Source: a virus
Lineage: Duplodnaviria; Caudoviricetes
DNA length: 64,000 nucleotides
Virus record (IMG/VR): IMGVR_UViG_3300032321_001270
Coordinates: 64,001 to 128,000 of that record
Strand: one strand, 5' to 3'
The translations under genes were made by a program, and so were the position numbers. How positions within the stretch are numbered: position 1 is the stretch's first letter; each line of letters starts with the position of its first letter. Shown here in pieces: positions 1 through 64,000 of the stretch. The notes under the pieces were generated by a model that saw only the letters and a program-made list of their open reading frames with translations, was not told the origin of the DNA and made no database searches.

Positions 1-1
1 T

Positions 2-574
2 GCCGGCAGAGAACTTTGGCTGCCAATCGTCAATCTCGAAATAGTTTGGGATTACGAACTCATAGTGCGCGCCCTGCCGACCGTCTTTACCGGCGTGATA
101 GTGCCGCCACGCGTAACTTTCAAATATCTTAATTGTGCCGTCCACCAGCGTCGGATAGCCGATGCCTGTTTCAACGTGGATGTTTTCGGGAAAGTCTTGC
201 AGCAACCTTGAGTGCGCATGCCCAAACGGGTGGCAAATGATATCCCTCGGCTTTACCCGCGCTTTCATAACGGGAACCAACTTGGATTCAAATAACGCGT
301 GGTGCGGCGTACCCAGCGAAGCCTTGTCGCCATGAAACGCTTTTTTGTCCCGGCCACCAAGCAAAGACTCAAACTCGTTATCTGTAAGCACAGTGACTTT
401 TTCGTCAGCTTCGCTTTCGCTGCCGGCGTTTGCATACTCAACAACAGGATAGCCATACATACGCAGCATCTTGGAAAAGCGCAGGGCCTTTCCGGTGAAC
501 GCGCAGTGCGAATACTCCTGCGTGTGCTTCGTGTGAAAGATACCTACAAGATGCAGCGTCGGCTTGTCTGCCAC
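2..574 (-). CDS. Glycosyltransferase, GT-B/GT4-like N-terminal part; truncated by the window edge and absent from the ORF track
   Basis: GTG at 574 preceded by AAAGGAG; frame open to the edge. Translates MADKPTLHLVGIFHT...CAFTGKALRFSKML...HVETGIGYP...FESYAW...VIPNYF, which resembles phage GT4-like enzymes. Confidence 0.7.
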   Translation of the reverse strand, partial: MADKPTLHLVGIFHTKHTQEYSHCAFTGKALRFSKMLRMYGYPVVEYANAGSESEADEKVTVLTDNEFESLLGGRDKKAFHGDKASLGTPHHALFESKLVPVMKARVKPRDIICHPFGHAHSRLLQDFPENIHVETGIGYPTLVDGTIKIFESYAWRHYHAGKDGRQGAHYEFVIPNYFEIDDWQPKFSAG

Positions 575-590
575 TGATTACTCCTTTGGT

Positions 591-1031
591 TTAAGCGCAG
601 TCACTGAACGGTAACCATTTCTGATCCGGCGGTGCTGGCTGTGATTTTTTTAATTCTTCAGCGGCAGCGATCAAGCTGTCCGCAAGCTTTGTCCTGCCGG
701 TTTGCGTAAGTGTCGGGATAAACAGCGTGTACGAGTTGCGCGGGCCAAACGAGACAGTTACGCCGCGGTCTTCAACTGCCGCCTTACCGGGGTAATAAAC
801 GCCAAGCAAACTTTTGAGATAGTTATTCTCAGTCACAATCGCCGAAATCGTTGCCGCCAGTTCGTTTGTGGTCGCGTTTTTGAATCCGACAAATCGCGCG
901 CCACCTCTTGCAATTTCCATGAGCTTGGTCAGTACCCACGCCCCCTCCTCGACTAGTGTATTGAGGGTTGCGGCGTCGACCATTTCTTCCCGCGGTCGGT
1001 TGCAACCTTCTTTGTTGGAACAGCAGCCCAT
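591..1031 (-). CDS. Hypothetical protein (probable start MGCCSNK)
   Basis: Track ORF 591..1109; the internal ATG at 1031 is the more plausible start. Confidence 0.6.
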   Translation of the reverse strand: MGCCSNKEGCNRPREEMVDAATLNTLVEEGAWVLTKLMEIARGGARFVGFKNATTNELAATISAIVTENNYLKSLLGVYYPGKAAVEDRGVTVSFGPRNSYTLFIPTLTQTGRTKLADSLIAAAEELKKSQPAPPDQKWLPFSDCA

Positions 1032-1131
1032 GTGTTTTCCTTTGAAGTTGAGAGTCACGAAAAGCAGCGTACAGAAGAAGACTGGCCCACACAACAACGA
1101 CCGCCACAAATACCACCCATTTAATTAGCAC
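829..1131 (-). CDS. Possible small membrane protein overlapping the previous gene
   Basis: Hydrophobic N-terminal helix WVVFVAVVVVWASLLLYAAF fills the 1032-1133 gap, but the ORF overlaps 591..1031 by about 200 nt. Confidence 0.3.
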   Translation of the reverse strand: MLIKWVVFVAVVVVWASLLLYAAFRDSQLQRKTHGLLFQQRRLQPTAGRNGRRRNPQYTSRGGGVGTDQAHGNCKRWRAICRIQKRDHKRTGGNDFGDCD

Positions 1132-1133
1132 GG

Positions 1134-1343
1134 TTAGTCAAGCGGCGTAATGCGCCGTTTAGGGTTGAAGTCAGCGTGCGGAGCGGCGTAATCCGTGAAA
1201 TGCGATTCGGGCACAGGAACATACACGACTTTTGTTTTGTAGGCGCGCCGTTTTTCTGTTTCACGTTCTGACCAATTTACGCGAATCGCTCTCGCGCGCA
1301 ATTCTATTTCTTCGGGCGTTGGCGCCGGTACGCGTTTAGCCAT
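1134..1343 (-). CDS. Hypothetical protein with a PTPEEIxxRxxxIRxxWS motif
   Basis: Fits the operon; shares the motif with 60408..60713. Confidence 0.65.
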   Translation of the reverse strand: MAKRVPAPTPEEIELRARAIRVNWSERETEKRRAYKTKVVYVPVPESHFTDYAAPHADFNPKRRITPLD

Positions 1344-1352
1344 AAAACCTTT

Positions 1353-1970
1353 CTAGTGTTTGCGCTTACCGGTCGTCGGTACAAGACCGTGCTTAACGGC
1401 ATAGCACGCGGCACAGGCAGGGAGATATTTTTCTTCGCAACCGAGTTCTACAGATGGTCCGTCAAGCGTTGGGTTGCCGTCGCACAATTTAAGATTGAAC
1501 ACAGCCTTGCGCAAGCAAAACGTGCATATCGTTTTGATTTCTTCTATCGAGTCGGCTAGTTCGAGCAGTCGCTGTGAAGCTGGGAAGAGTTGCCGGCGAA
1601 AGTCTGTCCGCAGGCCGTAGCAAATGACAGGTATTCCCGTGCGGTTATAGGGCGGATACGTGCAGGCGTGAGCGACACAGTGTAGCTGGTCAATAGCCTC
1701 TACCGAGAGAAACTGCGCCTCATCCACAAGCAGGCACACGACGTCGTTTAGATCTGGTAGCGCGCATTTGCCGGTAGGTGGCACAAGCACGTCTGCCGGG
1801 GCTTCTAGACCAGCCCGTGTCTTAATGATATCTTTGCCAAAACGAATATCGACAGCCGGCTTGAGCAGCAAAACTTTTTTATCCTGTTGCCGGTAATTGT
1901 GGGCAACAGCCAGTAGGTTCATGGTCTTTGCGCTGCCAACCGTACCGTACCGGAAATAAAGTTTGGCCAT
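1353..1970 (-). CDS. tdk: Thymidine kinase (TK1/type II family)
   Basis: LYFRYGTVGSAKT P-loop, LVDEAQFL Walker B, YGLRTDF motif, Zn-binding CTFC and CAAC. Confidence 0.95.
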   Translation of the reverse strand: MAKLYFRYGTVGSAKTMNLLAVAHNYRQQDKKVLLLKPAVDIRFGKDIIKTRAGLEAPADVLVPPTGKCALPDLNDVVCLLVDEAQFLSVEAIDQLHCVAHACTYPPYNRTGIPVICYGLRTDFRRQLFPASQRLLELADSIEEIKTICTFCLRKAVFNLKLCDGNPTLDGPSVELGCEEKYLPACAACYAVKHGLVPTTGKRKH

Positions 1971-1973
1971 AGA

Positions 1974-2471
1974 TTATGGTTCTGTCGTTTCTTGCGGGCA
2001 GACGTTAATCTCAACAGGCGACTCACCGGCGTAGCTATCATACAAAACTTCGCCGGTAGTAGAACGCGTGACCTTGAGACGCGCAATACCTCTGTGGCAG
2101 TCAGAGTAGTCGCACTGCAACTGCGCGTAAATAATACAGCAATCTTCGGCGTCTTTGGTGATGCTTTCAGCTTGCTGTTTGCTGATTGTTCTTGTAACGG
2201 TGACCAACCTGCCGTCGCTGCCGTTGTTGAGATTGACGTTGCCAATTTCAGTTTTATTTGCTTCTTGCCCTTTGGCGTAAATGTACAGTGTAAAACTGGC
2301 GCGATCGCATTGATGGCCGTCTCCACCGCCGGCTTTATACTCCAGCTGCACGCCTTCAATACCGCAGCCGCAGCAGCAATTTTTATCTTTTATTTCCCCC
2401 ATAACGAGCTTAGGAGAACCGCACGATGGCACGCGCAAACGGCCGTTAAGCATGATAAGTTTTTGAACCAT
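1974..2471 (-). CDS. Cys-rich hypothetical protein, probably virion-associated
   Basis: Abuts both neighbours; contains CCCGC and further Cys; lies at the end of the fibre operon. Confidence 0.6.
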   Translation of the reverse strand: MVQKLIMLNGRLRVPSCGSPKLVMGEIKDKNCCCGCGIEGVQLEYKAGGGDGHQCDRASFTLYIYAKGQEANKTEIGNVNLNNGSDGRLVTVTRTISKQQAESITKDAEDCCIIYAQLQCDYSDCHRGIARLKVTRSTTGEVLYDSYAGESPVEINVCPQETTEP

Positions 2472-2472
2472 G

Positions 2473-5400
2473 TCACGTTACCGTCAGCGTGGCAATCCGG
2501 CTGTAGCCAATATTTGACGTACCGCAACCAGCCCGAACGCGATACTGATTGCCATTGTCAGTGCCGGCGGTTAATGCAGTGTCCGTGAGAGATGTTCCTG
2601 TCGCAAACGGAATGTCCTGCCAGCCATCTGCCCCAGCGGCGCGCTTTTGCCACTGATAAGTAAATGACGAGTACGTTTGACCGGTTGTACGACCAATACC
2701 GACGGCCGCGGCGGTAAACGTGACCGAAGCCGTAACAAGCGAGCTGATAGTCTGGTCTTGCGGCTGCGTCGTAAATGATACGCTCAACGGCTCTACAGTA
2801 AGTAGCGCGGCGTTACTTACTGCGGTTTGAAATCCGCTGCGCGCTTCAATGCGGTAATACGTGGCGTTGTCTGCAAACGTTAGGTTGTTTAATACTAATT
2901 GCGCGCTTAACGGCTGTGAAAACTGCAGCGGATATTTTTGGATTGTCGTCCAGTTGTAGCCGTCGCTGTAGTACTGCCACGAACCGCTTGGATTTCCATT
3001 GCCGTCGGCTTCGTGAATAATCCAGTATCCGTTGCTCCAAAACAGGCAGTACATGTTATCTGTTTTACGATAAAACTGTTTGAAGTTGTATGTGTTACTC
3101 CCGCCAGCAACGATGGGATAGTAATCACCGTTGATAGCATTATTTCCAGCGGTTGAAACAGTCAAATAATAGATTTTGTTTCCATTATTGAAGGCCGCGG
3201 GCGGCGAAAACGTGCCGGAGTATCTGGCAGCACGCGTAATACGAAAATCGTCAACGTAATCGTTTGCCGCAGCAAATACATATGTGCTTTTTTCTAGCGT
3301 GGTATCACCAACTTGGCCGCTGTAGGCAAAATCGCCGATGTTGACGCCGTCGACAAAGCACTTCACCGCCGACGCAGATACAGCAACATCTCTAACAATT
3401 GCAATGTGTGTCCAGTTGCCCTGAGAAACATGTTGCGTACCGCTAAATGTTTGCGCGCTACCGCCATTAATTTGCAGATACAATTTGCCAGCTTCAAGAT
3501 ATAAGTCTGTTAAATTTACGCCAAGTGTGCCGCTAGAAAACAAATAACGTTTTGTTGTAGTACTGTTGAAGTAATACCAACCTTCAACGGTAAAACTACT
3601 TAGCAACGTTATATCGCCATTGAAACCAACGGAGCCATTTGTCAGGCTATATGTTCCGTATTTTTTATTTGACGCAGTGATTGTTGAAGAATTGCTCATC
3701 ACGCCCGCAAAACGATTATCGCTAATGTCGCTGGGGCCTTTTTCAAAATTAACCAGTAACGCCACCGAACTTGAATAAGCGTCTGCGTCTGCCCAAGTTG
3801 TCGGTGCGGCGGCCGTTGGCGGCGTAAAACTCGCTGGGTAGCGCGCCCCTATATTTCCAACAGCGCCGCCTGTCGAAGATAGCGCGCCGTTCGTAATTCG
3901 AATTTGTTGCATATACCCTTCAAAGTTCACGCGACCGCGCCAAGTGTGCGGCCAGCTACCCAATACAAACGTGCTTGGCGCGAGCGGCGGATCATCAATA
4001 ACGCCGGCAAATTGCTGCGACGCACGAAAGACACCGTCAACAAATATCATTACTGTGTCGTATTTGCGCATTACGGCGATGTGGTGCCATTTATTTAAAG
4101 TTGGTGTAAAACCAGAATCAATAGCCACATCCCACCCGCTCCACCACGTACCACTTTCATTAGCATAGAAATAAATACGGTTATTGTCTTCGAGCAGGAG
4201 TAACCACCCGTTACCGTCATTTGCGCCGTGGTGTGCAATTAAACCCTGATACCCTTTCGACACGTTAGAAAATTTAAACCAACCCTCTACTGTAAAATTA
4301 TTTCCTTGCGCCGTGCCTATTAAACCGGAGGATCGCGACCACACTCTGGACAAATAACTGTTACCGTCAAAGTAAGCACTTTGTCCGCCAATGAGTCCGT
4401 TTGTAGTCGTTGTTGCTAACTGCACTGTTCCAGTAACAGTCATTGGCGTGCTTGGACTTGCAAACGACGACTGATCGTTCAAACTAGTTGTAAACGGGAA
4501 TAGCGCTGTAACGTATGAAAAATCTGCGTCGCCGGCAGCTGAAGTCGGAAAAGCGGTCGAAGGCGGCGTAAAATTAAGTGTGTAACGTGCAACACCTTTT
4601 GTCACACGCAATTCGTCAATGTACCCGTCAAAAAACGGATTGGAACTAGTGTTATCCCAGCGCCGACCAATATTAAAACCTAAAGTTGGTTCTGGAAAAG
4701 TGTAGTTAATTGTGGTGTATGCTACGCGTACACCATTTAAAAATATGAACAGCTGATTACCAGACCGTACGGTAGCCACGTGCGCCCACTGATTGAGCGG
4801 CACGTCCCGATCGGCGACTAAGTGTACGTACCAACCGTAGTAATAACTTCCAAAAAATAGCCGCTGGCCAAAACCTTCAAAACCACCACCCGCGCCGTGC
4901 ACGCCAAATGCAAAAGTTATAGGCGTGCCGACATGTTGTTCAGAAATAATACAAGCACTTTTGCCGCCCGAACGTAAATAAATCCACGCTTCAACAGTAA
5001 AATCGCCGGAACCAAAACCCATATCAACGTTTTTGGTTGTGACCGCAATTCCTGATGCGCCGTCGAATTCACCACTAGCGGTACCGTACATTTTAACACT
5101 GGAGTTGATGACGGCGCCGGGACTGTTTGTGAATGGTCGCGCGTACGAGGACAGGTCGACAAACCCCGTGTCCATTGACAAAAGCAACACGACATTTTTG
5201 AAATAAGGGTCGCCGCTCGCGCTTGTCGCTATCGTCGCGCTGTTTTGTTGAATGTACGGCACGGGAGCGGGCGCGTTGGCGTATTGCAAGTCGCCTGTAG
5301 ACGGCTCATCTCCCACCCACGGGTTACCTGTAATTGGTGTATCCGCGTTTCTACTTGCTTTCTGCCACGATACTGTAATTGGGTCTTCCCAGCGCCCGGT

Positions 5401-5631
5401 GCGATATGCGTTGGCGTCAAACGTTGCTGTAAACGTACAAGACGCATTTACGTCTGACGGGTTTTGGCCTATTCCAAAACCCTGCGCGCGCGGATCTAAA
5501 ACTGTAGGCCAACTGCTTCGCCGTCTCGCGTCAAAAGCTTCTTGCAGTCCCCATATGCCAATCGCGCCATAAGCACTCGGCTGTCCGTTATCGCGATTAC
5601 CAATATGTTCGCCGACACGACCCCGGGGCAT
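2473..5631 (-). CDS. Tail/fibre protein with 3 LamG-like domains and C-terminal Ig-like repeat(s)
   Basis: DFTVEAWIY, NFTVEGWF and SFTVEGWYY motifs with HIA..R and YIDELRVTKGVARY; C-terminal TTQPQDQ...YQWQK; N-terminal GIWGLQE...WP motif typical of phage fibres. Confidence 0.85.
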   Translation of the reverse strand: MPRGRVGEHIGNRDNGQPSAYGAIGIWGLQEAFDARRRSSWPTVLDPRAQGFGIGQNPSDVNASCTFTATFDANAYRTGRWEDPITVSWQKASRNADTPITGNPWVGDEPSTGDLQYANAPAPVPYIQQNSATIATSASGDPYFKNVVLLLSMDTGFVDLSSYARPFTNSPGAVINSSVKMYGTASGEFDGASGIAVTTKNVDMGFGSGDFTVEAWIYLRSGGKSACIISEQHVGTPITFAFGVHGAGGGFEGFGQRLFFGSYYYGWYVHLVADRDVPLNQWAHVATVRSGNQLFIFLNGVRVAYTTINYTFPEPTLGFNIGRRWDNTSSNPFFDGYIDELRVTKGVARYTLNFTPPSTAFPTSAAGDADFSYVTALFPFTTSLNDQSSFASPSTPMTVTGTVQLATTTTNGLIGGQSAYFDGNSYLSRVWSRSSGLIGTAQGNNFTVEGWFKFSNVSKGYQGLIAHHGANDGNGWLLLLEDNNRIYFYANESGTWWSGWDVAIDSGFTPTLNKWHHIAVMRKYDTVMIFVDGVFRASQQFAGVIDDPPLAPSTFVLGSWPHTWRGRVNFEGYMQQIRITNGALSSTGGAVGNIGARYPASFTPPTAAAPTTWADADAYSSSVALLVNFEKGPSDISDNRFAGVMSNSSTITASNKKYGTYSLTNGSVGFNGDITLLSSFTVEGWYYFNSTTTKRYLFSSGTLGVNLTDLYLEAGKLYLQINGGSAQTFSGTQHVSQGNWTHIAIVRDVAVSASAVKCFVDGVNIGDFAYSGQVGDTTLEKSTYVFAAANDYVDDFRITRAARYSGTFSPPAAFNNGNKIYYLTVSTAGNNAINGDYYPIVAGGSNTYNFKQFYRKTDNMYCLFWSNGYWIIHEADGNGNPSGSWQYYSDGYNWTTIQKYPLQFSQPLSAQLVLNNLTFADNATYYRIEARSGFQTAVSNAALLTVEPLSVSFTTQPQDQTISSLVTASVTFTAAAVGIGRTTGQTYSSFTYQWQKRAAGADGWQDIPFATGTSLTDTALTAGTDNGNQYRVRAGCGTSNIGYSRIATLTVT

Positions 5632-6632
5632 TATGCAATCTCCTCGTAAGAGCAGATGTATTCAAGTCGATTATCGGCGCTGGCAGTGCAGAAAATTCTG
5701 TCGCCTTCTTCAAGATATATCGGATTTTCTTTGGACAATACCGCTAGTGTACCTTGCGCCGGCACGGTAATCCGGTGAGCTATTCTTGTTTCGTTACCGA
5801 TAAATGCGCTCTGTGTTGTTTTGATAGCTGCGCCGCCAACCGCGGTAAGCACATGCGGCGCTGACACACTATCTGTAAATACGGTAGAGCCGTTTAAACC
5901 GTCAGCGTGCATTAGTAGTTTTGTGTTTGTTTCATTGTCGGTAAACGGCGCAGTGGGCACAGAAAAATCGCTTGAGTATCGTCCGATGTTGCTTGCGCGC
6001 AATTCTTCCAAATACCCGTTACCGTATTGGCCGTCCAACATTCTTCCAATACGTGGATTTGAATTGTTCGCGGTCATTGTGTCTGAATTTACAAAAGAAA
6101 CAGTGTCTTTCATGCCGTTAGTGTAAAAACTAATAATATTGCTCACACGACACACCACAATATGTGTCCATTGTTGTAGAAAAATTGGCACAGTTGAATA
6201 TTGCGTGCCTGTGGTATCAACCCACGCAAGACGATAAAAACTACTATTTACAGCGTACAAGCAATAAGAGGTATTCCCTGTCGATGCGCGTGTATCAAGC
6301 ACCGCAAAATAATTCGGCAACGAATCAAGGTAGATCCACGCCTCAATTGTGAAGTCGCCGGTAAATGTTAAACCGGCGTTGCTGTTCATTGTCAAGTAAC
6401 CGCTGTAACCGTCAAAGTAAGCAGATGACGCGGTTGTAGTTCCACCGCGACGAATAACAGCGATTAAATCGGCATTTGCTGTGCCGGTAGTATTGCTGAC
6501 AAGCAACGTGCTGACTCGCAATATTTTTCCACTGCCTGTTGGATTTATAAGTACATTCGCGCCGTCAGCCGGAATACGGCCGGCGGTTGTTTTACCGTAA
6601 ATCGCTGTCGTAGAAACGATGTTTGTTGGCAT
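5631..6632 (-). CDS. Virion protein: small conserved phage domain with an inserted LamG domain
   Basis: N-terminal NIVSTTAIYGKTT...SGKILRV and C-terminal ITVPAQGTL...IYLEEGD...SYEEI flank a DFTIEAWIY LamG domain. Confidence 0.75.
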   Translation of the reverse strand: MPTNIVSTTAIYGKTTAGRIPADGANVLINPTGSGKILRVSTLLVSNTTGTANADLIAVIRRGGTTTASSAYFDGYSGYLTMNSNAGLTFTGDFTIEAWIYLDSLPNYFAVLDTRASTGNTSYCLYAVNSSFYRLAWVDTTGTQYSTVPIFLQQWTHIVVCRVSNIISFYTNGMKDTVSFVNSDTMTANNSNPRIGRMLDGQYGNGYLEELRASNIGRYSSDFSVPTAPFTDNETNTKLLMHADGLNGSTVFTDSVSAPHVLTAVGGAAIKTTQSAFIGNETRIAHRITVPAQGTLAVLSKENPIYLEEGDRIFCTASADNRLEYICSYEEIA

Positions 6633-6633
6633 T

Positions 6634-8784
6634 TTAGCCTCCCAAAATTAATGCGGCCCAAATTGATGGCGGTCCCGGCGGACCGCTCGGGCCGCCACTA
6701 GGACCAGTAGCTCCGATCGGGCCTGATGGTCCAGTAGGCCCTGACTGGCCCGTCAGACCGCGCGCCGCATAAACAGGTACACCGCCAATAAGAATAACCG
6801 ACGGGTCGGTAGTCCCTGTTACCGTAGGCGGAGGACCCATTGGCCCCGTCGGACCTGTTGGTCCAAACGGCCCTGTTGATCCTTGTGCGGCGTAAACAAG
6901 TACGCCATTTATGTAAATTGAATCACTGGTCGGGCCGGTTGTCACAGTTAAACCCGGGCCTGTCGCGCCTGTAGCCCCTGTCGGACCGGCAATACCAGTC
7001 GGCCCTGTTTCGCCGGCGCCGGTGGAGCCGGCAGGACCCGTGGAACCAGTTGCGCCGCGAATACCTGTTGGGCCCGCGGGGCCTGTCGCACCAGTGGCGC
7101 CTGTAAGACCGCTGAACCCACGTAAACCAGTTGCCCCGACAAGACCAATTGGCCCGGTAGCGCCTATGGGTCCAGTCGCGCCCGTGATTCCCGGAATACC
7201 CTGCGGGCCAATGGGACCTTGAATACCTGTGGGTCCAAGACCACCTTGCGCGCCAGTTAACCCCTGTGGTCCCGTTGCACCGCGAATGCCAGTGGCGCCA
7301 GTAGCGCCGCTGATACCCAACGCCCCTGTAGCACCAGTTGCGCCGACAACTCCCGAAGGCCCTGTAGGTCCTTCAATGCCAGTCGGGCCTGTAATGCCAG
7401 TCGAGCCAATTTCACCTTGTGCACCTGACGGGCCTGTCGCGCCAGCTGGTCCTACAAGCCTTCCAATGTTTTGCCAGTATGTACCGTTCCAGTAATAACC
7501 AATACCAACCGCTGCGTTAAGCGGTAAGTCTTCGTATGTCATCGCGCCCGACCCGATGATCCAGATGTCACCAATCGAGGCTGTTCCGGCGGGCGGCCAA
7601 ATCTCAGTAATCCCGTAAAGCCGGATACTTGTACCCTGTATGCCAGTTGCACCGCGTAAGCCTGTTGCACCAGTTAAACCGGTTTCACCTGCTGGACCAG
7701 TTTCTCCAGTTGGACCCTGTAAACCTGTTCCGCCCTGTGGACCGGTGGGTCCTGTAGCGCCGTTAATACCGTTAATGCCATCTAACCCAGCTGGGCCGGT
7801 GGCGCCTTGAGTACCAGTTGGACCCATTGGACCCGTTGAGCCCGTGTCGCCGGTTAATCCGGTGGCGCCATCATCGCCTTGCGCGCCAGTTGCACCCGTT
7901 GGGCCCGCTATGCCAGTCGAACCCTGACTACCTTGCGGACCAGTCGCACCCAACTCGCCGGTGGCTCCCGTCGGACCGGCAATACCAGTCGCGCCGGGCA
8001 AACCCTGTAAACCACGCGGGCCAGATATACCCTGCAATCCTTGCGGGCCGGCGGGGCCGACACTACCCTGTAAACCCTGTGGACCTGTCGGGCCGGCTAC
8101 GCCTGTTGCACCCGAGACGCCAGCCGGCCCTGTCGCGCCTTCAGCACCAGTGGGGCCGGGATCGCCGGTTGAGCCGGTTGCGCCTGTAATACCGAGAGCG
8201 CCGGTTGCACCTGTCGCGCCGAGTGCGCCTGTTGGGCCGGCTAAACCAGTGGCACCAGCAAACCCGCGCGGACCGGTTTCACCAGCCGGCCCTGTGGAGC
8301 CTTGAATGCCGGTAGCGCCTTGTAAACCTGTCGCGCCTGTCGTACCCGCTGGGCCTGTCGGCCCACTTGCACCACGAACACCGCTCGCACCCGTGGCGCC
8401 TTGTACGCCTGTAGCTCCTGTGTCGCCCGCGGTGCCTGTTGCACCTTGCGCACCAGTAGATCCAGCTGCGCCAGCTAACCCAGTAGCACCGGGCGTGCCG
8501 GTAGCGCCTGCGACGCCTGTGGCGCCTTTAGCGCCTGTTGGCCCCATTGCGCCAACTTGCCCGGAAACGCCTTGCGGGCCAGTTGCGCCACTCTGCCCTT
8601 GCGGGCCCGTTGCGCCACGAGGGCCAGAAGGACCTTGGGCAAAGATATTTAAAGCCGCGAGAAGATTACCAACAGTCGTCTTTTTGGTTGTCGGCAAACC
8701 TGACTGCTGGTCAACGATCGCTATAAGATCGTCTGCGCCCGGTATCGGCTTACTGGGCAGATCTGATATGCGCTTTTTGGCCAT
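6634..8784 (-). CDS. Collagen-like (Gly-X-Thr rich) fibre protein
   Basis: Long GATGPTG-type triplet runs; non-collagen N-terminus KKRISDLP; central interruption WPP...W..IG. Confidence 0.9.
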
Positions 8785-8830
8785 TGTGCTATTCCTGCAG
8801 ACAGGTTTCCTGCCCTATAAAATAGCATAT

Positions 8831-9091
8831 TTAGCTGCGCCAGTCGTCAGACGTCTCGATGCGGTCTAGAGCCCGCATTAAACGAGAATCCCGCCAGTTA
8901 AAAGCGCGACCCCGTAATCGCCGGCGCGCGATATACCGTAAATGTCGTGGTTGCGCGCGGTAATAAAATTTGTTGTAAGCGCCAACGCGAAAACCACGAA
9001 ACTTATACCGCCAGTACGCTTTTTGCGCCAAGCAATAAATAGCGGCGCCAAGAATTACGCCAGCCAAAAAGAAAAGATACGAGAGCGGCAT
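8831..9091 (-). CDS. Hypothetical membrane-anchored basic protein
   Basis: N-terminal hydrophobic helix followed by an Arg-rich tail; start overlaps the upstream stop at 9091. Confidence 0.55.
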   Translation of the reverse strand: MPLSYLFFLAGVILGAAIYCLAQKAYWRYKFRGFRVGAYNKFYYRAQPRHLRYIARRRLRGRAFNWRDSRLMRALDRIETSDDWRS

Positions 9092-9468
9092 TACAACGGA
9101 TCCCCCTGTGAACTCGCTGGCGGCTGCGGTTCTTCAGTTTTTGGTTCTTCTTTTGGATATAGCTTTGAGTAGTAATTGTCAAGGATATTCCAACCGATTT
9201 GCGCGATATCAAAACGAACTTCTGGGTCGATTACACCCTCGTTGCCGGAACAGTAGTAGTACGAATAATCTCCCTGTGCGCGAATATTGCTAAGCATCTC
9301 GCCAGCGTAGCGCCACGAACACGTCCAGATATCTAACGGGCCGCCTTCTTTGTGTTTAAAAGCGTTATTGCAAAGAGTGCTGTAAAAAGCTCTGGCGTAT
9401 TCCTCGGATGATGTAATACGTTCGCGCAGCCAGTCTGTATCAACTACGTCTTTTTCTAGGTCGCGCAT
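9091..9468 (-). CDS. Conserved phage hypothetical protein
   Basis: RDLEKD...YARAFYSTLCNN...CSWRYAG...GNEG pattern recalled from phage hypotheticals. Confidence 0.7.
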   Translation of the reverse strand: MRDLEKDVVDTDWLRERITSSEEYARAFYSTLCNNAFKHKEGGPLDIWTCSWRYAGEMLSNIRAQGDYSYYYCSGNEGVIDPEVRFDIAQIGWNILDNYYSKLYPKEEPKTEEPQPPASSQGDPL

Positions 9469-9498
9469 AGCTCTTTACGTATAGGGTTGTGAGACAGA

Positions 9499-9645
9499 TT
9501 ATTTGTGCGTGGCGTAGAGCATACCAACATTACTAAAAGCGTAGCCAAAAAAAGCTAACGCCAAGCCGTAATTACCTTTGCGGCACTGCTCTGCTGCCAC
9601 ATACAGATACACGGCAGCAACACTTAAAAGCAACCAGCTACTCAT
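9499..9645 (-). CDS. Small membrane protein (48 aa, below the ORF-track cut-off)
   Basis: Manual translation MSSWLLLSVAAVYLYVAAEQCRKGNYGLALAFFGYAFSNVGMLYATHK gives two hydrophobic helices. Confidence 0.65.
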   Translation of the reverse strand: MSSWLLLSVAAVYLYVAAEQCRKGNYGLALAFFGYAFSNVGMLYATHK

Positions 9646-9653
9646 TAGATATT

Positions 9654-9695
9654 AAAAAAACCCGCCGAGTGAGCATCGTTGAGAGGCCCGGCGGG
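9654..9695 (-). terminator. Rho-independent terminator
   Basis: Minus strand CCCGCCGGG-N17-CTCGGCGGG followed by a T-run, 21 nt after the stop of 9717..10139. Confidence 0.75.
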
Positions 9696-9716
9696 TGTGC
9701 GCATGAAATTAAACTA

Positions 9717-10139
9717 TCAACCGCCTGTCGACGGTTCCGGTGTCGGCGCCGGGGCAGGGGCAGGGGCAGGGGCAGGGGCCGGTCTTGGAGGCAGAGGAAA
9801 CGGCACCGGCGCTGGAACCGAGTTGATGGTCACCGTGCCGTCAGCGTTGGTCGTAAACGTACCAACCAGTTTCAGCGTTTCGGTCGTGCAGCCGGGCTTT
9901 ACTTCGTTGAGCAGCGCGCCAAGTTTGCCGTGCATCGAGAATACTTCGGCGGCGTCTGTACCAAGCGCAGCCGAGAGTTCAGCCGGCGAGGACTTCGGAT
10001 TCTTCCAAAAGAGTTTTACGCTCTGGTCAAACGTGTTGAGCAGGCTCTGGTATGTAGCCCGGGCGTTCTGCTTGATTTGCGCAGCTGTACGGATGGCCGG
10101 GGTGATCTCGGGAACGTTGGGCTTGTCAAGAACGCTCAT
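9717..10139 (-). CDS. Hypothetical protein with a Pro-Ala repeat tail
   Basis: 140-aa ORF with GGAG upstream; C-terminal PAPAPAPAPAPAP encoded by tandem ggggca repeats. Confidence 0.75.
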   Translation of the reverse strand: MSVLDKPNVPEITPAIRTAAQIKQNARATYQSLLNTFDQSVKLFWKNPKSSPAELSAALGTDAAEVFSMHGKLGALLNEVKPGCTTETLKLVGTFTTNADGTVTINSVPAPVPFPLPPRPAPAPAPAPAPAPTPEPSTGG

Positions 10140-10168
10140 GGGTATCTCCAGTTATTAGGGTCTCAAAT

Positions 10169-10197
10169 AGTATAGGCGAAAACAAAAATCACGCCAA
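10169..10197 (-). promoter_or_regulatory. Sigma70-like promoter for 9717..10139
   Basis: Minus strand TTGGCG-N17-TATACT in the 10140-10202 intergenic gap. Confidence 0.5.
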
Positions 10198-10202
10198 CAC
10201 GA

Positions 10203-12491
10203 TTACGGCAGTACAAGCGTTCTGCCGGCTGTCGTGCGCATGAAATTGATATCTAAGAAATCTGGGCGTACCTTTACGGCACGGTACGCTAAGTTTCCGG
10301 GGATCGATACCGAAAACACGATATTCTGGTTCGGGTCAAGGTTCGTGCCGTTGTTAAATTCGACGATAGCCGGATTTTCGTAGATGAAATCAGCAACGTG
10401 GCTATACGAACCGTCGAGTTCTTTTACCAGCGTGAACCCACCTTGGTAGGGCGACGTGCCTGATGTTGAGTGTGCGTGCGCTCGGAAAATACCGCGGTTA
10501 TTAGCGAGGTCAATTTCATAGGTCACGCCGCGGGCATAATTGCCATGATCGGTCTGGTCGTCGTACAGCGTAATAATTTCGTTGCCGGGCGTAAGCGGTG
10601 TAATGTCAGCAGAATGCCAACGCGCGTCATGGTTACCAGCCGGCCCGGTGTACGGATCGTTATAGACCGTAAGCCACTTCGTATTTTGCGTGGTTGCGCC
10701 GCGGGCCACATTCTGGAACGTGCCCGTGTCAGAGCAGCACGGCACACCTTGCAGTGCCCACTTTACTTCTTTCGTTGCGTAGTCGATGCAAAACGCGCCG
10801 CCCGGGTGTCGGCAACTGATAAGCAAATCGCCAGTGACAGGGTGCACGTCGATTGAATTAGCGTGAAAATAATCGTAGTGCGGGCCAATATTGAAGTACT
10901 CGTCGCTGTGCCAATCCCACACAATGGTTTGTCCGTCGGCAGACAGTTCTTGAATATACAGTTCGTTATTGGGCATGTACGTGCCGGTGCAACCGTACGC
11001 GTACGTCATCGAGATAAAGTTGCCGCGGCGGCCTTCGGGGCCGGCGATCATGTGCGACTCGTGGCACTCCCAAATAGGCTGCGAGTTTGACGAGTCGTTT
11101 TTCATCGTGTAGTTCGTGGCCGTCATCTGATTCAGGCCAAGTTCTACGGCGTATCGAGTAGCATCCCCCCACGTGTGCAGCACCAGTTTGTTCGGCACTG
11201 TACAGTGGAGCGAAGAGCCGTTATGCCGGTCGTCGTGGGTGTACCAGACAGGCGTGCCGTTTTCGTTAAACACGATGAAGTAGTTTGCGCCATTACCTTG
11301 GGACGGGTTGTACAGATAGTAGCCGGGACGATACCCGGCGGTCTTTGTCTGCACTGTGACCATCGGCAGGTCGGTCGGGATAACCCGAATAAAATACTCC
11401 TGCGCGCCGTATGTGACGTGCAGTGCTTTATTGACGTCAATTGAACCGGTTGTGTTAGCGCCGTTGATCGTCAGGCTATAAGCGTCGGTGCCGTTTGTGT
11501 CGGAGTAAATGCAGTAGTCTTGAATCGATGGATTAAACGCCGGCATTAAACTGCCGCTGCTGCCATCAATACTGACGTCAAGCGTAGTAATTTGCGCAGA
11601 AGCCGAAACCTCAACAAACATGTCAGAGGTCAGCGGCGGTTTTGGCATCAACTGGCTGATTAGCGCCGTGGCATACCAGTAGATCGTTTTGCCCGCAGCG
11701 CCAGTCGCGTCAATGGCCAGCGTATACGGTTCAACATCGTCGTCTGCTGTAGCACGAACACTGATACCAGCCGCCACAGACCAATCGTTTTCAGCGGTGT
11801 TCTCAATGATGGGGCTGCCCACAAAAACAACACCGTCACCACCTAAACCACGTTTGACGCCGCCGCGAATTGTCCACACAGCCGTTACGTCAGTCGTTAT
11901 ATCGTAAGCCGTGACTTTGATATCAAAATTCCAGATAACACCGATTGGAACTTCAAGGCGCCTAGCAGTGGATACGCCGCTAGAATAAGAAGCTACGCCA
12001 TCCAGCGCCAGTACAGTCGCCGCGTCCGAAGTGGTTTGCCCGCGCAAGTTATAGATACTGAACTGCGCGTCGCCGGGGGTGTTAAATGCGCCGCTCGAAA
12101 TCGCCACTTGACCAAAAGAACTGGCCACCGCCTGTTTGCCGATAGCCAGAGAATTTGCAGCCGTCGCAGAAGATCCGGCGCCAGCCAGTACAGCGGCATT
12201 AGCGCCAGATACTGTGTTATCTGCACCGCCGCCAATAAAGCCGTTGAGCCCAGATACGGTATTTGTGTTGCCGCCGCCGATGAAACCGTCTGTGCCTGTT
12301 ATTTCATTGTTCGTGCCGCTGTTGATGTCAGCGCCCGTAGCGTACGCAAGCAAGTTCCACGGCGTAGTCCCGTCGCCGTACTTGACCTTGTTTGTGTCCG
12401 TTTCAAGGCACGGCTCGCCCGGCTCCAGAACCGGATTCAGTTCTGCCAGATAAGCCGCCGTGCCACGTTTAACGCGAATTTCAATAGTCAT
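10203..12491 (-). CDS. Fibre protein: Mtd_N-like N-terminus, cadherin-like segment and arylsulfotransferase-like domain
   Basis: IRVKRGTAA...NPVLEPGEPCLETDTNKVKYGDGTTPWNLLAY (Mtd_N-like); LMPAFNPSIQDY (cadherin-like); DYFHANSID, ISCRH, NHDAR, LYDDQ and YRA motifs (ASST-like). Confidence 0.75.
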   Translation of the reverse strand: MTIEIRVKRGTAAYLAELNPVLEPGEPCLETDTNKVKYGDGTTPWNLLAYATGADINSGTNNEITGTDGFIGGGNTNTVSGLNGFIGGGADNTVSGANAAVLAGAGSSATAANSLAIGKQAVASSFGQVAISSGAFNTPGDAQFSIYNLRGQTTSDAATVLALDGVASYSSGVSTARRLEVPIGVIWNFDIKVTAYDITTDVTAVWTIRGGVKRGLGGDGVVFVGSPIIENTAENDWSVAAGISVRATADDDVEPYTLAIDATGAAGKTIYWYATALISQLMPKPPLTSDMFVEVSASAQITTLDVSIDGSSGSLMPAFNPSIQDYCIYSDTNGTDAYSLTINGANTTGSIDVNKALHVTYGAQEYFIRVIPTDLPMVTVQTKTAGYRPGYYLYNPSQGNGANYFIVFNENGTPVWYTHDDRHNGSSLHCTVPNKLVLHTWGDATRYAVELGLNQMTATNYTMKNDSSNSQPIWECHESHMIAGPEGRRGNFISMTYAYGCTGTYMPNNELYIQELSADGQTIVWDWHSDEYFNIGPHYDYFHANSIDVHPVTGDLLISCRHPGGAFCIDYATKEVKWALQGVPCCSDTGTFQNVARGATTQNTKWLTVYNDPYTGPAGNHDARWHSADITPLTPGNEIITLYDDQTDHGNYARGVTYEIDLANNRGIFRAHAHSTSGTSPYQGGFTLVKELDGSYSHVADFIYENPAIVEFNNGTNLDPNQNIVFSVSIPGNLAYRAVKVRPDFLDINFMRTTAGRTLVLP

Positions 12492-12503
12492 GATAACTCA
12501 GTG

Positions 12504-15500
12504 TCAGAAGGGTGCTGTGGGCGGCGTGAAGTCGCTTGTGTAGAGCGCCTGTTTTATAATGCGAACTTCATCAATAATTACGTTAGATTCAAACCCGCCG
12601 GCTGTTGGTACGAAACCGAGGCACAAAATATACGGCCCCGGTTCTGGCGCTTGCGTGCTGGTACTTACGGCAACGCCCTTCACGTATAGCGTTGACGTGC
12701 CATTAGAGCGAACAACGGCGATGTGGGTCCACTCTCCAACGTTTGCGCCGCCGCCCTGCAATGCGCCAGAAAAACCGTTATTGCATTCAACGGGTCCGCT
12801 TGAAGCGATGCAAAGATGCAATCCACCAAAATAGCTATAGATATCATCAGAAGCGCTCAAGAACAACAAAGTGCTGTAATTAAAATTTGACTGACGGTAA
12901 GCCCAGCATTCAATGGTGAAATCGCCAGTCGAAAGGTCAGGTACGTTGCGCGTGGTTGACGCAAAACCGGTTTGATTGTTGCAGTTGTACGCCGCGGCGC
13001 CAAACATCTTGGTTGACGTATCAAATACACCCGGCGGCGTCGGGAAAGTTAAACCCGTCGGAGATGAATCGACAAGGTTTGACGGGCCGTCGCAGTGCAA
13101 GAGTAGTACCGGTAAAACCGGCGCATAAAAATTGACAAACACGGGGTAAAAATTACTTTCGTACCGCGCGGCCTGCGTCAGGCGCATGTTTGACATATAC
13201 ACGTTGGCATACATATCAAAGTCGTGCCCGTCGATTGTTTCCCAGTACGCGGGGTTTCCGCTACAACTCGGCGACTGATTCACGGAACAAGCGTTAACGC
13301 CGTCCACAAATAACGCTGTAAATTGCCCAGCTTTTCCGACCAAGGCAATATGTTGCCAACGCCCAAGTTTGACAATGTTTGCCGCTGTGCGCGCCACAAA
13401 CCCGGCCCCGTCAGCCGGCAGGCACCCGCCACTGTTTATGCTCAAACTCTTGTCACCCCACATTACAATAGTGCATGGATCTCCGCCGTCACTGCGCAGC
13501 ACAAGAAACGCAGAATCATTTGCCCCACGAGACGGGTCCACAGATTCGGTGTACAGCCAGAACTCATAAGTAAAATCTTGCGTGATGTCTGGCAAGAAAC
13601 CAGAGCCATCCATTCCGGCGTTTGAATACATGCCGACGCCCTGAGTCCCGTATAGTGCCGTGGTGTTTGGACAGCCTTGCGGCGCTGTTGTGAACGACGG
13701 CAACGAGTTGCCGGGCGCATGCCAGTTTGTAGACAGATCAGATGCGCTCGTGAAATGATTCAGGTATTTTACATCAGCGGAATACGGGTCACTGGCTGGT
13801 TCAAAACTCGGCCCGCCAAACGCTTGCGTGGGCGGCGTGAAGTTTTCGGTGTAGACCGCCTCGCCCTTGACGATGCGGAGTTCGTCGATGTAGCCGTGGA
13901 AGAACTCGCCGCTGCTGCCCTGCTGTGCGATCCACAAATCCGCGCCATTATCAGGTTGAACGGCCCACGGCCCAGAATCCGCCAAAACGCCGTCGACGTA
14001 CAGCGACATAGTTCCGTTCTGGTAGCACGCCGCAACGTGGTACCACTGATTCAAATTCAACTCAAACGGCGTCATCAATTCAGAAACGCCTCCGCTGCTA
14101 TTAGCGCTAAGATATAAATTCCTTGTCGCCGGATTACTAAAACCACACAACCACTGCCAGTTGACCCCGGTTCGGCGAGTAATAACCGTTGTGTAACTAT
14201 CTGCATACGAAAGCATATGCATCCAGAATTCAACCGTAAACGGCTCGTCGCCAGTCAAATTAAATGCGTCGTTTGATGCAATTTGTAAATAACTGTTGTT
14301 AACAAAATCAAAATACGCAATTGTCGGACCAAATTTAGTCTCGTTTGTGCTGATTTGAGCGTTGCCGCCGGCGGTTACAGTTAGCATATTTGGCGACGAA
14401 TCAATGAACTGGTTGTCGCCGTCAATGCCGTCAAAGTGCAGGAGCAATGATGTTGTTCCGCTAGACGAAACAATAGGCGGCGCGGTTACAAACTTGTCAG
14501 CAAGATACTTCTCGACGGCCGCAAGCGCCGCAACGCCCAGTTTGTGGTCGTAATGAACCACGGCGGCGATGTCACCTTGCAGCGATTCTGGGGACTGAAA
14601 TGAGCCTCCAAAACCTAAGAGAAGTTCGGCGCCGGCCATAGAGGCCATGTCAGCGTACAGCGTTTCAGAAACTTCTTCTCCGTTTATGCGCAACTTTAAC
14701 AACCCAGCAGCGTCGACTGTGTAACTGATTAATGTCCAGTCAATCGGCAGGGTTGTTGGAAAACCACCACACTCTGCAGCGTTATAATTTCCAGTGCACG
14801 ATGCGTTGTACAACTCCAACCTGCCTTGCGGTTTGTGTACATTTAGCGTTAAACCGTCGAGTTGGCTAAAGTCGGTCCCCGCCGCTGGTTGAAAACTAAT
14901 GATTCTTGCGTAATCGTTGTCGTTGGCTGTTTGCCGCACTACAACAAAACCGCTGGAGTTCTTCAAGTTGAACTGGTGGTTGACCTGCATCACGTTCGGG
15001 TCGCCGTTGAAGTGCACGGCATTCTTACCCGTCGGCGTGGCGCTGATTGCCAGTGTCGGAACAGGGGCGTAATCAGCGTTAGCGGCATTGTTGTTACTGC
15101 CGCTCATGTCACCCCAACCGAGAACCGTATCGTTGAAGGTCGTGAAATCAGAATCAGCGCCGTCCAGCCAGAGATCATTGCCTGTGATAAGTTTGGGCGT
15201 GAAGGGGCCGATAAACGGCTGGGTGGGTGGCGTGAAATCAGTGGTGTAGACAGCCGTGCCCTTGATTACTCGGAATTCGTCAATGTAACCAGTAAACCCG
15301 TCTCCCGCACCTTCTGCCGTCCCTAATGAGGCGGAGGCGCTGAGTGTGAAATCATAGGCCACATTGGTGTCTGCTATCTTTGTTCCGTCAACAAATGCTC
15401 TGACAACACCGCTCTGGCACGTGATTGCGAGATGAAACCACTGGCCTGTAGAAACGCCTAGGGCCTCAATTATAAACCAGCCGTACGGCTGCCGGCCGAT

Positions 15501-18500
15501 CATCAGTTCTCCATAATCTGAAAACACGACAAACAAAGATCCGGCGCAGGTCGCGACCTGCGGACCCAACAACGCCGGATAATTGGAGAATGTTGTGGCG
15601 TTTATCCACATTTCAATTGTGAAATCAGCGGTGCCAAAATGAAATATTTCGGGATCAAAAGACACGCGACTGGAGCCGTCAAAGTACCCGCTTGCCCCAC
15701 CAAATTTGCTTTGAGCAGTTCTAATGACTGCGTTGCCGTTGGCCGTGACTGTCAACGCGTTAGAAGATGAATCCGTGAATGTCGTGCTGCCATTCGCGCC
15801 ATCGAAATGAAGCAGCAAGTCAGCAGTAATCTCGGGCACAAATGGATTCAGGAACGCAGCAGTCGGCGGCGTGAAGTCTGCCGTATAGCGCGCGACGCCC
15901 TTGGTGATGCGGAGGTCGTCGATGTATCCGTACAGCGACCCTTGAACTGACCCGCCATCAAAAAAACCCGCGAAGGTTGGCTGACCGTCATACGGTGACG
16001 AGTCAGTGATCGCCGCGCCTACCATCGCACCGTCTATGAATAACTTCACTGCGCCATTTTCTCTAGCCGCCGCAATGTGATGCCACTCGTTTGATGTTAT
16101 GTAGTGGTCGGAAAACGAGGTGTTTGCATTTGTGCCTTCGTTATACCAGTTCAGAATATTGTTCTGGAGATAGATCGACGGCCTAAAATCTCCGGCGACC
16201 TGCCCGCCCCTCCAGTCAGCGAGAAACACAACCTGCTCTTCTTTCAAGTAGACCCACATCTCGACGGTGAAGTCGCCCGATCCGAGGCTTAAATCGCCGG
16301 AAGCGGACAGTCGACACTGCGCGCCATCATTGTAGTAAGACGATCCTCCAAACTTGCTCTCGGTCGTGCTGATGTACGCGCTGCCATTTGCAGTCACCGT
16401 GTTCTGCAGATACGAATTATCTGTAAATACCGTACTGCCATCCGCGCCGTCCATGTGCAGAAGCAGGACAACGTCTTCTGCGTACGGGTCGCCAACAGGC
16501 GCTGTATCAATAGGATCTGCAAATTCGCGTGTCGGGGGCGTAAAGTCCGCCGTATAACGCGCGACACCCTTAGTGATGCGAAGGTCGTCGATGTACAAAG
16601 TTGTTCCTGATGACGAAAACTCTGCTACATCTCCGGCTACGGAGCCTATTGATGCGTCGGTAGAGTTAGGCCAGTTTATTGAGTCAGTACTTGTGTATGA
16701 GTCATTCTGCACTCCATCCACAAACAACATGTAATCCGAACCGTTTCGGACTATGGCGAAGTGCTGCCATGAATTGAGCGGCAAATCAGTTGCAGAACCC
16801 AAGAATGGCATTTGCCAACTGCCGTCTATTTTGGCGTCTACACGAAGTTTGCCGTCCGTATACACGTAGCAATTCAGTCCTTCAGGCACATTGGCCGATC
16901 TGCCATTGCCAAAAACTCCCACTTGAGACCCGACCGACGACGCTCCGATGTAGTGCCACCATTCAATGGTGAAGTCACTTTCTCCAAAATTGAATGTTTC
17001 GGCAGGAAATTTGATAAAACTTCCGTCACCTTCAAACTTACCGCTGCCATTACCAAATTTGACAGTTGTCAAATCAATCCGCGCGCCGCCGCTGGTCGTG
17101 ACCTCGTGGTGATACTTGGAATTGTCGTAGAAGTAGGTGACAGGTGTTTCGGGCGCAGTCATGGCGCTAAGCGGGGCTGATGGAGGCGTAAAATTCGCAG
17201 TATACACCGCAAAGCCTTTCACGATGCGAAGTTCATCGATGTAGCCGTGGTATGCATCTACGCTGGCTAACTCGTGCGCTCCGCAACCAATTGTGAGTGG
17301 TTGAGCCGCGCCAAGATCTATTACGCCGACGTCTTCTTCAAAAGCGATTACGCCGTCAACGAACACTCGAATAACCGTACCCGCGCGTGTCAGCGCCACA
17401 TGCGCCCATTGCTCTAGCGGCACAGAAACATTGCCAGAATTATTCAACCAATAAAAAGAGTTGCCGGCAAGATAGAGCGCATCGCCGGCGGTGAGCCGCC
17501 ACAAAATTCCATTCGCATATGTGCCAACAGACACAACTGAATTTCTAGTGGCGGAAAACATATACGTAAACATTTCGATGGTAAAATCGCCAGTGCCAAA
17601 ACCAAATAGCGGCGATTCTTCGTATGTCAACGTAGCCACCGGATCGCCAGAGAAATAGCCGCTAGAACCGCCGAACTGATTCTGCTCTGTCGAAATTAAC
17701 GCATTAGAAGAATTTATTGGCATTAGCGCATTATTACTGCTATCTGTAAATGAATCACTGCCGTCGGCGCCGTCAAAGTGGAGTAGCAGCGCCGCGGGTA
17801 ATCCGCCGGCGCTGAACGGCGCTGTCGGCGGCGTGAAGTTATCCGTGTACAGGGCCGTGCCGTTTGTGATTCTGAGTTCGTCCACGTAGCCGTCGTTTAT
17901 CGGGCTTTGGTTGTTGCCCCAAACGCCAATTCTAAAATCAGCCGCCGCTACGGGGTCAGAAACTCCAGAGTCATTTTGCGCCTCCACTTGCCCGTTTAAA
18001 AACAGAGTGAAGACAGAACCCTGACGCACGAAAGCGATATGGTTCCAATCATTCAGTGTCACATAATTACTACCAAAAACACCGTTTGCAAGATCCCAAC
18101 CGCCGCCGCTGCTCGCCCACATACCGATTCTGCCGTCCAAGTACATCATCACGCCATATGTAAAATCGTTGGCGCCGGCGAACAAACACTGGCAACCGCC
18201 ATTCCCGCCGCCGTTGTTATATGTTGTCGGATAAAAGAAACACTCTATCGTAAAATCAGCCGGTAAATCCAATGCGCCATTTACATTTGTTACGGTCAAA
18301 TATCTGGCTGCATGAACGTTTTCATCCGACGGGAAATAGGCGCTTGTGCCGCCGAATTTGCTTTGAGTGTTGGAAAGTTGGATGCCGTCTCCGCCCGTAG
18401 CCGTCGTCGTCAGCGCATTCGCGCCACTGTCAGTAAATGTTGTGCCGCCGTTTGAGCCATCAAAGTGGAGCAGGAGCGCATCGGTTGTGACTGGGCCGGC

Positions 18501-20132
18501 GGTTGTGTTGTTCGGCGACTTGTTCATGTGAAGCAGGAGCGAAACGTTGTCGCCGTAAACATCTGTCGCAAAGTTTTCTTTGCCAAACCCGCCGTTCCAG
18601 AGCATGCCGATGTCAGTAAGACTCAGGGCGCGACTCCAAATACCAATCGAATCCAGCGCGCACGCAACGCTGTTTTGCAAACCACCCTGCTCGCCAACAC
18701 CGACTTGCAGTATGTTCGTGGTGTCAACGAGCGTGCCAGTTACATCCGCGCTATCAGCGAGCACGTTGTCTACGTACAGCCGCGCTTTGCCCGCGTCAGC
18801 ATCGAGCGACAGAACGAAGTGCCGCCACTCGTTCGCGGCAAGTGCAGGATACGCCAGCCGAAACTGACCGCTTGTTGTACGGACATAGGACACCAGTTCG
18901 TTAGTATTTCCACTTTCATCGCCCCAACCAAGTACAAACTGGCCGTCTGGTGCGTTGCCGTCCCAGTTCTGCATGATCTCGCCGAACGTGCCGGTCGTTG
19001 TGGGCAACTTGAACCAGCCTGAGATAGTGAAACTGGGCGTGAGTTTCAGCGTGGGGTGCGACAGGTAATTTGCGCCGCCAGTAAAATTACCGGCATTTCC
19101 AAGCACGCCGGGCACGCTGGCAACAGTGCCGGTTTGCACAAGCGTATTTCCACTGCCACTGATATCTAAACGGCTGCCGTTCTCCTCGTTCATCGGCCAG
19201 AACGCCGTCATGCCGTTGAGAAGCGGGTGCACGACCTGCGTAATTCCCCAGCGGCCCAGCAGATACTCTTCAACCTGCGCCCGCTCTGTGTCGGTAAGTA
19301 CTCGGCTATACAGCACGATTTCGGCAATATCGCCGTTAAACGCGCCAGCAGCATAATCAGCGCGCGACGAACCCAGTGCAAACTGCGTGAACGTACCAAC
19401 CGTGTCTTGCTCTGTGGTTTGAGCCGTCAGGCCATTCAGGCTCGTGGTGAACGACGCCGAATCACAAGCAACCATGTACACAGCCGGCGCGAACGTCGTA
19501 ACTTCTTGCGGCGAATAATAGTTGTCACCAACCCGCGCAGCCACGTGCGTCGCGTCTTGCATAATGCACGGAATAAACCCGCTAGCGTTAGTGTCTGTCG
19601 GGTGGTTCAACGCCGTAAATACACGCCCAGCTGTACTTGTGCCGCGAGGGTTTAATACCACGAACAGCGTGAAGCCGGGCTCTAAATCAAAACTACTGAG
19701 CATGGCGTCATTCGTGCCGTCAAACGTAACGACGCTCAAATCATTGATCGTGTTGCTGGCTGCCGGGCGGTTGGCTTTGAGCGACTGGAAGAAGTGCCGC
19801 TTGTGAATCGACTTGTCATCCCACTGCGCCACTTTGTTATTAACCAGCGACACAAAGTCGGGATCTGCGGCGTCGAGCCACAGCGCCAAACCACTCAGAT
19901 TCGGCGGCGTGAACTCAGGTGTCGTGCCAGCAGACGCGCGGGCTAGTTCGCCACCGTCCACCAAATTAACGTCGGGGTTCGCGTACGGCAGGTCATTCCA
20001 CGCAGTAACGCCGTCGCCAAGTTTAAACTTTCCGGTGTCAATTTCGTGAATGGGTTCTCCGCGCAGCAACACCGGATTGACGGCGTGCAGGTCGGCGGCG
20101 GTACCACGGCGTAATTGAATTTTTGCTGACAT
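12504..20132 (-). CDS. Giant multi-LamG fibre/adhesin (2542 aa) with an Mtd_N-like N-terminus
   Basis: IQLRRGTAA...GEPIHEIDTGKFKLGDGVTAWNDLPY, then about 11 LamG/ConA-like modules (LLLHFDG, DFTIE, YIDELRI, YTxxFTPPTxPF). Confidence 0.9.
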   Translation of the reverse strand: MSAKIQLRRGTAADLHAVNPVLLRGEPIHEIDTGKFKLGDGVTAWNDLPYANPDVNLVDGGELARASAGTTPEFTPPNLSGLALWLDAADPDFVSLVNNKVAQWDDKSIHKRHFFQSLKANRPAASNTINDLSVVTFDGTNDAMLSSFDLEPGFTLFVVLNPRGTSTAGRVFTALNHPTDTNASGFIPCIMQDATHVAARVGDNYYSPQEVTTFAPAVYMVACDSASFTTSLNGLTAQTTEQDTVGTFTQFALGSSRADYAAGAFNGDIAEIVLYSRVLTDTERAQVEEYLLGRWGITQVVHPLLNGMTAFWPMNEENGSRLDISGSGNTLVQTGTVASVPGVLGNAGNFTGGANYLSHPTLKLTPSFTISGWFKLPTTTGTFGEIMQNWDGNAPDGQFVLGWGDESGNTNELVSYVRTTSGQFRLAYPALAANEWRHFVLSLDADAGKARLYVDNVLADSADVTGTLVDTTNILQVGVGEQGGLQNSVACALDSIGIWSRALSLTDIGMLWNGGFGKENFATDVYGDNVSLLLHMNKSPNNTTAGPVTTDALLLHFDGSNGGTTFTDSGANALTTTATGGDGIQLSNTQSKFGGTSAYFPSDENVHAARYLTVTNVNGALDLPADFTIECFFYPTTYNNGGGNGGCQCLFAGANDFTYGVMMYLDGRIGMWASSGGGWDLANGVFGSNYVTLNDWNHIAFVRQGSVFTLFLNGQVEAQNDSGVSDPVAAADFRIGVWGNNQSPINDGYVDELRITNGTALYTDNFTPPTAPFSAGGLPAALLLHFDGADGSDSFTDSSNNALMPINSSNALISTEQNQFGGSSGYFSGDPVATLTYEESPLFGFGTGDFTIEMFTYMFSATRNSVVSVGTYANGILWRLTAGDALYLAGNSFYWLNNSGNVSVPLEQWAHVALTRAGTVIRVFVDGVIAFEEDVGVIDLGAAQPLTIGCGAHELASVDAYHGYIDELRIVKGFAVYTANFTPPSAPLSAMTAPETPVTYFYDNSKYHHEVTTSGGARIDLTTVKFGNGSGKFEGDGSFIKFPAETFNFGESDFTIEWWHYIGASSVGSQVGVFGNGRSANVPEGLNCYVYTDGKLRVDAKIDGSWQMPFLGSATDLPLNSWQHFAIVRNGSDYMLFVDGVQNDSYTSTDSINWPNSTDASIGSVAGDVAEFSSSGTTLYIDDLRITKGVARYTADFTPPTREFADPIDTAPVGDPYAEDVVLLLHMDGADGSTVFTDNSYLQNTVTANGSAYISTTESKFGGSSYYNDGAQCRLSASGDLSLGSGDFTVEMWVYLKEEQVVFLADWRGGQVAGDFRPSIYLQNNILNWYNEGTNANTSFSDHYITSNEWHHIAAARENGAVKLFIDGAMVGAAITDSSPYDGQPTFAGFFDGGSVQGSLYGYIDDLRITKGVARYTADFTPPTAAFLNPFVPEITADLLLHFDGANGSTTFTDSSSNALTVTANGNAVIRTAQSKFGGASGYFDGSSRVSFDPEIFHFGTADFTIEMWINATTFSNYPALLGPQVATCAGSLFVVFSDYGELMIGRQPYGWFIIEALGVSTGQWFHLAITCQSGVVRAFVDGTKIADTNVAYDFTLSASASLGTAEGAGDGFTGYIDEFRVIKGTAVYTTDFTPPTQPFIGPFTPKLITGNDLWLDGADSDFTTFNDTVLGWGDMSGSNNNAANADYAPVPTLAISATPTGKNAVHFNGDPNVMQVNHQFNLKNSSGFVVVRQTANDNDYARIISFQPAAGTDFSQLDGLTLNVHKPQGRLELYNASCTGNYNAAECGGFPTTLPIDWTLISYTVDAAGLLKLRINGEEVSETLYADMASMAGAELLLGFGGSFQSPESLQGDIAAVVHYDHKLGVAALAAVEKYLADKFVTAPPIVSSSGTTSLLLHFDGIDGDNQFIDSSPNMLTVTAGGNAQISTNETKFGPTIAYFDFVNNSYLQIASNDAFNLTGDEPFTVEFWMHMLSYADSYTTVITRRTGVNWQWLCGFSNPATRNLYLSANSSGGVSELMTPFELNLNQWYHVAACYQNGTMSLYVDGVLADSGPWAVQPDNGADLWIAQQGSSGEFFHGYIDELRIVKGEAVYTENFTPPTQAFGGPSFEPASDPYSADVKYLNHFTSASDLSTNWHAPGNSLPSFTTAPQGCPNTTALYGTQGVGMYSNAGMDGSGFLPDITQDFTYEFWLYTESVDPSRGANDSAFLVLRSDGGDPCTIVMWGDKSLSINSGGCLPADGAGFVARTAANIVKLGRWQHIALVGKAGQFTALFVDGVNACSVNQSPSCSGNPAYWETIDGHDFDMYANVYMSNMRLTQAARYESNFYPVFVNFYAPVLPVLLLHCDGPSNLVDSSPTGLTFPTPPGVFDTSTKMFGAAAYNCNNQTGFASTTRNVPDLSTGDFTIECWAYRQSNFNYSTLLFLSASDDIYSYFGGLHLCIASSGPVECNNGFSGALQGGGANVGEWTHIAVVRSNGTSTLYVKGVAVSTSTQAPEPGPYILCLGFVPTAGGFESNVIIDEVRIIKQALYTSDFTPPTAPF

Positions 20133-20150
20133 GTTTGTTTATTCGTGTGA

Positions 20151-22778
20151 TCAGTTGACGATAGTGGGAGTTAAACCGGCAGTGGAGCGCAAATAGTCGG
20201 CGTCAAAAAACTCTTTTTCAACTTTGAGTATCCTATACAAATCACCCGGAAAATCTACTGCAAAGACGGGGTTAACACCGGGACTAGCGCCGTCACCGGC
20301 ATCTGCGTATTCAACAAGTTGTGGGTGCTGGCCGTTGAAATCAATCACGTGGCTATACGCGCCGTTTTTGTGCAACACGACGTGATAACTACCAAGATAA
20401 CCAGACGGACCGACAGTTGAAAAAATACTGGAACGATGAACGGCTTTATTTTGCGCCAAATCAATTTCGTACATGACACCGCGAGCGTAGGGCGCGCCAT
20501 TTGGAAAATAATTTTGCGCTTTCACCGCCGTAATTGTGCCATTTGCCGTAACGCTATTTGCCGTCGGAAGAGTGTAGGTAAACGTGTTGTTGTCGATTTT
20601 TGTGACCAGAAAAACGCCGTTAAAAGCGCTTTGATTAGCACCGCTGATTTGAACATATGATCCGGTCGTAAACCCGTGGGCGGTCGCAACACCAGTGACA
20701 GTCGTGCCACTTTGAATAAGCGATGTCACAGTTTTCAACGAAATTTGTGAGGCAGCGCCGGCGAAAAAGTTTGTCTGATTATCGAATATTGTGATGACCT
20801 GATTGCCGGGTGTCAGCGGATCTACATGCGGACACCAACGCGCGTGGTGCTGCCCGCAAGTGCCGATGTATTGAAAATTTGCGTGCGTAGGTTCTGAATC
20901 AAGTGTCAGGTATTGCGTGTCCGCTGTAGTTGTTGGGTCAGCGACCGCGGCGAGCGTGACTGACGTTGTTGACGGCGGACCCTGAATCACCCATTTGACC
21001 GCTTTTGTCGTGCCGTCAATGCACATCAAAGCAGAGCAGTTACGCATGCTGCATAACACGTCACCAGTAACTGGGTGCACATCTGCCGAGTTCATATGAA
21101 AAAACGACGAAACCTGAGTGGCAGCCGTCTGATTGAAGTAATTACCGGTCCACCAATCCCACGCAACTTGTCCGGTTGTCGGGGTCTGTTCTTGGATATA
21201 AATACCGTATGCTTTGTCGGTAATCTGTTGTGATCCAGCCGCAGGGGTCGTCGGGAAGGCAACTGTAAGAACGTTGCCGCGGCGGTTAGGCGGGCCGGAG
21301 AGTTGCAACAGTTCGTGCTGCTGCCAGTCAATAATTGGACTTGTGTATGTCGTGCCGTTCTTGGTCGTAGGCAGAAACGAGTAACCACGCGACAATGCCG
21401 CGCTGGCGGTTAAATTGATAACATAACGTTGACCAGATGTACCGTTACGGCGGCTAATGACAACCGTGTTTCGGTCGTTGCCCGGATGATTGATCTGCGG
21501 CAGGCCGGCTTCTTGGCTGTACCAAAACGGCAGACCGTTTTCGTCATAAATGACGTTGTAGTTTGCCGCGTTGATGTCGCGCCGCGATGTGGTCAGGTAA
21601 TAGCCCGGAATGTAGTCCGTCGTTGGCTGCGTCGTAATCGTACCCAGCGGCATGTCCGATGGCAGCAGCCGGATGTAGTAGGCCGAAGAACCAAACGCCA
21701 CTCGAATAATTTTTCCAACAGGCGCGCTATCTGTAATAGCCACGCCATTGACCGTCAGTGTGTACGTGACCGCGTTGCCGAGCGTCGCGGAACTTGTCAG
21801 CACGCCGTAATCGTGAATGTTGGTATTGAACGCGGGAAACAATGCGCCGGTCGAGCCTGCGACAGAGATTGCCAGCGACGCTACCGGCGCGAACGTTGAT
21901 ACGTTGATAAACGACGCGGGATCAATCGGCATCGCTGCGATCGGCGGCAACGAATAAGCAGCGCCGCCACCGTTAAATAATCTTGCGGCCTCGGCGGCTG
22001 TAAGTGCGCGGTCCCAAATACCGGCGCAATCAAAACTCACATTTACTGCGGGATTGAAAGACCCAAACGTTACAACGTCGGATTCGATAGCCGTCAGCGT
22101 GTCTGTCAAACCAGTTGCGGTCGCGTTTAATACGCCGTTTATGTAGATCTTTGCGGCAGCGGCGTTGCTACCGATTGTCTCTCGCACAAGCGTGATGTGC
22201 GTCCACGCGTCAACCGGAATAGCCGCCGCGCTCGTGGCTGGCGACGAGCTGGCTGTTGTTTGTTCAGTCCAACTCAAAGTGCGATTTGAATTTATTTGGA
22301 CGTAACCTGTTTCATTTAGCACACCGAACGGCCCAAACGAAAGAATCGTTGTTTCGACCTCGGGCGCAGCATAGATTTTCAACCAAAACGCAATTGTGCG
22401 TCGCGTAGAAAAAGAATGCGGCGCGTATAAAAAATTAGCATGCGATAACGTCAGTCCGGTGTTTTGAACGCTAGGTGTTGCCGTCGTGGCCGAAACAGGA
22501 ACAAAGAGCGGATGTGAGTTGCCAGATACGTCGGGCACATTACCGACAGTCTGATCAAACAGCCAAAACGCATGAAGACCATTAAGCAGGCTGTCATACA
22601 CAATTTCGCCGCCGTCGACACTGGCGGCTTGCGTTAGCTCAACCACAGTGCCGTCGGCTTTACGTGTAAAAAGTTTGCCGTCCGCGGTATTAACAGCCAA
22701 CTCACCGGCAGACAAATTATCGGCGGCAGGAACAGCGCCAGTTACATCGCTACGCTTATGCTTGATGATATTTGTCAT
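20151..22778 (-). CDS. Fibre protein: phage fibre N-terminus, LamG, cadherin-like segment and arylsulfotransferase-like domain
   Basis: IKHKRS...GELAVNTADGKLF N-terminus; LamG; LFPAFNTNIHDY; FFHMNSAD, CSMRN, QHHAR, IFDNQ and LYR motifs. Confidence 0.75.
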   Translation of the reverse strand: MTNIIKHKRSDVTGAVPAADNLSAGELAVNTADGKLFTRKADGTVVELTQAASVDGGEIVYDSLLNGLHAFWLFDQTVGNVPDVSGNSHPLFVPVSATTATPSVQNTGLTLSHANFLYAPHSFSTRRTIAFWLKIYAAPEVETTILSFGPFGVLNETGYVQINSNRTLSWTEQTTASSSPATSAAAIPVDAWTHITLVRETIGSNAAAAKIYINGVLNATATGLTDTLTAIESDVVTFGSFNPAVNVSFDCAGIWDRALTAAEAARLFNGGGAAYSLPPIAAMPIDPASFINVSTFAPVASLAISVAGSTGALFPAFNTNIHDYGVLTSSATLGNAVTYTLTVNGVAITDSAPVGKIIRVAFGSSAYYIRLLPSDMPLGTITTQPTTDYIPGYYLTTSRRDINAANYNVIYDENGLPFWYSQEAGLPQINHPGNDRNTVVISRRNGTSGQRYVINLTASAALSRGYSFLPTTKNGTTYTSPIIDWQQHELLQLSGPPNRRGNVLTVAFPTTPAAGSQQITDKAYGIYIQEQTPTTGQVAWDWWTGNYFNQTAATQVSSFFHMNSADVHPVTGDVLCSMRNCSALMCIDGTTKAVKWVIQGPPSTTSVTLAAVADPTTTADTQYLTLDSEPTHANFQYIGTCGQHHARWCPHVDPLTPGNQVITIFDNQTNFFAGAASQISLKTVTSLIQSGTTVTGVATAHGFTTGSYVQISGANQSAFNGVFLVTKIDNNTFTYTLPTANSVTANGTITAVKAQNYFPNGAPYARGVMYEIDLAQNKAVHRSSIFSTVGPSGYLGSYHVVLHKNGAYSHVIDFNGQHPQLVEYADAGDGASPGVNPVFAVDFPGDLYRILKVEKEFFDADYLRSTAGLTPTIVN

Positions 22779-22792
22779 CTTTTACCCTGTGA

Positions 22793-24742
22793 TTAGTATG
22801 CGCCGCCGTCCAGAACAGACGATGTGTATAAAACAGTGCCGCCGGCACCAAGCGCAATTGCTGCGCCATCGGCCCCGCTAAACGCAAGCGTGTTGTTCGC
22901 GGTAAGTGTTTTACCGTTTACAATCGTGAGCGTTGCGCTCGTAGCCGGTTGTGTGAGCGTGACTTTGTTGATAGACGTCGCCGTAGCGGCGCCAATTGTT
23001 ACGATGCTCGTGGATCCCGCAGCTGGGGCAGCGCCCACACTGGCCGCGGTCAGGGTCACAGCCCCTGTTTGTCCGTTTACGCTGCTTATGATATTTGAAG
23101 CCGGACTTCCCGCAGCGCCAGTCGCGCCTTGAGGGCCGGTAGCTCCTGTTGCACCGTCGCTGCCGGCGGGTCCAGCAAAACCGCCCGGTCCGGTTGCTCC
23201 GCTCACGCCAACCGGACCTGTGGCGCCCGTAACTCCAACAGGACCAGTAGCGCCAACAGGGCCAGAAGCACCAGTCACACCAGTGGCGCCTGTAGAACCG
23301 GAAGTTCCATTTGTACCCGCCGGGCCAGTTGCGCCAACAGGGCCAGAAGCACCAGTCACACCAGTGGCGCCAGTAACGCCCTGTGCGCCGCTGATACCAG
23401 TAGCACCCTGTATGCCTGTCGCGCCTGTGACACCAACAGGCCCAGTAGCGCCAGTAATACCGATTGAACCAGTAGCACCGGTTGAGCCTTGTATGCCTGT
23501 CGCGCCTGTGACACCAACAGGCCCAGTAGCGCCGGTAATACCGATCGCGCCGGTTGCACCTGTTACGCCGGTGATTCCACGTAAACCAGTAGCACCAGTG
23601 ATACCGCTCGCGCCCTGCGGGCCACGAATAGGCCCGACGTTTACCCACGCGGTGCCTGTCCACACAACACCGTCGCCAGACAAGCCATCGGGCGCGCCGG
23701 CTGGAATTGGCGTACTTAGTAGCCACATGTCGCCGATAGACGGGCTGAGCGATGGCGGCCAAGAATAAACAGTGCCTTTGATAGTTACGCCGGACCCTGC
23801 GTCACCTTTAGGGCCGGTTGGACCAGTGATACCTGTTGCGCCCTGAATGCCGGTAGAACCAACTACGCCGGTCGCGCCGGTTACGCCGACAGGACCGGTT
23901 GCGCCGGTGATGCCGCGTACGCCAGTCGCGCCTGTAATGCCATCCAAACCAGTAGCGCCAGTTGGGCCGTCGGCGCCTGTAGGGCCGGTTACGCCAGCCG
24001 CGCCCGTCGCCCCCGTTACGCCCCTTAAACCTGTTGGACCAGCTATACCGGTTGCGCCAGAAATACCAATTGGGCCGGATGGGCCTGTCGGTCCGGTCGG
24101 TCCGTTGACGCCGGCAGAACCAGCCGGGCCTGTCGCGCCTGTTACACCAATAGAGCCGGCAGCGCCACTAACACCAGTAGCACCCTGTATACCTGTGGCC
24201 CCGGTTATACCTATTGCGCCGGTAGGACCGGCAATACCGGTCGCGCCCGTCGTACCGACACCAGTAGCGCCGGTTACACCAGTCAAACCGCGTAAACCCG
24301 TTGCACCAATTACTCCGGTGGCGCCAGTCGCGCCCGTAGTGCCCGCGGCGCCAGTGGGACCATTAATGCCGGCCTCGCCAGCGGGGCCTGTCGCACCAGT
24401 GGCGCCGACAACGCCTGTCGCACCCAGCGGACCAGCGACACCTTGATAGCCGGTCGCACCGAGCAAACCAGACTGACCAGCCGGCCCCTGCGGACCAGTT
24501 GCGCCGGTGGGACCAACCACGCCAGTAGCGCCGGTTACGCCTGTCGCGCCGCGCAATCCTGTTGCACCGGTTGCGCCGGAGGCGCCGTCAACGCCAGTGG
24601 GACCACTTACGCCAAGAAGCGCACCAACAGTAGTGCGCTTTGTAACAAGGTTATTTGGATTCTGCGTATCAACGATCGGGATAATGTCGTTGAGCGCCGG
24701 TGTCTGCTTTTCAGGCAACGACGAGATTTTTTTATTTGCCAT
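22793..24742 (-). CDS. Collagen-like fibre protein, paralog of 6634..8784
   Basis: GXT triplets; KKISSLP N-terminus; the same central WPP...W..VG interruption. Start chosen by alignment to the paralog (the track starts at 24751). Confidence 0.9.
23250..23371. repeat. 41-nt exact direct repeat at 81-nt period within the collagen gene
   Basis: gcgccaacagggccagaagcaccagtcacaccagtggcgcc at 23250-23290 and 23331-23371. Confidence 0.85.
23409..23545. repeat. Near-exact direct repeat of about 56 nt at 81-nt period within the collagen gene
   Basis: tgtatgcctgtcgcgcctgtgacaccaacaggcccagtagcgcc(a/g)gtaataccgat at about 23409 and about 23490. Confidence 0.8.
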
Positions 24743-24756
24743 AGCGCGCACCTATT

Positions 24757-25053
24757 TTAATACGAGTCTTCTTCTTCCTCGCGTGGGCGGTGCTTGCGCT
24801 TCTTGTCAGATTTGACGCCCTCAAGGTCGTCCGCCGCGCGCACCAGCCATTTGGCTAATTTTCGGGCATCGGCGGGAGAGAGCAGGGGTAATTGCGGGCC
24901 ATAAACATCGATAACAATTCCTGCTTCGGTGTGGTTGCCGGCATCCCAATCCCCTGATTGCAAGCTTACCGTCGGAGATTCGTCTGGCGATTTAGCCGTG
25001 TTCACGTTCTTAAATTCTATGTGATCCGGCTTGTTAACAACAACTGTGGCCAC
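24757..25053 (-). CDS. Hypothetical protein
   Basis: GTG start with GAGG upstream; fits the operon. Confidence 0.65.
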   Translation of the reverse strand: MATVVVNKPDHIEFKNVNTAKSPDESPTVSLQSGDWDAGNHTEAGIVIDVYGPQLPLLSPADARKLAKWLVRAADDLEGVKSDKKRKHRPREEEEDSY

Positions 25054-25058
25054 GGAAA

Positions 25059-25331
25059 TTATTCCTCCTGTAAATCATCAACAATCACAGGCGTCATATC
25101 TCCCGCCCGTAATACCACAAATTTGCCGCCGTAATACTCGTCCGCATCTTCGCGGGAAAGACCGTCGGCTAAAAGTTTGGAATAAATTTTGGCCTTACTG
25201 TAGACCGCGATAGGCCCGGAGTCGGAAATGTATCCGACGCCTATAAGCGCGCTATTCATATTGTCAAATAACACGGCTTCGGGATTTAGGTCCGAAAGCT
25301 CTGCCACAATTCGCTGTGTGTGTGTATGCAT
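25059..25331 (-). CDS. Conserved phage hypothetical protein
   Basis: FD...ALIGV...AVYS..KI...EDADEY...TPVIV pattern recalled from phage hypotheticals. Confidence 0.7.
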   Translation of the reverse strand: MHTHTQRIVAELSDLNPEAVLFDNMNSALIGVGYISDSGPIAVYSKAKIYSKLLADGLSREDADEYYGGKFVVLRAGDMTPVIVDDLQEE

Positions 25332-25844
25332 TTAATTGATTCCGTTTTGAACGTCTTCCAGAAATAAGATAGCAATATCGCTGGCGCGGCGATAGCCCTC
25401 GCGAACACCGCGCTGATATTCAGGATCTCCGGGCGGCGTATTTTTGTCAGTCATATCGGCAATTGTTGCAAGTGCCGCTATAAACTTGTTGCGTAATTCG
25501 CGGTATTCCGGCGAATTAAATACAACACCGCGTTCCACAGACTTTGTTGGAGCGCATATGTCGGATGCGACTATAACCTCCATACCCATACGCTGTAGAG
25601 TTTTGGTTGCATGCGTTAAAGAATCAAAATCGACAAAAGCCTGTGGTGTCCGGGGCACATACCGCTGCGCTAGTTGGTGCAACAGCCGACAAATATTCAA
25701 AAGTTCAAGAAACCGCCCGTGAATGCTAGCGTCTTTTGCCCGCAGTTTTTCTGCTTTAATTTTGGCTGCGTTCTTTGTCAGGCGTACAAACTTTTCTCGT
25801 TCGGCTTTTTTCTGCAAAACTTCCGGCGCGATAATAAGCTGCAT
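25332..25844 (-). CDS. Hypothetical protein
   Basis: 170-aa ORF abutting the downstream start. Confidence 0.6.
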   Translation of the reverse strand: MQLIIAPEVLQKKAEREKFVRLTKNAAKIKAEKLRAKDASIHGRFLELLNICRLLHQLAQRYVPRTPQAFVDFDSLTHATKTLQRMGMEVIVASDICAPTKSVERGVVFNSPEYRELRNKFIAALATIADMTDKNTPPGDPEYQRGVREGYRRASDIAILFLEDVQNGIN

Positions 25845-25862
25845 GTGATTCCTTTTACCTAA

Positions 25863-26486
25863 TTAACGTACAACAGTCGAACCCCGGTAAGCGTCCGAGA
25901 ACAGACGATACACATAAGCGTGCGTTTCTTCCACATCACGATCGGCATTGATGTGGTGAACAATTCCGGTGTGCGGACTATTTGCCGCGTGTGTTTGATA
26001 GGCTGCGCGCATTCTGTTTTGATCTTCAACACAGCGCCGCTCGTAACGGTCGCTAGGTCCGCGAGGACGCCGTGATCGCGAAACCACCGGATCAATGTCC
26101 ATTAAAAAACAAACGTCGGGACAAACGCACGATGTTGCGCAAAAAATGTTTGTGATCAAATCGAGGGCGATATTGTTTATTTCCCCCTGATACACGAGTG
26201 TCGACAAAAGCCACCTATCACAAATAATAACAACACCGGCCCGCATCTGCTCTTCAATATGCGCGGATAATTCGGCACGAGCCGCAGAGAAAAGAAGCAT
26301 CTGTGCCGCGGGAGATATCGGATCGTCGTTGTGCAGAAGGATTTGCCTGATAGCCGTTCCGATTTTCGTCGTGCCGGGATCTGCAACAAGTTCAGCGGGC
26401 ACGTTTTCTTTTGTTAACCGCTGATACAGCATGCGCGCCTGCGTCGTTTTGCCGGCGCCGTCAATACCCTCAAAGCAAACAAACAC
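25863..26486 (-). CDS. tmk: Thymidylate (dTMP) kinase
   Basis: FEGIDGAGKTTQ P-loop, DPGTT, LLFSAAR, CDRW..STLVYQG and DRYE motifs. Confidence 0.95.
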   Translation of the reverse strand: MFVCFEGIDGAGKTTQARMLYQRLTKENVPAELVADPGTTKIGTAIRQILLHNDDPISPAAQMLLFSAARAELSAHIEEQMRAGVVIICDRWLLSTLVYQGEINNIALDLITNIFCATSCVCPDVCFLMDIDPVVSRSRRPRGPSDRYERRCVEDQNRMRAAYQTHAANSPHTGIVHHINADRDVEETHAYVYRLFSDAYRGSTVVR

Positions 26487-26503
26487 AAAAAGCCTTTCTT
26501 AAA

Positions 26504-26920
26504 TTAGCGCCCCGTAATTTGAAAGCTTTGCGAATCGCCGGCGATTGGCTTAGAAATTTTGATTTGATTACCGGTAATACCCACTTCACCCGGAACAGGA
26601 ATTACCAGCTCTTCGGCCGGCTCGAACAGCAGTAGTTCTTTTCCATCCGCAAATCTCAGCGAAATTCCGTTGATCGTGTGTCCAATGCCGACAACGCCTG
26701 TGGACGCAAGCCATGTCGCCGCGTAGTCGCAAAACACACGGAGCTGCCCCGCGTCTAGAGCCGGGTTGTTGGCCGTGAAATCGTCAAGAATCTTGTTCAA
26801 CACTTCGCTTGCGGGCATAGCGACCTTCCTTTTTCTTTTTGGTGGAAGCTGTTTTTGCTTTTTCAGCGGCTGCGGCTCTGGCGCGTATACCGGTTGTATG
26901 TTGCGCCACAATTTTGTCAA
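26504..26920 (-). CDS. Hypothetical protein (start uncertain)
   Basis: Fills the gap between the HD gene and tmk. Confidence 0.55.
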   Translation of the reverse strand: MTKLWRNIQPVYAPEPQPLKKQKQLPPKRKRKVAMPASEVLNKILDDFTANNPALDAGQLRVFCDYAATWLASTGVVGIGHTINGISLRFADGKELLLFEPAEELVIPVPGEVGITGNQIKISKPIAGDSQSFQITGR

Positions 26921-27548
26921 GTTTTGCTTTATGCTTGCACGCTTTAATCGTCTGGCTTATGTCATTGAGCATGTTGCGAGCAGCGTGAACGTACATACGC
27001 AGAACGTAATACCGACTCGCTGCCTGAATGGCTAGAAGATCGCCGTCAAGCTGTGTGAGAAGCTTTTTGGCTTTTGGCGTTGCTTGAATACCGGCCTTGG
27101 CAAGTGCATTTAAGATATCTTTAGCTGTACAGATGATGTCAGCCACCACAATAATTTGCGAGCCGATAGGGCTTTGACTTAAGCGGCCGCGAAACTCCAT
27201 GTCGCGCTTAGTTTCTACCAGCCGAAAGTCGCGGCTAATGTCGGCAACCATTGCGGCGACCTGTACCGTTGATATCTCAGCAATATTTTCAAACGCACAC
27301 GAACTAACGTTGATAACGTCGTGAAGTAGCGCGCCGTGAACAATGGCCGCAATACTTTCCTTCGTGTCGTCCGGCATAAAATCGACGCGCACATCTTGAT
27401 ATAGTTTTTGCGCGATGACCTCCGCTTGCTGCGCTACAAGCTTGCAGTGATCAAGCAAATTTATGCCGATGCTAGTGCTACGCCCTACATAATGCGTCGC
27501 CGCAAATTCTAGTGTTTTTTGAATCGGTGATCCTTCCGGCTTTTTCAT
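26784..27548 (-). CDS. HD-domain protein, RelA/SpoT-Mesh1 hydrolase-like and divergent
   Basis: H...ALLHDV...VA.MV..IS.D...IIVVAD pattern; ATG at 27548 follows GGAG. Confidence 0.7.
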   Translation of the reverse strand: MKKPEGSPIQKTLEFAATHYVGRSTSIGINLLDHCKLVAQQAEVIAQKLYQDVRVDFMPDDTKESIAAIVHGALLHDVINVSSCAFENIAEISTVQVAAMVADISRDFRLVETKRDMEFRGRLSQSPIGSQIIVVADIICTAKDILNALAKAGIQATPKAKKLLTQLDGDLLAIQAASRYYVLRMYVHAARNMLNDISQTIKACKHKAKLDKIVAQHTTGIRARAAAAEKAKTASTKKKKEGRYARKRSVEQDS

Positions 27549-27565
27549 GGCATCTCCATATGCCC

Positions 27566-28609
27566 TTAAACTAGTCTCAGTATTGTCCGCCACCCCAATT
27601 CAAATGATTTACTACGTGTAGACAAGTTGTAATTCACTCGTTTGTTGAGGTTGTCGATGTGGCCGGGCTCAGCAATCATCGTTTGCAGTACAGTCACCAA
27701 TTTTTCATAGTCTGGCGCGGCGTGTGGGACGCCGTTATCGTCATAATCAACGCGTGTTTTTACAAGCACGCCATTTGCGTCTTGATACACGAAATCGATT
27801 TGTGGGGATAGAGCAAAAGACAAGACTGGCGTGCCGCAGCTAATCGATGTGAGGCTGCATAACCCGTAGTTGTCGCACTCTGCCGGAAATAACGTCAGAT
27901 CGTGCGCCGTGTACATCGCCGGGCGTTTAGATAACTGAACGTTGCGCACAAGTTTGACCCGCCCGTGTGTTTTGCGCCCAAGCGTTTGAAAAAACTTGGC
28001 AATAGACGGCGCAAACCGGCTAGACGTAATAGCCACGGTCAGCTGCGCGTCCGGCATTCGCTCAAGCAAGTAACCGAGCAAACCCAAAAACTGGCTGTGG
28101 GCGCAGCGGGCATTCCGGTCAAACCACGGCAAAAATATCTTTATCTGCCGGCTGTTGATTGCTTTCGTTTTTTTAATTGCCGGCAAACCGACGTCAAATG
28201 GGATAAACGTGACATTTTTCAGTTTGTATATTTTGGCAAACAACTCGCGCGCTTCGGCGTTCATGGCAATTACGTGATCCGCCCTGTTCATAACTTTTTT
28301 GAACGGGCGCTCAAGTTCTTGCCACATCGGCACAATAATCGTCCGAACGCCGACGCGCTTGGTGTAGTTAAGCGTGTCTAGTTTGGGAGGGTGCGTCCAG
28401 ATAATGATTTGGCAAGTTTTTGCCCATTGCGTAAATGAGCATTTCTTTTTGTGCACCACGCTACGGTCGTATTCTGTTTTCAACTTGGCCGGCTGTGTGT
28501 TTGAATACAGCGTGCAGTCAGCGCCCTGAGTGCGTAAAAACCCAGCAAGACGCAGCGCAAAATACGCTTCGTCGCAGTGCGCATAATGTGTATAGATGCC
28601 GATACGCAT
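27566..28609 (-). CDS. GT-B fold (GT4-like) glycosyltransferase homolog
   Basis: MRIGIY N-terminus; Y..HDLTLFPAECDNYGL.SL.SISCGTPV matches the GT4 C-terminal pattern; starts just after the portal stop codon. Confidence 0.7.
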   Translation of the reverse strand: MRIGIYTHYAHCDEAYFALRLAGFLRTQGADCTLYSNTQPAKLKTEYDRSVVHKKKCSFTQWAKTCQIIIWTHPPKLDTLNYTKRVGVRTIIVPMWQELERPFKKVMNRADHVIAMNAEARELFAKIYKLKNVTFIPFDVGLPAIKKTKAINSRQIKIFLPWFDRNARCAHSQFLGLLGYLLERMPDAQLTVAITSSRFAPSIAKFFQTLGRKTHGRVKLVRNVQLSKRPAMYTAHDLTLFPAECDNYGLCSLTSISCGTPVLSFALSPQIDFVYQDANGVLVKTRVDYDDNGVPHAAPDYEKLVTVLQTMIAEPGHIDNLNKRVNYNLSTRSKSFELGWRTILRLV

Positions 28610-28610
28610 A

Positions 28611-30542
28611 CTACTGAGCAGGCGGAGCCCCTTGCGGTTGTCCTTGCCCAAATTGCTGCGCCATCATCATTGCGCCACCCTGAGACCGCGCCTGCTGACG
28701 AATATCGTCGATGATGCTCGTAACCAATGCGTGCATCGTGGCGTCAGAGCGCTTTAGCTTAATCAGTTCAGAATCCTTTACAGACTCGGGCATAGACAGC
28801 AACTGGTTGGCTATAAGCTGGGCCTGTTGCTGTAGGTCTTCGGGCGTTCGCGGCACATTTGGCGCGTTCTGTCGCTGCGATAAGAACTGGTCGACAGGAC
28901 TCGGCATCTGACCGGGGACGCCACCAGCGGGCGCGCCGCCCTGCGCCGGCGCCGGCATACCGGTGGCCCCAGCGCCGGTATTACCGACGCCCGCTGTCAT
29001 GTCCGGCGATTGACTCATGTCTTTCATTTGCTGCGCCTGCTGCATCTCAGCCTGCATGCGCTCTTGCTCTTCCGCGTAGATCTTTTCCTCTTCAAGCATC
29101 TGCTTGATTTCGTCTTTGTAATCAAGCCCGACACTGGCAAGCCCAGTGCTCTTGCTGATCTGTTGACCCTGCATAAGCTGCAACTTCGCCATCTGGCGAT
29201 TGAGGTCGTCAGCATGCGTGACACGGACAAGTTTCGCGTTAACCGGCTCCCACGACATGACTCGGGAAAGCGACGATGCAAGTTCGTTTAAGAACAAGTT
29301 CATGTTGTGCGGCAAATGGCTCCAGTTCGCCTCAAATAGGCGTAACGCTGCCGGGGCTGCTTGCAGCGTCAGCGTGCCGTTAAACAGTTCCACTGGCATG
29401 CCGATGCATTTCAGCAACGTTTCAAGACCCTGATCCAGTAACTCGCGCGGGGCAAGCTGCTGCGCGTCGCCGCCCAGCGCCTGATAATTGACCGGAAACG
29501 GCAAAACATTCCAGCGCGCCGGATCGGTGCGGCGTGCACGAATCATGGCATTAACGCGCGCTGTAAAGCTGGATAAATTAATCGTGTGCACCGGGTCGGA
29601 AGACTGCCCGTCACCGCCGCGTGGCGCCGGCGTAATCACGCGGAACGGGATAACATAATCCAGCGCTACTGCTTCGTTGTAACGCTGTAGAATCTGGTAG
29701 TACCAAGCCTGCCGGAAGTTTGCGAGGATGCGAGAAATACCCCAGCCGCGATTACGCATGCCGGCCAGCGCATCTTCGCGCAGATGAAAAACGACGCCCT
29801 TATCAAACATCAAATTCTTGCCATCTTTGATTGCCTGAATAACTTCCCAGCTCGCGCGCTCAAGATGGTGAAGATGACCTTGCTTGATAAGCGTCCGATA
29901 ATCTTCAGGGATCTTCCACACATACGAGCACTCGCCGGTATACGGATCCCACAGCAGATCAATCTCGTGCGGGCTCCAACGTTTAACCGAGATGTGCCCG
30001 GTGTCACCACTGCGGCGGTCGATGTGCTTCCACGGGCCGACATATTTGCAGTTCGGACACGTAGCGTGAAACTGAAAGTTCTGCCATGAAAACGCGCAAG
30101 CGTCAGAGTTGTGCACGCGGTCAAGCGGCATCTCAAGCGCGCACTTCGGGCAGAAGAGGTAGCGGCGAAACGGGATAATAAGGCTGGTAAAAGAATTGCC
30201 GTAGGTCATGTAATCCATGCCAACGGTTTTCAGCACGTTCTTAATACTGAGCGTTTCAGATAAAAACGTCTGATACTTTTCTTTCTCTTCCCGACCAGTC
30301 TTGTTTTCGCCGATGTCTTGAATTTCGACGTCTGTAATAAAGTACGAGACAACGCGGTCAATGGCCTGCCGGTAGGGGCCATTCGCGTTCATGATGTATT
30401 CAGACCAGCGCAGCGCCGTCTGGATGCTCTCGGGCATCGACAGGCTGGCTACGTCGCAAAACGGGTCGGGAAATCGCTCGTCGGCCTGAACGCCGCGGCC
30501 GAGCGAGTTGTACCCCATAGAAGCTGCAGGTAATAGCGTCAC
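28611..30542 (-). CDS. Probable portal protein
   Basis: 643 aa; typical layout (YRQAIDRVVSYF, W.P..I, GISRI, low-complexity Q/P/M-rich C-terminus); GTG with GAGG. Assignment is by recalled similarity only. Confidence 0.55.
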   Translation of the reverse strand: MTLLPAASMGYNSLGRGVQADERFPDPFCDVASLSMPESIQTALRWSEYIMNANGPYRQAIDRVVSYFITDVEIQDIGENKTGREEKEKYQTFLSETLSIKNVLKTVGMDYMTYGNSFTSLIIPFRRYLFCPKCALEMPLDRVHNSDACAFSWQNFQFHATCPNCKYVGPWKHIDRRSGDTGHISVKRWSPHEIDLLWDPYTGECSYVWKIPEDYRTLIKQGHLHHLERASWEVIQAIKDGKNLMFDKGVVFHLREDALAGMRNRGWGISRILANFRQAWYYQILQRYNEAVALDYVIPFRVITPAPRGGDGQSSDPVHTINLSSFTARVNAMIRARRTDPARWNVLPFPVNYQALGGDAQQLAPRELLDQGLETLLKCIGMPVELFNGTLTLQAAPAALRLFEANWSHLPHNMNLFLNELASSLSRVMSWEPVNAKLVRVTHADDLNRQMAKLQLMQGQQISKSTGLASVGLDYKDEIKQMLEEEKIYAEEQERMQAEMQQAQQMKDMSQSPDMTAGVGNTGAGATGMPAPAQGGAPAGGVPGQMPSPVDQFLSQRQNAPNVPRTPEDLQQQAQLIANQLLSMPESVKDSELIKLKRSDATMHALVTSIIDDIRQQARSQGGAMMMAQQFGQGQPQGAPPAQ

Positions 30543-30556
30543 AATCGCCTCGTGCG

Positions 30557-30703
30557 TTATTTACTAGCGTGCTTGGATGCGTCGGCAGCGCGTTTACGGA
30601 AGTCGCTGTCGAGCTGCTGAATTTGAGCCTGCTTTTCCTGACTCTTAGAAACGGGCTCGTCAGGCGGCGTGACGCCAGCTTTGATAACAGCGCGCTTTTC
30701 CAT
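30557..30703 (-). CDS. Small hypothetical protein (48 aa)
   Basis: MEKRAVIKAGVTP...; ATG at 30703 directly follows the upstream stop (3' part of track ORF 30557..31018). Confidence 0.55.
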   Translation of the reverse strand: MEKRAVIKAGVTPPDEPVSKSQEKQAQIQQLDSDFRKRAADASKHASK

Positions 30704-30704
30704 T

Positions 30705-31625
30705 TTATTCCTCGTCGTAATTTGCCCGCAGGGCCCGCTCAACAAGTAAAACGCAATACTCGCGGTTATCATAAACATACTGAAATCCGGTCGTATGGAC
30801 AAGGTACAAACGGCGGTCGTCGTTAATTTGAGCGGCCCAAGGACGCTGATACGGATCGTTTGACGGTGGGAACCAGCGGGCCGCATTTTGTTCAAAACGT
30901 AAGTCGTAAACAAGAACGATAAAACCGCTCTCCTCCGCGCTGTCTGGTTCTTTCTGCGCGACAGAAATAATGATGTCGTGAAAAAAAGCGGGGACGGTGC
31001 CAATACCTTCTTTCTCAAAATACACCAGTTTCTGCGGCGGGCCAGATTTTTGCGCCGGAGTAACTGGCGGCGGGGCCTGCGTAGCGGACTGCTTTTTTAA
31101 TCCGAACGCCGCCATCGGGCTGTAGTTCCTGTCTATTTTTTCAATCGGCGGTAACTGCGGCTGGATAGGCTGCGCGGCTTCAGCAGCTAGCTCGGCAATA
31201 ACCTGTTCTTCTTCGTATTCTTCAACAACTTGCGGCGGCGAGCGGAGGGCTGCTTTTTTAACCGGCACTCGCTGTACGCCGGTTTTTTCACCTTTTGCCA
31301 GTTCCTCAAATACCATGGCTGCACGCTCCCTTACGGAATTAATATCATTACCCGGAATCTGCGATCGTGCGACAGCCATGGCATTCTCAATTGCAGGGCC
31401 ATTCATTTGCGATAGTGTGAGGCCGCCGACGTTCGCGCCATTAGGATCAACAACGTTTATTTTGATTTTCGCCCGGTCGTGCGGATCGAAATTGATGGGG
31501 ATTCCGCCCGGTGTTGCAGGAGCTACCACGACGCCGCGCAAGCCCTTTACACCGCCGCGCATGACATCCAGCATGGACCGGCCGTTTTCCATGCGTTCCT
31601 GTGACGGATCTCTATAGCCGCTCAT
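30705..31625 (-). CDS. Hypothetical protein
   Basis: 306-aa ORF with GGAG upstream. Confidence 0.7.
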   Translation of the reverse strand: MSGYRDPSQERMENGRSMLDVMRGGVKGLRGVVVAPATPGGIPINFDPHDRAKIKINVVDPNGANVGGLTLSQMNGPAIENAMAVARSQIPGNDINSVRERAAMVFEELAKGEKTGVQRVPVKKAALRSPPQVVEEYEEEQVIAELAAEAAQPIQPQLPPIEKIDRNYSPMAAFGLKKQSATQAPPPVTPAQKSGPPQKLVYFEKEGIGTVPAFFHDIIISVAQKEPDSAEESGFIVLVYDLRFEQNAARWFPPSNDPYQRPWAAQINDDRRLYLVHTTGFQYVYDNREYCVLLVERALRANYDEE

Positions 31626-31641
31626 AAAAGCTCCAATAGCT

Positions 31642-31685
31642 AAAAAAAGGGGGCAACGAGCGGCCGAAGCCTACACGTTGCCCCC
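31642..31685 (-). terminator. Rho-independent terminator with an extended hairpin
   Basis: Minus strand GGGGGCAACG-TGTA-GGC-TTCG-GCC-GCT-CGTTGCCCCC-TTTTTTT: a 10-bp outer stem followed by a U-tract. Confidence 0.8.
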
Positions 31686-31958
31686 GAAAGATTCTGACGT
31701 CAAATCGGGGCATACTGGGTATAGCTGTTCTTTCGGAATTCGAAAATACAGCCGACCAAGCGGAACCCCACCACCGCAAACTAGCCTTACGTGCTCTTCT
31801 GTTGGCAATACTTCTGCGAGTATTCTGCCGGAGATGAGCTGCGCTACCACCAAACCGATATCACTGTCGTCTGGGAAGAACGGCAGTGTACTTGGGGTTG
31901 TGTCGATTTCTAACAACCACGACAACGCCGAGTTTTCAGGTTTGATGAAATAACGCAT
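31671..31958 (-). CDS. Hypothetical protein
   Basis: Abuts the upstream stop; 95 aa. Confidence 0.65.
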   Translation of the reverse strand: MRYFIKPENSALSWLLEIDTTPSTLPFFPDDSDIGLVVAQLISGRILAEVLPTEEHVRLVCGGGVPLGRLYFRIPKEQLYPVCPDLTSESFGGNV

Positions 31959-31959
31959 G

Positions 31960-33159
31960 TCAGACTAGCGCGGCAGAGTTTGTTTCCGCGGGCGTATGAA
32001 ACTTATAGCCCTTGGGAACAAACTTAACAGGCGCCAACAGTTCACCAACATACGGGAACGGCACACTCTGCCATTCCTCAACCCGGTTAACCTGAATAGC
32101 GCTGAGTCGGCTCAGTACTAAAGGTTTATCCGGTGACAGCGCGGCTGTAAATAGCTCTTCATCGGTCGCTTCTCGCTGCGCCCGCTTGGGAGCCTGAAAC
32201 CGCAACAACGTCGCGGCCGCCGCCGGCATCTTTTCGATAGCCGTTTTGATATCAACCACTATCTCCATTGGACTATCCGGCGAAACCAGCGCATCGCACA
32301 TTTCCTCGTACGTCGGCTTGATATCTCCAAGCTCGCTGTACATGGCGCTGATCATATCGTCGAGAATCCACTGGGGAACACCCTCAGCGTCTTCGAGTCC
32401 GTGCCGGGCCAGAACCTTAGCGGCCGGGTTTGGAATCGAAACCGTCATGTCATTGACGGCGCCGAAGGGATTTCGATCAAGATCGCCCAACACAGGCGAA
32501 AAGTCCTCGATAGCCGCGTCGTGCTTGACGGCCAAGAAAACATTCTTGGCATCTTCTTCGGTCAGAGCGGCAACGTTAACATACGTCTTGTTGCCAAACT
32601 GCCGAACCATGCTATCGCGTAGCTTGCTGCGATAGCTTTCTACCAGCTCCGCCGGTGCGTTCTGGATCGCCAGTGCCGTCATCTTATCTTCGTCGACGCG
32701 CACGTGGTTACGAGCCGGAATATACACCATCGGCCAGCGGCACGGTTCAAACGCTAGCCTTTCGCCGCGCTTGTCCGCATATCCATAATCGCAAATAGCA
32801 TGAAGCATGTCGCAACCGCGCTTGGCATTCAGCCGGTGCTTTTGCTTCTTGATGCTAAGTTGCGCGCCAAAACCCTTGTGCGAGATGGGGGCTCGAAAGT
32901 CCCACTTGCCAAGAGTTTCAATGGTTATCTTGCCGGACCTATCAGCAATGGCCATAGCCACCGATAGATTCAGCCCCGCATTCTGGGTCACTTCAAGCAC
33001 AACCGCTGTCGGGCGAGCATCATCGCCAAACCGCCTAAAAGGCGTATCAAACTTTCTGTTTTCGCCGGCCAACCAGCTTACGGCCACTAGTCCCTCGCAG
33101 CGCGCAGCTACCCGGTCGAAAGCGTTGATGATGCTTGCCTGTGTCTTCGCGATATCCAC
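31960..33159 (-). CDS. Hypothetical protein
   Basis: 399-aa ORF; GTG with GGAG upstream. Confidence 0.7.
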   Translation of the reverse strand: MDIAKTQASIINAFDRVAARCEGLVAVSWLAGENRKFDTPFRRFGDDARPTAVVLEVTQNAGLNLSVAMAIADRSGKITIETLGKWDFRAPISHKGFGAQLSIKKQKHRLNAKRGCDMLHAICDYGYADKRGERLAFEPCRWPMVYIPARNHVRVDEDKMTALAIQNAPAELVESYRSKLRDSMVRQFGNKTYVNVAALTEEDAKNVFLAVKHDAAIEDFSPVLGDLDRNPFGAVNDMTVSIPNPAAKVLARHGLEDAEGVPQWILDDMISAMYSELGDIKPTYEEMCDALVSPDSPMEIVVDIKTAIEKMPAAAATLLRFQAPKRAQREATDEELFTAALSPDKPLVLSRLSAIQVNRVEEWQSVPFPYVGELLAPVKFVPKGYKFHTPAETNSAALV

Positions 33160-33367
33160 TGTCTACTCCTTTATTCAAGTTACCGTCCTTGACGTGGTTT
33201 CGGTCAAAGTGTTTCGACGAATATAGGGACCACTCTCTCGGTGTTACGACAATCTCTTCGTACTCCCCACTTGGAGTCTTGTCATAAAACTGAATGAGTG
33301 TCCGAGTTACATCGAGAACTTCCTGTCTCCGAACAGGCCGTCCTTTGAACCGAATAACATCACGCAC
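33047..33367 (-). CDS. Hypothetical protein
   Basis: Fills the 33160-33367 gap; overlaps the downstream gene by 113 nt. Confidence 0.5.
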   Translation of the reverse strand: MRDVIRFKGRPVRRQEVLDVTRTLIQFYDKTPSGEYEEIVVTPREWSLYSSKHFDRNHVKDGNLNKGVDSGYREDTGKHHQRFRPGSCALRGTSGRKLVGRRKQKV

Positions 33368-33472
33368 GCATGAATTCCCCCTTACAGCAATAAAGCTGCG
33401 GCTATAGAGCTTGTCCGCGAAAACGCTAAACGCGGTACAATAAATATGCCAGCTTATGCTGAAAAATTTAGT

Positions 33473-33910
33473 TCAGCTGTCGGGGTCTGGCAGAATGTTA
33501 TCAAAGACGTTAATCGTGTTTTCGTCTTCGTCAGAGAAGAAGTCGTCGGGATTCGTCGACGGCTTGTTACTGCCCTGAGTTTTGATCTCAGGCGGCGTTT
33601 CTAGATGGATAGGATCAGAACCAAGGTATCCAGTATCGTCCGGCTCGAAATTGTCTTTGGGTACATCGAACAGCGGTAGGTTGCCCCACGGTGTTAGCAA
33701 ATGCCTAAACGGCGGTTTAGATATCTGCAGCCGAGCACCTGCAAAACTGAATACCGATACGTCGTGGTCAATAAGGTCTTTCATGCGCTCCGTCATAGCC
33801 TCAAGCGCGTTAAACTCTTCGACGCCAAACTCGCCGTCAGCGCGGAGAATGACGATATAGAAATGCTCCGGCATGTCCGGCTGCTCGATCTTATTTTCTT
33901 CTTCGTCCAT
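33473..33910 (-). CDS. Acidic hypothetical protein
   Basis: Start overlaps the upstream stop (TAATG). Confidence 0.7.
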   Translation of the reverse strand: MDEEENKIEQPDMPEHFYIVILRADGEFGVEEFNALEAMTERMKDLIDHDVSVFSFAGARLQISKPPFRHLLTPWGNLPLFDVPKDNFEPDDTGYLGSDPIHLETPPEIKTQGSNKPSTNPDDFFSDEDENTINVFDNILPDPDS

Positions 33911-34554
33911 TACTCATCTCGCATATCGAGTGGATCTTTACCGTCGAAGCCGGCCGTCACACCAGCCGCATAAATACTGCGCGGCATCATGTTTAATGCA
34001 GCGCCGCTTAGTTTGCGAACGACAGCCGGGGCGTTTAACTGCGGATCTAAATATACAACAAACTGATTTGACATCACGCCAAAAACGGTGATATCCAAAA
34101 ACTGTCCGCTTTTCGACGTGGGGTCAAGCACGACAACCGAGTGAGAAAACGTACTCGCAAACATGCTGACTTTTGGGTCGGAGTAAGCGATACCGCCAAG
34201 AAAATCAAAACACTCTTCTCGGCGACGTTCGTCAATGCAGTACAACCGTTTATCCCAGTTCACCGTTTTTTTCTTTCCCGGCGCAGGACAAATTCCTACA
34301 CCAGAAAAAAAGTACTCGTCTGTTTTGACAAGATCGATGTGAAACGGACGAAGATCGCTTGACGCCGCAGGAAAGCGGGCATCAAACTCGATCACCGGGT
34401 CGCGGTCAAATCCGCCGTGAGTGAACAACAGCGCAGCGGTAAAAAGCACGAGCGGGTTGTCGCGCTGCTGCAGGGCGTCGGCGCACGACAACGCAGGTAT
34501 GCTGTCCGCGCCAGAGACAGCGTCGACCTGAATAAATGTGTTTGGCCTCAGCAT
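33910..34554 (-). CDS. Hypothetical protein
   Basis: Probable start MLRPNTF at 34554 within track ORF 33910..34710. Confidence 0.6.
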   Translation of the reverse strand: MLRPNTFIQVDAVSGADSIPALSCADALQQRDNPLVLFTAALLFTHGGFDRDPVIEFDARFPAASSDLRPFHIDLVKTDEYFFSGVGICPAPGKKKTVNWDKRLYCIDERRREECFDFLGGIAYSDPKVSMFASTFSHSVVVLDPTSKSGQFLDITVFGVMSNQFVVYLDPQLNAPAVVRKLSGAALNMMPRSIYAAGVTAGFDGKDPLDMRDE

Positions 34555-34564
34555 GGCGACCCCG

Positions 34565-35203
34565 TCATTTCTTGACGTTGACAAGCCCTGCGTTTGTCGT
34601 CTGAATGAGCAACAGTAACACAAACGCCGCGTCAACCACGTTATCAATACCCGTGGATTTATATTTTGCTGAGTCGAATGCGGCGCCGAGCGATTTATTT
34701 GCCGCGGCAATCATGTCTTCTTTGCTGGCTTTGCCACTACCGGTAGCAAACTTTTTAATAGTGCTGATCGCAAATCCGCTCGCGATAAGATTGGCTTCTT
34801 CGGCCCATGTTGCGACCGTCACCTTCATTCCGCCAAGCACTTCAGACGCCGTAGCAACACGCGACAACACTGCCGGAATGCCGAACTTCTTATTGACAAA
34901 AAACTCGCGCGGCGGTGTGTACTTTACGTCTTCGTAGCCAATGACGTCGGCCGCGGCTGTGTTTAAAAACGCACGCAGCCGAACAAAACGAGACGCGCCA
35001 GACTCCAGCCCCTGCACCGACAAATCCCATTGGAACAACTGCAGCTTTTCCTGCAGCATCTTTTTACCGGGGATAAAGTCGTAGACGGCCACGCCACAAT
35101 TACTGCCCAAGTCGAGCCCGAGGAATCTAATCGCGTCTGCTGGTTTTTTCTCAAGCTTAGCCCCAAACTGCTTGGGGTCTTTGTACATCCTGTACTTGGG
35201 CAC
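34565..35203 (-). CDS. ruvC: RuvC-like Holliday junction resolvase
   Basis: FLGLDLGSNCG (catalytic Asp), GYED, TIKKFATGSGKASKEDM and DNVVDAA motifs; GTG at 35203 follows AGGAG. Confidence 0.85.
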   Translation of the reverse strand: MPKYRMYKDPKQFGAKLEKKPADAIRFLGLDLGSNCGVAVYDFIPGKKMLQEKLQLFQWDLSVQGLESGASRFVRLRAFLNTAAADVIGYEDVKYTPPREFFVNKKFGIPAVLSRVATASEVLGGMKVTVATWAEEANLIASGFAISTIKKFATGSGKASKEDMIAAANKSLGAAFDSAKYKSTGIDNVVDAAFVLLLLIQTTNAGLVNVKK

Positions 35204-35216
35204 GCAACGCTCCTGA

Positions 35217-35894
35217 CTATTTCGGGCCGGGGTAATCGTTTTTCTGCGACGACCAAGCAACAAACCGCTGCCACAATGTTCGCGGCGGTTGTTTGACTAT
35301 CTCGGTTTCCTTGGCTTGATAAGTCAGCAACTTATCTTGCGCAGATTGCAACTCCTTATACACCAGATTGAGCCGCGTCTGCAAGACATCGTTCATCATT
35401 TTCAGATGCTCAGCCATAAAGTTTGCGTTGTACGTTGGTGTTCCGTTACGCGCCGCAAACTCAATAACGGTTGCAGAAAAGCGCGACATACCACCCGCTG
35501 CCGGCGACTCTTCTCCGATAACGGATACTTCACGCACCGCTTTGAACCACGCAGCGCAGAACACTTCACCGATCGCGGCAAACAACGCCAGACGAACTGG
35601 ATATCTAAACGCAAAAAATTCTCGGCGGTTCAAAGCCTGCTCAAACGTCTTTACAGGATCTGCGCCGTTGACGAAGTCGCGCTGAGCCGCGGCGAGCGCT
35701 TCAGCAATTTTTACAATCTCGTCTTGGGAGATGTTGTGCTGCACATACCAATTTGCAGCTTCTTCGGTGCGGGCGGCAGGATCTAAGTTTTCAATTGCAC
35801 GCACCATGAGTGTCGGCGTAATGTAGGCATAGTCGCGCTCAGGGTTGTAAAGCGGACCAGAATCACCTTTTTGCCGATAACCAATACTGCTCAT
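35217..35894 (-). CDS. Hypothetical protein with a C-terminal coiled coil
   Basis: Probable start MSSIGY at 35894. Confidence 0.65.
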   Translation of the reverse strand: MSSIGYRQKGDSGPLYNPERDYAYITPTLMVRAIENLDPAARTEEAANWYVQHNISQDEIVKIAEALAAAQRDFVNGADPVKTFEQALNRREFFAFRYPVRLALFAAIGEVFCAAWFKAVREVSVIGEESPAAGGMSRFSATVIEFAARNGTPTYNANFMAEHLKMMNDVLQTRLNLVYKELQSAQDKLLTYQAKETEIVKQPPRTLWQRFVAWSSQKNDYPGPK

Positions 35895-35907
35895 AAAAAA
35901 TCCTTTC

Positions 35908-36759
35908 TTAGTGCGTAGGCTCCGCCTGCTGCGCAGCCGAATGACGACACCGAATACACATAACGCCGCGGTCATTTGGGTCAAAGAACCCGTCGCTGCG
36001 GCATGTGTCGCAGTATCGTGTCACATACGTACGCGGGTGAGTAGCAAATTCGCACTGATCGTATCCAAGCCAGCAGTGCACGCACGAATGCTCGTACTGG
36101 TCTGGGCAAGGGCGGGCACGAGTTCGAACTTCAATGCGCGCGCGGTTTTCTTTAAACATGCTGCTGCTGACGCTGACCTTCGAAAAGAACGGTGTCTCCC
36201 GACTTTTGGCAGCTTCAACATGCGCGAAGAACAACAAGTTCACAAAATGCACTGCCGTCGTGTACGGGTAGGCACCCCACGGAGCAGAAAAACCAAGCGT
36301 CTGCGAAATCGCGCGGCAGCTGTTTGACGAGAAGAACTGCGTAAACGACATCGGACACGGCGAGCCGGCCAAAGCCCGACACTCGAATATGTAGCCCGGC
36401 GTGTTCTTACGCTTATACGGCCGGATATGCTCAACACGGACGGGCACTAGCTCGTCTTCAAGCTGCCGAGTCCACGGCAGAACAGGAATACCATCTTTAA
36501 GTTTTTCAACGTTTCCGGCTAACCTCCACGCCAGATCTGCTGCCATCCGTTTTGTTATCTTAGTTCCCGCCAATGCCCGAATAGAGTCGAACACGGCTGG
36601 CTGCGATACAGAATCAGGCAGCTCAGCCAACACATCGCGGCACATATCACGCAACGTGTCTCCTACCACGTTAGCGTCAAAATATGGTCGCAACGCGCGG
36701 CTGATAAGGCGATCGCGGCAGTGACGAATTCGGATGTAACTAAACGGCGGACGCGCCAT
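35908..36759 (-). CDS. Hypothetical protein with a Cys-rich (Zn-finger-like) C-terminus
   Basis: C-terminal CP...CVHC...C...CDTC...CIRC cluster. Confidence 0.7.
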   Translation of the reverse strand: MARPPFSYIRIRHCRDRLISRALRPYFDANVVGDTLRDMCRDVLAELPDSVSQPAVFDSIRALAGTKITKRMAADLAWRLAGNVEKLKDGIPVLPWTRQLEDELVPVRVEHIRPYKRKNTPGYIFECRALAGSPCPMSFTQFFSSNSCRAISQTLGFSAPWGAYPYTTAVHFVNLLFFAHVEAAKSRETPFFSKVSVSSSMFKENRARIEVRTRARPCPDQYEHSCVHCWLGYDQCEFATHPRTYVTRYCDTCRSDGFFDPNDRGVMCIRCRHSAAQQAEPTH

Positions 36760-37384
36760 TGCTACCCTCCAGCGTAACAGGGCTGGCTGGAATTTGTGCG
36801 CCAGAATCAGCTACGACAGTAGTTACACTCATAGCTTCAGCATCGCGAGTTACAACCTTACGGTCAGGGTTGTTGGCTTCCCACGTCTGCCGTGCCTTTG
36901 TGCATGTATCTTCGGCTGTCGTCGCAGTTTCTTTAATGGCGGCAGCTTCTTGCTGCAACGCAAGAATAATCGTCCCCAACTCACTCGACAGCAGGCTGGC
37001 GATGTCTCCAATGCATACTACGTTTTTCACAGAAGCTACAATCGGTTCGGAAGTCTTGCCGTCTTTCACCGTGCTAAACTTGATTGAAATCTCTTCAAGT
37101 TTCAGCGTAGCCGGCAGCGGATCACTGAGCGCTTTTCCATGCAGCTCAGAACCAATCTGCTTCAGCGCGTTAAAGCGAGTATACAACTCTTCCATCCGCG
37201 CAGCCGACTCTTTAATCAGCTCAGACGGATTGACGCGTACAACTTGTTGGGGCGCGTTAGCCGCCGCCTGTAAGGCTTTCGCAAGCGCTGACGCATCCAT
37301 CTTGATCGGGACCGATACGTTCGTAACCCCGGTGGAGCATGCGGCTTCAGACTTTACTGCGTCTACAATTGTCGTTTTTGACAT
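36740..37384 (-). CDS. Hypothetical protein
   Basis: 214-aa ORF with AGGA upstream. Confidence 0.65.
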   Translation of the reverse strand: MSKTTIVDAVKSEAACSTGVTNVSVPIKMDASALAKALQAAANAPQQVVRVNPSELIKESAARMEELYTRFNALKQIGSELHGKALSDPLPATLKLEEISIKFSTVKDGKTSEPIVASVKNVVCIGDIASLLSSELGTIILALQQEAAAIKETATTAEDTCTKARQTWEANNPDRKVVTRDAEAMSVTTVVADSGAQIPASPVTLEGSNGASAV

Positions 37385-37394
37385 TGTGTGTTCC

Positions 37395-37799
37395 TTATAA
37401 AAGTTTTACTGCAAAACCAAACCAATAACGCAAACCAGTATTGATATCTGTATCAGTGTCGTACAAAAGTTCAACTGGGTCGCCGGTTACCACGTAAAAA
37501 TGCGATACGGCGCCGGGCAGGTAACTCGCGCACGATAAACCCATCTGCAGCATAAAAGCTAGCGCGAGATCGGCTTTCGGACTGAGATCATACGAAAAAA
37601 TCGGAATGCGTAAATACTCGTCGTGCGCGCTGTGTGCCCACGTAGGCGACTCACCCGGCAAATAAGGCGCATCAAGCACATGCCAGTCTGCGCCGCCAAG
37701 TTTCTCGACCGGCAGCACACGGGCGGGCAGAAATGGTTCGCCGTCCGGCCAGTTTGACCGCGTTCTTTTCAAATCTATTCGATCCACTGATAGTTTCAT
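37395..37799 (-). CDS. Hypothetical protein
   Basis: ATGA overlap with the upstream gene. Confidence 0.65.
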   Translation of the reverse strand: MKLSVDRIDLKRTRSNWPDGEPFLPARVLPVEKLGGADWHVLDAPYLPGESPTWAHSAHDEYLRIPIFSYDLSPKADLALAFMLQMGLSCASYLPGAVSHFYVVTGDPVELLYDTDTDINTGLRYWFGFAVKLL

Positions 37800-38524
37800 G
37801 GACAGTAATCAAATCCTATTGGTTGCTCATTTTTACCGCGCTTCGAACCGGCGGCTTCAACACCGTCCGCGTTTGCGTTAATCCAAACACCGTCACGAAA
37901 ATGACCAAGTGCTAGATCTTGTTGACGGCATAGTTCGCCCAACATGACATCAACACCGCGATGCGTATTCGTGTGCGGCGGCCAGTCAAACTGTTGCAGG
38001 ACTGCTGTTTGCGCAGCCCACCAACTGCCGGCTGGAAAAGAAACATATGTCGCCGGTTCTTTCCCTGCGTACCACGGCTGAGCTTTAATCCACGCAGCCT
38101 GATTACCCGCTAAACGAGTGCGATAAATAGACCCGACAACGGAGTGGTGCCCAACCTGTTGCGTCAGCCGCGGCAGCCACTTTTCAACATCTACGTCTTG
38201 AGCCAGACAAGAGTCGTCGTCAAACCACATTGTGATCGGCGCTGAAATAGGCTGACTGTAAAACAACCGACGCATCATTGGGTACTTATTTACGTTTTCT
38301 GTAGAGTCCAAAAACATTGCCTTGGGGAAGTGAGCCTCGATTTGCTGCTGCAAAAATGTCCGAGTGTTCGCGCCAATCGCGTTGCACCCAAAACGAAATT
38401 CAATGTCGTGTTTTGTGAGTTCGCGCATGGGCGTGTTTAAAACACGTTGCGCAAGCTTAAAGCACGTAGCGTCGTTGCCGTAAAACAACACGCACACACA
38501 GATTGCAGCGGCTCCATCCGCCAT
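37796..38524 (-). CDS. GT-A fold (GT2-like) glycosyltransferase homolog
   Basis: Hydrophobic beta strand ICVCVLFY; N...KYPMMR; MWFDDDS (DxD) motif; D..LGEL... Confidence 0.55.
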   Translation of the reverse strand: MADGAAAICVCVLFYGNDATCFKLAQRVLNTPMRELTKHDIEFRFGCNAIGANTRTFLQQQIEAHFPKAMFLDSTENVNKYPMMRRLFYSQPISAPITMWFDDDSCLAQDVDVEKWLPRLTQQVGHHSVVGSIYRTRLAGNQAAWIKAQPWYAGKEPATYVSFPAGSWWAAQTAVLQQFDWPPHTNTHRGVDVMLGELCRQQDLALGHFRDGVWINANADGVEAAGSKRGKNEQPIGFDYCP

Positions 38525-38554
38525 AACCGGCTCCGTCCGACAGTCATTGTCGTG

Positions 38555-39103
38555 CTAGAACTTGACAGGGCTTAGCGCCGCTCGTGCAACGGCCACCGGC
38601 ATAACCACCGGAGGCACACGAGACCGACCCAGCAAGGTCATAGCTCTCACTACGTCCTTCGGAGTTGGCGCTACGCCGTTCTTTACTTCCTTGACCATTT
38701 TCTCAATCGTTTCAAGAAACGTGGTTCGGTCTTTGACAGAGCTAAAATTAAACCTGACAGAAAACTGCGTAACTGTCTTGCCGGCATGCTCGTCTGCAAC
38801 GTCACAACGCTCCCAAACAGATTTGTCGTCGCCGCGCGTATACACGCAACTTAAACGACCTAAGAAATCATAGATAACAAGAACAGCTGATTTGTCAACA
38901 TCAGTAATTAACGAAAACACGTGTGGAAAATGAGTTGCCGGAATAAACGGCAACTTCTCAACAATCTTTTCGTCAAGGTCGAGGCGCTGTAGTTGGAGCG
39001 GGAAGATGCGGTTGCCCAGCTTCTCATCGGCGATGAAAAACTCAGCCTCCAGCGCACCTACACCCGGCTCGATAACAATAGGCACATTACGTACGGAAAA
39101 CAT
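38555..39103 (-). CDS. Hypothetical protein
   Basis: AGGAG upstream; 182 aa. Confidence 0.7.
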   Translation of the reverse strand: MFSVRNVPIVIEPGVGALEAEFFIADEKLGNRIFPLQLQRLDLDEKIVEKLPFIPATHFPHVFSLITDVDKSAVLVIYDFLGRLSCVYTRGDDKSVWERCDVADEHAGKTVTQFSVRFNFSSVKDRTTFLETIEKMVKEVKNGVAPTPKDVVRAMTLLGRSRVPPVVMPVAVARAALSPVKF

Positions 39104-39113
39104 TTCAAGCTCC

Positions 39114-40001
39114 TTATCGTGTCATACCGGATCGACGGCGGGGCTGCGATTCCTGCGACTCGCCGTCCTCTTCGTTTTCTTCTCTCCCGCTAAGTTCTTC
39201 CTGCACTTTGGCGCACATCGCAACGTGATCCGCAACAATGTCCGACATCTTGCTGAAGTTTTCAACAATTTCCGCAAAGTATCCTTGCGTTGTTGCATCA
39301 AATTTACTCGGCGACGCATTTGCGATATCGTCGTAAATGTTGTCGCGCTTCTCGCTAAGCCACAGCGTTTCAGAACGTGCAATAAATCGCCGCTGGTGCT
39401 GCAGCAAATCGTGGATCTGCTGTTTCAATCCCTTCGGGGCCTGATGCGTACGGCCGCTGTTCTTCTGCTTGCCGCGCATTTCTTGCAGCTCTGTCGCCAG
39501 CGTCTTGGCCGTGTAAGCCTCTTCAGCGCACTTCTCCTCGATCGCCGACCGCTGAGTGTCGTCAGGGATCTGTGTCAGAAGCTGCACGTGAGACGTCGTC
39601 AATCTCCACCGCGGTCGGTCCGGGCACCGAAGCCCGAGCAGCCGGGTGATTTCGGCCTCGCTCGGATACTTGTCGAAAAAGGTCACTGCGCCACGAAGCT
39701 GCTCAACGGTGTACACAGGCGCAAAGATCGACATGAGCAACGACGCACCGTCGATATGCTGCGACTGTTGTTCGGCCGTCAGGTAGCGTTCGGGGTCGCC
39801 CTTGACCTCTGTAATCAACCGACCGATCCGCCAGTACGCTGTCAGGCTTGCGGCCTGCGCGTCGCTGAACAAATGATCGATTTCTGACACCACGTCCTGC
39901 AACGCTGGCGTCAGATTTTCTACTGCTACTAAATACGGCGAGTTACGCGATTCGATAAGCTCAGCCTGAATCATCGCCGCCGCTTTAGATTTCCTACCCA
40001 T
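39114..40001 (-). CDS. DUF1016 N-terminal (YhcG-N)-like domain protein
   Basis: AYWRIGRLI...FFDKYP...LTTSHVQLL...R...Y...L pattern; start MGRKSK follows AGGAG. Confidence 0.55.
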   Translation of the reverse strand: MGRKSKAAAMIQAELIESRNSPYLVAVENLTPALQDVVSEIDHLFSDAQAASLTAYWRIGRLITEVKGDPERYLTAEQQSQHIDGASLLMSIFAPVYTVEQLRGAVTFFDKYPSEAEITRLLGLRCPDRPRWRLTTSHVQLLTQIPDDTQRSAIEEKCAEEAYTAKTLATELQEMRGKQKNSGRTHQAPKGLKQQIHDLLQHQRRFIARSETLWLSEKRDNIYDDIANASPSKFDATTQGYFAEIVENFSKMSDIVADHVAMCAKVQEELSGREENEEDGESQESQPRRRSGMTR

Positions 40002-40029
40002 TGAAGCTCTCCTTAAAGAGTGAAGTAAA

Positions 40030-41184
40030 CTATTTACGCTTCCGACTTTTTGTCTCAGGAAGCAGAATTTGAAGCGCTGTGGTTTGCAGTTGATCGCGGA
40101 GCGTGTGGTAATGCCCGCGGGAACACCGCAATATAGAACAGAACAGATCGTAGGCTGTTCGTGTGCGTAATACCTCCTTTGTAAATACATCCATAACGTC
40201 ACGCGCTTCGATGTCTGCGCCGACGGTGGTTGTGTTTTTGATGATCTGTTTCGCGTCTTCTCGTGGAATCTTGAATTTCATCAGATAGGACAGCCACTTC
40301 TCATTCGCGGCTTCCATACTTGCCCGGTCGTCTGAGAACTCAAGCGACAAGCTGGTCAACGCTCGGGTGCGCTGGGCAACAAAATTCATATCAATAACGC
40401 GCTCAGAAACTTTGCCGGCCAGAACCGCAGTGCGGCCGACAAGATCAGCGCCGGTGTGGTTTAGACGACCACCAGAGCCGGGTGAAGACAGCGCCACACC
40501 GAATTTGGTGTATAGGCATGTCGAGGCCCGAATGGCGTTACCAGTGTCCTCGCGGTTCGAGAAATACCAACCCGCAGCGAACGTGTGACGCGGGTCAGTA
40601 TAGATATCAGTACGCCGCGATGTGGGGTCGATGAAATACAGGCGCAGTTCTCGGCCCAGCAGCTCTGCCCGGAAGAACTCCGCCGCAGGTTGCTTGTCGT
40701 GCAGCTCGTTACGAACGGTTTCAAGAAATACGCTGTTGTCGAGCATCCGGTGATCGAGGCCAAGAAAGCCCTCAATCGTGCGCTCGCGGTGATTGACGAG
40801 AAGATTGCGTTCGCGAAGCGCATCGAAGCGCACTCGTAGCGTGGTGTTGTAAACACTCACCGCGGCCGCAATGTCTGTAGCCTTGCCCAGCGTTTTAAGT
40901 TGACGGACGTTTTCGCCAGACAGCTCGTTGAACAGCTGCGACAGCCCGACCGACAGCACCGACGACAAGGCGCGAAAACCAATAGGGTTAAAGCGGTAAC
41001 CGCTTTCGGTGATTCTGCCGTCGGCCGCCATGACCAGCTGCGCTTCGTCCACAACCGGGACTGATTCTGTGCTGGCCGACCGGGCTTCAAGAAAGTTCCG
41101 GCACTCTTCGAACTGACTCGCAGAGAACGAGAACGCCGGCACAGGCGCAAACACACTGCGCACAGTTGTTCCCGCCGACGCCAT
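40030..41184 (-). CDS. DUF932-like protein
   Basis: LLVNH...GFLG...LDN...ELRLYFI...GWYFSNREDTG..I pattern resembles DUF932. Confidence 0.45.
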   Translation of the reverse strand: MASAGTTVRSVFAPVPAFSFSASQFEECRNFLEARSASTESVPVVDEAQLVMAADGRITESGYRFNPIGFRALSSVLSVGLSQLFNELSGENVRQLKTLGKATDIAAAVSVYNTTLRVRFDALRERNLLVNHRERTIEGFLGLDHRMLDNSVFLETVRNELHDKQPAAEFFRAELLGRELRLYFIDPTSRRTDIYTDPRHTFAAGWYFSNREDTGNAIRASTCLYTKFGVALSSPGSGGRLNHTGADLVGRTAVLAGKVSERVIDMNFVAQRTRALTSLSLEFSDDRASMEAANEKWLSYLMKFKIPREDAKQIIKNTTTVGADIEARDVMDVFTKEVLRTRTAYDLFCSILRCSRGHYHTLRDQLQTTALQILLPETKSRKRK

Positions 41185-41201
41185 CCGGCCCTCCGTGCCA
41201 A

Positions 41202-41768
41202 TCAGTCGTAATACCAGTCAAATCCTATAGACCCGAACAGGGTCGATGTGTGCTCAACAACAAAGTAGTTTTTGTTTGTCGGCGGGAAACTGCAACGCCA
41301 CTGAATACGCGGAACATCAGGCCCGTCATCCGCATTGTGGTTATGTGCGCAAAGCATTGTGCGCACAACCGGGAAGCACATAATAAACCGACGTTCTGTG
41401 TTGACTTCGAGTCTGTGAAGATTCTTAGCCACCGCAGCGCATAATCTGTTTTTACCGTTTTTCGGTAGTTTGAACAGATCGGCAAGCGTCAGTTCGTGGA
41501 GCCGCGGAATTCGACGTCCGTAAAGCAGGCCGGGAAACCGGTGGAACTCGGAGTTAAACCAACTGAAGTTAAGTTTGTCATGCCCGGTCATATCACGGCA
41601 TTCGTTCACAAACTTGCCCCAGCCAGATATCTTAATCCCGCATTCTTTAAACACGCGCTTGATAATCCGTTCTTCAAACGCAAGCTGCCGCTGAAAACGG
41701 ATGGCATCAGCGCCCTGACTGTCCTGATTGAACAGCTCGTTGAAGAACTGGTCGCGTGGGTCAGACAT
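41202..41768 (-). CDS. Hypothetical protein
   Basis: ATGA overlap with the upstream gene. Confidence 0.65.
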   Translation of the reverse strand: MSDPRDQFFNELFNQDSQGADAIRFQRQLAFEERIIKRVFKECGIKISGWGKFVNECRDMTGHDKLNFSWFNSEFHRFPGLLYGRRIPRLHELTLADLFKLPKNGKNRLCAAVAKNLHRLEVNTERRFIMCFPVVRTMLCAHNHNADDGPDVPRIQWRCSFPPTNKNYFVVEHTSTLFGSIGFDWYYD

Positions 41769-41770
41769 GA

Positions 41771-41980
41771 TCAGGGCGCCGAAAACGGTTTAAAGTAATT
41801 CTCAATTGAATCCGGTGAAGGGAGCGGCATCCATAGCAGCAGCTCTGATCTCGCCGCAAGTTCGCCGCCCGTCACCATGAACTGGTCATGTGTTTTTGGG
41901 TCTGCGGCTAGTACTTGATCGTGCCGGCCGGGAAGCCGTTCGTTTACGTGCGTCCATTTTCCAAATTTAGGTTCTTTCAT
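41771..41980 (-). CDS. DUF551-like small protein
   Basis: W..V.ERLP...VL...WMPLP signature. Confidence 0.65.
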   Translation of the reverse strand: MKEPKFGKWTHVNERLPGRHDQVLAADPKTHDQFMVTGGELAARSELLLWMPLPSPDSIENYFKPFSAP

Positions 41981-42152
41981 TTAACACCTTTGCAGTTTCT
42001 TGCAGTAGTTCTTCTGCAGTGATGATCTTGTCACAAGCGCTTTCGCCCGGGGACACACACTGATGCTCTGCTAATACGTCGCGCACCACCCACGCCAACC
42101 AATCTATTTCTTCTTTTGTAAACGAAATTGTCGTGCCGCGTGGAGCGGTCAT
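41967..42152 (-). CDS. Hypothetical protein
   Basis: Start overlaps the upstream stop. Confidence 0.55.
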   Translation of the reverse strand: MTAPRGTTISFTKEEIDWLAWVVRDVLAEHQCVSPGESACDKIITAEELLQETAKVLNERT

Positions 42153-42496
42153 CAGCTCTCCTCCTGCTGCGGAAATACCAACGGGATCACCGGATTGGAG
42201 TTAATTATGTCACCGACGTCAGCGTCTTCTGCATGAACACCACGATACGCATAAAAATTCCACCAGCGATTTGCTCTCACCGGGTCTGGTTGCTGAAACA
42301 TGCAATACCAGTGGCATACGTCATTACCGTTTTCGTCCTGCACTTTTTGATAGAACAGCGCTGGCGCTTCGTAATAAATATCTGGGTAAAGTTCCTCTAC
42401 ATTTTCCGGCTCCATGACCGGTATATCGCGACCGTCGAGTGGCCCGCCAAAACATGTCATTAGCGCCCAGCCGCGGCAATCTTCAGCTTTTATCAT
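42152..42496 (-). CDS. Hypothetical protein (GGPLDG motif)
   Basis: Coupled stop/start; CFGGPLDG motif. Confidence 0.6.
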   Translation of the reverse strand: MIKAEDCRGWALMTCFGGPLDGRDIPVMEPENVEELYPDIYYEAPALFYQKVQDENGNDVCHWYCMFQQPDPVRANRWWNFYAYRGVHAEDADVGDIINSNPVIPLVFPQQEES

Positions 42497-42819
42497 TAGT
42501 CTTTATCCCGGTTGTACCAGTCTGGTTCCAGATCAGGGTCATAGTTGTTTTTATTAGAGCCCGGATACCCAACAATTACATTACGCCACAGCGCCTCGCG
42601 AACTGTGCCGGCATACGCATAAAACTGCATAACCGGCACCAGATCGCCTTTTGCTGCCGTATAGTGCGTCAACAAAACATAAAAATGCTCAACATTATCA
42701 GGGTCACGATATGAGAGCATGCCGCCGCGGCCGTTATTAAGATCACCCGTGCTGCACCAATAACCGTCTTTTGGCCCGCCATAATGTTCACACCAGTTAT
42801 AGTCGGATTTTTTAAGCAT
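42496..42819 (-). CDS. Hypothetical protein (GGPKDG motif), possible paralog of 42152..42496
   Basis: Coupled stop/start; YGGPKDG and FYAYAG versus FYAYRG in the neighbour. Confidence 0.6.
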   Translation of the reverse strand: MLKKSDYNWCEHYGGPKDGYWCSTGDLNNGRGGMLSYRDPDNVEHFYVLLTHYTAAKGDLVPVMQFYAYAGTVREALWRNVIVGYPGSNKNNYDPDLEPDWYNRDKD

Positions 42820-44189
42820 TAGTCCACCTGTCCAAGAGGATCAAAATCGGAGCCGACGACATCGCCTACGATGTTAGAAGCCGCCATGAGCTCAGGTACA
42901 TCCGTCATCTCGCGTTGCTTTAGCTCGGCAAGAACCTGCTCACGATAGCGCCGCGCCGGATCACAAATGGTGTAGTCGTTCACGCCAAGCAGGCCGTGAA
43001 GCATACCCAGCACCTTTTTGTTCTCCTCCAGAATCATGGACGCTTCGACCTCTGACACGGCCTGCTGCTTCGTGATGCCAAGCGCAGTCGAGTAAACAAG
43101 CGGCGTGTCAGAATTCTTGGTGCCGTGCTTGTACTCCAAATCGCAAACCTGCTTGATCAGGCCCGGGAGCTTAGGATCCATACCGGGCATTGGTTTACCT
43201 TCGCCGGTCTGCAGTTCTACGAGCAACCTAATCGACGCGGTGTGCCAGTCCCAGAAATGAAACTGCTGGTTCTTATAAGTATCATTACCGTTGGCGTCCT
43301 TGGCCTCGACAATCTCGTTGTACCAGAGCAGGTTTACAACGATCTTACGACCGGGAGCGCCGAGATTGTTTTTGGTGGCAACGATACGCACCGACTGGCC
43401 CTCGTACCGCCCAGTGATGTTCTTGACCGAAGCCTTGGACATGTCTAGGATCAACGTCGGGTAGTAGTCGAGGCTCGCGCCGCCCGGAGCATACTTCTTC
43501 GGCGGGCCAAACCCCATGGAGTTAATTTCTTCCTTGAGATGATTGGTCGCCACAAAAGCAATCGGGTAATGCCGCAGAGTGGGCACTAAAGCCGTCCGCA
43601 TGAAATCCGACAGGTTGCGGGCGAGATACGGATGGCCAGCCGCGGCGTGCCCTTCGTCTGCAACCTTCTCGACGCGCCTATCTACCTCGACAGCCGAGAT
43701 GGAGTCGACGCCAATGCAGATCGGGATAACCCTGTCTGGCGCGTTAGCCGCGTCGATCTGCTTGTGAATAGCCTGACAGAAGCCCATGTACTTTTTCTGC
43801 CACTCTTCCACACTCGCTGCCGTCTCGACGCGTGTCCGGCTGATGTACTGCTGGTTGTGTCCGAACAAGCCAGCCATCATCGTCGGAGAGCCCTTGTTCT
43901 CCGTGTCGATCATGATGGCGCCGCCGCCATAAACATGGAACCAGCGCATGATCTCCGTGAGCATCGCAGACTTGCCGGCACTAAACTCGCCGCGGAGCTG
44001 GGTAAACCGGCTTAGCGGAAAGATGTTGGCTTGCAACAGATATCGCGCAGCCAGTGTCGGGAGCGGCAGACCGATCAGCGGATCTTGATCTTCCGCCGAC
44101 GCTTTAAGAACTTCGGTGATGACCGGGTGTTCACCGTTACGGGCAAACACATCTACTTCTTCTGTTTCTTCTTTACGTTTGCGACCCAT
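42819..44189 (-). CDS. recA: RecA/UvsX-like recombinase
   Basis: GEFSAGKS Walker A, IDTE, GVDSIS Walker B, ATNH, PGGASLDYY and KNNLG motifs. Confidence 0.9.
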   Translation of the reverse strand: MGRKRKEETEEVDVFARNGEHPVITEVLKASAEDQDPLIGLPLPTLAARYLLQANIFPLSRFTQLRGEFSAGKSAMLTEIMRWFHVYGGGAIMIDTENKGSPTMMAGLFGHNQQYISRTRVETAASVEEWQKKYMGFCQAIHKQIDAANAPDRVIPICIGVDSISAVEVDRRVEKVADEGHAAAGHPYLARNLSDFMRTALVPTLRHYPIAFVATNHLKEEINSMGFGPPKKYAPGGASLDYYPTLILDMSKASVKNITGRYEGQSVRIVATKNNLGAPGRKIVVNLLWYNEIVEAKDANGNDTYKNQQFHFWDWHTASIRLLVELQTGEGKPMPGMDPKLPGLIKQVCDLEYKHGTKNSDTPLVYSTALGITKQQAVSEVEASMILEENKKVLGMLHGLLGVNDYTICDPARRYREQVLAELKQREMTDVPELMAASNIVGDVVGSDFDPLGQVD

Positions 44190-44285
44190 AAATTTCCTTC
44201 GTTGTAAAATGCGCGCTAGAAATAACCGTCTTGAGGCCGGGGCGAAAAGCCCGGGCAGCCCACGACCCCAAGACGGCAAAAGAAA

Positions 44286-45722
44286 CTACTTCGACGACGC
44301 GCGTGCACGGGCACGGGCCAGAATGTCAGCCGAATCGCGCTTGGGCGCTGCTACAGCCGGCGGTGCCGGCGGCGCAGGAGGCGCGCTGGAGAAGATATCC
44401 GCAACGCTCTCAGCCGCCTCTTCCGAGATTTCGGCTTCGGGCTGCGGGTCCCATGGTGCTACCGGATCAGTCTGCGGCGCAGCGCGCTTTACGGGCGCTG
44501 ACATGCGAGCTTTGGGAGCCGGCTCTTCCAGATCATCAACCGCCGTGTTCACGCCCTGAAACGTCGACGTACCCTTCGGCAGCGCCCGGAGGTACTGCGG
44601 GAAGTCACGCCACGCAAAGTCGAGCGCTTCACGAGGGAACACGGGAGCCAGCATTTCAGCCTGCTCCTCGTACGACGGCAGCCGCAGGTAATCAGCCCAC
44701 GTGCCGGTCTCAGCAACAATCCGCTCTGCGTACGGCTCCAGCGAAATCTCCTGACCGTTAAACGTGTCATGGAGAATACCGAAGTGCGTGTAGTCACTCC
44801 GCGAGTGCGGATAACCCACGATGTACTGCGCATTGGCAGGACCGCGCGCAAACTTCGGGCACTGAAACGTAGCCGGACCCTCTGCGCCGACAGCAATCAA
44901 GTTAGCGCTGCCGCTCTTGAACGCTTCGGGCAGAATGGTGAACAACTTCGAGTTGCTGAATGACAGCATATCTCCGCTCAGGAACGCGCCTGTGCTTTCA
45001 TCACGCACGCTGAGCGCAGAATGCATCGCCTCTGCGGCACTGGTCTTCAGTCCGATGATGCGGGCATTCCGCTTCTGGTCATCCGAGAACGCGCCAAGAG
45101 TAATCTTGCCGTGTTCGTCGACGTATACGACGCTAGCCGAGATAAACAACGTTTTCTCAGGTTTCTTGAGCGAACCAACGTGAGAGCTACGCACAAACTC
45201 CTTCGACAGCAGTTCCGAAAACAGCCGGCCCAACGTCGGGTGCGGGTTGTCCTTAGAGTTGTCGTAGGCTACCTTGCGCAGTACGTGCAGCGGGCTTTCG
45301 TACAGGTTCACTTCCGGGTTGCCGTCGTGAACGATGAAACAGATGCCCGGGTTACCAACCCAGTGGGCGCACGTTACAAGGCGGCTCCAGTCGCCGTAGG
45401 CCACTTCTGCGTGACCTTCACGAAAGTTGGCGAACGACTTGTCGGCGCCTTCCTCGTAGATGGGAAGCAGCCGCAAGCAAAGGCCGTTTCCAAGAAGTTC
45501 GCCGCCGGCTGCGATCAGAACATTGTTCTGTTTGCCGTAAGCGTAGCGACTCTTACTGTTAGAGCCGCCGGTACCGATGTTATTAGCTTTACGGTACTCG
45601 GGATCAATAGCCGCCAAATTCGCCGCGTTATAGCGTGGCATAAAAACCTTTCTATGTAATTGAGGGCCCTGTTGCCCTGTGTTGATGTCTGCCACTATAG
45701 CAGACAAAACCCTTCTGTCCAT
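44286..45722 (-). CDS. Probable single-stranded DNA-binding protein
   Basis: Lies between the polymerase and RecA; CLRLLPI motif; acidic/Pro-Ala C-terminal region. Function is inferred from position. Confidence 0.45.
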   Translation of the reverse strand: MDRRVLSAIVADINTGQQGPQLHRKVFMPRYNAANLAAIDPEYRKANNIGTGGSNSKSRYAYGKQNNVLIAAGGELLGNGLCLRLLPIYEEGADKSFANFREGHAEVAYGDWSRLVTCAHWVGNPGICFIVHDGNPEVNLYESPLHVLRKVAYDNSKDNPHPTLGRLFSELLSKEFVRSSHVGSLKKPEKTLFISASVVYVDEHGKITLGAFSDDQKRNARIIGLKTSAAEAMHSALSVRDESTGAFLSGDMLSFSNSKLFTILPEAFKSGSANLIAVGAEGPATFQCPKFARGPANAQYIVGYPHSRSDYTHFGILHDTFNGQEISLEPYAERIVAETGTWADYLRLPSYEEQAEMLAPVFPREALDFAWRDFPQYLRALPKGTSTFQGVNTAVDDLEEPAPKARMSAPVKRAAPQTDPVAPWDPQPEAEISEEAAESVADIFSSAPPAPPAPPAVAAPKRDSADILARARARASSK

Positions 45723-45724
45723 AC

Positions 45725-48700
45725 CTACTCATCACAAAACCAATCGACTCCCAAACCCCTAGATTTCTCGGGTTTTAGGTTCTCCCCCCAATGGAAAAAC
45801 ACGTCTCGGCTCATGCCGAAGTGATACGGCCCGGCACCCGCAATCAAAGTGCCGTCCAACTGCCGCGGCCAAAATTCCACGGCGTCGATCATGCAGTACG
45901 GAATAACTTTTTTGTACACGCGTTCAGCGTGCTCAAGCGGCACAAGAAGCACAATTGCGTCATGGATCTGTAGCGCAATTTTGTAGTCAATGTCCGTGTG
46001 CTCTTCGCGGTACTTGTAAAAGTTATTAAGCGCAATAGACACCGCGTCAGCAACGCCACCTTGAATCGGGAAGTTCTGTGCCTGTCGTTCTTGTTCGCCG
46101 CGAACGGCTCTGTCCTTCGAAGGGACAAAGCGGCGAAACCGACCGTACGGCCCCATCAACCACCCGGGATTCTGAGACCGCAACCGGCACTCGGCCAGAA
46201 ATGTTTTGGTACCCGGATATGACTTGAAGTAGGCGTCGATCATCGCTTGGCACTGTTCGGCCGTAACTTCGTGACCTTCCTCTTTGCACTGCCGCGCCAA
46301 GGCTTCAGAACCACGACCGTACGGAATACCGAAATTCACGTTCTTGGCCGCGACGCGCAAACCCTTTACGCCGGCGTCGGCCATACCTTGCTTTGTCGGC
46401 ACGACGCCGTCAAGGTGGAACGTTTTCACAGCCTGCTGGCTGTGGATGTCGTAGTGGTCCGGGTGATCCTCGGGAAGAAGATTGCGCCGGACGTGCTCGA
46501 TCATGTTTTTGTCCTGCGACAGCCACGCGAGGACGGCCAGTTCCGCACCAGTGAGGTCCGTTTCCATGCCAACGTATCCTTCCGGTACACGGAGGATAGA
46601 TCGGACGGGATGCTGATATTTATCTTTTCCGATGATGCGTTTGTAATCGTCTTCCCGCCGCGAACTAAGGTTTTGAAGCGGCGGACGAGAGGAAGAAGCA
46701 CGTCCTGTTTCCTTGGTCTGGAACATGTGCGTGCGCACCTTACCGTCCGCGTGCACGCATCCAACCAGACCTTTTTCATACGTGTAATTACCGTTTTCAT
46801 CGGTTTCAATCTCTCCCTCTTCGTTTTCAGACGGCTTGCGTAATACAGACTGCAGCACTTGACTTGTAAACTTGTAGTCGCGAATCTTGGCTGCCGTCGA
46901 ATTCAGGTGCCCAAGAATACCAAGACTTTCTTTGTCTGTGCTGGGCGTAGCCGTTTCCGGGTTGACTCCGCGGTAGTGCATTTCATTCCAAAGCACGGGC
47001 CGCTTACCAGTTGTCTTCACGGGCCGAAGATCAAGCGTACGCGCGTCATCAGGTACAGCGGGAGCATTTGTATACCTGTCTGCAAAATCTCGCCCAAACA
47101 ACGCAATCGATAGCTGTGGCTGCGACTTGGGGTTGAAGTTTGGCCAACTCAGTTCTTCGCGAATTTCAGCTAGTAGCCGATCTTGCGTATTCATAAACAA
47201 CGTCGTCAACTCGTCCGCGCGATTGCGGTCAATTTCAAGTCCTGTCATTTCCATTTCTAGGAACGCCAGCGACGAGTTGTGCGCAGTCCAGTACGGCATC
47301 CAGCAATCGTGCCCGGTGTTGGACCGGGCGATCAAACCATCTGTGCCGTTCGTTCCATAGAACCGCATCATGATTCGCCGCGTTACGTCGACGTCGTATG
47401 AGGCGTACGGGTGCAGTACGTGCGCCGGGCAATTACCGTAACCGCCGATTTCACTAGCTTTCAATTTGTTATCAGCCCGGTATTTCTTCTTCCATGCGTC
47501 CAGCGGTTCCCAGTACGTCGGAGCCGTTGTAAACCGCATAGAACACTCGTCGAGGCCATACCGGGCGCACTCGTTGACTGCGTGGTACATAAGGCTCGTG
47601 TCCCAGCCGCCGTGTGTGCGGTCGTCTGGATCGCTTGCCGGCGCATATTCCGGGCGAACGTCAACGCCGAAGTCGTATAGCCACGGCAAGTCAGCCCGGA
47701 AGAAATGACCACCCACGCGAACATGACGCTCCGGCGTACTCTTGAGCAAGCGCTGCAGCTGCGCTCGGGCAGCAGCCAGATTCGGCTGGAAGGCTTCCGC
47801 GCCGCCTTCGTGCCGCAACACAATTGTCCGCGCCCACTTGTCTTTATTAGATATCTGAACCGTGCGCAGATACGCGTCCTCTTCGGTCGGGTAATCGCCG
47901 TGCCACTCGCAGTCGATGGCGATGATGTTTGCATTCGGGTCGGGGTCAGCGATCATGGCGTCCACGATTTCTGTCAGCGCCGCCTCTGTGTAAACATCCG
48001 CGTGATCGACGGCTTCTTCGTCTAGGATCTGGTCGTTGATGAGGGCCGTAAAACGCCGAATCTGACCGATAAAATCTTCGGTCACTTCGGGCTTGCGCAC
48101 CACGAATGACGGGTGCATGACGGCCATAGCCTTGATTTGCCGCGCTGCTCCTTCGGCGTCATACGCAGAAACGTCAAGAATTCGACCAGACAAACCCGTC
48201 ACGGCGCTGTTGGTCTTCATAACGGCTTTAATCGCCTCGTTGCCCAAGCACAGAATGAATTCAGGCTGCACCATGCGGATTTCCTGTTCCAGCAGAATGG
48301 CGCAGTTTTTAATCCACGCTGCTGGAACCGCCGTGATATCGTCAGACGGCGCAGCAAATTTACAAGCGAACGTCACATACCAATTTTCATACGTCTCAGG
48401 CTGAATGCCGCAGTCGGCAAAAATTTCAGCGAGCGCAACCATACCCGGGCCGACGGTGGCGCTCAGCTGCTCCATCTCGTAGTAGCCGGGCAGCTTACCG
48501 ACGACCATGACCTTGGATTTGTGCCACGGGCCATAGATATCAATAGGCTCTCCCGGCTTTCCCCAGCGATGTCCGGGCAGGAACTGTACGCTGATCAAAT
48601 CTTTAGAGGACTTGTGTGAAATCGGTAGATGAAAATCTGACCGATACAGCGCGTTCCGGTACAGGTTGATAAGGTGCGTGCCGACCGGCACCGTTTTCTT

Positions 48701-55345: not shown

Positions 55346-57482
55346 GTCGTAACTCCGGGGCCTCTAATTCAATTGCAGATTCAAACAGATGCGACAGATT
55401 TGTCGCGTGGGTCACAAGCAGACACTGCAGCCCCTTGGCCGTCGACAGCTCGCGCAACTTTTCTAGTACAGGCGCCAATGCCTGAATACGCGGCTGATCC
55501 AACGACGCAGTCGGCTCGTCCAGCGCAAGCAGACCAATTTCTTCGGCAAACATTGCGTTGACGGCGACTCGAAACGCAAGAGCCAAGACCGTCTTTTGCC
55601 CGACAGATAGACGCTGAGCGACTTGTTTTCGCCCGTCGAAGAATTCGGCGATAAATGTCGGCGTGCCATCTGTGGCAACCTTTACAACAAAGTTCACTCG
55701 AAAAATCTGCAGCAGTTCGTTTACTGCCGATTCAAGCCGCTGTAGATTTCTCTGCGCTACGACGCGTGGCGCGTTTTTCAATGCCTCCCGGGCTACTTCG
55801 GCAACGGACGTCCAACGCCGGAGCTTTGCAGCCAACTGTTCTTGGTCTTTAACACTATTGTACTGTTCTTCCACCCGACGCTTCTCAAACAAAAGCTGGG
55901 TTTTCTGTTCGACTAGATCAGCCCGATGTTTTAGCTGTTCTTGCAGCTTGTTTAATCGCAACTGGGCAAGATGCGCGTCAGACTGGGTAACCAAGATATC
56001 GGCTATCTCAGACTCCAGCTGTTTCTTTCGTTCCTGCATCGTGGAAATCGCGCCGGCAAATTTGGCCTTATCCTCGCGAGATTTCTGAGCTAACGGCTCA
56101 ATTTCCTTTTTTACAAGTTGAAACTCTTCGTAGTCCACAACCGCCTGCCGCAACTCGTCTTCGCTAGATTCGGGTGGCTTAACCGCCAGCAGCTCATTTT
56201 CAGACGAGATAAGCTGCTGCTCTTTGGCGTTGATCTCTTTTTCGCGAATCTGCCAATGCTGCCATGTCTTCTCAACGCCGGTCTGTTTGTTCGCAGCTTC
56301 ATTTAGTTCCAGCAACGACTCGCGAAGCTGCGGGAGTTCGGCCTGACGCTGCGCCACCTGCTTGGCCAGAGCCGAAGACGGCGTATGGCACGTTGGGCAC
56401 TCGGCAATTCCTGCCGCTGAGAACATTGCTATAAAGTTCTCAACTTCTTTAATCTGCCGTCGTTTAGCGTCTTCGTCTCGCCTGATCTCCTCTGCTTTCA
56501 ACAACCCGGGTTCTACTGGCTTTACATTTCGCGCACGTTCATCCGCAATCTCGTCTCGTGTGGCCTGCATTTTTGCTTTGGCCTTTTCCACGCTCTTGTA
56601 ACTTGCCCAGTGCCCCAACGCTACCCGTGCAGCCGCATGAGCTGATTCATATCCGTTTGCCGCATCTGTTAGCGCCAACAGGTCAGCCTCATACTGCGCC
56701 GTCGCGTCTGTAATAGCGTCCAGCTGTTTCTGCTGCTGCGTCAGCTGGTGTTCGAGTTTTGACAGCTCACCCGCCGCACGCTCGCGAGACTCCCACTGCT
56801 GAATCACACCCTGATCGGCGCGCATCAATGTCAGCAGGTCATCTGGATTCGGCAGTTTTGATATCTTTTCCGCCAGTTCACCAGCGCTGCGATCAAGATC
56901 GTCGCGCTGTTCCGCCAGCTGATCGGGCGTCTGCACGATCTCTGGAATAGTCAGCTTGGACAGACCCTTGCCGATTGCGTCCTGACACTTGTCTGCCTTG
57001 GCTGTGTTAAACAGGCGCTGGAAGAACTTGTCAGTGTCCGTCTGGTTGTCGTCGATGAACGAGAAGATCTCGGTCTGCGACACAATGATGAACCGACTAA
57101 TAAACTTGGCGTCGACACCCAGCAGTTTTTCAATGCCGGCAGTCACCGACTTATCGCCGCGGCCTACTTCCTTGCCGTCCACTGTCAGGGTGGACTGTTC
57201 TTTCTCTGGAAGTAGGTGGCGCGTCACGACGGCAATATGGCCGTTGTGCTCAAACTCCAAACAGGCGTACGAGGGTTCGCCTTCTTTTGCGTACTGCGAA
57301 ACGTTATCGGCTTTTACGCCGAAGTTCGGGTTCTCGCCTGTGAGCAGCCAGCGGATTGCTCCAAATAGACTGCTCTTCCCCGAGCCGTTTTCGCCGAGGA
57401 TCGCCACCAGCCCGCGAGTGAATTCACATACTCGATAGCGATGGTGTACCCAGTTCTTCACTTCCAGTCTCAAGAGCTGCAT
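55329..57482 (-). CDS. sbcC: SbcC/Rad50-like SMC ATPase
   Basis: GENGSGKSS Walker A, Q-loop VSQTE, CPTC Zn hook, LSVGQ signature, LALDEPT Walker B, VTH. Confidence 0.93.
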   Translation of the reverse strand: MQLLRLEVKNWVHHRYRVCEFTRGLVAILGENGSGKSSLFGAIRWLLTGENPNFGVKADNVSQYAKEGEPSYACLEFEHNGHIAVVTRHLLPEKEQSTLTVDGKEVGRGDKSVTAGIEKLLGVDAKFISRFIIVSQTEIFSFIDDNQTDTDKFFQRLFNTAKADKCQDAIGKGLSKLTIPEIVQTPDQLAEQRDDLDRSAGELAEKISKLPNPDDLLTLMRADQGVIQQWESRERAAGELSKLEHQLTQQQKQLDAITDATAQYEADLLALTDAANGYESAHAAARVALGHWASYKSVEKAKAKMQATRDEIADERARNVKPVEPGLLKAEEIRRDEDAKRRQIKEVENFIAMFSAAGIAECPTCHTPSSALAKQVAQRQAELPQLRESLLELNEAANKQTGVEKTWQHWQIREKEINAKEQQLISSENELLAVKPPESSEDELRQAVVDYEEFQLVKKEIEPLAQKSREDKAKFAGAISTMQERKKQLESEIADILVTQSDAHLAQLRLNKLQEQLKHRADLVEQKTQLLFEKRRVEEQYNSVKDQEQLAAKLRRWTSVAEVAREALKNAPRVVAQRNLQRLESAVNELLQIFRVNFVVKVATDGTPTFIAEFFDGRKQVAQRLSVGQKTVLALAFRVAVNAMFAEEIGLLALDEPTASLDQPRIQALAPVLEKLRELSTAKGLQCLLVTHATNLSHLFESAIELEAPELRHVQRA

Positions 57483-58596
57483 CTTCTTGTTCTCCCGTCA
57501 TAAACTTAGAAAACTGTACATCAAGCTCTTTTCCAGCATCGTCCGCGTTCAACAGTGCCGCGGCTAGTTTGTATGCGTCTGTGCCCTCCCCAAGCAGGTC
57601 AGCAAGTGCAGTCAGTAAATCGTTTTTCGCGCCATCACGGCCCGACGAGCGTTTCTCGACGTCGTACTTGTTGGTAAGCGCTTCACAGAAAATGTGCGCC
57701 GACTCACCAACTGCTGTGGTTAAACGTAGAAACGCGTCCGGCAACTGTTTGTTGAATTTAATCCGCACAATCGGTTTGGCGATCTCGTCGGGCAGCCCCA
57801 TGAACTCACAGGCGTCTTTGATGTCTCGTGTCAGTACGCCGGCGCACAGGCTATCCAGTAGTTCTTGCTCACGCACTGTGTAATCCAAGAACCGCCGCGT
57901 TTTCATCGGTATTGGTCGAAAATCAAAACCGCCAGCGTTGTCAGCAGCGATCACAAAGAAAAACTTACTGGGATCTTCGCCGCAATCCTGCATGCAGATT
58001 GAGCCGGGCGACAGCATCTTGATCGGCCGCCCCTGCGCGTTGTGGTTTTCTACGGTCTTCGTCACGTGAAAGTCGCCTGCCAATACCGTGCCGACATGAT
58101 GGACTTCCGTCAGCTCGCACTCGGTCCGGCCGACGTTGCCCATGAAGTCTTTCCAGACTTGATGGACAATCAAGATATCAGTATCGGGCGGAACTTCTTG
58201 AAATGCGGTTTGAATCTCGCCTTTTGGCAACCAGTCCAATCCGTAAACCTTCACGCCCTTTATGGGGCATGTCTTTTTATGCATGTGCATTGGCCACGAA
58301 TGCACGCTCAACCACGGAGCGTTGCGGTCATACTCGTGGTTGCCCTGAATGTAGTAAACATCTAGACCTACCGACTGCATGCGCGTCAGACCCTCGCAGA
58401 GCTTTGCGATGGGACGAGCCGAATTGCTTTTCTTTTCGAGCACGTCGCCGCCAAGGATCAGCGGCAGGCGATGTTCGATGCAATAGTCGATGATCTGTTT
58501 AAAGCTGTAGTACGCGTCACCGTAAATACCGGGCCGCGTAGACCATGCGCCGTCTTCAAGATGAAGATCCGCGCAAAATACAAAAAGCGGCGTCAC
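57424..58596 (-). CDS. sbcD: SbcD/Mre11-like metallophosphoesterase nuclease
   Basis: ADLHL, GGDV, GNHE, VHQ and GDFH motifs; adjacent to SbcC. Confidence 0.93.
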   Translation of the reverse strand: MTPLFVFCADLHLEDGAWSTRPGIYGDAYYSFKQIIDYCIEHRLPLILGGDVLEKKSNSARPIAKLCEGLTRMQSVGLDVYYIQGNHEYDRNAPWLSVHSWPMHMHKKTCPIKGVKVYGLDWLPKGEIQTAFQEVPPDTDILIVHQVWKDFMGNVGRTECELTEVHHVGTVLAGDFHVTKTVENHNAQGRPIKMLSPGSICMQDCGEDPSKFFFVIAADNAGGFDFRPIPMKTRRFLDYTVREQELLDSLCAGVLTRDIKDACEFMGLPDEIAKPIVRIKFNKQLPDAFLRLTTAVGESAHIFCEALTNKYDVEKRSSGRDGAKNDLLTALADLLGEGTDAYKLAAALLNADDAGKELDVQFSKFMTGEQEDAALETGSEELGTPSLSSM

Positions 58597-58605
58597 GCAG
58601 TACTC

Positions 58606-59256
58606 CTAGTCGTCGTCGCTGAAGAAAGTTGTAAAATCATCGTCTTCTTCTTCGTCGTAATATTCGTCGTTGAAGTCATCGGCCTTGTTGAATTTGAACG
58701 AGTTTTTCGGCAGGTTCCAGTAATTGTTGATCGGCGTGTCGGCCAGCGGAAACAAGTTGTCCATGCCGCTGGGGCCGAACAACTTCATGACCGCCGACAA
58801 ATACGCACCAAGCATGTCCGGTAACTTGTTGTTGTCGATGCCCTGCATGGACTTCAACATTGCCGGCCACGCGGTGGGTTCGCCACTGAACCAGCCGTCG
58901 TCTTTCTTTTTGCCTTTCGGCGATGTCGTAATAACTTTGAAAAAAGACAGCGTGAACAGCTCTGACAGCTGATCTACCGTAGGTTCATTGTCGCCGCCGC
59001 GTCTCCGTAGTTTGTGCTTTTCCTGCAGCGCAAGCAATTCTTGGTCAAAATCTGCTTGCATTGCCTGCAAAGCGCGGGCTGTCTTGGCCGCAACCACGAT
59101 CTCTTTGACGCCCAGAAACGCCGGGTTCATCAGATCCAGCACCGACCACAGCATATAGTAGTCGCGGCGCATGGCCGCAACATACGCCCGAATAAACTGC
59201 AGTTCTGTTTTAGATACTTTATCCGGGTTAAACATAAGTGCGTGTGCCTTCAACAA
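58606..59256 (-). CDS. Hypothetical protein with an acidic C-terminus
   Basis: 216-aa ORF in the operon. Confidence 0.65.
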   Translation of the reverse strand: MLKAHALMFNPDKVSKTELQFIRAYVAAMRRDYYMLWSVLDLMNPAFLGVKEIVVAAKTARALQAMQADFDQELLALQEKHKLRRRGGDNEPTVDQLSELFTLSFFKVITTSPKGKKKDDGWFSGEPTAWPAMLKSMQGIDNNKLPDMLGAYLSAVMKLFGPSGMDNLFPLADTPINNYWNLPKNSFKFNKADDFNDEYYDEEEDDDFTTFFSDDD

Positions 59257-59267
59257 GCCGCGACAAA

Positions 59268-59522
59268 TTATTTCTCGGCGTCTTTGGTCTGCATCTCCTC
59301 AAACTCTTCCTTCGAGATGCTTTGAATGATGCCGTCGCGTTCCAGATCTTCCAGCAACGGCTCAATTCTGTGCAAATGCTCGCACAGCATAATCATCCAG
59401 TTGACCAGCTCTTCCTGCGGACGCTCGATAAATTTTGCTCGCAGCTCGTCGGGCGTCAGATGCTCGACTTCAATGTTGTGCCACTCGCCGTTGCGTTCAA
59501 CACGTAAATACGCGCCTGTCAT
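59268..59522 (-). CDS. Hypothetical protein
   Basis: 84-aa ORF in the operon. Confidence 0.6.
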   Translation of the reverse strand: MTGAYLRVERNGEWHNIEVEHLTPDELRAKFIERPQEELVNWMIMLCEHLHRIEPLLEDLERDGIIQSISKEEFEEMQTKDAEK

Positions 59523-59525
59523 GCG

Positions 59526-59801
59526 TTAACTTCCTTTGTGTAAATCACCCATGTATTTGACCGCGATATACGTGCCAATAAACGCACCACACGCCAGCGG
59601 TATGAGATACCACGGATTGTGCAGATAGTTCATTACGCCATATGCGCCCAAACTGTACAACACCGAACTAATCGCGCTGGCCGACCACGCCTGCCGCCTG
59701 CTTACGCAAAGCACGTACAAGGCGTACAAAATGTCAAAAAACACGTACACCACAAATACTGTTGCCGCGGTCGTCCAACTGAAATTATCCATAAACAACA
59801 C
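59526..59801 (-). CDS. Small multi-pass membrane protein
   Basis: Three hydrophobic segments; G.FIGTYIAV tail. Confidence 0.65.
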   Translation of the reverse strand: MLFMDNFSWTTAATVFVVYVFFDILYALYVLCVSRRQAWSASAISSVLYSLGAYGVMNYLHNPWYLIPLACGAFIGTYIAVKYMGDLHKGS

Positions 59802-59827
59802 CCGTAACTAAGACGTCAGCCTCCGAT

Positions 59828-59903
59828 TAGCAGGGGTGAGATTTGAACTCACGATCTTCGGCTTATGAGGCCGACGAGGACGACCGGACTCCTCTACCCT
59901 GCG
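59828..59903 (-). tRNA. tRNA-Met(CAU), initiator-type
   Basis: CGCAGGG/CCCTGCT acceptor with a C1-U72 mismatch, A11-U24, anticodon loop CTCATAA, TTCAAAT T-loop; CCA not encoded. Confidence 0.93.
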
Positions 59904-59908
59904 ATATG

Positions 59909-60181
59909 TTATTTTAAGCGTGCCAGTAGTGCGCGGAGCGTAGCGGGGATAGAGTCATCAAGCGGATACGCACCGATAGCAAACTCCAACGCGCGCCGCT
60001 CCCCGCGAGTAAGCGTGGCATCCATCGTCACCGTCACGCTGCCATCGCACACCGACAGCGTGGCGTCCTGATCCGCGAGGCGACGTATGGCTTCCTTGAG
60101 CCTAGCAATTTCTTCACGTTGATCCTCAATAATCTGATCGGCCTGCTCGCAGTCCCTTATCACTTTATTTGGGTCGATCAT
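59909..60181 (-). CDS. Hypothetical protein
   Basis: ATGA coupling; contains the IRRLADQDATLSV..G.VTVTMD pattern recalled from phage ORFs. Confidence 0.6.
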   Translation of the reverse strand: MIDPNKVIRDCEQADQIIEDQREEIARLKEAIRRLADQDATLSVCDGSVTVTMDATLTRGERRALEFAIGAYPLDDSIPATLRALLARLK

Positions 60182-60405
60182 ACGGGCGCCTCCAACGCAC
60201 GCTGCATGCTTTCAAACTGCTCGCGCTGCATGGCCATGAACGTCTCGTTTGATACTTTGCGCATCATCATATTGATTCGCGCTGGAATCACAATATTGTT
60301 ATCGCAGGTATTGCAGCACCGCCCGTGATTGACTGGCGACGCATTATTACCAGAGTCCCAGTCACCAACCTTCGGAATGTCGTTAAAACAAATTGAACAG
60401 AGCAT
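60178..60405 (-). CDS. Small Zn-binding phage protein
   Basis: CSIC...GNNASPV..GRCCNTC...VIPAR motif. Confidence 0.7.
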   Translation of the reverse strand: MLCSICFNDIPKVGDWDSGNNASPVNHGRCCNTCDNNIVIPARINMMMRKVSNETFMAMQREQFESMQRALEAPV

Positions 60406-60407
60406 TG

Positions 60408-60713
60408 TTACTCTAGCCTTTTGTAAATTTTTGTTTTGATATGTTTGCGGTGTGAAATACTTCCCGGGTCAGCCGAAACGTACTCCACATAATATTCTGG
60501 CAAAGTCCATGGAATACGCCCGCCAGTACCGACCAACCTATTCGCTTCCTCTTCAGCCGACCATTTAGCGCGAATTTCTTTTGTTCGCATTTCAATGTCT
60601 ATTCTGTCGTCATAGAGGATTTCTTGGTCTTTTTCTGTTGGTTCGTATTTAGCGTCGTCCGGTTCATAGCCAAGACTATCCCACAATTCTCTATGTCTTC
60701 TTGGGGTAAGCAT
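60408..60713 (-). CDS. Hypothetical protein related to 1134..1343
   Basis: Start MLTPRR follows GGAGG; the upstream part of the track ORF overlaps tRNA-Gln and is spurious. Confidence 0.65.
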   Translation of the reverse strand: MLTPRRHRELWDSLGYEPDDAKYEPTEKDQEILYDDRIDIEMRTKEIRAKWSAEEEANRLVGTGGRIPWTLPEYYVEYVSADPGSISHRKHIKTKIYKRLE

Positions 60714-60724
60714 AAACCCTCCAA

Positions 60725-60795
60725 ATGCCCGACTAGGATTCGAACCTAGACAAAGAGAACCAAAATCTCTTGTGCTACCGTTACACCATCGGGCA
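60725..60795 (-). tRNA. tRNA-Gln(UUG)
   Basis: TGCCCGA/TCGGGCA acceptor (U1-A72), AGAGA-TTTTGGT-TCTCT anticodon arm, TTCGAAT T-loop; CCA not encoded. Confidence 0.93.
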
Positions 60796-60817
60796 ACCGC
60801 GCGTTGAATCCATTCAT

Positions 60818-60964
60818 TTACGAGCTTCTGGCACACACCTATGAGGAGACCATCTTGCTGAGCGTTACCAGCTTCGTGGTTATGACCCACTCACGACTAG
60901 GGTGTCGGGCCGTCTGACTTCAAGGAACGGCTTTAGGACCGAGAACAAGGACGCCGACACGCCC
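60818..60964 (-). ncRNA. Candidate structured RNA upstream of tRNA-Gln
   Basis: Non-coding gap containing a 10-bp outer stem with a nested hairpin and two further hairpins; no known family recognised. Confidence 0.25.
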
Positions 60965-60975
60965 GGGTTGACTTG

Positions 60976-61251
60976 TCAGTCTTCTATGACTGAGTCGCGA
61001 AAATTGACGAATTCGCCGCCGTCATCGTTGAACAGCAGCCCGGGTTCTCCACCGCCGCCTGCCTCTTCAGCCGCGCGCGTTGCGTATTTGCGCAGCAGCT
61101 TGTAGATCGACGCGCCGCGGCGGTCACCGAACTTGAGGCACAGCAGCGCCTCGACGGTCAGATACTCCTCATACCCCTCTTCGACGTTTTCGTCATCGTG
61201 CGGGTTTTCGTCGTCGATGAAGCCGCCAAAATCGAAATTATTGTTATACAT
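60976..61251 (-). CDS. Acidic hypothetical protein
   Basis: 91 aa with AGGT upstream. Confidence 0.65.
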   Translation of the reverse strand: MYNNNFDFGGFIDDENPHDDENVEEGYEEYLTVEALLCLKFGDRRGASIYKLLRKYATRAAEEAGGGGEPGLLFNDDGGEFVNFRDSVIED

Positions 61252-61261
61252 ATGCCACCTG

Positions 61262-62419
61262 TTAATAGATTACGGTCAATGAAACAACGCAATTGGTTAA
61301 AGGAAACAAATACACTCCCAACGCGGAAAATTGCCGCGGCTGTTCAAGCCGCATGATGATTGTGCCGTTCTGCACGAGTTTGGCCACAACGTATGGCCCG
61401 ACGGTGCTGGTCACCGCGTCTAGTACTACGGCGTAATCCGTGCCGGGAACTGGAAACTGAATCGTGGCGCCGGTGGGCCCGGTAGCGCCAATGATTCCCA
61501 TGCTAGTGGCTTCAAGCGCGTCGTCAATAACAGTCGTCAGAGACGCCACCATTTCTCTGGTCGCGACAACCGGAAACACCGTCTTTGTAAACTCGCCAAA
61601 GCAGTTGCTGTGTTCGACGAGCGCGCCTTCCGCGGGCTCAAGCACGGCAATTGCTGTTAACTCTTTTACAGCCGCGCGAACATACGCAAGCAACGCAGGA
61701 CACACAGCTAGATAGTCGTCTGCGGTGTTTGTGCCAACGACAGACTCGTCGCCTTTCTTACGCCGCACGAACTCACCCGTTTCGAGGATGATGTTGTGCG
61801 TGTTGCTGCCGTTGTCAAATGAGATGCCGCGCAACGACGGGCCTCGATCGCCGTTTGGCAGCTTGTCGCGAAATACAACAAGGCTAGCTTCGAGAGACGC
61901 CGCCGTTTGCTCGGTAAACTGCGCGGGCTGAAAAACACGAGACAACATGCGCTCGTTGTAGATCTCGGGCGCAGTCGGGCTCACCAGCAACGGATTATTT
62001 GGCGACTCAGCAACTTCAGCAATTACGGCGTCAAAGATATCTTGGGCCGGGACGTCAGAGGCCGCTAGTCCATTCTCGATGAGATCTGAAAACAAAACGA
62101 GAGCGGCGCTTACCATTGCCGGCGCCGTTTCTCTGGTCGCGCCATATTGCACAGCCACGTCGAGGCCGCGATTTAGCGATGCGTGCGTAATTGAAAACGG
62201 CACGGCACCCCAATTGATGTCTCCGGCTTTTTGAGCCAACAGCGCCAGCGCCCTAAAAAACGCGGGGTCTTTCTTGGGCGTCGATGCCTGCCGAAATAAC
62301 TCAAGCGTGCAAGCCAGCAGTCGTAGCTGCGCCGGATCGTTGAATGTTCGAAACTTTCCTAGAAACTCCCTAAGCAGACTTGATGGTTTGTGTGATTTTT
62401 CCACTGAATACTCCGTCAC
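61262..62419 (-). CDS. Hypothetical protein
   Basis: 385-aa ORF. Confidence 0.7.
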   Translation of the reverse strand: MTEYSVEKSHKPSSLLREFLGKFRTFNDPAQLRLLACTLELFRQASTPKKDPAFFRALALLAQKAGDINWGAVPFSITHASLNRGLDVAVQYGATRETAPAMVSAALVLFSDLIENGLAASDVPAQDIFDAVIAEVAESPNNPLLVSPTAPEIYNERMLSRVFQPAQFTEQTAASLEASLVVFRDKLPNGDRGPSLRGISFDNGSNTHNIILETGEFVRRKKGDESVVGTNTADDYLAVCPALLAYVRAAVKELTAIAVLEPAEGALVEHSNCFGEFTKTVFPVVATREMVASLTTVIDDALEATSMGIIGATGPTGATIQFPVPGTDYAVVLDAVTSTVGPYVVAKLVQNGTIIMRLEQPRQFSALGVYLFPLTNCVVSLTVIY

Positions 62420-63569
62420 ATGCTTCTAAAAGGTTGGTCACGTTTGCGCGGTAGGTGCCTGTTAATTTGTGATGAGTGCCGTTATGGCTAACCACATGGG
62501 GTGCAAAATCTGGTTGAACGTGATTATCAAAAAGGACTGCGTGAAACCCGGGACGATCGCCAACGCAAGGAACTGCCGCCCGGGTCTGTAAAAACAAATG
62601 AAGACCACGCATAGCGTCGCCTATAAACAACATTACGCCGCGGTCTGTCTGACATAGCTGACGTACCTGCTCTGCAAATACCAGCAGGTCGATATACGTG
62701 GCGGCTCCGATAGCTGCGCCAAGCTCTGCTCCAATGCCAGATGGATAGGCGTGCTCAGCCATTTCACCGACTTCGACGTGGATGGTAGCTGGAACGCCAA
62801 GCTCGTACGCTGCGTAGATTAGGCTGCGGGTTTTGTTATCTTTGGGATCAAACGCCCAGCGTCCAGCTGCTTCGCCGTAACCAATGCCCTGTGTCGCCGC
62901 CATCCGGGCTACGTAGTTCAGGTCATTAAGAACCTTTGGCTCGGCGGCTCTGATATCGGCCATCAGTCCTGTGCCTGTTGTGGCGACGGCTGTGACGTAC
63001 TTCTTACGCAACAGTTCAGCCGACACGATACCGGCGCCGGCATGAATAGCCGTGGCACCAATAAACAGAATCACGGGCCTGTTCTCTACGCGAGCACTGT
63101 GAATGACCCGGGCAACGGTGATGTGCTCCGGCGAAACATTACTGGCTAGCTCTGTGGCATAAGGCGACATCGTGTCACGCGGCGGAACAACCGCGGTTAA
63201 AGGATTGAAGAGCGGAAAAGAACTGTGAAACTCATTGGGCAACACGAATGCCCCGGGTTGAGGCAAGTCGCCGCGAAGCATCGGGCCGTCACCCCACAGC
63301 AACCAGTTGGCGCAGACGTCAGTGTGGCTGAGAATCTGCGCCACCAGTTCTGTGCTGACCGCATGTCGTCGGTTCAGAATCTTTCCAAGATGCGTTGAGT
63401 CGAGTTCGATGGCGCGGGCAAAGGCAGGGACATTGTTGTCAAACAGAAACGAGCAGATGTACTCAATCCGTTGAAGCCACGGCTGATCGTGGTGTAGCAG
63501 TTTGCGCCTGTGCTGCTCGTGTTTCTGGCGCTGCAGTTTGCTCTGCTTCTCTTTTCTGGGCCTTGGCAT
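62370..63569 (-). CDS. XRE-type HTH fused to a deoxyhypusine-synthase-like domain
   Basis: N-terminal FARAIELD..HLGKIL...NWLLWGDGPM (HTH); C-terminal VILFIGA..IHAG...VTAVATTGTG...GYGEA.G...SL..AAYELGVPATIHV..G...GAAIG..T..D...F (DHS-like fold). Confidence 0.6.
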   Translation of the reverse strand: MPRPRKEKQSKLQRQKHEQHRRKLLHHDQPWLQRIEYICSFLFDNNVPAFARAIELDSTHLGKILNRRHAVSTELVAQILSHTDVCANWLLWGDGPMLRGDLPQPGAFVLPNEFHSSFPLFNPLTAVVPPRDTMSPYATELASNVSPEHITVARVIHSARVENRPVILFIGATAIHAGAGIVSAELLRKKYVTAVATTGTGLMADIRAAEPKVLNDLNYVARMAATQGIGYGEAAGRWAFDPKDNKTRSLIYAAYELGVPATIHVEVGEMAEHAYPSGIGAELGAAIGAATYIDLLVFAEQVRQLCQTDRGVMLFIGDAMRGLHLFLQTRAAVPCVGDRPGFHAVLFDNHVQPDFAPHVVSHNGTHHKLTGTYRANVTNLLEACDGVFSGKITQTIKSA

Positions 63570-63993
63570 TGGCGTCTTTCAGTTTGTGATACTGTATTAA
63601 CTCAAAGCCAGTTTTTCTGAAGAGCCCTGTGCCGGCCAGTGTGCGCGTATCGTGGATGGCCCGCAGGTACGCTGCAACGATCTCATCGTAGCCGCTGAGC
63701 AATTCCTGCGGGTAGCGATTGAACTGACCCAGTATGTTGAACAGCTCAGTGTCGTGTTGATTGTAGCACTCCAAAACTTTGATTGACGTAAGATACGCTA
63801 CGCGACTACCGCGCACGCGCACAAATGGTAATTTTGTTTTTGGCTTGTGCAAGAAAACCTGCCGCGTCTCAATCAACCACCCGTTGTCCTGCGGCACAAC
63901 ACCTAACCGCCACATCGAACCTACTGTTTTGCGCTGCAGCTGCTTGGTGCACTTTTTGTAAGCTGTCCGTTCGCGCTGCAGTTCACCCCACAA
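63463..63993 (-). CDS. Hypothetical protein, probably truncated at its 5' end by the window edge
   Basis: The reading frame stays open to position 64000. Confidence 0.5.
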   Translation of the reverse strand: MWGELQRERTAYKKCTKQLQRKTVGSMWRLGVVPQDNGWLIETRQVFLHKPKTKLPFVRVRGSRVAYLTSIKVLECYNQHDTELFNILGQFNRYPQELLSGYDEIVAAYLRAIHDTRTLAGTGLFRKTGFELIQYHKLKDANAKAQKREAEQTAAPETRAAQAQTATPRSAVASTD

Positions 63994-64000
63994 AAAACGT

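Follow-up and report, generated by a model that had tools for sequence, protein, structure and literature searches.

A predicted fibre protein of a 205-kb tailed phage with an arylsulfate sulfotransferase-type module at its distal end

A 762-residue protein encoded by a jumbo phage carries at its C-terminus a module that, on the combined evidence of sequence, profile and fold, almost certainly belongs to the PAPS-independent arylsulfate sulfotransferase (ASST) superfamily. Judging from its other domains and its gene neighbourhood, the protein itself is very probably a virion fibre. The explanation that best accounts for the data as a whole, and to which we give an even chance of being correct, is that of a virion-borne ASST tip that recognises a component of the host envelope and modifies it by way of a sulfo-histidine at H621.

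The window analysed, 64,000 nucleotides in length, spans bases 64001-128000 of an IMG/VR virus record of 205,188 bp that is rated complete. It contains genes for a DNA polymerase, a primase, helicases, an SbcC-like protein and a UvsX-like recombinase, and the source is a jumbo tailed phage of 205 kb. The features discussed below are listed in Table 1. The ASST fibre gene, whose reading frame is uninterrupted over 762 codons, lies within a run of fibre genes on a single strand and is separated from the giant fibre gene by a gap of only 12 nt. Past the small conserved ORF on its other side come a second collagen-like fibre and then two LamG proteins. A promoter and terminator scan around the ASST fibre gene gave no signal above background.

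Table 1. Window positions of the ASST fibre gene, of its domains and motifs, and of neighbouring genes.
Feature	Residues	Window positions	Strand	Remarks
Collagen-like fibre		22793-24751		First in the fibre gene run
Paralogous second ASST fibre	875 aa	20151..22778	(-)	T4 gp37-like N-terminus, LamG, ASST module with ~80-aa insert
Giant fibre	2542 aa	12504-20132		Mtd_N and at least 9 LamG modules; upstream of the ASST fibre gene
ASST fibre gene	762 aa (P0001)	10203..12491	(-)	Predicted fibre protein with distal ASST module; ORF list and translation
Mtd_N-type fibre anchor	1-52	12336..12491	(-)	Pfam PF18454, PHROG, tblastn
Left-handed β-roll	53-142	12066..12335	(-)	Resembles YadA/UspA1-type heads of trimeric autotransporter adhesins
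β-Sandwich shaft domain	143-285	11637..12065	(-)	Tailspike-like
β-Sandwich at the position of the ASST N-terminal domain	286-387	11331..11636	(-)	Superposition on E. coli ASST
ASST-type β-propeller, predicted catalytic domain	388-762	10206..11330	(-)	Conserved C-terminal helix at its end
WECHE motif, H477	474-478	11058..11072	(-)	Profile-to-PDB alignment
FHANS motif, H543 and N545	542-546	10854..10868	(-)	Profile-to-PDB alignment
SCRH motif, R561	559-562	10806..10817	(-)	Profile-to-PDB alignment
NHDAR motif, H621	620-624	10620..10634	(-)	Profile-to-PDB alignment
Small conserved ORF	140 aa	9717..10139	(-)	Directly downstream of the ASST fibre gene

The arrangement of giant LamG fibre, ASST fibre and small ORF is repeated in related viral contigs. 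Indeed, at least six of them keep the ASST gene at the same place in the fibre cluster, and the gene order of the window recurs in contigs L003-L007 and L020-L022. Homologues of the 140-residue ORF follow the ASST fibre gene in L003, L004 and L019-L022, the copies in L003 and L004 being 58-59% identical, and in these last two contigs the small ORF is followed by a collagen-like fibre homologous to that of the window. The ORF, which matches no Pfam or PHROG family, is from its position only a candidate fibre assembly factor or adaptor. Only two ASST modules are present in the whole genome, the second being that of the paralogous fibre. The paralogue matches the Pfam families Laminin_G_3, PF05935 and PF14269, is 35% identical to the 762-residue protein across residues 286-762 of the latter, and retains the His, His-x-Asn, Arg and His motifs. 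The two paralogues were already neighbours before the relatives diverged and have been retained together since, and one relative carries three tandem ASST fibre genes.

The Mtd_N-like fibre anchor proposed in the original prediction is borne out by a match of residues 5-43 to the Pfam family Mtd_N (PF18454), with an E-value of 2.3e-10 and a score of 40.6 bits against a curated cut-off of 26.3. Tail fibre, tail spike and minor tail families of PHROGs match residues 2-66; PHROGs matches are confined to the first ~140 residues of the protein, and nearly all are to tail-fibre, tail-spike, minor-tail or virion structural families. In tblastn searches of cultured phages, this N-terminus was also carried by structural proteins of T4-like cyanophages, SGNH hydrolases of Cellulophaga phages and minor tail proteins of Arthrobacter phages, and a search of the PDB located it on a prophage hyaluronidase. 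Given that it occurs on both enzymes and structural proteins of phages, the anchor represents a known route for hanging enzymes on virions.

Two fibre domains that the original prediction had omitted, the β-roll and the first β-sandwich, lie between the anchor and the ASST module. A profile of the full-length family matches the head of the trimeric adhesin UspA1 over approximately residues 53-142 (E 1.6e-18), and a phmmer search of the PDB with the whole protein gave matches to the anchor and the β-roll only. As the β-roll is homologous to trimeric adhesin heads, the two domains are probably a short trimeric shaft. The complete architecture is shared by ~28 full-length homologues from metagenomes, retrieved from an index of 5.8 billion proteins.

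With respect to the C-terminal module, both ASST families of Pfam match above their curated cut-offs, namely Arylsulfotrans (PF05935) at residues 536-664 with 34.2 bits against 24.2, and Arylsulfotran_2 (PF14269) with 28.9 bits against 27. The precomputed domains of ~25 homologues are consistent with this family assignment; an NCBIfam search of the 762-residue protein gave no match. A HMMER search with residues 290-762 retrieved 341 cluster representatives at E <= 1e-3, 51 of which lie at E <= 1e-30. In the PDB, ASST was reached with a profile built from 74 modules and not by single-sequence phmmer. The profile matches the Streptomyces sulfotransferase Cpz4 (9KF4, 9KF6) with an E-value of 1e-31 and E. 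coli ASST (3ELQ) with an E-value of 5e-15.

The AlphaFold2 model of residues 286-762, calculated from the 74-module alignment, has a mean pLDDT of 95.1 and a pTM of 0.93. A Foldseek search with this model places only ASST and Cpz4 entries at E ~1e-14, the next-best entries being generic propellers at E 1e-8, and the modelled catalytic β-propeller superposes better on solved ASSTs than on other propellers. The superposition with E. coli ASST aligns 361 residues, from residue 1 of the model and residue 13 of the chain onward; identity to the solved enzymes in the structural alignment is only 16-17%. All ten of the nearest clusters in the ESM Atlas are bacterial ASST families. Several of these are fused to type IX secretion tails, carbohydrate-binding modules, Ig domains or dockerins, which indicates that extracellular display of the ASST module is common in bacteria.

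One element of the original prediction had to be revised. Residues 286-387, read there as a cadherin-like linker, correspond to a β-sandwich that coincides with the N-terminal domain of E. coli ASST in the superposition. The segment also aligns, from residue 1, with an ESM Atlas cluster carrying Arylsulfotran_N (PF17425), and the sandwich accompanies the propeller in most relatives; the Pfam model for PF17425 gave no match at these residues. The cadherin label was rejected, as Pfam yielded no cadherin-type family for the segment at E-values up to 1. At ~477 residues versus 571 for the E. coli enzyme, the ASST module is compact.

The named ASST active site is composed of His252, His356, Asn358, Arg374 and His436 (PMC13426309; bioRxiv 10.64898/2026.10.08.757629). 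The motifs WECHE, FHANS, SCRH and NHDAR, which had been claimed to supply the equivalent residues, are all present in the order originally given, and the correspondence was reproduced by the profile-to-PDB alignment: H477 with His252, H543 with His356, N545 with Asn358, R561 with Arg374 and H621 with His436. Two checks bear out the numbering of the alignment: the cysteines of the known disulfide are placed at 418 and 424, and the chain of the H436N mutant (4P04) shows an asparagine in the H621 column. In the HMM alignment, the column of Thr501 in E. coli ASST is occupied by F686, with T687 adjacent. The equivalent residue in Salmonella St_ASST_5 is a valine (bioRxiv 10.64898/2026.10.08.757629), and thus Thr501 is not family-defining. 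In the solved ASSTs that have been compared, including Cpz4, three histidines are positioned at the centre of the propeller (bioRxiv 10.64898/2026.10.08.757629), and the superposition taken together with the literature suggests that the five catalytic residues of the phage module would cluster there in three dimensions as well.

The five positions are invariant in all 24 full-length orthologues, which are 38-72% identical to the 762-residue protein and in which 99 of the 762 positions are invariant overall. If positions are assumed to be independent, the chance that all five would be invariant is ~4e-5. Among the 74 wider relatives, H477, H543, N545 and H621 are each kept in 73 and R561 in 72, such that the full His-His-Asn-Arg-His set is found in 71 while in the other three between one and three of these residues have been lost. 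Since relatives can evidently lose catalytic residues, it is informative that the fibre lineage has kept them. On the basis of these conserved residues, it is reasonably likely that the ASST module is catalytically active.

In a tblastn search, none of 50,697 GenBank phage genomes matched the ASST module at E <= 0.1, PHROGs holds no family that matches it, and BFVD returned generic propellers only, the best with an E-value of 2e-8 and a TM-score of no more than 0.38. The cellular relatives encountered in a scan of genome contigs were distant only, from Ilumatobacter and Bryobacterales, with identities of 26-29%, and pointed to no particular host. The module also occurs in giant proteins of up to 3468 residues containing LamG and collagen repeats, and at the N-terminus of a 1027-residue protein of a 151-kb virus. 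An unrooted maximum-likelihood tree of the 74 modules is divided into two deep clades with support of 100/100. The clade of 27 modules derives mostly from proteins of ~400-900 residues, and its two members with database names are a Polyangiales aryl-sulfate sulfotransferase and an 'arylsulfotransferase ASST'. The clade of 47 modules comprises multi-domain, fibre-like proteins, and within it the Mtd_N fibres form a single clade (100/98). Full-text literature searches that paired ASST or its Pfam families with phages, tails or virions gave no paper tying ASST to phage fibres. Enzyme-tipped fibres are already known; the ASST family has not previously been tied to virions in the sources searched. 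It is possible, if doubtful, that a large undescribed clade of ASST modules, which share phage fibres with LamG and collagen modules, carries out covalent sulfo-histidine chemistry on the host envelope and so constitutes a new class of receptor-modifying enzymes on virions.

ASSTs, which reside in the periplasm or are secreted, function without a nucleotide cofactor and follow a ping-pong mechanism, in which His436 first takes the sulfuryl group from the donor and then passes it to an acceptor hydroxyl (PMC13426309; bioRxiv 10.64898/2026.10.08.757629). In the absence of an acceptor, hydrolysis by ASTs is slow or low (bioRxiv 10.64898/2026.10.08.757629). Because no cofactor is needed, ASST chemistry can run on a virion outside the cell. 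In the mechanism proposed here, the Mtd_N-type anchor would fix a side fibre to the tail of the 205-kb phage, the β-roll and β-sandwich would form its shaft, and the complete two-domain ASST module would lie at the far end. This tip would be a working cofactor-free enzyme, and hence able to act outside the cell. A component of the host envelope that bears or accepts a sulfate ester would dock into the central pocket of the propeller, and the sulfuryl group would be moved via a covalent sulfo-histidine on H621, aided by H477, H543, N545 and R561, as in E. coli ASST. The phage might thereby gain both recognition and chemical modification of the receptor layer, much as is the case with esterase, deacetylase and sialidase tips. 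Sulfuryl transfer on a host envelope component is put forward tentatively, by analogy with the known enzymes, and at somewhat less than an even chance.

The nature of the substrate deserves separate consideration. In published work, ASTs have used aryl sulfates alone as donors, and alkyl sulfates were inactive; sugar hydroxyls are the acceptors preferred by Cpz4, the closest solved relative; and most ASTs, after more than 40 years, are still without a known natural substrate (PMC13426309). Of the original interpretation, an ASST domain with an intact site fused to fibre domains in a conserved fibre cluster stands, and the sulfated glycans or sulfolipids suggested as its substrates are doubtful given that only aryl sulfates serve as donors. 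For the same reason, the stripping of sulfate from sulfated glycans is chemically doubtful. The preference of Cpz4 favours sugar hydroxyls as acceptors, and by this analogy they appear better supported than sulfated glycans or sulfolipids as substrates. To sulfate a sugar hydroxyl as Cpz4 does, the fibre would need an external aryl sulfate. To our knowledge, aryl sulfates are not a recognised component of bacterial surfaces. Three further observations weigh against a virion-borne ASST tip. First, the phage has no encoded donor supply in the form of a PAPS-dependent sulfotransferase, sulfatase or APS kinase, a search of its genome for Sulfotransfer_1, Sulfotransfer_3, sulfatase and APS kinase having found none. 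Second, E. coli ASST is a dimer, whereas the fibre is expected to be a trimer. Third, no residue of the module is clearly equivalent to Thr501 of E. coli ASST.

The problem of the aryl-sulfate donor would vanish if the module were a receptor-binding lectin, in which the former active site pocket only grips an anionic group such as a sulfate, phosphate or carboxylate without turnover. The distal end of a fibre is the usual place for binding domains, propellers are common binding modules, with many phage examples in BFVD, and a pure binder would also be expected to conserve sulfate-coordinating residues. We nevertheless regard a lectin as unlikely. The nucleophilic histidine and both helper histidines, which binding alone rarely requires, are invariant in the 24 orthologues and in the paralogue. 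In addition, mean pairwise identity is 0.74 for the anchor, the most conserved domain, 0.47 for the β-roll, 0.42 for the shaft sandwich and 0.50-0.52 for the ASST module. The tip is thus not the fastest-evolving part of the protein and varies less than the shaft, unlike classical receptor-binding tips, a pattern that fits a conserved activity.

A second alternative, quite unlikely in our estimation, is that a different chemistry is performed on an ASST-like fold, either the hydrolysis or transfer of another ester (phosphoryl or acyl) on a surface polymer, or the action of a sugar-sulfate sulfatase. The sulfuryl-coordinating residues (the equivalents of Asn358 and Arg374) and all three histidines are kept, and no member of the family is known to have a different chemistry. 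These points are set against the near-complete lack of known natural substrates for ASTs, the separation of the fibre-type modules into their own deep clade apart from the stand-alone bacterial proteins, the low identity to the solved enzymes noted above, and the low hydrolysis by ASTs when no acceptor is present.

It is highly improbable that the tip acts instead on the surroundings of the virion, on dissolved phenolic sulfates or on a sulfated matrix such as algal or biofilm slime, so as to aid sticking or movement. Aryl sulfates would seem to be environmental compounds rather than known parts of the envelope, and the many LamG and collagen fibre modules of the phage could serve adhesion, but the benefit to the virion is not evident, and the long-kept side-by-side paralogues and the one three-copy tandem look like diversification of host recognition. 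Finally, a non-virion protein, either a soluble late enzyme released at lysis or the remnant of a captured bacterial gene, is the least probable reading of all, for although the phage is uncultured and the cultured phage genomes searched are without the module, the protein contains an Mtd_N anchor, an adhesin-type β-roll and a tailspike-like sandwich, and its gene lies immediately behind that of the giant fibre in a cluster position conserved among the related contigs.

Known phage fibre tips are glycosidases, lyases, esterases or peptidases, and enzyme-tipped fibres set the reach of a phage's host range. With a virion-borne ASST tip, which would be a sulfuryl transferase that needs no cofactor, this repertoire would gain a new chemistry. 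If the proposal is true, sulfate-bearing or sulfatable structures of the envelope would be indicated as phage receptors in environmental bacteria. Were the wider clade of fibre modules to carry out such chemistry on host envelopes, an entire branch of the ASST superfamily would have cell-surface polymers, and not small phenols, as its long-sought natural substrates. The clade of fibre-fixed ASST modules provides a concrete biological setting in which to seek a natural AST substrate. The module is compact and its fold is predicted with high confidence, and it may serve as a biocatalyst.

Among enzymes of the same type, Cpz4 from the caprazamycin biosynthetic pathway of Streptomyces sp. MK730-62F2 (9KF4, 9KF6) is a soluble AST-type protein of 472 residues without fibre domains. 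The phage module is only 16-17% identical to it, and the donor pathway genes of Cpz4 are missing from the phage. AssT from E. coli CFT073 (3ELQ, 3ETS, 3ETT, 4P04-07) is a periplasmic homodimer of 571-residue subunits that has much longer loops and a disulfide between Cys418 and Cys424, and its substrates are small phenols. No description of a covalent sulfo-histidine transferase on a virion was found in the literature searched. With regard to phage proteins, the SGNH-esterase fibres of Cellulophaga phages and the streptococcal prophage hyaluronidase HylP (6X3M) share an Mtd_N-like N-terminus with the ASST fibre. The K1F endosialidase is a six-bladed sialidase propeller. The tips of the K1F, Cellulophaga and HylP proteins are glycosidases, lyases or esterases, whereas that of the ASST fibre is a predicted transferase. 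The N-terminal Mtd_N domain is likewise common to the ASST fibre and to Mtd of Bordetella phage BPP-1, the tip of which is a C-type lectin varied by a retroelement rather than an ASST module. In enzyme-tipped fibres and tailspikes, an anchor at the N-terminus is followed by a trimeric shaft and, at the far end, by an enzyme that acts on the host surface, and the predicted ASST fibre would follow the same logic.

The 762-aa fibre protein P0001, which bears an arylsulfate sulfotransferase (ASST) module, is not the only fibre of its kind in the window. A paralogue of 875 residues has an N-terminus resembling the T4 long-tail-fibre distal subunit gp37; next come a LamG domain and then an ASST module in which the catalytic motifs are all retained. 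This second module is characterized by an insert of ∼80 residues flanked by DNQ and ARG motifs. Both paralogues also occur together in the related viral contigs L020 and L022. The giant fibre of the window combines nine Laminin_G_3 matches with the same Mtd_N anchor as that observed in P0001. Because anchor types are common to several fibres of this phage, the sequences suggest that its adsorption apparatus could be branched or composed of multiple fibres. The phage and its relative L020 each have a glycosyltransferase-like gene and a thymidylate or thymidine kinase gene within a few kb of the fibre cluster.

In relatives, the ASST fibre gene is followed by a homologue of the small Pro-Ala-repeat ORF of the window. 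The identity of this ORF to the copies in the related contigs L003 and L004 is 58-59%, which exceeds that of the fibre itself. No match to it was found in Pfam or PHROG, and its product may be a candidate fibre chaperone or adaptor. The C-terminal tail of P0001, with a short predicted helix, continues past the point where the alignment with E. coli ASST stops. Its identity of 0.65 is higher than the conservation of the propeller, and a key arginine is retained in >90% of the 74 relatives in the wider alignment. The tail may function in oligomerization or docking.

Features of the phage window and of related contigs
Feature	Location	Strand	Length or extent
Small ORF, C-terminal Pro-Ala repeat	window 9717-10139	-	140 aa
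P0001 C-terminal tail	window 10206-10286		aa 736-762 (~27 residues)
Giant fibre, Mtd_N and Laminin_G_3	window 12504-20132	-	2542 aa
Second ASST fibre	window 20151-22778	-	875 aa
Glycosyltransferase-like and thymidylate or thymidine kinase genes	window 27566-28651	-	
Same, relative	L020:18801-19943		
Three tandem ASST fibre genes	L019:4814-11864		805, 775, 771 aa
ASST-LamG protein	L008:5995-9078		1027 aa (151-kb virus)

The three tandem genes of contig L019 lie after a giant fibre gene, and the trio looks like a cassette of diversified putative enzyme tips. Some metagenomic relatives, namely P0038 and P0043, carry two ASST modules per chain, accompanied in one of them by a bacterial surface Ig-like domain. 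In the L008 protein the ASST module is N-terminal and precedes LamG, whereas in the 875-aa paralogue the order is reversed.
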